33,602 nt of DNA from Nitrospinae bacterium RIFCSPLOWO2_12_FULL_45_22 (GTDB taxonomy: Bacteria; 2-12-FULL-45-22), in contig MHDQ01000011.1 of NCBI GenBank assembly GCA_001803565.1, positions 1-33,602 on the forward strand. The letters run 5' to 3'. Position numbers and translations under genes: made by a program. This document shows positions 1 to 33,602 of the stretch, one piece after another. The notes beneath the pieces were generated by a model that did not search any database, was not told the origin of the DNA, and saw only the letters and a program-made list of their open reading frames with translations. Positions within the stretch are counted from its first letter, which is position 1. Each line of letters opens with the position of its first letter.

Positions 1-2212
1 AGAGGTCTTCTTTATTGCCGTTAAAAAAACTCTTACCAGCATAGTTATTAACATCACCATAAATATTTATATAATTAGAGTTAGGGTCTGGCTTATCAGA
101 GAGGGATAAACTTACAACAATCTTTTCCTTACCCTCTATCAGCCTTCTGTCTATAGGTATCTTATGCCAGGCGAGTATTTCTGGTATGCCTCCCTGGTAG
201 GTTTTCACAACCCTATCACCTACCTTTACTGTACAATTATATGTATGCACTGCCTTGGTTCCCATGAAGCTTGCCCCCTTCATCAAGATATTCAAGCTGA
301 CCTTATTGTAATTGCCGATATTATTGGGAAGAGACAGAATTTTCTCTATCCGGTCAGTAGTCTTAGAGATATAACAGCGCCAATCCTGGATACCATCGTC
401 ATCGCTTATAACAAGAGAGTTATCAGGCTTTTTTAACCAGGATAAGATGTCTTTAAAGCCTTTGAGGCTGTTAACCTTGTTGGATACTCTAATATCTTTA
501 TTTTTTGTCTTCTGTTGATTGTTATTTGGTTGAGTATTAAAGATATACCAATAATAGCCGAAGTCGGGCTCAGTTATGAATACCAGCCGTAAAGAGTCTT
601 TATTCAAGTAGCGTGGTCCGGCAAATGCTTGAGTGACGGCCTCCGTTCCCGCAGAAGGATTAATCTCTAAATAATCGGTAAGATATTTTATACCTTGAGA
701 CTTTACATAATCGGCTATGTTAAAACTCTGCATGACTTTAAAAAACATTCGATTATTTACTATTCCATCCAGGTTTATCACTTTCCTTTCTGAGAAATAT
801 CCCACTACACCGGCATTCCATGCGCCAATAATATCCTGCGGGTCAGTGTTGTTTCGCAACCATTGGGCTACATAATAAGAATTTAGATAAGTATAAGACG
901 TACTTGAATTTTCTCCCCGGTAAGAGTAGGTATAAAAACCTGAGAGTTGATAGAGTAATGAATAGAGGAAAGCTGCTAGCAAAACTCCTGCTGGCCATAA
1001 GGTCTTTTTGAGTATGGGTGTAAATATGGTCTCTATCAGAGAAAATAGCGCATAAGGAGCTAGCATCGCAAGAAGAAGATATTCGGGAACAAAGTAATAA
1101 CCCCGGCCTACAGCAATTACAAATTTTGTAGAATAGAGGAAATAGTGGATTGTTACAAAGAGGATAAAAAATCCGGCATGGCCGAAAATCTTAGCGGGTG
1201 GATGTTCTGTCTTTTTATTCGCACCGAATAGTTTCTCAATAAACTTTAATAAGGCTAATAGTACCGCGGCCAGGAAGATAAAAACCCAGATCTTATATAA
1301 GGTGTCAAGCGATAGATTATTGTTAAAGGGCCGGATAAGATCGCAAAGATAGGTAAAGACATCATTGATAGGGTCATCCCATAAGAGAGATTTCAGCGCA
1401 ACCTTGGCTGCCCCTGAAGAGAAATATCCACCCAATCCACCAACTGTTCCCCTGCCGAGCCAGAACTTTACCTGGCCGCTTATGGGAGTTAAAAGGCCGA
1501 AACCAAGCCAATTCCAACAGAGATAAGGCAATACCGTTACAAATGATGCTATAGCAAACGAGGTTAATTTCAGTATACGCTTGTTTAAAGGTTCTTCTGT
1601 CTTCTGAAGGGCTAAGCATAAAAAGGCGGTTATGAAAAGAAAAAAGGCATCCACCCGTGCCAGGAAGGTAATGCCTACCAAGAACCCGAAAAAATAAAGA
1701 GAGGGAGAACTCCGTTGAGAAAAAGGTTTAAATTTTAAGTAATATAATAGGGTAGCGGAAAGGGTAAAGGCATAGATACTATTTTCCATGCCAGAGATAC
1801 CCAACATCATTAGTCGTGGGCTGAGTAGCCACAGGGCAGCAGCGGCCAGGGCAACCATCCAATGACTGACGGATATGACAATACGATAAAGGAAATACCC
1901 GACAAAGACATGAAATAATGCAGCCAGGGTGAGGGCCAGATGGACAAACTGTTCTTTGTCAGAGCTAATCCACCATAAGGGTACTAATAGGAACTGCCAG
2001 AGGGGTTGATAGCCATTGGTTTCATTTATACCATCAAAGCTGCTACCCTGGCCTGAAGCCATGTTATATGCGATCTGGAAATAGTAGTAGCTGTCATCTA
2101 AGGTTATATCCCGGACCAGGATCTCTATATCTGACCAGGCAAAAAAAAGCTGACTGGCCAACCCCAGGATTAAAATAGCACTAAGTAATATTCTCTGGAA
2201 GCACTTGTTCAT
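1..2212 (-). CDS. GT-C-type polytopic membrane glycosyltransferase with extra C-terminal domain (partial, runs off the left edge)
   Basis: Manual translation from ATG 2212: MNKCFQRILLSAILILGLASQLFFAWSDIEILVRDITLDDSYYYFQIAYNMASGQGSSFDGINETNGYQPLW (DD motif after first TM), SGMEN, many hydrophobic segments, IIGAWNAGVVGYFSERKVINLDGIVN. The same frame was confirmed at 2212, 818 and 2 (spot checks). Not in the ORF track, consistent with no stop in the window. Confidence 0.85.
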   Translation of the reverse strand, partial: MNKCFQRILLSAILILGLASQLFFAWSDIEILVRDITLDDSYYYFQIAYNMASGQGSSFDGINETNGYQPLWQFLLVPLWWISSDKEQFVHLALTLAALFHVFVGYFLYRIVISVSHWMVALAAAALWLLSPRLMMLGISGMENSIYAFTLSATLLYYLKFKPFSQRSSPSLYFFGFLVGITFLARVDAFFLFITAFLCLALQKTEEPLNKRILKLTSFAIASFVTVLPYLCWNWLGFGLLTPISGQVKFWLGRGTVGGLGGYFSSGAAKVALKSLLWDDPINDVFTYLCDLIRPFNNNLSLDTLYKIWVFIFLAAVLLALLKFIEKLFGANKKTEHPPAKIFGHAGFFILFVTIHYFLYSTKFVIAVGRGYYFVPEYLLLAMLAPYALFSLIETIFTPILKKTLWPAGVLLAAFLYSLLYQLSGFYTYSYRGENSSTSYTYLNSYYVAQWLRNNTDPQDIIGAWNAGVVGYFSERKVINLDGIVNNRMFFKVMQSFNIADYVKSQGIKYLTDYLEINPSAGTEAVTQAFAGPRYLNKDSLRLVFITEPDFGYYWYIFNTQPNNNQQKTKNKDIRVSNKVNSLKGFKDILSWLKKPDNSLVISDDDGIQDWRCYISKTTDRIEKILSLPNNIGNYNKVSLNILMKGASFMGTKAVHTYNCTVKVGDRVVKTYQGGIPEILAWHKIPIDRRLIEGKEKIVVSLSLSDKPDPNSNYINIYGDVNNYAGKSFFNGNKEDL

Positions 2213-2225
2213 AATGATAAGATTA

Positions 2226-2358
2226 TATAGTAAACGACCAAATAAAGTTGTCATTTCGACCAAAGGGAGAAATCTTCTATACCGTTAAAATGCAAGCTTC
2301 CTCGTTTCGCTCGGAATGACAGCTTACAAATGTCAACTTACTTAATTCGTTCACTATA
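2226..2358. mobile_element. MITE-like element with imperfect ~30-bp terminal inverted repeats and an internal REP-like palindrome
   Basis: Left TATAGTAAACGACCAAATAAAGTTGTCATTT versus reverse complement of right end TATAGTGAACGAATTAAGTAAGTTGACATTT; core 2249-2321 TGTCATTTCGAC...CTCGGAATGACA. Confidence 0.7.
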
Positions 2359-2394
2359 GTTACGATAGCCCATTTTGTGCTTATCCTATGCCTC

Positions 2395-2424
2395 ATTATA
2401 TCTGGACTGAAGGGGACTCTTCAA
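2395..2424 (-). promoter_or_regulatory. Putative sigma70 promoter for the GT-C gene
   Basis: Minus strand TTGAAG-18 bp-TATAAT. Confidence 0.5.
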
Positions 2425-2455
2425 GTAACATTATTTATTCTCCTTTTCAATTTGC

Positions 2456-2484
2456 TTGAAAATCATCCCTTAGAGAGTTAAATT
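2456..2484 (+). promoter_or_regulatory. Putative sigma70 promoter for the 2538-3116 gene
   Basis: TTGAAA-17 bp-TAAATT upstream of AGGAGG at 2522-2527. Confidence 0.35.
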
Positions 2485-2537
2485 ACCTTTGAGATTATGC
2501 ACGAGGATAGACTAACTATTCAGGAGGAGAGATACAG

Positions 2538-3116
2538 ATTAAAGCCAGCTCAAACAGAGAAAACAAGATAATCCTTTCACTAATTATATTTGCCGTCCTT
2601 CTATCCCTCTGGCTGGCAGGACAAGGTAATGAAATTATTGCCCCCGCAGAGGTACGAACAGACGATGGCGCTCATGAATGGGCTAGTTATTTGGCAGATG
2701 CCAAGAATACTATACAAAAAGAACTTATCCTACTGGACCATGTAGTAGAATACCACCGGGTCTTTCTCAAGATCTTTATGAATGGGGCTAACGGATACAA
2801 TCCTGAACAGAGACATACTTATGACCTTGTTGTTAGGGTAGATGACCGAATAGTGAAAGTTTTTTTCGGAGGGGTACCACCTATCGCTGACTGGTACCTA
2901 ATACCCCTTCCGTTGGATATTATCCAGGGTAAGCAAAAGATAGTTGTTTCCCTCTCGGTAACAGGTAGTCCAGATGCAGGCCATAATTATGCTGTTATCT
3001 ATGGTGATGCCAATGCGGCCACCCGCTTTAGCAGCTTCAATGGCCAAAAGGCTGATTTGTCGCTCTATGACGGGATACAAACCGGCGAATATATGATCAG
3101 ATTGGAATATCAATAG
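2538..3116 (+). CDS. Exported or membrane-anchored protein, paralog of the GT-C C-terminal domain; probable non-canonical ATT (or ATA 2532) start
   Basis: Frame of the 2691-3116 ORF is open back to TAG 2508-2510 and encodes KIILSLIIFAVLLSLWLAGQG (signal/TM) plus TDDGAHEWASYL, which aligns with the GT-C tail; SD AGGAGG at 2522-2527; no in-frame ATG/GTG/TTG before 2691. Confidence 0.7.
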   Translation: MKASSNRENKIILSLIIFAVLLSLWLAGQGNEIIAPAEVRTDDGAHEWASYLADAKNTIQKELILLDHVVEYHRVFLKIFMNGANGYNPEQRHTYDLVVRVDDRIVKVFFGGVPPIADWYLIPLPLDIIQGKQKIVVSLSVTGSPDAGHNYAVIYGDANAATRFSSFNGQKADLSLYDGIQTGEYMIRLEYQ

Positions 3117-3138
3117 CTTTTGTCTTCAGAAGGGGCAA

Positions 3139-3293
3139 TAACTTGACTTTGTCACATTTGCCATGCCATTCTGAGCGAAGCGAAGAATCTTGTTATCGAA
3201 AAGCTAAGACCCTTCGCGGAGTTTACCATGAGCACAGTGAAGGGCTCAGGGTGACAAACGTGGCATCCAAATTAATGTGACTAAGTCAAAATA
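3139..3293. mobile_element. MITE-like element (family A TIR) with internal GCCATTCTGAGCGAAGCGAAGAATCT palindromic repeat
   Basis: TTGACTTTGTCACATT (3143-3158) versus AATGTGACTAAGTCAA (3274-3289), 15/16 inverted match, TA at both ends; left end matches the 16203-16223 TIR at 20/21. Confidence 0.75.
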
Positions 3294-4732
3294 AGGTTTT
3301 TCCTAAAATATCCTTTCAATTTATACCAGAGCATCTGCAGGCCAGCCCGGGCCTGGCGTTTGAACTCAGACCAGGACTTGACCTTCTTCAGCCTTTGCCA
3401 GACATATTGTGGTCTTAGGTAAAAGGAGTTATAGGCACGGGTTAAGAGGGTTACCATCTCTTCACGAGAATAGAGATCAGAGGCTATGGGTACAGGTGCT
3501 TTATAGTCCGGATTTTGGGCAAATCTTTTCCATAAGTCTTCAACCCTTCCTTGTTCTACTGCTTCCTGATAGATTTTGGTAGCCGGATAAAAGACGGTAA
3601 TGGCGTACTGGACAAAATCTGGATGGAGTTTTTTTGCTAGCTCTATAGTCTTTTGCATCTGTTCCCTGGTTTCGCCGGGATAACCCAGCATAAAATCGGC
3701 CAGGGTAGCCAATTTATATTTTTTGGCCAGCTTGAATGCCTGATATACCTGCTCTAAAGTAATCTTTTTATTCATCGCCTGAAGTATCTCCGGAGAGGCA
3801 CTCTCCACGCCAAATTGTATCCGACTACAACCAGCCTCTTTCAGGTGCCGGATAACCTCTTCATCAATGGTATCCACCCGCGAGCGTATATCAAAGATAA
3901 TATCCAGTTTTCTCTCCATTATTTCCTGACATATTGCTATCACCCTCTCTTTATTGACCGTAAAGATCTCATCAAAAAAGAAAAATTCTTTAATGCCCAT
4001 AGCTACACAGGCCTGGATTTCGTCTATTATATTAGCAACCGACCGCAACCGGAGCTTACCATCAAAGGGTATATAGCAAAAGGTGCAACGATAAGGACAC
4101 CCCCGGCTGGCCATAAGGGTAGTACTGATATTGTCTTTCCCAATAAGGGAATGGTATTTATGAAAAGGGGTAAGGTAACGGGCCGGGAAAGGTAGGGCAT
4201 CTAAATCCTTTATCCAGTTGATCCGTGGTGAGACAATAATTTCTCCGTCTCGCTGAAAGACAATCCCGTCAAGGCATGCAGGATCACTATCCTGTTCCAG
4301 ACAATGGAGAAGGTTAACCACATTCTCTTCGCCTTCCCCCAGGATCACATAATCTATCTCAGGCAAAGCGGCGGTCTCCTGGGGATAGATCTGGGCATGG
4401 GGTCCACCAGCAATAACCAGGATATTGATATTCACCTCTTTTACCGCCTTAGCCGTCTTGTAAGCCATACTCAGGGCTACAGAAGAGGTATAGATCCCTA
4501 CCAGGTCAGGATTCTTCTGCCTAACTTCTTGCTGGATCGCCTCATAGCTCATCCCCTCCACATCGGCATCTAACACCTCTACCTTATGCGAAGAGTTTGC
4601 CTCTACTGCTGCAGCCACATAAAGTAACCCCAATGGGGGGTAAAAGCCAAACGCTATATCTTTAAGGAAGTCGGCTGCCACCAGAGAAAACATAGACCTT
4701 TCATAAGGCGGATTGAGCAGCAGCAGATACAT
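3281..4732 (-). CDS. Cobalamin-binding domain radical SAM enzyme
   Basis: N-terminal B12-binding-type region (LLLNPP...PPLGLLYVAA, GGPHA, GEGE), SRGCPYRCTFC CxxxCxxC motif, FFDEIF, GVES, GYPGET. Confidence 0.92.
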   Translation of the reverse strand: MYLLLLNPPYERSMFSLVAADFLKDIAFGFYPPLGLLYVAAAVEANSSHKVEVLDADVEGMSYEAIQQEVRQKNPDLVGIYTSSVALSMAYKTAKAVKEVNINILVIAGGPHAQIYPQETAALPEIDYVILGEGEENVVNLLHCLEQDSDPACLDGIVFQRDGEIIVSPRINWIKDLDALPFPARYLTPFHKYHSLIGKDNISTTLMASRGCPYRCTFCYIPFDGKLRLRSVANIIDEIQACVAMGIKEFFFFDEIFTVNKERVIAICQEIMERKLDIIFDIRSRVDTIDEEVIRHLKEAGCSRIQFGVESASPEILQAMNKKITLEQVYQAFKLAKKYKLATLADFMLGYPGETREQMQKTIELAKKLHPDFVQYAITVFYPATKIYQEAVEQGRVEDLWKRFAQNPDYKAPVPIASDLYSREEMVTLLTRAYNSFYLRPQYVWQRLKKVKSWSEFKRQARAGLQMLWYKLKGYFRKNLILT

Positions 4733-5104
4733 TTATATGCTCCCCCGATCTTTTTTCTCCATTAGAATCTCTATCTCTTTCTCCAATAAGGCATACCTCT
4801 GGGTTAACTCTCTATGTCTTTCCGAGAGTCGAGAAAAGCCTACCGTGAGCATCAAGAGCAACGAAAGGATAAATATTATCCCTAATAGAAATAAGGCATT
4901 AGAGGGGGCCTTTATCCCCATAGCATAGGCTATCCCCCTGGCCACTGGCGGGAAACAGGCTACCAGGAGAAAGATAAGACTGGTAGCCAGCCAGAGCAGG
5001 GCATAGCGCAAAGAGAGATGCTCATTCCTTACCAGGTATATTATAATAGTCAAAAAGCCCACACCTAAAAGAATAGAGAAGATATATAGTTTGAGATCAA
5101 TCAT
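4733..5104 (-). CDS. DUF2304-family small membrane protein
   Basis: 123 aa, three TM segments, LSLRYALLWL, GIKAPSNALF, C-terminal coiled LTQRYALLE; typical partner of the adjacent DPM-synthase-like GT2. Confidence 0.85.
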   Translation of the reverse strand: MIDLKLYIFSILLGVGFLTIIIYLVRNEHLSLRYALLWLATSLIFLLVACFPPVARGIAYAMGIKAPSNALFLLGIIFILSLLLMLTVGFSRLSERHRELTQRYALLEKEIEILMEKKDRGSI

Positions 5105-5113
5105 CTTCGCCCA

Positions 5114-5809
5114 TTACCCTCGCATTTTGTCAATAATAATAGCTAGAGTAACCTTTATCATATAATAGATGGCTGACATGGGATTGATAGAGGATTTACC
5201 CAAGGCCCTTTCTTTCATTTCCACCGGTATTTCTTTAGTGATAAAACCCTTCCGGGCGAGCATAACCAGGGCTTCTGGCTCGGGGTAGTCTGGAGGATAT
5301 CGCTGGGCAAACAAGGCAATAACTTCCTTATTTACGGCCCGGAATCCCGAGGTAGGATCAGTGAAGCTCTGCCCGGTAGTTAATCCTATCAACCAGGAAA
5401 GATACCTGATCCCCATCCTCCGAAAGAAACTAGACTGGAATCCGCTTTTGTTGATATAGCGTGAGCCGATAACAACCTGGGCCTCACCTGCCAATATAGG
5501 TTCTACAAGGCTTTTGATATAACTGGCATCATGCTGCCCATCGCCATCTACCTGAACCGCTATCTCATACCCTTTACTGGCAGCATATTTATACCCGGTC
5601 TGGACTGTGGTTCCAATCCCCATATTATATGGCAGATTAATATGCGGGATATGTCTCTCTTTCAGGATAGCAAGGGTATGATCCGAAGAGCCATCATTAA
5701 TTACCAAAACATCGTCAGAAGGGGCTTCTTTCTTTAAGTTATCAATTACCGAGGCGATATTTTCTTGTTCGTTATAGGCGGGAATTATTATCAAGATCCG
5801 TTTCGACAT
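5114..5809 (-). CDS. GT2 glycosyltransferase, polyprenol-phosphate sugar synthase (DPM1-like)
   Basis: IIIPAYNE, INDGSSD, VDGDGQHD, GSRY, DPTSGFRA, DYPEPE motifs. Confidence 0.92.
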   Translation of the reverse strand: MSKRILIIIPAYNEQENIASVIDNLKKEAPSDDVLVINDGSSDHTLAILKERHIPHINLPYNMGIGTTVQTGYKYAASKGYEIAVQVDGDGQHDASYIKSLVEPILAGEAQVVIGSRYINKSGFQSSFFRRMGIRYLSWLIGLTTGQSFTDPTSGFRAVNKEVIALFAQRYPPDYPEPEALVMLARKGFITKEIPVEMKERALGKSSINPMSAIYYMIKVTLAIIIDKMRG

Positions 5810-5847
5810 TGCTCTGAAAGCCCTTTGACTAGGTTAGAAAACCCTAC

Positions 5848-6858
5848 TTATCTATTGGCGGTACATTCCTGTCTAGGCGATTTTCTTTTTTGTCTATCCA
5901 ATAGCCAGAATCGCAGAATCCCTACTGCCATCCCTAAGCTCCGGGCAAACCCCCGGGAAAAATTTATGGGTATGATCATAAGATATTTGTATTGCCTTTT
6001 GCGGGCGGCTATTTTAGCTGCTAGGGGGATTTGAAAAATTAGTCCGAGGGTAGAAAGTATCAATAAAATTTGATCAACAGGCGATAACCAAACAAAAGGA
6101 ACCAGCCCAAAAGTTAACAAAAAGCAGGGGGGTTGGATAAAATCAAATAAGCCACTATAATCATCCCCTCGCATCATCCCCGGATGGTCTTGGTAAAGCT
6201 TCACTCGCCAATAACCATGCCAGAATTGATGTCTTAGGTACCGGAGAAAATTGCTTGGGTGATAGTGAAAAACCAGGGCCTCCTTTTCAAAATATAAACT
6301 ATATCCTGCTTTAATTAGTCTATAGCACAGGTCATTATCTTCTCCACTGGCCTGGGTATACTCTTCATTAAAGCCTCCTATTTTTTCTAGTAATCTTTTA
6401 GGCACTGAAAGGTTATATGATCCGAGGGCCTTGGCCCTTTTAGGCATTTGTTCATGCCTTAATAAAATTTCTTGATGGATACAGGCAGCTAATAAGTTCT
6501 CTTCGTTAGCTATGCTATAACTCCCCCCAACCGCACCAACATCTTTAGCATTAAAATTCCTTACCAGCTTCTGTACCCAATCGTTATGAGGAATACAATC
6601 AGAGTCAGTAAAGCAGATGATATCTCCCTGGGCAGCTTCCCAGCCAGTATTTCTAGCTTTTGCCGGGCCACTGTTTTCCTGAAAGATGTATCCCACTGGA
6701 TAACTTCTCACTATTTTTTGTGTATCATCCGTTGAGCCGTCGTCTACTATAATTACTTCTATTTCTCCCTGGTCATATATTTGTTGCAGGCATGCTTCTA
6801 TGGCTTGGGCAATGGTCTTTTGAGAATTAAAGGCTGGAATGACAATAGAAATATTCAC
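5848..6858 (-). CDS. GT2 glycosyltransferase with C-terminal membrane segments
   Basis: SIVIPAFN, VDDGSTD, GPAKARN, FTDSDC (DxD), GEDNDL; hydrophobic C-terminus; GTG start. Confidence 0.92.
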   Translation of the reverse strand: MNISIVIPAFNSQKTIAQAIEACLQQIYDQGEIEVIIVDDGSTDDTQKIVRSYPVGYIFQENSGPAKARNTGWEAAQGDIICFTDSDCIPHNDWVQKLVRNFNAKDVGAVGGSYSIANEENLLAACIHQEILLRHEQMPKRAKALGSYNLSVPKRLLEKIGGFNEEYTQASGEDNDLCYRLIKAGYSLYFEKEALVFHYHPSNFLRYLRHQFWHGYWRVKLYQDHPGMMRGDDYSGLFDFIQPPCFLLTFGLVPFVWLSPVDQILLILSTLGLIFQIPLAAKIAARKRQYKYLMIIPINFSRGFARSLGMAVGILRFWLLDRQKRKSPRQECTANR

Positions 6859-6860
6859 TC

Positions 6861-8270
6861 TTATTTTTGAATTAATAACCTAATCAGTTTAGTTAAATTG
6901 GCCCAGAAGATACGGGGCTGGAAAAAAAATTCTTTCAAGCCAGTAATAAAATATCCGGGCCTAAAATAAAACTTGCGGTAAGCTGTTCCCACTGAATTTT
7001 TCATTTCTTCAGCCGATAAGTTTTCATATTCAAAAATAGGCTGCATCGGCATAAAATCTGACCAATCTCTAGTTAATAATCTGTTTTCTCGGCTTAGAAT
7101 TTCATAAAATTTTGTCCCGGGGAAAGGGACTGCACTACTGAACTGAACGGTAGTTGGGTTTAATCTTTTGGCAAGATCAATAGTTTCCCGGATAGTCTCC
7201 TTTGTTTCCCCCGGCAGGCCAAAGACAAAGGTAGCATGTACATGAAAACCTATTTTTTTCATTAGTGAAATTGCTTGCTTTACCTCAGAGAGGGCATACC
7301 CTTTTTTTGTCTTATCTAAAATTTGTTGGCTACCGCTTTCTACCCCAACCTTCAGGAGATAACACCCTGCTTTTCTGAGCTTATGCAAAAAGTCTTCACC
7401 CCTATCATCCGCCCTGGCATAACACGCCCAATCCAGCTTCAATCCACTGTTAATCATCTCATCACAGACTTCTAAGGCATGTTTCTTGTCGGCAGTAAAG
7501 GTATCATCATTGAACAGTATACTTCTAAAGTTGTATTGCTGGATGATATTTTTTATTTCCTCTGTGATATTTTTGGCTGACCTTAGCCGATATTTCCTTC
7601 CGGTTAAGACTTGAGGCCAGTTACAGAATATGCACTTATAGGGACATCCCCGTCCACCCAAAATAAAGGTAAAAGGGTTTTTTAAAATAGGATCAAAATA
7701 TTTATAGTTAGGCAAGAGGTCCCGGGCTGGAAAAGGTAGGAGGTCCAGATTTTCCAAATATTCCCTGTTTTCATTTCTTATAATTACTCCATTATCAGCA
7801 CGGTAAGCAATACCTTTAGTGCCATTAGGCCCTTTAGAAATATATTCTTCTAAAGAAATTTCATACTCCCCTATTACCACAGCATCGAGGGGTTCTTGGG
7901 TTAAAGACTCTTCTGGTAAGGCTGACACATGGGGCCCTAAAAAGATTATTTTAGCTGCCCCTAACCTAGACTTTATCAGTTTGCTAACCTCGGCATCGTT
8001 ATAAAACGAAGGGGTAGAGGTTTCAAAGACTATACATTGTGGGTTTATGGCTGTTATTTCCTCCAGGAAAGCATCAACCGCCTTCCTCTCTACTACGGGA
8101 TCAAGCAGGAATATTTCGTGCCCTTTTGATCGGAGATAAGAAGCCGCATAAGCTAACAACAACGGGGGATGCAGAACCGGCGTAGCATAATTAAAGGTAG
8201 GGAACCGAATCGGCCGATTAAAGCTTCCTATGTTTTTAAATGTTGGAGGATTAGCCAATAAAACTTTCAT
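6861..8270 (-). CDS. Cobalamin-binding domain radical SAM enzyme
   Basis: VLLANPP, PPLLLAYAAS, GPHVS, GRGCPYKCIFC, NDDTFT, GVESG, GLPGET motifs. Confidence 0.92.
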   Translation of the reverse strand: MKVLLANPPTFKNIGSFNRPIRFPTFNYATPVLHPPLLLAYAASYLRSKGHEIFLLDPVVERKAVDAFLEEITAINPQCIVFETSTPSFYNDAEVSKLIKSRLGAAKIIFLGPHVSALPEESLTQEPLDAVVIGEYEISLEEYISKGPNGTKGIAYRADNGVIIRNENREYLENLDLLPFPARDLLPNYKYFDPILKNPFTFILGGRGCPYKCIFCNWPQVLTGRKYRLRSAKNITEEIKNIIQQYNFRSILFNDDTFTADKKHALEVCDEMINSGLKLDWACYARADDRGEDFLHKLRKAGCYLLKVGVESGSQQILDKTKKGYALSEVKQAISLMKKIGFHVHATFVFGLPGETKETIRETIDLAKRLNPTTVQFSSAVPFPGTKFYEILSRENRLLTRDWSDFMPMQPIFEYENLSAEEMKNSVGTAYRKFYFRPGYFITGLKEFFFQPRIFWANLTKLIRLLIQK

Positions 8271-8319
8271 TATAGGTTATCAGCCTCACTTGTTCTAATT
8301 CTAATGCTCTACTATTAGG

Positions 8320-8385
8320 TTAAAGTTTTTTTAAATCGTCTTTATCAAAGAGAGCAACTAAAGGGCCTGTATCAATGGCAATCAC
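8320..8385 (-). pseudogene. vapC: Truncated VapC/PIN-domain toxin
   Basis: GTG 8385 overlapping the antitoxin TGA (GTGA) encodes MIAIDTGPLVALFDKDD, a typical PIN N-terminus, then stops after 21 codons. Confidence 0.75.
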
Positions 8386-8572
8386 AGATCATGTCTCTCC
8401 TTTATTCGTTTGATGAGCTCTTCTCGGTGGTTAAGGGATAGATTACCTTTACCGCTACCAGATATCTCAGAATAGTTTCTGGCATATATTTCAATTTGTT
8501 CACCTTCAGCCGTTTTGCCACCTGGTTAAGCTGCTCCCCTGTCTCTTTATCCAATCGGATACTAACAGGCAT
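8382..8572 (-). pseudogene. Frameshifted ribbon-helix-helix (CopG-type) antitoxin
   Basis: SD GGAGGAGG then MPVSIRLDKETGEQLNQVAKRLKVNK; a plausible C-terminus EISGSGKGNLSLNHREELIKRIKERHDL* is in another frame, implying an internal deletion. Confidence 0.7.
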
Positions 8573-8652
8573 TGATCCTTCCTCCTCCTTTATCTTGCTT
8601 GATTGCTGCTCCTTTGACCTTCATCCCATCATTCATAACGAGGCTATTTTTT

Positions 8653-8694
8653 TTGTATCCCAAAATTGTATTACAAAGCAGGCCTGTTTGCCAA
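8653..8694 (-). promoter_or_regulatory. Putative TA-operon promoter with overlapping operator repeats
   Basis: Minus strand TTGGCA-18 bp-TACAAT overlapped by palindrome TTGTATTACAA (8666-8676); second copy TTGTATCCCAA (8653-8663). Confidence 0.55.
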
Positions 8695-8896
8695 TCCCGG
8701 AAACCTATAAAGATGTATACGATCCCTTGAAAACAAAGAATGGTCTGGATAGGCAAAAGCGGAAACTTTAGGTTTTCCTTAAAATTTAATCCGAAGGTTA
8801 TGATAAACAATATCCAGACCACATTAAAATTTTTAACCGTAAATATCATTGGAAGTATACTCTACAGGATATAAGGCAACCTTGTTAATTTATTTA

Positions 8897-9026
8897 GGTA
8901 TGCACTTGACTCCAGTAACCATCCCGTGTATAACCTCCATGTATGGAGGACTACCCGAAAACCTTGCTGGAATTTGCAGAACGCTTTGCCACTGAAAAGG
9001 CATGTGTTGAATATGTAGGGTTAACC
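8897..9026 (+). mobile_element. IS1595-family transposase 5' remnant with probable left end
   Basis: ATG 8943 encodes [24 protein letters not shown], recognised as the N-terminus of IS1595-type transposases preceding the zinc ribbon; preceded by GGTATGCACTTGACTCCAGTAACC as candidate terminus. Confidence 0.65.
8906..8934 (+). promoter_or_regulatory. Near-consensus sigma70 promoter inside the IS end, facing glgB
   Basis: TTGACT (8906-8911)-17 bp-TATAAC (8929-8934). Confidence 0.6.
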
Positions 9027-11039
9027 ATGCCCCAACAAGACACGAAAAGAGCCGAAATGAACGGACCTCATGCAAGTCTCCTTACGGATCATGATGTCTA
9101 TCTCTTTAAAGAAGGGAGTCATTTTAGACTTTACGACAAACTGGGCTCCCACCCCGTGATCCTCGATGGAACCCAAGGCACCTACTTTGCTGTATGGGCC
9201 CCTAATGCCGAGAGTGTCTCCGTCATAGGGGGTTTTAACAATTGGGAACCAGAAAAAAACCGCTTAAAAGTAAGAGGGGATGAATCGGGCATATGGGAAG
9301 GTTTTTTCCCTGCTATAGAAAAAGGGACAACCTATAAATATCATATAATATCGCGATACAATAACTATAGGGTTGATAAAGGTGATCCCTATGCCTTTTA
9401 TTGGGAAACACCTCCTCAAACGGCTTCCATTGTATGGGACCTGGGTTATGAATGGAAAGATGATGAATGGATGAAAAACAGGCATAAATCCAATGCCCTT
9501 GATGCCCCCATTGCCATTTATGAAGTTCATCTCGGCTCGTGGAGGCGCGTTCCTGAAGAAGGAAACAGGTCTCTCACCTATAGAGAAATGGCACCTTATC
9601 TGACAGACTATGTCAAGGAGATGGGGTTTACCCATGTAGAGTTTTTGCCCATTATGGAGCATCCCTTCTATGGCTCATGGGGATATCAGACCATAGGTTA
9701 TTTTGCGCCCACCAGCAGGTATGGTTCCCCCCAGGATTTTATGTACCTGGTTAATTATCTGCATCAAAATGGGATAAGTGTTATTCTTGACTGGGTGCCC
9801 TCTCACTTTCCCTCTGACGAGCATGGACTTGCCTATTTTGACGGCACATATCTCTATGAGCATACCGACCCAAAGAAGGGATATCATCCAGAGTGGAATA
9901 GTTATATTTTTAATCATGGCAGGTATGAGATAATGGCATTTCTTATCAGTAGCGCCATTTTCTGGCTTGATAAATACCATATTGATGCCCTCAGGGTGGA
10001 TGCCGTAGCGTCAATGCTCTACCTTGACTATGCCAGGAAAGAGGGTGAGTGGATACCCAATAAATATGGTGGTAGGGAAAATATAGAAGCCATAACCTTT
10101 ATAAAAAGATTAAATGAAGCAATCTACGGAAGCTATCCTGATGTTCAGACTATAGCCGAAGAGTCAACAGCATGGCCCATGGTCTCGAGACCAGCATATG
10201 TTGGTGGCCTTGGTTTTGGTATGAAATGGAATATGGGATGGATGCACGACACCCTGGATTATTTTTCCACAGACCCTATTTACAGAAAGCATTATCATAA
10301 CCAGCTTACCTTTAGCATATGGTATTCTTTTTCAGAAAATTTTATCCTCCCCTTCTCTCACGATGAGGTGGTTTACGGAAAAAGTGCCCTCATAGGCAAA
10401 ATGCCCGGAGATGAGTGGCAGAGCACTGCCAATTTGAGGCTTTTATATGGATATATGTATGGCCATCCGGGGAAAAAACTCCTATTTATGGGAGGGGAAT
10501 TTAGCCAATGGAGAGAGTGGAATCACGATGAGAGTTTGGAATGGCATGTCCTCCAATATCCCTTTCATCAAGGAATACAAAGATGGCTCAGAGACCTAAA
10601 CCACTTCTATCGAACCGAGCCGGCGCTGTATGAATTGGATTTCTCAATGGAGGGTTTTGAATGGATAGACTTTTGTGACTGGGAACATAGCATCATAAGC
10701 TTTTTAAGAAAAGGGAAAGACCCCCGTAGCATAATCCTTGTTGTTTGCAACCTCACACCGGTTCCAAGGCATAACTACCGAGTTGGGGTGCCGCTGGGCG
10801 ACTTCTGGAGAGAAGTTCTAAATAGCGATGCTAAAATATATGAAGGAAGCGGCCAGGGAAACTTTGGTGGTGTTGAGGCAACTCCCATACCAGCTCATGG
10901 AAGACACCACTCCCTGTCTTTGACCCTACCTCCCTTAAGTGTCTTATTCTTTAAAAATAAAGAAAGTTGCCTCGTGAGACCTATCCCCACCCCAAGGGAC
11001 GGGGTATTACGGCCTCACGAAAAGACGGCAACTTTCTAA
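9027..11039 (+). CDS. glgB: 1,4-alpha-glucan branching enzyme (GH13, short type)
   Basis: [48 protein letters not shown] catalytic motifs. Native start probably ATG 9027; the ORF extends to 8943 through the IS relic. Confidence 0.95.
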
Positions 11040-11140
11040 AAAGGCTAATCGTGCAGAAGATAGTGTTATGCCCTGGTAACATATTTTTTTTGAGAGGATG
11101 CCATTCCTCCCCGCCGCAAGCAACGGGGTATCCTGGCATA
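10961..11140. mobile_element. Non-autonomous IS200/IS605-type element with two subterminal hairpins
   Basis: Hairpins ATCCCCACCCCAAGGGACGGGGTATT and GCCATTCCTCCCCGCCGCAAGCAACGGGGTATCCTGGC; long stem AGAAAGTTGCC/GGCAACTTTCT (10961-11037); no transposase. Confidence 0.6.
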
Positions 11141-11145
11141 TTCTC

Positions 11146-12675
11146 ATGAAAAGAAGAGCGAGCGGTATCCTGCTACATATCACCTCCCTCCCTTCACCTT
11201 ACGGGATAGGCGATCTCGGACCGCAAGCGTACCGCTTTACGGATTTTCTTGCGGAGACCCAGCAGGGATTCTGGCAGATTCTTCCCCTAAATCCAACCAG
11301 AATCGAGTTTGGCAATTCACCCTATAGCAGCCCCTCAGCCTTTGCCGGGAATCCGCTACTCATCAGTCCCCTACTCCTCGCAGAAGACGGTCTCTTATCT
11401 AAGGCGGAGATCAAAGAACCCCCTCCCCTTCCTGGGAATCGGGTTGATTACCCGTCCGTCATCAAATATAAAGAGGAACTCTTCCAGAAGGCCTATACAA
11501 ACTTTAAAGATAAAAGGAAAGAGGATGACGAATTTGAGCGCTTCTGCAAGGAAAACGACTACTGGCTCGAGGAGTATGCCCTTTTTTTAGTATTAAAGGA
11601 GCATTTTAAGAAAAAAATTTGGCATAGATGGCCCCGATTACTAAGGGACCGGGATTCAAAGGAGCTATCCCAATGGAAGGAAAGGCTGAGGAGCCAGATA
11701 GAGCGGGAAAAACTCCTCCAGTATCTCTTCTTTAAACAGTGGTTTCTCCTTAAAGCATGCTGCAACCGCAAAGGCATCCAGATAATTGGTGATATCCCCA
11801 TATATGTCAGTTACGACAGCGCTGATGTCTGGTCAAATCCTGATCTCTTCAAGTTAGATGAAGAAAAGAGGCCCCTCGTTGTTGCTGGAGTCCCTCCCGA
11901 TTACTTCAGTTCTACAGGACAACTCTGGGAAAATCCTATCTATCACTGGGAGGTCTTAAAAGAGAGGGGATACGACTGGTGGATAAGGCGCGTGGCCCAT
12001 AACCTGATGCTCTTTGACATCGCCCGATTAGACCACTTCAGGGGCTTTGCGGATTACTGGGAGATACCAGCAACGGAACCGAACGCCATAAAAGGGAGAT
12101 GGGAGAAAGGGCCGGGAGATGACTTTTTCAACGCCCTCCAGAAATACTTTCCCTCCCTCCCTTTTATCGCCGAGGACCTGGGAATAATTACAGACGAAGT
12201 TCATGAATTGCGCGACCGCTTTGGATTTCCTGGTATGCGTATACTCCAGTTTGCCTTTGCAGACGACTCTCCGACACATCCCTATAAACCCATCAACTAC
12301 ATCGAAAACTGTGCCGCCTATACCGGGACGCATGACAACGATACCTTTATAGGCTGGCTTTATGGAAGCAAGGACTATTCTGCCAGGAAGCCCGAGGCCG
12401 TCTGCCGGGAGAGGGAAAACGCTTTACGTTACCTGGGGTATAAAGGTAAAGAGAGAAAAGATATCCATTGGGAGTTTATCCGCCTACTGATGGCCTCCAG
12501 GGCTAACCTGGTCATGTTCCCTATGCAGGACCTACTAGGTCTGGGTGAGGAAGCAAGGATGAATCGCCCGGGAGAGGCTGAAGGGAATTGGGAGTGGCGG
12601 CTCATGCCCGAACAGTTAAGCCCTTCTCTGAGAAAAAAACTCTCGGAAATGACTGAAGTTTATGGAAGGCTATGA
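11146..12675 (+). CDS. malQ: 4-alpha-glucanotransferase (amylomaltase, GH77)
   Basis: MKRRASGILLHITSLPSPYGIGDLG, AGVPPDYFS, RLDHFRGF, IAEDLG, YTGTHDNDT; homology begins at ATG 11146. Confidence 0.95.
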   Translation: MKRRASGILLHITSLPSPYGIGDLGPQAYRFTDFLAETQQGFWQILPLNPTRIEFGNSPYSSPSAFAGNPLLISPLLLAEDGLLSKAEIKEPPPLPGNRVDYPSVIKYKEELFQKAYTNFKDKRKEDDEFERFCKENDYWLEEYALFLVLKEHFKKKIWHRWPRLLRDRDSKELSQWKERLRSQIEREKLLQYLFFKQWFLLKACCNRKGIQIIGDIPIYVSYDSADVWSNPDLFKLDEEKRPLVVAGVPPDYFSSTGQLWENPIYHWEVLKERGYDWWIRRVAHNLMLFDIARLDHFRGFADYWEIPATEPNAIKGRWEKGPGDDFFNALQKYFPSLPFIAEDLGIITDEVHELRDRFGFPGMRILQFAFADDSPTHPYKPINYIENCAAYTGTHDNDTFIGWLYGSKDYSARKPEAVCRERENALRYLGYKGKERKDIHWEFIRLLMASRANLVMFPMQDLLGLGEEARMNRPGEAEGNWEWRLMPEQLSPSLRKKLSEMTEVYGRL

Positions 12676-12944
12676 TCCCATTGCCCTTAGCCTAGCGCCC
12701 ATCGCCCAGGATGCCTCTTGCCTCATCCAAAAGATATTGCGATAACCCCTTTCTGCTTCTACGGCTATAAAAGAGAAAGGGGACTCACCTCCCTTTACCG
12801 TCCTTAACTGATCCAAATTTATACCTTCCTTTGCTAATCCTATTACCGGGAATGACACCGATCGCTCCTTGAAAACCGCTAGTAACTGTGTTAATTATTA
12901 ACTCTGGATTAAGATGGCGTGGTAAAAAGGTTAATTTCCTTTTT

Positions 12945-13005
12945 GGACGCAGATAAGCGCAGATTTTTAGAAGAGTAAGCCGTGAGGAGTGGCGAATCTG
13001 CGGCC
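12945..13005. repeat. Nonamer-type palindromic intergenic repeat
   Basis: GGACGCAGATAAGCGCAGAT ... ATCTGCGGCC, 9/10 inverted match, 9-bp period. Confidence 0.5.
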
Positions 13006-13021
13006 TAAATATAATTTAACG

Positions 13022-14593
13022 ATGCGAATACGAGATATAGTCTTAGCCGCCATAACCGGGATAATATTAGTCCTTCTTTTCCCTAAATTCAATAGGGAGC
13101 TTTTAGCCTGGGTAGCGCTAATTCCTTTACTTTATGCATTATGGGACAAGCCAGTTGTCCAGTCTTTCTGGTTGGGTTGGTTAGCCGGGGTCATCTATTT
13201 CGGAGGGGTTCTATATTGGGTCACCAATACCATGGTGAATTATGGCGGGTTACCCATCGTGATTAGCTTCCTGCTTTTACTCCTCCTGGTAACCTATTTA
13301 GGGCTTTATGTAGCTCTATTTAGCTTGTTACTGAATTTTTTGGTCCGTAGGATATTGCTCTTCTATGCTATTCTTCCACCCTTCCTTTGGACTTCGTTGG
13401 AGCTGATAAGGGCACATTTTCTCACAGGTTTTCCCTGGGCTAGTTTAGGTTACAGTCAGTTCTTAACCCTACCTATCATCCAGATAGCCGATATTACCGG
13501 GGTGTATGGGGTATCTTTCTTGATTGTCTGGATCAATGCGGCCCTGGCGGCCCTGGTAATTGGGTTAAAAGAGAAGCAATTGTCAGTTCCCCGGGCACTG
13601 TTCCTGGGGCTAGCACCCCTTTTGGTATTGCTCTCAGCCCTGGTTTATGGACAATGGACGATAGGGCAATACCCTCTTCCAGGGGGCAGAGATAAGGGGA
13701 TAAAGGTCGCTATTATTCAGGGCAATATTGAGCAGGATGCCAAATGGGACCCGGCATATCAGGATCAGGTGGTTAATATTTATGAAGGGTTGAGCCTGGC
13801 TTGTTCAACGGCTCAGCCCCACCTTATTGTCTGGCCAGAGACCGCCACGCCATTTTTTTATCAGTCGGATACTAAGTATGCCCCTGAGATGGTTGCTATC
13901 GCCCGTCAAAGCCGTAGTTATTTACTTTTTGGCAGCCCCGCTTATCAGACTGCTGGCAAGGTGATAAAGATGTTTAATCGGGCCTATCTCCTCGCACCCC
14001 AGCAAGGGCTACTAGCGCAGTATGATAAGATTCATCTGGTGCCTTTTGGCGAATATGTGCCTGTGAAAAAGCTCCTACCGTTTGTCCAGAAGATGGTAGA
14101 GGGCATAGGCGATTTTTATAGCGGACAGGAGTTCACGGTTATGGCTATCCCCCAGGGTAGATTCAGTGTCCTAATTTGTTTCGAGATCATCTTCCCTGAT
14201 CTGGTACGCCAGTTCGTAAAGAGGGGGGCGCAGTTTTTGGCTAATATAACTAATGATGCCTGGTTTGGCCGCAGTGCAGCTTCTTATCAGCATATATCTA
14301 TAGGGAGCTTCAGGGCCGTCGAGAACCGGGTCTGTATTGTTCGGGCAGCTAATACCGGCATATCGGCTATCATAGACCCTTTAGGTAGGATTGGTAATGC
14401 CACTGAACTCTTTGTTCAGACTATGATCCAGGGGACTATATGGCCCAAAGGTAATACTACAACTTTTTATACTGCTTATGGTGATGTATTCGCTTATCTA
14501 TGCACCATTATAGTAGCTATTGCCTTAATTGCAAAAGCCATTAAAATAAGAAGCAGTGTTTTAATAGTTCAGCCACGAAGTGACACGAAGTAA
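13022..14593 (+). CDS. lnt: Apolipoprotein N-acyltransferase
   Basis: Multiple TMs, GFPW, QGNI, VWPETA, YDKIHLVPFGEY, LICFEIIF, TNDAWFG, RAVENR, RAANTGIS. Start ATG 13022 or GTG 12989. Confidence 0.95.
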   Translation: MRIRDIVLAAITGIILVLLFPKFNRELLAWVALIPLLYALWDKPVVQSFWLGWLAGVIYFGGVLYWVTNTMVNYGGLPIVISFLLLLLLVTYLGLYVALFSLLLNFLVRRILLFYAILPPFLWTSLELIRAHFLTGFPWASLGYSQFLTLPIIQIADITGVYGVSFLIVWINAALAALVIGLKEKQLSVPRALFLGLAPLLVLLSALVYGQWTIGQYPLPGGRDKGIKVAIIQGNIEQDAKWDPAYQDQVVNIYEGLSLACSTAQPHLIVWPETATPFFYQSDTKYAPEMVAIARQSRSYLLFGSPAYQTAGKVIKMFNRAYLLAPQQGLLAQYDKIHLVPFGEYVPVKKLLPFVQKMVEGIGDFYSGQEFTVMAIPQGRFSVLICFEIIFPDLVRQFVKRGAQFLANITNDAWFGRSAASYQHISIGSFRAVENRVCIVRAANTGISAIIDPLGRIGNATELFVQTMIQGTIWPKGNTTTFYTAYGDVFAYLCTIIVAIALIAKAIKIRSSVLIVQPRSDTK

Positions 14594-14852
14594 TTGCTGA
14601 ATATCTTGTGGGGAATTAATATCACCGCAGAAACGCAAAGAACGCAAAGAGGTTATTGGGTCATTGGGTGACTACGTTATTGCGCCATTACTTAATAACC
14701 CAATAACCCAATAACGTAATGACCTATTGGGGGTCTTTGCGGCTCTGCGGTTTAATGGTATTTTCCACAACTTATTGAATAATTACGACACGAGTGGTCG
14801 CTAAAAAACTAATAAGCCTTCATCCGTCAGCAACAAGACGCTGAACAATTAA
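14561..14852. mobile_element. Nested MITE-like elements (family B)
   Basis: Outer TIR TTAATAGTTCAGC/GCTGAACAATTAA (12/13); inner element 14590-14786 with GTAATT...AATTAC ends and 8-bp flanks GACACGAA/GACACGAG; inside, nonamer and octamer palindromic arrays. Confidence 0.75.
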
Positions 14853-14870
14853 CCTAGGAGAGGAGAAGAT

Positions 14871-15969
14871 ATGTTAGAAGATTTGAGTAAAAGGCTTTTT
14901 CCGTTAAAAGACAAATTAGAGGACTTGCGGGACTGTCTTTGACCTGGGAGGTAAGCAGATAGAGATAGATAAACTCAACCAGAAAATCTCCCGGTCGGAT
15001 TTTTGGATAGATAATGCACAGGCCCAGATAACCCTTAAGCAAAGGGCTGTCCTCTCAGATACTGTAGGGCAATGGGAAAATTTGGCTAAGCAACTAGAAG
15101 AGTGCCAGCTCATGATAGAACTAGCCCAGGAAGAAGGGGATTTGTCCTTAGGACTGGAGCTAGAGGAGGGAATCGGAACTTTAGAAAAAAAAGTACAAGA
15201 GATGGAGTTGGAAACTCTCCTGCCAGGGCCGCAAGACCTCAACAATGCAATCCTCTCTATCCATCCCGGCGCCGGAGGGACAGAATCGCAGGACTGGGCA
15301 GAGATCCTTTATTATATGTATTTGAAGTGGGCGGAAAAGAGGGGTTTTAAACTCGAGATTATTGACTGGCAGAACGGTGAGGAAGCGGGGATCAAAAGCG
15401 CCACTTTTTCTATTGCCGGTAGATATGCCTATGGATATCTTAAAGGCGAGACCGGCGTTCATCGCCTGGTGCGTATTTCCCCCTTTGATTTTAACCGGAG
15501 ACGTCATACTTCCTTTGCTTCAGTATTTGTCTATCCCGAGATAGATGAAGAAATAAAGATTGAGGTAGACGAGACGGACCTGCGGGTGGATACATTCAGG
15601 TCCAGCGGTGCAGGTGGGCAGCATGTTAATGTAACAGATTCGGCTGTAAGGATAACCCATCTCCCTACCGGGATTGTGGTTCAGTGCCAGAATGAGCGCT
15701 CCCAGCACAAGAATAAGGCTATGGCTATGAAGGTCTTACGGGCCAGACTCTACCAACTGGAGTTACGCAAGCAGACCGAGCAGATGGAGGAGAGGCATAA
15801 AAATAAGAAAGAAATTGCCTGGGGTAATCAGATCAGGTCTTATATCCTCTACCCCTATCGCCTGGTAAAAGACCACCGCACCGGTTTAGAAAAAGGGGAT
15901 GTAGATAAGGTCTTGAATGGTGAAATTAATGACTTTATTGAGGCATATCTGAAAAAGAGACTACCTTGA
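14871..15969 (+). CDS. prfB: Peptide chain release factor 2 (programmed +1 frameshift, ~365 aa)
   Basis: ATG 14871 gives 23 codons ending CTT TGA (14937-14942); the +1 frame from 14941 (DLGGKQ...) joins the 15082-15969 ORF with SPF and GGQ motifs. Confidence 0.96.
14928..14943 (+). promoter_or_regulatory. RF2 autoregulatory frameshift site
   Basis: CGGGAC TGT CTT TGA C; canonical CTTTGAC slip site. Confidence 0.92.
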
Positions 15970-16020
15970 CGCTGAGGGGCAATTTGATTATACTGGTCAC
16001 TGATTATTTAAACTGATTAT

Positions 16021-16224
16021 TTAATTTGACATTGTTACATTAGGTAGATAAATCCTAATTTCGAAATTTTAAATCCTAAACAAATTCAAATGACCAAAAT
16101 TCAAAAGTTTAAAATGGTTTTGACATTTGGATTTAGGATTTTGATATTGTTTAGGGTTTAGTGCTTGGGATTTAGAGTTTGTTAAGCCGGGTTGCTCTCA
16201 GTAAATGTGACAATGTCAAGTTAA
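16021..16224. mobile_element. MITE-like element (family A TIR) filled with an inverted heptamer array
   Basis: TTAATTTGACATTGTTACATT ... AATGTGACAATGTCAAGTTAA; interior ~7-bp-period units (AAATCCT/AAATTCA) followed by their complement (ATTTGG/ATTTAGG). Confidence 0.75.
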
Positions 16225-16237
16225 GAGGGGGATATTA

Positions 16238-17722
16238 GTGGAGGAAAGCAACGTCCTGATTTCTCAACGTATAGAGAAGCTCAAGGAATTAAAAGGAGCG
16301 GGTATAAACCCCTACCCTAATAGATATAAGGTAACTGACTCTATTCAGGAAATGATTGAGAAATATGGTCCTCTTAACCAGCAAGAGCTTGAAGGGCAAA
16401 AAGATAATCACTGCCTGGCAGGTAGAATCATGAGCAAACGGGAGCATGGCCGTACCTCGTTCTGCCATATCCAGGATGGTAGTGGTAGGATTCAGATCTA
16501 TGTCAGGAAGGAGGATTTGGGAGAAAAGCAATTCGACATTTTCTCAAAGTTTGATGTTGGCGATTTTATTGGGGTAAAAGGCCCTATCTTTAAGACCAGG
16601 ACCGGCGAGTTGACTCAGTGGGCGAATGATATTACTCTCTTGTCCAAGTCTTTACGTCCCTTACCGGAAAAATGGCATGGATTAAAGGATATTGAAATTC
16701 GCTACCGCCAGAGGTATGTGGACCTCTTGATGAATCCTCAAGTTAAAAAGGTATTTCTGATCCGTAGTCGAATCATCCAAACGATCAGGGATTTTTTCAA
16801 TAAAAGAGGCTTCATAGAAGTAGAAACGCCTATGATGCAGCCCATTCCTGGTGGGGCATTAGCCCGGCCTTTCGTTACCCATCATAATGCATTAGATATG
16901 GACCTTTACCTTAGAGTAGCCCCAGAACTCTATCTGAAGAAGCTAATTGTGGGTGGCATGGAGAGGGTATATGAGATCAATAAAAACTTCCGTAATGAAG
17001 GACTCTCACGGGAACATAACCCCGAATTTACTATGTTAGAATTTTATATGGCCTATGCTGATTATAATGATCTTATGGTCCTAACCGAAGAATTACTATC
17101 GGGCTTAGCCCACCAAACCATGGGAAGCCTACGGATAAAGTTCAATGAACAAGAGATTGATTTTACTACTCCCTGGCTTAAGTTAAGTTTCTATCAGGCC
17201 CTTAGAGAAGTGGGCCAGGTAGACCCAGAGGTTTTACAAGAACGGGATGCGGCTTATAGATTCGCCGAGAATTTATCTCTCCATGTTCGTCCGGGCGATA
17301 ATCATGGCCAGATATTGGATAAGATCTTTGCCGAAATCGTGGAGCCCAAATTAATCCAACCTACTTTTATCCTGGATTATCCTAAAGAACTCTCCCCACT
17401 CTCTAAGTCTAAGGAAGACGATCCTAACCTGGTAGAGAGGTTCGAGTTCTTTATAGCGGGGAAAGAGATTGCCAATGCCTATACGGAATTAAATGACCCT
17501 CTTGACCAGAAGGAGAGGTTTATAACCCAGGCCCAGTCCCGGGAGTATGAATATGAAGAGTGCTTATGGATGGATAAAGATTTTATCTGGGCCTTAGAAT
17601 ACGGTATGCCCCCTACAGCGGGTGAAGGGATAGGGATTGATAGGCTGGTGATGGTCTTTACTGATTCTCCTTCAATCAAAGATGTAATCCTTTTCCCACA
17701 ATTGAAACTTGAAACTCCATAA
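16238..17722 (+). CDS. lysS: Lysine--tRNA ligase (class II)
   Basis: [60 protein letters not shown]. Confidence 0.98.
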
Positions 17723-17730
17723 TTTAGGTT

Positions 17731-18960
17731 ATGCCTTACGAGCTGGATATAGGCCTTAGATACTTGAAGGCCAGAAGAAAACAGACTTTTATTTCCCTCA
17801 TTACCTGGATCTCTATTGCGGGGGTAACAGTAGGGGTAATGGCCTTGATCATTGTCCTGGCAGTAATGGCTGGGTTTGAGGAAGATTTGCGCAATAAGAT
17901 CCTGGGTACTAATTCCCATATTGTTATCTTAGAGCCTGGCAGCCCCGGCATGGCCCAATATCAAGGGGCCATTGATAAGGTGGAAAAGGTAGATCACGTC
18001 ATATCGGCTACCCCCTTCATTTATAGTCAGGCTATGCTCACCAGCACTGGCAGTGTTTCCGGAGTAGTTATTCGGGGAATAGACCCTTTACGGGAGGCCA
18101 GGGTTACTAATCTGGCAGAGAATTTAAAAGAAGGGTCTCTAACCGACCTTGAGAAAAACAATGGCGTAGGTGGAGGGGTAATCATAGGCCAGGAGTTAGC
18201 CCGTAATCTTGGGATATCTTTGGGGGAAGAGATTACCATCATATCACCTCTAGGGAAAATGACCCCCATAGGCATGGTGCCTCGAATGAAGAAGTTTTGG
18301 GTGGCAGGTATTTTTGATTCCGGTATGTATGAATATGATACTGGTTTAGCTTTTATCTCCTTGAAAAATGCCCAAAATTTCTTTAACATGGGAGATAGGG
18401 TAACGGGTATCGAAGTAAAAGTGGATGATATCTACAAGGCAGATAAAATAGCCAATAATATCCAAAAACTCTTAGGGGTACCTTATTGGGTCAGGGACTG
18501 GATGGAGATGAATAAAAACTTATTTTCTGCCCTAAAATTGGAGAAGGTGGTAATGTTTGTAATCTTAACCCTGATTGTCTTAGTGGCCGCCTTCAATATT
18601 ATCAGCACCTTAATTATGGTGGTTATGGAAAAGGGGAAAGATATAGCTATCCTGAAATCTATGGGCGCTACCAATAAAAGTATCATGAAAATCTTTATGC
18701 TGGAAGGTATAATAATTGGTGTAGCCGGGACTATTATCGGTGTCATAGGCGGTTATTTGGTATGCCACTTATTGGAAACTTACCATTTCATTAAACTCCC
18801 TAGTGATGTATATTATTTAGATACTCTTCCGGTAAAGATGGAAGGGGGGGATTTCCTGGTAGTAGCCTTAGCGGCTATTACTATAAGCTTCTTAGCTACT
18901 CTTTACCCTTCCTGGAATGCGGCCAGACTTAATCCAGTAGAGGCTATCCGGTATGAATAG
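17731..18960 (+). CDS. lolC: Lipoprotein-releasing ABC transporter permease (LolC/E family)
   Basis: IGLRYLKARRK...FISLI, LAVMAGF, AAFNIISTLIMVVMEK, DIAILKSMGA, YPSWNAARLNPVEAIRYE. Confidence 0.92.
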   Translation: MPYELDIGLRYLKARRKQTFISLITWISIAGVTVGVMALIIVLAVMAGFEEDLRNKILGTNSHIVILEPGSPGMAQYQGAIDKVEKVDHVISATPFIYSQAMLTSTGSVSGVVIRGIDPLREARVTNLAENLKEGSLTDLEKNNGVGGGVIIGQELARNLGISLGEEITIISPLGKMTPIGMVPRMKKFWVAGIFDSGMYEYDTGLAFISLKNAQNFFNMGDRVTGIEVKVDDIYKADKIANNIQKLLGVPYWVRDWMEMNKNLFSALKLEKVVMFVILTLIVLVAAFNIISTLIMVVMEKGKDIAILKSMGATNKSIMKIFMLEGIIIGVAGTIIGVIGGYLVCHLLETYHFIKLPSDVYYLDTLPVKMEGGDFLVVALAAITISFLATLYPSWNAARLNPVEAIRYE

Positions 18961-19649
18961 TGATAAAGGAAGAATCCTTGCTAATTCAAGCGGTTGATCT
19001 TCATCGGATATTTTTTGTGGGCCAGCAAAAGCTGTATGTGCTAAAAGGCATTAATTTAGAGGTGAAGGTGGGGGAGATGTTGGGCATAGTGGGCGCTTCG
19101 GGGGTAGGGAAGAGCACCCTTCTCCACCTTATGGGTACCCTGGATCGTCCTAACCAGGGTAAAGTCTTCTTTAATGGTTTTGACCTATTCTCCCTGGCTG
19201 ATGAAAAATTAGCCCATTTTAGGAACCAAAAAATAGGGTTTGTTTTTCAATTCCATCACCTATTACCAGAGTTTAGTGCCTTAGAAAATACCTTGATACC
19301 TGCCTTGATCAAGCGGGAGGACAAAAGAAAAGCACGGGAAAGGGCGGTAGAGCTCCTTACTGAGATAGGGTTGGGGCAGAGGTTACATAATAAACCGGGG
19401 GAGTTATCTGGTGGTGAACAGCAGCGGGTAGCAGTAGCCAGGGCCTTAATGAATGACCCAGAAATTATCCTGGCTGATGAACCGACCGGCAACCTTGACC
19501 GGCAGACCGGGGAAGCTGTTTTTCAGCTCCTATGCCGTTTAAATAAAGAAAAAGGTAAGACTTTTGTTATTGTCACCCATAGCCAGGAGATGGCTTTAAA
19601 GATGGATAGGGTATTAAAGTTAGTAGATGGTTCAATTTTAGCTGATTGA
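18960..19649 (+). CDS. lolD: Lipoprotein-releasing ABC transporter ATPase
   Basis: [44 protein letters not shown]. Confidence 0.93.
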
Positions 19650-19661
19650 TGGGGGGGTAAG

Positions 19662-22100
19662 ATGTTTAAGAAATTTACCGAAAGAGCCAGGAGGGTGATT
19701 ATCTTAGCAAGAGAAGAGGCAGAGCGTTATAACCATGAATATTTAGGAACCGAGCATATCCTTCTAGGGGTACTGAAGGATGGTGGGGGGATTGCTATTA
19801 CCGTCCTGCAAAAGAGCGGAGTTAATCTAGATCGCCTTAATTTGGAGATAAAGAAAACTCTTCCCCATAGCTCTCCCCATACTGTAGGTACTGAGATACC
19901 CTTTTCGCCTCGGGCTAAAAAGGTGTTAGAATTCGCTGTCGAAGAAGCCAAGGCCATGGGGCATAACTATATCGGTACCGAGCATATATTGCTAGGGCTT
20001 ATTAAAGAGAAAGATGGCATGGCATCAAAAGTACTGATCAGTATGGGGGTAAAATTTTCTCAGGCCAGAGAATATACCTTGAATCTCCTGCAGGAGCCCT
20101 TTAGTCCCTCTAAGGAACGGGAAAAGACCCCGGCTTTGGATGAGTTTAGCCGGGACCTTACTGAATTAGCCATGGAGGGTAAGCTTGACCCGGTCATTGG
20201 CCGAGAAAAGGAAATAGAACGCGTTATCCAAATACTTAGCCGGAGGACCAAAAATAACCCGGTCCTTATCGGGGAACCAGGCGTGGGAAAGACGGCTATT
20301 GTAGAGGGACTGGCCCAGATGATCGTCACTAAAGACTTGCCTCAGTGCCTATACGATAAACGGGTAATGGCGCTGGACTTAGGGGCCCTCGTGGCTGGCA
20401 CTAAGTACCGGGGCCAATTCGAGGCCCGGTTAAAGGCCATAATGAAAGAGATAACCCAGGCAGAAAATATTATCCTGTTTATTGATGAGCTCCATACCCT
20501 GGTAGGAGCAGGAGCAGCCGAAGGGTCTATTGATGCCTCCAATATGTTGAAGCCAGCTTTGTCCAGGGGGGAACTACAATGTGTAGGGGCTACTACCCTT
20601 TCGGAATATAGAAAATATATCGAAAAGAATGGTGCCTTAGAAAGGAGGTTTCAGCCTATCATTGTAGACCCACCTACAGTAGAAGAGACCATAGAGATTA
20701 TAAGAGGGCTAAAGAATAAGTATGAAGAGCATCATCAAGCCAAGTTTATGGATGAGGCTGTTGTAACCGCCGTGCGCCTGGCGGATAGATACATCTCTGA
20801 TAGGTACTTGCCCGATAAAGCTATTGATGTGGTAGATGAAGCAGGGTCCAGGGCCCGGCTTAACCGCTCCACCCTGCCTCCCGAGATTCGGGGAATCCAG
20901 CGGGAGATCGAACAGGTGGTATGGGAGAAGAGAAGGGCTATTGAAAAACAGGAGTTTGAAAAGGCCGTAGAGCTGAGAGACAACGAAGAGAGACTGAGGA
21001 GACAATTGCAGGTCTTGAAGGAAGAATGGGATGAAAGACAAGACGATTCTATACCGATTGTTAGCTGCGAAGATATGGCCTTTGTAGTTGCCAGGATGAC
21101 TGGCATACCGGTAACTAATATAAAGGAAGCCGACTCCCATCGGCTACTAAACATGGAAGAAGAATTACATAAAAAGGTCGTGGGGCAGGACGAGGCTATA
21201 GAGATTATTACTAAGGCTATCAGGCGCGCCCGGGCGGGCTTCAGAGACCGTAATAAACCCATCGGCTCCTTTATGTTCCTGGGGCCAAGTGGTGTAGGGA
21301 AGACCCATCTGTCCCGTATCTTAGCCCAATTCCTCTTTGGTAACGAAAACGCCTTGATACGGCTGGATATGTCGGAATATATGGAGAGGTTCAATATTTC
21401 CCGTTTAACCGGGGCACCCCCGGGCTATGTGGGCTATGACGAAGGTGGGCAATTAACTGAGCAGATTCGACGAAAGCCTTATTCAGTTGTGCTCCTTGAT
21501 GAGATTGAAAAGGCCCACCCTGATGTATTCAATATCTTACTCCAGGTAATGGATAATGGCCGGCTGACTGATAGTTATGGGCGGGTAGTAGACTTCAAAA
21601 ACACGGTAATTATTATGACTTCTAATATCAGTGCCCGTAACATAGAGAAAGGGGCCTCTTTAGGCTTCCAAAGGACTGAGGAAAAAGATAGCCTGGATAG
21701 GATGAAAGAAAATATCAACTCTGAATTGAAAAAAATGTTCAACCCTGAATTCTTAAACCGGTTGGATGGTACAGTAGTTTTCCACCCCTTGAATAAAGAA
21801 CATATGATCAAGATCGTAGAGGTTATGCTGGGCGAGGTAGAGAATCAACTGAAAGAACAAGGTTATTCCCTAGAGGTTGATCAGGTGGCTAAGGAGTGGT
21901 TAGCTACCGAAGGTTATTCCCTCACCTCGGGTGCTCGGCCCCTTCGGAGGGCTATCCAAAAATATATCGAGGACCCATTAGCAGAAGAAGTTTTGAGAGG
22001 TAGGTTTAAAGAAGGGGATATAGTATATATTAGGCTCGAGGGCGACCGACTGGTCTTTGCCGAAAAGGAAGAGCCGGTTTTGTCCCCCTCCGATTTTTAA
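19662..22100 (+). CDS. clpC: ATP-dependent Clp protease ATP-binding subunit ClpC
   Basis: Two Clp-N repeats (GTEHILLG), Walker A GEPGVGKT and [11 protein letters not shown]-like middle motif [14 protein letters not shown] ClpP-docking loop. Confidence 0.93.
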
Positions 22101-22204
22101 CCAGTAGAACGTTTCTTAATTAGCATGTCATCTCGACCGAAGGGAGAGATCAAGGTGTTATGGACAGGGCAAAGCGATCCGTGTCCCTACATCTTTGCAG
22201 AAAT
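22101..22204. repeat. Degenerate composite palindromic element
   Basis: Begins CCAGTAGAACGTTTC (cf. CCAGTAGATCATCTC at 29661); contains TGTCATCTCGACCGAAGGGAGAGATC (cf. 2249) and a GTAG-type REP half ...CCGTGTCCCTAC. Confidence 0.5.
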
Positions 22205-22231
22205 TAGAATCAGTTTGGTATAAAACACTTT

Positions 22232-22439
22232 GTAACCGTTCAGCCACCAAGGCACTAAGTCACCAAGGCATGAAGGGAGTCGAGCAAGCTCGACCACTAC
22301 AAGCTTTTTTGTAGGCTGTAGTGGCAGAGCTTGCTCTGCATAGGGCCTGCAGCGTATGTCATACACCGGATAAATGATCGTATCTCTTGGTGCCTTCGTG
22401 TCTTTGTGGCTGATAAAGCTTAGCCGGGTGAACGGTTAA
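22232..22439. mobile_element. MITE (family B) with perfect 8-bp target-site duplication
   Basis: TIR GTAACCGTTCA/TGAACGGTTAA; AACACTTT at 22224-22231 and 22440-22447; cargo of nonamer arms (CACCAAGG/CTTGGTG) and two GTAG-type REP hairpins. Confidence 0.85.
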
Positions 22440-22463
22440 AACACTTTTTAGGAGGAAGGTCTT

Positions 22464-24818
22464 ATGAAGATAAGGGGGTTGGGTAGTAAGGGTATCTTTT
22501 TTGTATTTATTTTAGTTATAAGCCTACTGATACAGACTATCAGTGTCAAATCATCTGAACCACCAGAAATAACCAGCATTGAGATTAAGGGGAATAAGAG
22601 GATAGAAGACTCGGCCATCAAATATATGCTGGAGAGTAAGGTAGGGGATAGTTATTCTCCGGCAAAAGTCCGCAAGGACATTGCTAAGTTGTATGACTCA
22701 GGCTATTTCGCCGATGTGAAGATTGATCTTGTTTCTCAGGGACAGGGGATACAATTGGTCTATTCTGTAGCAGAAAGGGCTATTGTAGAAAGGGTTGTGA
22801 TTATCGGGAATAAAGATGTAGAGAGTAAGGATATAGAAGAGAAATTAGGTGTTGAGCCCCATTCAGTCCTGGATCAGGCCAGTATTAGCACTGGTGTCCA
22901 AAACATAAATAACCTATATCAGGAGAAGGGGTTTTACCTGACAGAAGTAGCGCCCGTAATAAAAGAGATGGTGGGGAATCAAGTAAGGCTGGAGATAAAA
23001 ATTATAGAAGGAAAGAAGTTTAAGATAGGCAAGATAGAATTCGTGGGTAATAAAGTCTTTTCGGACAAGAAGCTGAAAAAAGCTATCGAGACCAGGGAAA
23101 AAGGCCTGATCTCTTCTATCTTTGGCCGGGACCTTTATCGGCCAGCCCTGATTAAAGACGACCTTTTGCGGCTACAGGTCTTTTATGGTGACCATGGCTA
23201 TATAGATGCCCGGGCAGAACTCCTCCCGATGAAAATCGACCGCACTACGGAAAAGGTAAATCTAAAGATATTGGTTAAGGAGGAGGAGCAATACCGCATA
23301 GGCAAAATAGATCTTCAGGGTGAAGATGGTGTATATACCACTAAAGACCTGGCCGTGGGGTTAAGATCTAAATCCGGTAATATCTTCAGCCGGGCTAACC
23401 TCAAAGACGATGTGCAGTTTTTAACCGACGCTTATACCTTAAAAGGTTTTGCCTTTACTGAGGTGGAACCCCTCACTAACATTGATAAGCACAAAAAGAG
23501 AATAAATATAGCCTTTACTATTGATAAAAGCGAAAAGATGTATATTGGCCAGATAAATATTAAAGGAAATACCAAGACCAGGGATAAGATCATCAGGCGA
23601 GAGATACCTTTGAATGAAGGAGAGATATATAATAGCCAGCTCTTGACGGCCAGCAAAGAGAGGCTGAAGGCCCTCGGGTATTTTGAAGAGGTAGAGGTAA
23701 AGAATGAGAGGCGTAGGGGAGGAGATAGATTAATGGATATAGATGTTGACCTGACAGAAAAACCTACGGGCAACCTCTCTTTTGGGGGTGGTTTTAGTAC
23801 CAGCTCTAGCCTCCTGGGGACGGTTGGGATTGAGCAGAACAACCTCTTTGGTACCGGCTTGCGGGCCAATATAGGGGGACAGCTCGGCGGTTATCGAAGC
23901 CGATACGGTATCGGCTTGACCCAGCCCTATCTATTCGATTATCCGGTCTCCAGCTCTCTGAACCTGTATAACCGTATCTATGGCTATCCCAATTATGATG
24001 TGGACCGTAAGGGGAGCGAGGTTTCCCTGAATAAGAATCTGTTCGAGTTTGTTAGTGGCAGTATTGGAACCAAATACGAATGGGTAAACCTAAAAGATAT
24101 AGAGCATGATGCCCCGGCCTATATTAGGGAAGAGAATGACCGGAATAGCGTTAGCAGCTTAATCCTGGGCCTTAGCCGTAATACCTACGACAATCCTATG
24201 TTTCCCGAATTCGGTAGTAATATTTTTGTCTCTACTGAGTTAGCTGGCGGACTCAGCGATGATTCTTTTTATAAGAGCGATATAGGAGTCAGTAAGTTCT
24301 TCTCCTTATCCCCTATGAAAAGAGTCCTCCCCCTCTTACTAACCGAGAACCTTACCTTAAGGTTACGAGGTAATCTAGGTTATGCCTCAGGCTGGGGCCA
24401 GGATTTACCGGTTTATGAACGTTACTATCTGGGTGGTGATACTTCCTTGCGGGGTTATGATTTCCAGGAGGTTGGCCCCAAAGGAGAGAATGGCGATGCT
24501 GTGGGTGGTGATGCTTCATTCCTGGGCGGTGCGGAATTATACTTCCCTATACCCATGAAGCTGCCCTATGTAAAGGTCTTGAAAGGGGTTGGCTTCTTCG
24601 ATGTAGGTGATGTGTTTGCCCGAGGAGATGTGGCAAAAGCCATTGACCTATTCTCTCAGAGGAAGAGCACCGGTTTAGGTATAAGGGTAGGGACCCCTAT
24701 GGGCCCAGTACGGCTTGATTGGGCCTATAAGCTGGATAAAGGAGATCAAAGAGATAGGTATGATGAGGAGGAAGATAAGAGGACTAGGTGGCATTTTGGC
24801 TTTGGATCATCTTATTAG
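22464..24818 (+). CDS. bamA: Outer membrane protein assembly factor BamA
   Basis: Signal peptide, POTRA repeats (IKGNKRI, IIGNKDV, FVGNKVFS, IKGNTKTRDKIIRRE), LGGDTSLRGY loop, TPMGPVRLDWA. Confidence 0.95.
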   Translation: MKIRGLGSKGIFFVFILVISLLIQTISVKSSEPPEITSIEIKGNKRIEDSAIKYMLESKVGDSYSPAKVRKDIAKLYDSGYFADVKIDLVSQGQGIQLVYSVAERAIVERVVIIGNKDVESKDIEEKLGVEPHSVLDQASISTGVQNINNLYQEKGFYLTEVAPVIKEMVGNQVRLEIKIIEGKKFKIGKIEFVGNKVFSDKKLKKAIETREKGLISSIFGRDLYRPALIKDDLLRLQVFYGDHGYIDARAELLPMKIDRTTEKVNLKILVKEEEQYRIGKIDLQGEDGVYTTKDLAVGLRSKSGNIFSRANLKDDVQFLTDAYTLKGFAFTEVEPLTNIDKHKKRINIAFTIDKSEKMYIGQINIKGNTKTRDKIIRREIPLNEGEIYNSQLLTASKERLKALGYFEEVEVKNERRRGGDRLMDIDVDLTEKPTGNLSFGGGFSTSSSLLGTVGIEQNNLFGTGLRANIGGQLGGYRSRYGIGLTQPYLFDYPVSSSLNLYNRIYGYPNYDVDRKGSEVSLNKNLFEFVSGSIGTKYEWVNLKDIEHDAPAYIREENDRNSVSSLILGLSRNTYDNPMFPEFGSNIFVSTELAGGLSDDSFYKSDIGVSKFFSLSPMKRVLPLLLTENLTLRLRGNLGYASGWGQDLPVYERYYLGGDTSLRGYDFQEVGPKGENGDAVGGDASFLGGAELYFPIPMKLPYVKVLKGVGFFDVGDVFARGDVAKAIDLFSQRKSTGLGIRVGTPMGPVRLDWAYKLDKGDQRDRYDEEEDKRTRWHFGFGSSY

Positions 24819-24836
24819 AGAAAGGAGTAAAAAAAT

Positions 24837-25394
24837 ATGGGGGGCTTAATCAAATATGCTAAACCAATAACATTTCTGCTGATTTTTCTATTACCGAATG
24901 TGTATTGGGGGATAAAATATGCCTCCAGTACAGAACCGGTACCATCTCTTAAGCTGGGTTATGTGGACCTGCAACGGGCAGCCCGCGAGTCTATTGCTGG
25001 TAAAAGGGCCTTTGATGAATTAAAAGGCGAGTTTACGAAAAAACAGTCTATTATTGATAGCAAGCAGCAAGAGATCGAAGCCCTCCAGAATGAGATCACT
25101 AAAAAGGCATCAGTCCTGGCGGAAGAGAGTAAGAAAGAAAAAGAAGAACTATATATGAGTAAAATGAAGGACTTGAAAAGGTTTGTAGATGACTCTAATC
25201 AGGAGCTGGATAACCAGGAGAAGGAGTTGACCAAGAAGATACTGATCGAGTTGATAAAGGTTATTGATAAACTGGGTCAAGAACAGCAATATACCTTGAT
25301 TATGGAACGGCAAGAAGGTTTGTTGTATGCCTCTAAGAGTATAGATTTGACCGAGGAAGTTATGAAACGATATGACCAGTTGAAACGGAATTAG
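24837..25394 (+). CDS. skp: Periplasmic chaperone Skp/OmpH
   Basis: KLGYVDLQRA, long coiled coil, LLYASKSIDLTEEV; position after bamA. Confidence 0.92.
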   Translation: MGGLIKYAKPITFLLIFLLPNVYWGIKYASSTEPVPSLKLGYVDLQRAARESIAGKRAFDELKGEFTKKQSIIDSKQQEIEALQNEITKKASVLAEESKKEKEELYMSKMKDLKRFVDDSNQELDNQEKELTKKILIELIKVIDKLGQEQQYTLIMERQEGLLYASKSIDLTEEVMKRYDQLKRN

Positions 25395-25518
25395 TAAGCG
25401 TTCAGCAATCAGCAAAATTAGGTGATTACGTGATTAGGTCAGGGGGTCATTACGTAAACCGATAACTCAATAACCTAATGACCCAATGACCTAATAACCG
25501 TTGTTGCTGAAAGCTTAT
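25394..25518. mobile_element. MITE-like element (family B) with octamer palindromic cargo
   Basis: GTAAGCGTTCAGCAA ... TTGCTGAAAGCTTAT; interior GTGATTAC/GTGATTAG versus CAATAACC/TAATGACC/CAATGACC units also seen near 14650-14725. Confidence 0.7.
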
Positions 25519-25524
25519 CAGATT

Positions 25525-26547
25525 ATGAAATTAAAAGAGATAGCAGATTTTTTGGCGGGAGAGCTAAGAGGGCATCCAGAGATAGAGATTTCTAGTGTTG
25601 CCAGTATCACGGAAGCCCAATCCCACCAAATAACCTTTCTTGCCCATAAGAAACACCTTGATCGCCTCTCCCATTGCCAGGCCGGTGCCATTATTGTACC
25701 AGACGGGATAGAACCAGCACTGCCCCATATAAAAGTAAAAAATCCTTATTTAGCCTTTGCCTATCTCCTGGAGCTTTTCTATCCAAAACCCAGGCCAATG
25801 CCGGAGATAAGCCCCTTGTCTTATATCGGACCAAATACTCTGATAGGGGAAGGGGTTACTGTCTTTCCCTATGTCTATATCGGGGAAGAGGCAGTTATTG
25901 GACATCACTCCATCATTTATCCTGGCGCCTTTCTCGGAGACCGGGTAAAGATAGGATCGGAAACCACCATCTATGCCAACGTAAGTATCTATGATGCTGT
26001 GTCTATAGGTAATAATGTAATCATCCATAGTGGGGCAGTTATAGGCAGCGATGGTTTTGGCTTTGTAAAAAAAGACGATGGCACCCACCATAAAATTCCC
26101 CAGATAGGTAGCGTAGTCATTGAAGACTGGGTAGAGATTGGGGCTAATGTCTGTATAGATCGGGCCAATCTGGGGCAGACGGTCATCAAGTCAGGCACAA
26201 AATTCGATAACCTGAGTCATATTGCCCATAATGTAGTAATTGGTGAAAACTCTATCATTGTTGCCCAGGTAGGTATCTCAGGTAGCTGTACTATCGGTAA
26301 GAACGTAACCCTGGCCGGTCAGGTAGGTATGGTAGACCACATAAATATTGGCGATAACGCCATCGTCATAGCCCAGTCTGGTTTAACCCAGGATGTAGAG
26401 GCTAATGCTGTAGTCTCAGGCTCACCCGCTGTACCTCACCCGGTATGGCTTAAGATACATGCCAGTCTCCCCAAATTGCCAGAATTGATCAGAACTATCC
26501 GGCAATTAGAGAAGCGGATAGAAGCACTAGAAGGCGAGAGGAGGTGA
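25525..26547 (+). CDS. lpxD: UDP-3-O-(3-hydroxyacyl)glucosamine N-acyltransferase
   Basis: MKLKEIADFLAGEL, NPYLAFA, hexapeptide repeats, GSDGFGF, KIPQIG, DNLSHIAHNV; the upstream TTG 25501 lies within the MITE. Confidence 0.95.
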   Translation: MKLKEIADFLAGELRGHPEIEISSVASITEAQSHQITFLAHKKHLDRLSHCQAGAIIVPDGIEPALPHIKVKNPYLAFAYLLELFYPKPRPMPEISPLSYIGPNTLIGEGVTVFPYVYIGEEAVIGHHSIIYPGAFLGDRVKIGSETTIYANVSIYDAVSIGNNVIIHSGAVIGSDGFGFVKKDDGTHHKIPQIGSVVIEDWVEIGANVCIDRANLGQTVIKSGTKFDNLSHIAHNVVIGENSIIVAQVGISGSCTIGKNVTLAGQVGMVDHINIGDNAIVIAQSGLTQDVEANAVVSGSPAVPHPVWLKIHASLPKLPELIRTIRQLEKRIEALEGERR

Positions 26548-26553
26548 GGGAAA

Positions 26554-26616
26554 ATGAAGATTAAGAAGGTAGTTAAAACTTCCAATGGCCTTTGTAAGTG
26601 CAAGAGCTCCTGTTAA
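26554..26616 (+). CDS. Putative RiPP precursor peptide, 20 aa MKIKKVVKTSNGLCKCKSSC
   Basis: SD AGGAGGTGA (26539-26547) 6 nt before ATG; Lys-rich N-half, C-terminal CxCxxxC; upstream of a radical SAM/SPASM gene; below the ORF-track size cutoff. Confidence 0.75.
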   Translation: MKIKKVVKTSNGLCKCKSSC

Positions 26617-26620
26617 CTTA

Positions 26621-26714
26621 GCCACAGAGGGCACAGAGAATAAATTTAGAGTGTTTCGCCACTAATGCTCCTCTTATTTTCTATCATCTCTGTGCTCTCT
26701 GGGTACTCTGTGGC
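26621..26714. repeat. Nonamer-type stem-loop between peptide gene and downstream genes
   Basis: GCCACAGAGGGCACAGAGA ... TCTCTGTGCTCTCTGGGTACTCTGTGGC inverted arms. Confidence 0.7.
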
Positions 26715-26761
26715 AAGAAATTAAAGGTATTTCTACAAAAGAATAATTAATAAAGTTTCCT

Positions 26762-27136
26762 ATGCGAGCGCAGAAAAAGCTGAGAAATTTGGTCTGCCAG
26801 AGATATTGCTTCTTTTTTAAACCTGATAGAAAAGAGGATTTGGCCTGTGAAGGCATTCTCTTCCTGGAAAAAGGTTTAGAGAAGGGGTTACTAAGCTGGG
26901 AACTCCTATCCGCCCTATATTATCCTATCCCATTCCTTCAAGAATACCCTTTTGACTCGATACTAAAGACAAGATTATGTCACTTATGTCCATTCTTACC
27001 GGATGGGTGTGATTTTAGAGATCAGACCTCATTGACCAGCGCCCCTCCTTGTGGTGGATATTTGATCCTACAAAATTTAATACAACTGGGTTTGCTTGAC
27101 CCCGCCCTACTTATGCTCATCAGGCCCACAGAGTAA
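26762..27136 (+). CDS. Cys-rich hypothetical protein coupled to the radical SAM gene
   Basis: 124 aa, 7 Cys: Cx3Cx12C and Cx2Cx6Cx13C; stop overlaps the next ATG (TAATG). Confidence 0.8.
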   Translation: MRAQKKLRNLVCQRYCFFFKPDRKEDLACEGILFLEKGLEKGLLSWELLSALYYPIPFLQEYPFDSILKTRLCHLCPFLPDGCDFRDQTSLTSAPPCGGYLILQNLIQLGLLDPALLMLIRPTE

Positions 27137-28284
27137 TGGATGGGTTTATCCGTATAGCAGATCATTGCACCCTGAAACAACTGGAAGATTTCTATCTGTA
27201 TGATATACGGGCGGATGATTTATACCAGTTGGATCAGGAAGCAGCAAAATTCTTACTACTTTGTGACGGGACTAAACGGCTTGCAGAATTAAAGGCCGAT
27301 CCCGAATTTATCAGATATTGTCTGGAAAATGGGTTAATAGAACTCCATCCTGCTCCTCAGCCTAAAACTATAAGAATTTCCCCATCGCCTAAGCCTTCAT
27401 TACGTTATCTAGAACTGCAACTAACCCATCGCTGTAATCTCCAGTGTCACCATTGCTATTTAGGAGAGTCTCGCCCTATAGATTTAGATTTTAGTTTAGC
27501 AGTGAATATTATGGAAGAATTTCAGACTATCCAGGGCCTACGGATTATCCTCTCTGGCGGTGAGCCGCTCCTCTATCCCCGTTTCCGGGAACTTAACGAA
27601 CTATTACCAGCTTATGCCTTCCGGAAAGTCCTCCTGAGTAATGCCACCCTACTAACACCTGAGCTGACCCGAAGTTTAAAGGTAGATGAAGTGCAGATAA
27701 GCTTAGATGGTCTGGAGAGAGGGCATGAAGCCCTCAGGGGTTACGGGACATATAGTCGCACTATGAGGGGGTTGCAAGCCGTCCGATCTGCCGGCCTAGA
27801 CCTTTCTGTAGCTACTATGCTCCATCTTTATAATCTGAATGAAATCCCAGCGCTAGCTAAAAAGTTAACTACCTATGGTATAAAAGAATGGGGTATTGAT
27901 TTGCCCGTTGTTAAGGGGAGATTAGAACATAGCAAAGACCTAGCCTTGTCGGCCGAACAAGCGGCCCCTTATCTTAAATATCGCTTTGGGGAGAGTTATC
28001 ATAGCGATGCCGGGGGATACGCTTGTGGATATCATCTTTGTACCATTATGCCCGATAGCCGTGTGTGCCAATGCGGTTTTTATATGGATCGAGCTGTAGG
28101 CCATATCGAGGAAGGGTTAGCGAATTGCTGGCAGCGCATTGACCATATATCCTCAGCAAACCTGGAGTGTAAAGATTGTTCCTTTTTACCGGAATGTCGG
28201 AGTGGATGTCGCTACCGGGCTCCTAGCCCCAGCGGTCCCGACCCTCTGATGTGTGCCTTTTTTGGGGTAAGGAGTGATATTTAG
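27136..28284 (+). CDS. Radical SAM/SPASM enzyme with N-terminal PqqD-like (RRE) region; probable peptide maturase
   Basis: CNLQCHHC, SGGEPLL, QISLDG; SPASM ACGYHLC...VCQC and CKDCSFLPECRSGC-x14-C; N-terminal LYQLDQEAAKFLLLCDGTK...LENGLIE pattern. Confidence 0.88.
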   Translation: MDGFIRIADHCTLKQLEDFYLYDIRADDLYQLDQEAAKFLLLCDGTKRLAELKADPEFIRYCLENGLIELHPAPQPKTIRISPSPKPSLRYLELQLTHRCNLQCHHCYLGESRPIDLDFSLAVNIMEEFQTIQGLRIILSGGEPLLYPRFRELNELLPAYAFRKVLLSNATLLTPELTRSLKVDEVQISLDGLERGHEALRGYGTYSRTMRGLQAVRSAGLDLSVATMLHLYNLNEIPALAKKLTTYGIKEWGIDLPVVKGRLEHSKDLALSAEQAAPYLKYRFGESYHSDAGGYACGYHLCTIMPDSRVCQCGFYMDRAVGHIEEGLANCWQRIDHISSANLECKDCSFLPECRSGCRYRAPSPSGPDPLMCAFFGVRSDI

Positions 28285-29543
28285 CTAGCCATATTGTTTC
28301 GGTAAAGATTGCTCTCCAAGAGTAGGGACTTCAATACTCTTCGTCTGGCTGTCCTCCTCTGATTCTCTTTATACCGGGGATAAGATTTTTGATACTGCTC
28401 ATAGGCTTCTCTATCCATTATCTGGATCTCGAAGGGATAGTAAAAAGATATATAGCGGCTCATCCGGGACAGGGAACCTTTAATATTCTGGATAACCTTT
28501 TTGTGGTAAGAAATTAGCTCCCGATGGATGGGGGGAGCTGCATCTACTTTCTGCACTAAATCTTTATGCTGCTTTTCTAACTCCTGGAGGAGTTTGAACT
28601 GGGTCTGATACTCCGGATTTTCGATCTCTATCTTTTCGCGGCTGGTGAAATTCATAGCTCGATAGTCAACAGAATGCGGGTTATCATTCTTGCTCTTATC
28701 CACTATTACTACTCCTTCTTCTAGCAGGCGAAAATAACCCCCAAGTTGCTTCTTGTCCCCCCGCTTTAAGACTTTTTCTAGCTCATCTAAAGGCATTAAG
28801 GTATTCTTGGTCCTCCCCGGAATGCTATTAGGATAGGAGAGGATATTTTCCTTGACTAAAAAATTGACAATTTTTAGGGCATCCAGCTTGGATTTTGCTA
28901 TAAGCCTCACCCCCACTACATCGGTTATTTCGGTGACGATATTCTCTCTTTTATGCAGGAGCTTCACGATGATACTCTCTCGTTCCTTGATCCTCTTAAG
29001 GTCAAGGGCCACCAGGGGGATAATATCATTCCCCTTTTGCCCTAGGTACATCTGTCCGCCCTCATCATACTGGATATATCTTTTTATCTTGGCCAGGATC
29101 TTTTCTTGAATATGGTGGATGTATTTAAAGCGGATATCGTCTTCTAGATGATAAATGGTATGCATAACCCGCAATAGGGCACAAGCCCATTTCTGCTGTA
29201 AATTGCCATCTTTCCTACGCGGGGGAGAGGTAGCCATTTGTAATAGGGAATAGATATCTGTCTGGGGGGAGCGGATCTCTTCTGGAATTTCCAGTTCCTC
29301 GTCTTTTAACAAGTGGGTTTGGATGAATTCTATAGCCTCTGCCTTAATCCTATCAACCTTTGCTAGATCCTCTAACGAAATGCCGTATGAACAGAGGAAA
29401 TTTTCTATTGCTTCCCGGCTCCCTCCCTCTAACCGGAGCCTCTCTAAATCAATAGGTGATTCTCCTTTTAAGATAGGGCCAATGTTGCGTAAGAGCCGGT
29501 AGAGTTCGTGCTTAGTTACGGCTGGATATGCCTCTTTCTTCAT
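28281..29543 (-). CDS. TIGR04552-like protein (RelA/SpoT nucleotidyltransferase-like motifs)
   Basis: WACALLRVMH, KERESIIVKLLHKRE, DVVGVRLI, PGRTKNTL, NPHSVDYRAMNFTSR, PFEIQIMD. Confidence 0.75.
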   Translation of the reverse strand: MKKEAYPAVTKHELYRLLRNIGPILKGESPIDLERLRLEGGSREAIENFLCSYGISLEDLAKVDRIKAEAIEFIQTHLLKDEELEIPEEIRSPQTDIYSLLQMATSPPRRKDGNLQQKWACALLRVMHTIYHLEDDIRFKYIHHIQEKILAKIKRYIQYDEGGQMYLGQKGNDIIPLVALDLKRIKERESIIVKLLHKRENIVTEITDVVGVRLIAKSKLDALKIVNFLVKENILSYPNSIPGRTKNTLMPLDELEKVLKRGDKKQLGGYFRLLEEGVVIVDKSKNDNPHSVDYRAMNFTSREKIEIENPEYQTQFKLLQELEKQHKDLVQKVDAAPPIHRELISYHKKVIQNIKGSLSRMSRYISFYYPFEIQIMDREAYEQYQKSYPRYKENQRRTARRRVLKSLLLESNLYRNNMAS

Positions 29544-29660
29544 AATCTGACCCTAGAACTTTTGAAATCAGAAAATATACGGAACTGCCGGCTAGAAAAA
29601 TTCACCATAAAATTTTATATTTTTGTTTATTAGCATATATACCACTCTATGTCAATAAAC

Positions 29661-29788
29661 CCAGTAGATCATCTCGCAAAATACAAATTACAACCACAAA
29701 GTCACAAAGGTCACAAAGAGATAAAAAGTTTAGACTTTGTGTTCTTTGTGTCTTGGTGTCTTGGTGGTTAGTATGAGATTTTTTCTAG
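29661..29788. mobile_element. MITE-like element with nonamer palindromic cargo
   Basis: CCAGTAGATCATCTCGCA ... TATGAGATTTTTTCTAG degenerate ends; arms AACCACAAAGTCACAAAGGTCACAAAG / CTTTGTGTTCTTTGTGTCTTGGTGTCTTGGTGGTT. Confidence 0.6.
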
Positions 29789-29790
29789 TA

Positions 29791-29820
29791 TTGCTTTCCA
29801 AGCAGGGCCTATGATATGCT
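29791..29820 (+). promoter_or_regulatory. Putative sigma70 promoter for the HExxH gene
   Basis: TTGCTT-18 bp-TATGCT with TGn extended -10. Confidence 0.4.
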
Positions 29821-29856
29821 GATAATAAATTTCACGGACAGATAAAGGGTGACAGA

Positions 29857-30321
29857 ATGATTATTTTATCCCAGGAAGAAGAAAATGAGCTTAGGCAAAT
29901 AGCCCTTTCTTATCAACTTATCCTGGAGATAAACGAATCCCTGCCTAATGGTACTCTGGCAAAGTTGTTTATTGATATGTCCAATAATGGCTATCGCTAT
30001 ATGGAGATGAGGCGCTTTATTGACCCGATGCAGTTTTATAGGCGCTACACCCAGGTGATTAGAGAGGAAGATATTTTCCGCTTTCTTCTTTATCATGAGA
30101 TTGGCCATAAGTTATATGATGATTGCCCCATCAGATTCTATTTAGAACATGGCCAGAAAGGAGATTTTGGCTGGCAGTGGCTGAGAAGGTTTCTGGAGAA
30201 CGAAAAGAAGGCCGATCTCTTTGCAGTAGAAAAGCTGTTTAATAAACTTTTAGCCGAAGATATTTGGACAGAGAATTTTTTGAAGGGCTTAAACCAGCTA
30301 GTAAAAAATACTAGAAACTAA
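29857..30321 (+). CDS. Small HExxH zinc-metallopeptidase-like protein (ImmA/IrrE-like motif pattern)
   Basis: FRFLLYHEIGH followed by NEKKADLFA (ExxAxxFA). Confidence 0.7.
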   Translation: MIILSQEEENELRQIALSYQLILEINESLPNGTLAKLFIDMSNNGYRYMEMRRFIDPMQFYRRYTQVIREEDIFRFLLYHEIGHKLYDDCPIRFYLEHGQKGDFGWQWLRRFLENEKKADLFAVEKLFNKLLAEDIWTENFLKGLNQLVKNTRN

Positions 30322-30323
30322 AA

Positions 30324-30638
30324 TTAAGAAGCTATTCTGGTAATACGTTTTAGCCTTTTGAGGGTTTTTCTTATCTCCTTGAGCCTGGTTCGTTCGCGGT
30401 TATTTATCACCTGATCCCTTTCGGCCTTTAACATCCTTATTTGCTTTTTAACCGTACTAATATCAATATCTAATTTGGCTTTTTGAGGTTTTTCTTGTTC
30501 TATTCCCTGGGCAGCCTTGATAGCTTCAATAAGCTGCTGCTTGGTCATCCCATGGACCCCCTCGAGATCAGGGATATTTAAGGCTATTTCCCTTAATTTA
30601 GTCACGGGTAGTTTGGTAATATCTTTTTTTTCAGCCAT
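30324..30638 (-). CDS. Small basic protein with Rho N-terminal-like domain
   Basis: ITKLPVTKLREIALNIPDLEGVHGMTKQQLIEAI plus basic helical C-terminus; no Rho ATPase domain. Confidence 0.75.
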   Translation of the reverse strand: MAEKKDITKLPVTKLREIALNIPDLEGVHGMTKQQLIEAIKAAQGIEQEKPQKAKLDIDISTVKKQIRMLKAERDQVINNRERTRLKEIRKTLKRLKRITRIAS

Positions 30639-30646
30639 TGTACCTC

Positions 30647-31432
30647 CTAGTTCGACCTTTCTTTCTGTCCCTTCAGCATATCCCTTAGCCGGGCAGCCTC
30701 TTCATAATTTTCTTGCCGGATAGCAATCTCAAGCTGCTCTTCTAAAGAAAGCTCGGTGGTTGAGAGCATGCTGGTATCATTTTCCCATTCCTTCCGTAAT
30801 TGTTTCTGCCATTGCTTTAGAAACCTAATCTGCTGGCATTTATTCACAAAATCTTCCCGGTTATACTCTTTATAAAAATTGATAATTTCCTCAATCCCTT
30901 GTTGGATAGCCCTTAATGTACTGGTATAATCCTTCCTTTCCAGTAAATGTAGTCCTATAGCCCTGGTTTTTTCCCCGATCATATAAGGGCGGTACTGCTC
31001 AAAATGGAACACTGCCAGCTTGCTAATAGAATATTTCTTTACCAAATCCATAATCATTAAAGTATGCTCTGCATCTTTTCTGGCCAGCTCAAACTCTTTC
31101 AGGGTAAAGAGACATATGCGACGGTGATAGTATTGTAATGACTCGCGGTAAAGATTAGCAATATCCTGCTCATTAAGCTTGATGTTACCTTCCGCCCCAA
31201 ATTTGATTTGCTGTTCCTGGGCTTTTGCGAGGTAGTAAGCTAAAAGGGATTCATTGCCCCCAGGCCTTTTGCCATCTGGCCTCCCGGTTGTCTCCATCTG
31301 ATAAACCCCTAGGTCAGTTCTCAACTGGATTCTCTCCTGGCAATCCTTGCCTATAATTTTCCTTACATTGTTAAGGAAGTCATCCGGGTCATAATCCCAG
31401 CCCTCAATGATACAAGAAAGGTCCTTCTCCAT
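30647..31432 (-). CDS. UvrB/UvrC (UVR) motif-containing protein
   Basis: C-terminal LEEQLEIAIRQENYEEAARLRD; N-terminal IQLRTDLGVYQMETTGRPDGKRP. Start ATG 31432 or GTG 31444. Confidence 0.8.
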   Translation of the reverse strand: MEKDLSCIIEGWDYDPDDFLNNVRKIIGKDCQERIQLRTDLGVYQMETTGRPDGKRPGGNESLLAYYLAKAQEQQIKFGAEGNIKLNEQDIANLYRESLQYYHRRICLFTLKEFELARKDAEHTLMIMDLVKKYSISKLAVFHFEQYRPYMIGEKTRAIGLHLLERKDYTSTLRAIQQGIEEIINFYKEYNREDFVNKCQQIRFLKQWQKQLRKEWENDTSMLSTTELSLEEQLEIAIRQENYEEAARLRDMLKGQKERSN

Positions 31433-31517
31433 AGCTATCACCACCTTATATCTACCCTATATCTCAGGCCTCTTCAAAAAGGCTATCTGGGAAGGGCGAT
31501 TGGAAAAATCTATTTTT

Positions 31518-31546
31518 ATTATATATATTTTTTGATTGAGTTACAA
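31518..31546 (-). promoter_or_regulatory. Putative sigma70 promoter for the UVR-motif/Rho-N genes
   Basis: Minus strand TTGTAA-17 bp-TATAAT. Confidence 0.5.
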
Positions 31547-31608
31547 TCATTTTTTGCATGGCATTAATTAGGACACAGGTTTTCATAGATACATACAGAT
31601 AACTTATA

Positions 31609-33600
31609 ATGTTTAGATTAGCATCGTCTTTTAGACCTAAAGGGGATCAACCACAGGCCATTGAGAAGCTGCTTAGAGGGGTTCAGGATGGCCGTAAGCA
31701 TCAAGTCCTCCTGGGAGTCACGGGGTCGGGGAAGACTTTTACTATGGCTAATGTGATTGCCCGGGTAAACCGCCCCACCCTGGTCATAGCCCCTAATAAG
31801 ACCCTGGCTGCCCAACTCTATACCGAGTTCCGGGAGCTTTTCCCCACGAATGCAATAGAGTATTTTGTCAGCTACTATGACTATTATCAACCAGAGGCCT
31901 ATATTCCAAGAACGGATACTTATATAGATAAAGACGCCTCTATAAACGATCAGATAGATAAGATGAGACATTCAGCTACCCGCTCATTGCTGGAGAGAAG
32001 GGATGTAATAATTGTTGCCAGTGTTTCTTGTATATACGGTTTAGGTTCTCCTGTAGAATATCGGAACATGCTCTGTCTGTTCCAGGACCAGATGAGGATA
32101 TCGAGAGATTATGTTACCCGGAAACTGGTAGAGATCCAGTATGAGCGGAATGATCTGGACTTTCACCGGGGGACCTTCAGGGTACGAGGGGACATAGTAG
32201 ATATCTTTCCGGCATATGAGGCGGACAGGGCTATCAGGTTAGAGTTTATGGGCGATACTATTGAGAGGATCTCTGAGATAGAGCCTTTACGGGGTGAGGT
32301 AATAAGGCAGTTGAATAGAGTAAATATCTATCCCGGTAGCCATTATGTTACCAGTCAGGATAACTTATTGCGGGCGATAGCCGATATAGAGGAAGAGTTA
32401 GACGAGCGGCTGGCAGAATTTATTAAACAGAACAAGATATTAGAAGCACAGCGCCTGGAACAGCGTACCCGGTTTGATTTGGAGATGCTCAGGGAAATGG
32501 GAACTTGCCCGGGCATAGAGAACTATTCCCGGCATTTGGATGGCCGGATGCCTGGTGTGCCACCAGCCGTCCTACTGAACTATTTCCCTGAAGACTTTTT
32601 ACTCTTTATTGATGAGAGCCATGTAAGTGTCCCCCAGATTGGTGGCATGTATAATGGTGATCGCTCCCGGAAAGAGACCCTGGTAGAATACGGTTTTCGC
32701 CTCCCCTCTGCTTTGGACAATAGGCCCCTAAATTTTTTCGAGTTTGAGGCCTCGGTTAATCAGGTAATTTATGTCTCGGCTACCCCGGCCGAGTATGAGT
32801 TAGAAAAGGCCGCTGGTGCCCTAGTAGAGCAGATCATACGACCGACGGGATTGACTGATCCAGAAGTCCTGGTAAGACCCGCCAAAAAGCAGGTGGACGA
32901 TCTATTGCATGAGATCCGCCATCGCATAGACCAGGGAGAGCGGGTACTGGTAACTACTTTAACTAAACGGATGGCTGAAGAACTTACGGAATATTACCTG
33001 GAATTGGGGATAAAGACCAGGTATCTCCACTCGGATATAGAAACTTTAAAAAGGAGTGAGATTATCAGGGACTTAAGGCGAGGGATATTTGATGTCTTGA
33101 TAGGAATAAACCTGTTGCGCGAGGGGCTGGATATCCCTGAGGTCTCTCTGGTAGCCATTATGGATGCAGATAAAGAGGGATTTTTACGTTCCGAGAGGTC
33201 CCTTATCCAGACTATTGGCCGGGCTGCCCGCAATGTCCATGGCCAGGTCATCATGTACTGCGATGCGATGACCCAATCGTTAAAAAAGGCTATTGATGAG
33301 ACCAGCAGGAGACGAGAGACCCAGAAGAGATATAACGAAGAAAATAATATTACCCCAGAGACTATAGTAAAATCCATCCACGATCTACTGCAATCGGTAT
33401 ATGAGGCAGACTATGTTACTATTGCCTTAGCAGCGGAGGAAACAGAGGAGTATGTGCCGCTGAAGGATATACCCAAACTTATCAAACGCCTGAAAAAAGA
33501 GATGCGGCGAGAGGCCGCCCGCTATAATTTTGAAAAAGCAGCGCAATTACGGGATAGGATATTTCAGTTGGAGGCCAAAGAGTTGGAACTAAGGTTATAG
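31609..33600 (+). CDS. uvrB: Excinuclease ABC subunit B
   Basis: [59 protein letters not shown]-terminal UVR motif. Confidence 0.98.
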
Positions 33601-33602
33601 AG

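Follow-up and report, generated by a model that had tools for sequence, protein, structure and literature searches.

Three small genes downstream of lpxD

The window analysed here is a stretch of 33,602 nucleotides from Nitrospinae bacterium RIFCSPLOWO2_12_FULL_45_22 (contig MHDQ01000011.1). Downstream of lpxD it carries a 20-codon open reading frame (gene A), followed by a gene for a Cys-rich protein (gene B) and a gene for a radical SAM enzyme (gene C), the positions of which are collected in Table 1. The initial annotation had described a tiny ORF whose Shine-Dalgarno site is formed by the 3' end of lpxD, followed by a 124-aa Cys-rich gene coupled to a CxxxCxxC/SPASM enzyme with an N-terminal extension of about 80 residues, and all of these elements were found as described. 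The ORF and its GGAGG lie exactly where they had been placed, protein B contains exactly seven Cys residues, the TAA of gene B overlaps the ATG of gene C by one base (TAATG), and about 85 residues of the enzyme precede its core.

Table 1. Features of the locus, with positions numbered from the first nucleotide of the window.
Feature	Position	Strand	Remarks
lpxD	25501-26547		NCBIfam lpxD match, E 1e-121
Shine-Dalgarno GGAGG of gene A	26540-26544	+	within the last lpxD codons; 9 nt 5' of the ATG
Gene A, 20-codon ORF	26554-26616	+	unannotated; product MKIKKVVKTSNGLCKCKSSC; precursor-like
Stem-loop directly 3' of the gene A stop	26621-26714	+	CACRRAG heptad palindrome; inverted repeats
Gene B, Cys-repeat helper, 124 aa	26762-27136	+	two CxxC...C units
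Gene C, 382 aa	27136-28284	+	RRE-like domain (~1-85), radical SAM core, SPASM domain

The peptide encoded by gene A has a basic N-terminal half and ends in C-K-C-x-x-S-C, with three Cys among its 20 residues; when it was searched together with five homologues against NCBIfam, no family was matched even at E<=10. The CACRRAG palindrome of the stem-loop that follows its stop codon is a dispersed repeat family of the Nitrospinae genome, and the RNA fold of positions 26612-26725 (-36 kcal/mol, z -3.96) was equalled by none of 200 dinucleotide shuffles. The 80 nt past the peptide stop also fold with z<-2 in 40 of 60 homologous loci (mononucleotide shuffles), and gene A is usually set off from the downstream genes by a strong hairpin or terminator; hairpins are frequent between RiPP precursor genes and the genes of their enzymes. 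An Rfam search of the window returned no family, and a promoter scan of positions 26300-27300 gave no sigma-70-like site.

The peptide, the Cys protein and the RRE-like radical SAM/SPASM enzyme form a conserved unit, present in anaerobe lineages of both bacteria and archaea, which bears out the compact trio proposed in the initial annotation. Orthologues are reported in Desulfarculus baarsii and Desulfomonile tiedjei. Across 70 orthologous loci no neighbour beyond the module is conserved in more than nine; the adjacent lpxD and a convergent gene of the TIGR04552 family do not belong to the module. Nor is any protease or exporter conserved in the 70 loci, in agreement with the earlier remark that the cassette has no dedicated one, and the same holds for genes of tetrapyrrole or other pathways around the enzyme gene. 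Sporadic neighbours include NifS/NifU, rhodanese proteins, disulfide reductases and a YHS metal-binding protein. The three-part system matches no family or published description that we found: there is no NCBIfam or Pfam model for the trio, which the initial annotation could not match to a named family either, and the main texts of the papers searched yielded no description of peptide A, helper B or the trio, though a listing in a large compendium of radical SAM RiPPs is possible.

Genes A, B and C exist, co-occur and are under selection. We consider it probable, at roughly 70%, that they make up a three-gene peptide-maturation system of the RiPP type in which A is the precursor, C the maturase and B a helper.

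The Cys-repeat protein and the radical SAM enzyme

Gene B adjoins the enzyme gene in 64 of the 70 loci. All seven Cys residues of its product (C12, C16, C29, C73, C76, C83 and C97) are invariant in an alignment of 36 sequences, and the protein consists of two copies of a CxxC...C unit of about 45 residues, the result of an internal duplication, with 3+4 invariant Cys; an HMM of the unit matches both halves (E 2e-4 and 6e-8), while archaea and some bacteria have a protein of one unit. In 11-13 of the 70 loci B and the enzyme form one protein with B at the N-terminal end, and fusions of about 500 aa account for 27 of the 120 best database matches. The repeat nature of B and its fusion to C are thus established directly from these comparisons; the initial annotation had noticed neither the duplicated unit nor the frequency of the fusion. 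Searching 1.84 billion proteins gave 296 clusters with the B unit, and among the 150 best of these the unit occurs almost only stand-alone (47-150 aa) or fused to the enzyme. Within the same 150, the unit is N-terminal in a 505-aa protein, as it is in the fusions, and takes other positions in proteins of 474 and 233 aa.

The AF2 model of B (pLDDT 82.7) is folded and helical. Foldseek against the PDB gave nothing at E<=0.001, and the best match in a wide VIA-align comparison was the N-terminal domain of XpsE (Z 5.5 over 58 residues). Pfam searches with 36 members returned no family, only scattered matches at E>=0.07, and in the ESM Atlas the protein is found only in clusters named 'hypothetical protein'. 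Protein B has no convincing known fold or family and is a new, putative helper domain. Because the duplicated unit is so often fused to the enzyme, B appears to be a helper subunit of C and not a third independent player, and the adjacency of the two genes, the N-terminal fusions, the TAATG overlap and the near-exclusive occurrence of the unit beside or within the enzyme argue that the two proteins work together physically.

The substrate of C could also be B itself and not the 20-mer, in a cross-linking of the Crp-like or QhpC-like kind, the peptide then having some other function, for instance that of a cofactor or ligand or of a partner to mature B. Seven invariant Cys, a gene next to that of C in most loci and a protein of no known fold or family would all suit a substrate, and the report on CrpC offers the precedent of a Cys-rich protein modified by an RRE-radical SAM-SPASM enzyme (PMC13692751). 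We nevertheless judge this improbable. Wherever B is fused to C it would become part of a self-modifying enzyme with a single turnover, it is predicted to fold as a helical protein and its CxxC...C sites are typical of metal binding, and the co-conservation of a 20-mer with a leader-like half would be left unexplained.

Enzyme C belongs to the radical SAM superfamily, as seen from the cluster motif C100-x3-C104-x2-C107, which is invariant in 22 homologues, from a match to Radical_SAM PF04055 over residues 95-243 (E 1.2e-17; 65 bits against a cut-off of 29.5) and from alignment with many radical SAM structures. The SPASM motif, C-x9-15-G-x4-C ... C-x2-C-x5-C-x3-C ... C, is present as C297-x10-G308-x4-C313, C345-x2-C348-x5-C354-x3-C358 and C373, with all seven Cys invariant and G308 nearly so in the 22 homologues; the Pfam SPASM model gave nothing at E<=0.01, and in VIA-align the C-terminus of the enzyme aligns with anSME, SuiB and CteB. 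When the AF2 model of C (pLDDT 92.1) was compared by VIA-align, SkfB (Z 26.3, rmsd 4.7, 328 residues aligned, model 9..368, ~21% identity) and SuiB (Z 25.3, 352 aligned, model 3..380) matched over the whole length, anSME matched over residues 84..379 (Z 24.0, 285 aligned) and CteB over residues 85..378 (Z 23.2). SkfB was also the best match in a profile search of the PDB (E 4.6e-21). The fold class of C and its radical SAM/SPASM architecture are shown by these data, and the whole-length matches to SkfB and SuiB, the first place of SkfB in the sequence search and the invariant seven-Cys SPASM domain argue that, as far as sequence and model can tell, C has the architecture of a peptide maturase.

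An RRE is a PqqD-like N-terminal winged-helix domain of three strands plus helices, and both SuiB and SkfB possess an N-terminal peptide-recognition domain. The first ~85 residues of C are covered in the alignments with these two enzymes, the match to anSME starts at residue 84, and residues 4-71 of the model form strands followed by helices. The earlier assignment of a PqqD-like RRE to this part of the enzyme is supported by the whole-length structural alignment and hardly by sequence: Pfam PqqD stayed below threshold in the two of 16 homologues in which it appeared (E 0.013 and 0.24) and gave nothing for the protein of the window. We call the domain RRE-like; it is a candidate RRE, supported by the predicted structure and weakly by sequence.

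No family among the 25 best NCBIfam matches of enzyme C comes near its cut-off, the best score being 86.6 bits. This score is that of AhbD (TIGR04545), one of the heme and heme d1 enzymes, and among these NirJ2 (TIGR04055) reached 83.4, NirJ (TIGR04051) 75.3 and AhbC (TIGR04546) 70.9 bits, against equivalog cut-offs of 500-650 for AhbD, AhbC and NirJ and with the match confined to residues 95-282. The peptide maturases ScmE (76.7 bits), SbtM (74.5 bits) and MftC (67.3 bits) follow closely, so that AhbD and NirJ2 stand only slightly above them, and every one of these scores falls far short of its cut-off, which is 265 for the mycofactocin maturase model TIGR03962 (MftC); StsB (NF045574) scored 52.1 bits against 625 and PapB (NF047865) 49.5 against 340. 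The likeness to SCIFF drawn in the initial annotation has to be given up as anything beyond an analogy, since neither the peptide nor the enzyme reaches the curated SCIFF/ranthipeptide models (TIGR03973/TIGR03974 for SCIFF).

A non-peptide substrate for C, in the manner of AhbD or NirJ and with A and B as Fe-S or metal accessory factors, would agree with the ranking of these scores, with the anaerobic carriers and with the sporadic NifS/NifU, rhodanese and disulfide reductase neighbours. It is very unlikely in our view: 86.6 and 83.4 bits against a cut-off of 500, over a part of the protein and barely above the peptide maturases, say little for such a function, the N-terminal domain of C aligns with the N-termini of SuiB and SkfB, and the genes of a tetrapyrrole or another pathway are not conserved nearby.

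Conservation of the peptide gene

The orthologous loci were scanned with the pattern x13-C[KERQ]C-x2-3-[STA]C-x0-2-stop. A mini-ORF matching gene A adjoins the enzyme gene in 57 of the 70, against no match in 37 non-orthologous control loci (249,513 bp); the 3.67-Mb genome contains a single genuine copy. A conserved short Cys ORF near the homologues was the test that the initial annotation had set for itself beforehand, and the result is strongly in its favour. The mini-ORF lies upstream of the enzyme gene in 37 of the 57 loci and downstream in 20, in 19 of these on the same strand. Six genomes had a well-flanked locus with no mini-ORF, and in five of them gene A is found unlinked to the enzyme and with Shine-Dalgarno sites of its own; in the remaining one, G045, none was found. 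Copies are multiple or unlinked in some genomes, and in the nearest genome searched (G019), which has no mini-ORF at the locus, gene A is located on another contig together with a terminator-like hairpin.

The consensus of the peptide is M-K/T-I-K/R-K-V/I-x-K/R-x3-G-L/T-C-K-C-x-x-S-C-stop. Conservation extends to features that are no part of the scan pattern: the start codon falls exactly at position 1 in 58 of 60 copies, and I3 is kept in 56, K5 in 58, V/I6 in 56, K/R8 in 58 and G12 in 46 of the 60. Most of these 60 mini-ORFs are preceded at 5-10 nt by a GGAGG-like site. All 60 DNA sequences are distinct, with G12 encoded by all four GGN codons and S19 by both TCN and AGY. Few features of the locus are as well conserved as gene A, which is found in lineages ranging from Desulfobacterota and Nitrospirota to Methanoperedens and Archaeoglobus; bacterial and archaeal copies agree in N-terminal residues, in exact length and in the terminal Cys. 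The presence at 57 of 70 loci with none in the controls, the Shine-Dalgarno sites, the start codons and the synonymous variation together confirm that gene A is a real, conserved gene, far beyond chance.

Another role for the mini-ORF would be that of a regulatory leader peptide, a Cys/Lys-sensing attenuator whose hairpin controls B and C. The arrangement in the window invites this idea, with a short ORF rich in Cys and Lys codons, then a strong hairpin, then B and C, and terminator-like hairpins are found 3' of the mini-ORF in many loci. It is scarcely credible, however, for an ORF that comes after the enzyme gene in 20 of the 57 loci and that stands unlinked, with its own Shine-Dalgarno site, in five genomes; the remote copy of G019 has its terminator-like hairpin as well. 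An attenuator moreover needs no conserved N-terminus, exact length or terminal Cys, yet all of these are kept across both domains. The last reading, that the 20 codons between lpxD and gene B are open merely by chance and that B is the true partner or substrate, had rested on the ORF-less locus of G019 and on a clustering of neighbouring ORFs of at least 80 aa, with the added considerations that 20-codon frames are common and that the Shine-Dalgarno site is made of lpxD codons, and it is refuted by the conserved mini-ORF across the orthologous loci, its absence from the controls and the copy on another contig in G019, as well as by the ribosome binding sites, start codons and synonymous variation. 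Genes of 20 codons escape gene callers, and gene A was likewise overlooked by the clustering of ORFs at >=80 aa.

Proposed mechanism and known systems

In the peptide-maturation system that we favour, the 20-residue product of gene A would be the precursor and the substrate of C. Its N-terminal half (M-K-I-K-K-V-x-K) would act as the recognition part, bound by the RRE-like domain of C, and its C-terminal C-K-C-x-x-S-C as the part that is modified. C would cleave SAM at the CxxxCxxC cluster, abstract a hydrogen from the core of A and, aided by auxiliary clusters, most probably form a bond between a Cys sulfur and a carbon in a neighbouring residue, the expected products being thioethers of the sactionine or ranthionine type; in sactipeptides the thioether joins the Cys sulfur to an alpha-carbon. 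The most probable role of B is that of a helper attached to C which binds iron, zinc or an Fe-S cluster and either supplies electrons or clusters or presents the peptide. Since the module contains no protease or exporter, its product probably acts inside the cell as a whole small peptide. Several points speak against this explanation, namely the sub-threshold PqqD matches, the top partial scores of AhbD and NirJ2, the missing Pfam SPASM match, the unlinked position of A in five genomes with none found in G045, and the seven invariant Cys of B, which would also fit a substrate. It should be added that, to our knowledge, a peptide of 20 residues is shorter than the precursors of characterised radical SAM peptide systems.

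A more tentative extension, which we hold to be possible but less likely than not, is that the matured 20-mer is no exported antibiotic but a thiol or metal cofactor, derived from a peptide and used inside anaerobic cells, with B as its dedicated carrier or assembly scaffold. By analogy, the C-K-C-x-x-S-C peptide may serve as a redox-active or Fe-S/metal-carrying prosthetic group, made by a logic like that of mycofactocin, PQQ or NifB cluster assembly, but common to bacteria and archaea. This idea is hinted at by the absence of a protease or exporter, by the single copy of the module (it is present once in the Nitrospinae genome), by unlinked or multiple peptide genes, by the metal- and sulfur-related neighbours and by the spread across anaerobes of two domains.

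Among known systems, SkfA/SkfB, which makes the sactipeptide sporulation killing factor, shares with the module an enzyme composed of an N-terminal recognition domain (a candidate one in C) and a radical SAM core, and a gene for a Cys-containing peptide beside it; SkfB is both the best structural and the best sequence match of C, but at ~21% identity. SkfB has a twitch domain and not a full SPASM domain, it acts on a much longer precursor, and genes for export and immunity belong to skf clusters, whereas the module combines a full seven-Cys SPASM domain with a 20-mer and an additional Cys-repeat helper and includes neither exporter nor protease. The SCIFF/ranthipeptide systems (CteA-CteB, PapA-PapB) are similar in their short Cys-rich peptide, radical SAM-SPASM enzyme with an RRE (RRE-like in C), compact cassette and occurrence mostly in anaerobes. 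They differ in that they have no counterpart of B, in that the match to CteB excludes the N-terminal domain of enzyme C, and in their peptides, which have six Cys in about 45 residues against three in 20 for A. Mycofactocin (MftA, MftB, MftC) likewise has no exporter, and in it a radical SAM-SPASM enzyme modifies the C-terminal end of a very short precursor in the company of a third small protein; its product is intracellular. MftB is, however, a free-standing RRE, while in the module the enzyme itself includes the RRE-like domain and the third protein is made of Cys repeats, and no further tailoring genes of the mycofactocin type are conserved in the 70 loci.

CrpC of Methanococcus voltae is reported to be an RRE-radical SAM-SPASM enzyme with three [4Fe-4S] clusters, assigned to TIGR04463, which forms thioethers (ranthionine) on the Cys-rich CrpA encoded next to it, a large protein in which a 17-residue Cys motif is repeated 10 times (PMC13692751). 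It is a precedent for thioether formation by such an enzyme on a neighbour-encoded Cys-rich substrate (PMC13692751). Reductive desulfurisation with NaBD4, a means of placing the donor and acceptor carbons of such links, is reported for StsA (PMC10288494) and for CrpA (PMC13692751). In the module, by contrast with CrpA, a 20-mer is the candidate substrate, with a helical Cys protein of two units beside it, and TIGR04463 is absent from the 25 best NCBIfam matches of enzyme C.

Should A be the substrate, few precursors of the RiPP type known to us would be shorter, and the module would be a minimal system for peptide recognition and cross-linking by an RRE-radical SAM/SPASM enzyme, accompanied by a Cys-repeat domain of no known fold or family that is often part of the enzyme itself. 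The absence of export and processing genes and the occurrence in two domains of life point to a cellular role in metal, sulfur or redox biology and not to antibiosis; if true, this would give systems of this sort a role of a new kind. A module of three small genes is directly amenable to experiment.

Relatives at 68-86% identity exist among the database matches, and a metagenome scan returned only the window itself, one contig 99.8% identical to it and relatives at ~47% identity. Two runs of one sample, from a library labelled metatranscriptomic (probably DNA) and given no weight as evidence of expression, each contained a single 193-nt contig which corresponds exactly to positions 26510-26702, that is to gene A and its hairpin, and which shows no differences from the window; DNA runs extend past both of its ends.

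Peptide gene and its conservation

The initial annotation had read 26554-28284 as a candidate RiPP system made of a peptide ORF with an SD site derived from lpxD, a seven-Cys gene and a coupled enzyme gene, and a reading of the sequence recovers all of these elements as described. A GGAGG lies inside the last lpxD codons, 9 nt ahead of the peptide ATG, a spacer of 145 nt separates the peptide gene from the helper gene, and the helper TAA and the enzyme ATG overlap as TAATG.

Features of the module and its immediate flanks
Feature	Coordinates	Strand	Details
lpxD	25501-26547	+	NCBIfam lpxD, E 1e-121; 3' end GAG AGG AGG TGA
Peptide gene	26554-26616	+	20 codons, MKIKKVVKTSNGLCKCKSSC
Stem-loop after peptide stop	26621-26714		-36 kcal/mol, z -3.96; 0 of 200 dinucleotide shuffles equally stable
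Helper gene	26762-27136	+	124 codons, seven Cys
Enzyme gene	27136-28284	+	382 codons; Radical_SAM Pfam domain
TIGR04552/TIGR04562-family gene	28281-29543	-	E 1e-79; convergent to enzyme gene

A conserved short Cys ORF near homologues of the enzyme, for which the initial annotation had proposed to look, was found with the pattern x13-C[KERQ]C-x2-3-[STA]C-x0-2-stop in 57 of the 70 orthologous loci, against no match in 37 non-orthologous loci (249,513 bp). The 3.67-Mb genome of the window (G000) holds one genuine copy. Judged from this comparison of sequences, the ORF of 20 codons is a true gene that has been conserved. It had first been taken for a chance frame, there being no room for it in the locus of genome G019, a view that was overturned by a scan for short ORFs.

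The peptide is 20 residues long with the consensus M-[KT]-I-[KR]-K-[VI]-x-[KR]-x-x-x-G-[LTM]-C-K-C-x-x-S-C; forms of 21 residues, with one residue beyond the last Cys, occur in Methanoperedens, one Archaeoglobus and several Actinomycetota. In 58 of the 60 copies position 1 is itself a start codon (ATG 52, GTG 4, TTG 2), and most copies have a GGAGG-like site 5-10 nt ahead. It should be noted that the search pattern dictates C14, C16, C20 and the residue classes of positions 15 and 19, which carry no weight for selection; beyond the pattern, I3 is present in 56 of the 60 copies, K5 in 58, V/I6 in 56, K/R8 in 58 and G12 in 46. All 60 DNA sequences are distinct, the four GGN codons occur about equally often at G12, and S19 has TCN as well as AGY codons; this synonymous variation indicates that selection acts on the amino-acid sequence of the peptide.

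Helper protein and enzyme

A relative of the helper adjoins the enzyme gene in 64 of the 70 loci (62 by a unit HMM, plus L025 and L050 by tblastn); the six loci without a match include L060, which ends at a contig edge, and L041, with 570 nt upstream only. An alignment of 36 long forms shows no variation at C12, C16, C29, C73, C76, C83, C97 or G98-G99. A single-unit helper of 47-100 aa, with the motif C-x2-C-x-F-[YFW]-K ... E-C-[GA]-[GA]-F-x-x-L-x-x-L-L-x-x-G, takes the place of the long form in Archaea, Chloroflexota, Actinomycetota and some Desulfobacterota. Since the unit HMM matches each half of the 124-aa helper of the window (E 2e-4 and 6e-8), the latter is, by its sequence, an internal duplication of the single unit. 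The helper profile retrieved 296 clusters at E<=1e-3 from 1.84 billion representative proteins, and the best 150 of these consist almost entirely of free-standing one- or two-unit proteins of 47-150 aa; the exceptions include proteins of 505 aa (unit N-terminal, as in the fused forms), 474 aa (unit C-terminal) and 233 aa. The helper matches no Pfam family, and the ESM Atlas clusters that it matches are all labelled "hypothetical"; its AlphaFold2 model is helical (pLDDT 82.7), and comparison with the PDB gave nothing at E<=0.001 in Foldseek and no convincing match in VIA-align (best Z 5.5).

By automatic count the helper is fused N-terminally to the enzyme in 11 of the 70 loci, to which L050 and L075 are to be added. 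Forms of ~500 aa make up 27 of the 120 best database matches of the enzyme, and the helper is N-terminal in each of seven that were aligned. In seven Nitrospirota loci the helper gene is divergently transcribed. The fused gene of L075, from a Desulfobacterales MAG (~5629-7137), is interrupted by an in-frame stop within the helper domain's variable linker; a sequencing error, decay to a pseudogene or recoding of the codon may explain it. The frequent fusion argues against the helper being itself the substrate of the enzyme, a reading which has a precedent in CrpC, an RRE-radical SAM-SPASM enzyme of a different family (TIGR04463) that installs ranthionine links in an adjacently encoded Cys-rich protein (PMC13692751); we consider this reading unlikely.

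The Radical_SAM domain of the enzyme covers residues 95-243 (E 1.2e-17) with the cluster motif C100-x3-C104-x2-C107; about 85 residues precede the core and the C-terminus is Cys-rich. In a search of 5.8 billion proteins the best 120 matches were all 45-100% identical across 95-100% of the query, their named sources being Nitrospinota, Syntrophobacterales, Desulfobaccales, Desulfarculus and other "Deltaproteobacteria". When a single genome of each species was scanned, 68 orthologous loci (L013-L080) came to light, which together with the window (L001) and G019 (L002) make up the 70; the 68 lie in Desulfobacterota, Nitrospirota, Chloroflexota and Actinomycetota among the bacteria and in Methanoperedens, Archaeoglobus, Geoglobus, Hydrothermarchaeota, Mnemosynella and Sifarchaeum among the archaea. 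The Cys residues of CxxxCxxC and C297, C313, C345, C348, C354, C358 and C373 are invariant in a 22-member alignment, and the spacing of the latter seven (C-x10-G-x4-C ... C-x2-C-x5-C-x3-C ... C) is that of the SPASM motif. The enzyme reached no curated NCBIfam model; its partial matches span the core only, with AhbD (86.6 bits, cut-off 500) and NirJ2 (83.4) followed by the peptide-maturase models ScmE (76.7), SbtM (74.5) and MftC (67.3, cut-off 265). An action on a non-peptide substrate in the manner of AhbD or NirJ would draw on nothing but these partial core scores, and with AhbD and NirJ2 so far below cut-off it seems very improbable.

The AlphaFold2 model of the enzyme (pLDDT 92.1) is best matched by SkfB (Z 26.3, 328 residues aligned, model 9..368), which also heads a comparison of the family profile with all PDB sequences (E 4.6e-21). 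SuiB follows with Z 25.3 (352 aligned, model 3..380), and anSME, which is not known to have an N-terminal recognition domain, aligns from residue 84 only (Z 24.0, 285 aligned). Because SuiB and SkfB align over the whole length and anSME does not, the N-terminal ~85 residues of the model resemble, in structure, the SuiB and SkfB recognition domain. The PqqD-like N-terminus of the initial annotation has support from structure, but the Pfam PqqD signal stays below threshold and appears in only two of 16 homologues (E 0.013 and 0.24).

Proposed mechanism and relation to known systems

We propose that the RRE-like domain binds the basic, conserved N-terminal half of the peptide and that the enzyme would form a 5'-deoxyadenosyl radical and modify the invariant C-K-C-x-x-S-C end. 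Cys-to-carbon thioethers would be the most probable chemistry, because the nearest enzymes include thioether synthases and the invariant features of the core are three Cys; the closest relatives by structure and sequence are SkfB, then CteB, PqqE, anSME and SuiB. The 3+4 invariant Cys of the helper would bind iron, an Fe-S cluster or zinc, and the helper may be an attached redox, cluster or peptide-presenting subunit of the enzyme. As to the product, we only tentatively suggest a thiol or metal cofactor that is derived from the peptide, acts inside the cell and is carried by the helper.

By analogy the module would work like a sactipeptide, ranthipeptide or mycofactocin system. It reaches none of their curated models, and it differs from them in its 20-residue precursor and new Cys-repeat helper, in having no processing or export genes, and in spanning bacteria and archaea. 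The module is undescribed in the full-text literature searched, including by peptide motif strings, although supplementary tables could list the enzyme, and the searched passages of a compendium of 15,000 radical-SAM RiPP enzymes (PMC10288494) make no mention of it.

Clustering of ORFs of >=80 aa found no neighbour family in more than nine of the 70 loci and no protease or dedicated exporter belonging to the module, as the initial annotation had noted for the cassette. A 112-118-aa protein without Pfam family lies nearby in nine loci, an FAD amine-oxidase-like protein and ABC/FtsX transport genes in five each, NifS plus NifU and a pyridine-nucleotide disulfide oxidoreductase in four each, and a metallo-beta-lactamase-rhodanese fusion and a YHS-domain protein in single cases.

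Gene position, hairpins and local surroundings

In 37 loci the peptide gene precedes the helper gene, with both on one strand, and in 20 it closely follows the enzyme gene (19 same-strand); L037 and L041 have two copies apiece. Contig ends restrict the view in seven of the 13 loci that lack it (L043 has a truncated edge copy), and the other six have flanks of 1.5-6 kb. A whole-genome pattern search found bona fide unlinked copies in five of the genomes of these six loci (G019, G041, G042, G043 and G044, the last with at least two) and none in G045. Every unlinked gene (L114 1468-1524 in G019, L115, L116, L117, L119, L120) has an SD site, and the one in G019 has a terminator-like hairpin behind it. 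Both the downstream position in 20 loci and the unlinked copies speak against the peptide ORF being a regulatory attenuator, which we regard as hardly credible.

In L117 (589-1005) and L119 (1111-1512), from two congeneric Methanoperedens genomes, a ~135-aa protein beside the unlinked gene was named by eye as rhodanese-like with a lipoprotein-like N-terminus, and in L013 the metallo-beta-lactamase-rhodanese gene (Pfam) is directly upstream of the module. These neighbours may hint at sulfur transfer, but the L117 and L119 archaea are close kin.

A hairpin or terminator between precursor and enzyme genes is common for RiPP precursors. Across the family, 40 of 60 cases show a fold with z<-2 (mononucleotide shuffles) in the 80 nt that come after the peptide gene, and many of these folds are a GC-rich hairpin followed by a U run, even with the helper and enzyme genes next. 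The stem-loop in the window consists of tandem CACRRAG heptads, a second such palindrome lies at 29690-29770, and G000 has at least 26 triple-heptad sites and 38 CACAGAG pairs; the palindromes are a dispersed REP-like repeat family, one copy of which is the post-peptide hairpin. No RNA run is listed for the window. A 193-nt contig with only the peptide gene and hairpin, identical to 26510-26702, occurs once in each of two runs of one sample; the library is labelled metatranscriptomic, its kind is uncertain and it was given no weight, and DNA runs extend past both ends.

Housekeeping genes lie upstream of the module (prfB, lysS, lolC- and lolD-like genes, a Clp ATPase, bamA, skp, lpxD), and the convergent TIGR04552-family gene and uvrB downstream. 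The former of these two, which overlaps the enzyme stop by 4 nt at its 3' end, gives a weak RelA_SpoT nucleotidyltransferase signal, and its place beside the module is conserved nowhere else; it and lpxD are mere local neighbours. The release-factor ORF (15082-15969, +; PCRF and RF-1 domains) matches PCRF only from profile position 49, and the missing N-terminus may sit upstream in another frame, as in the programmed frameshift of prfB. The lysS and lolC/lolD-like genes (16238-19649) recur directly upstream of the module in L049 (1805-5435), a MAG of an uncultured bacterium, and the common order may be remnant synteny. The metagenome contig L094, 99.8% identical to the window, has an unchanged peptide ORF, a 1-nt insertion at 26551, within the A-run that separates the lpxD stop from the peptide ATG, and five clustered substitutions at 26506-26517, at the end of lpxD.
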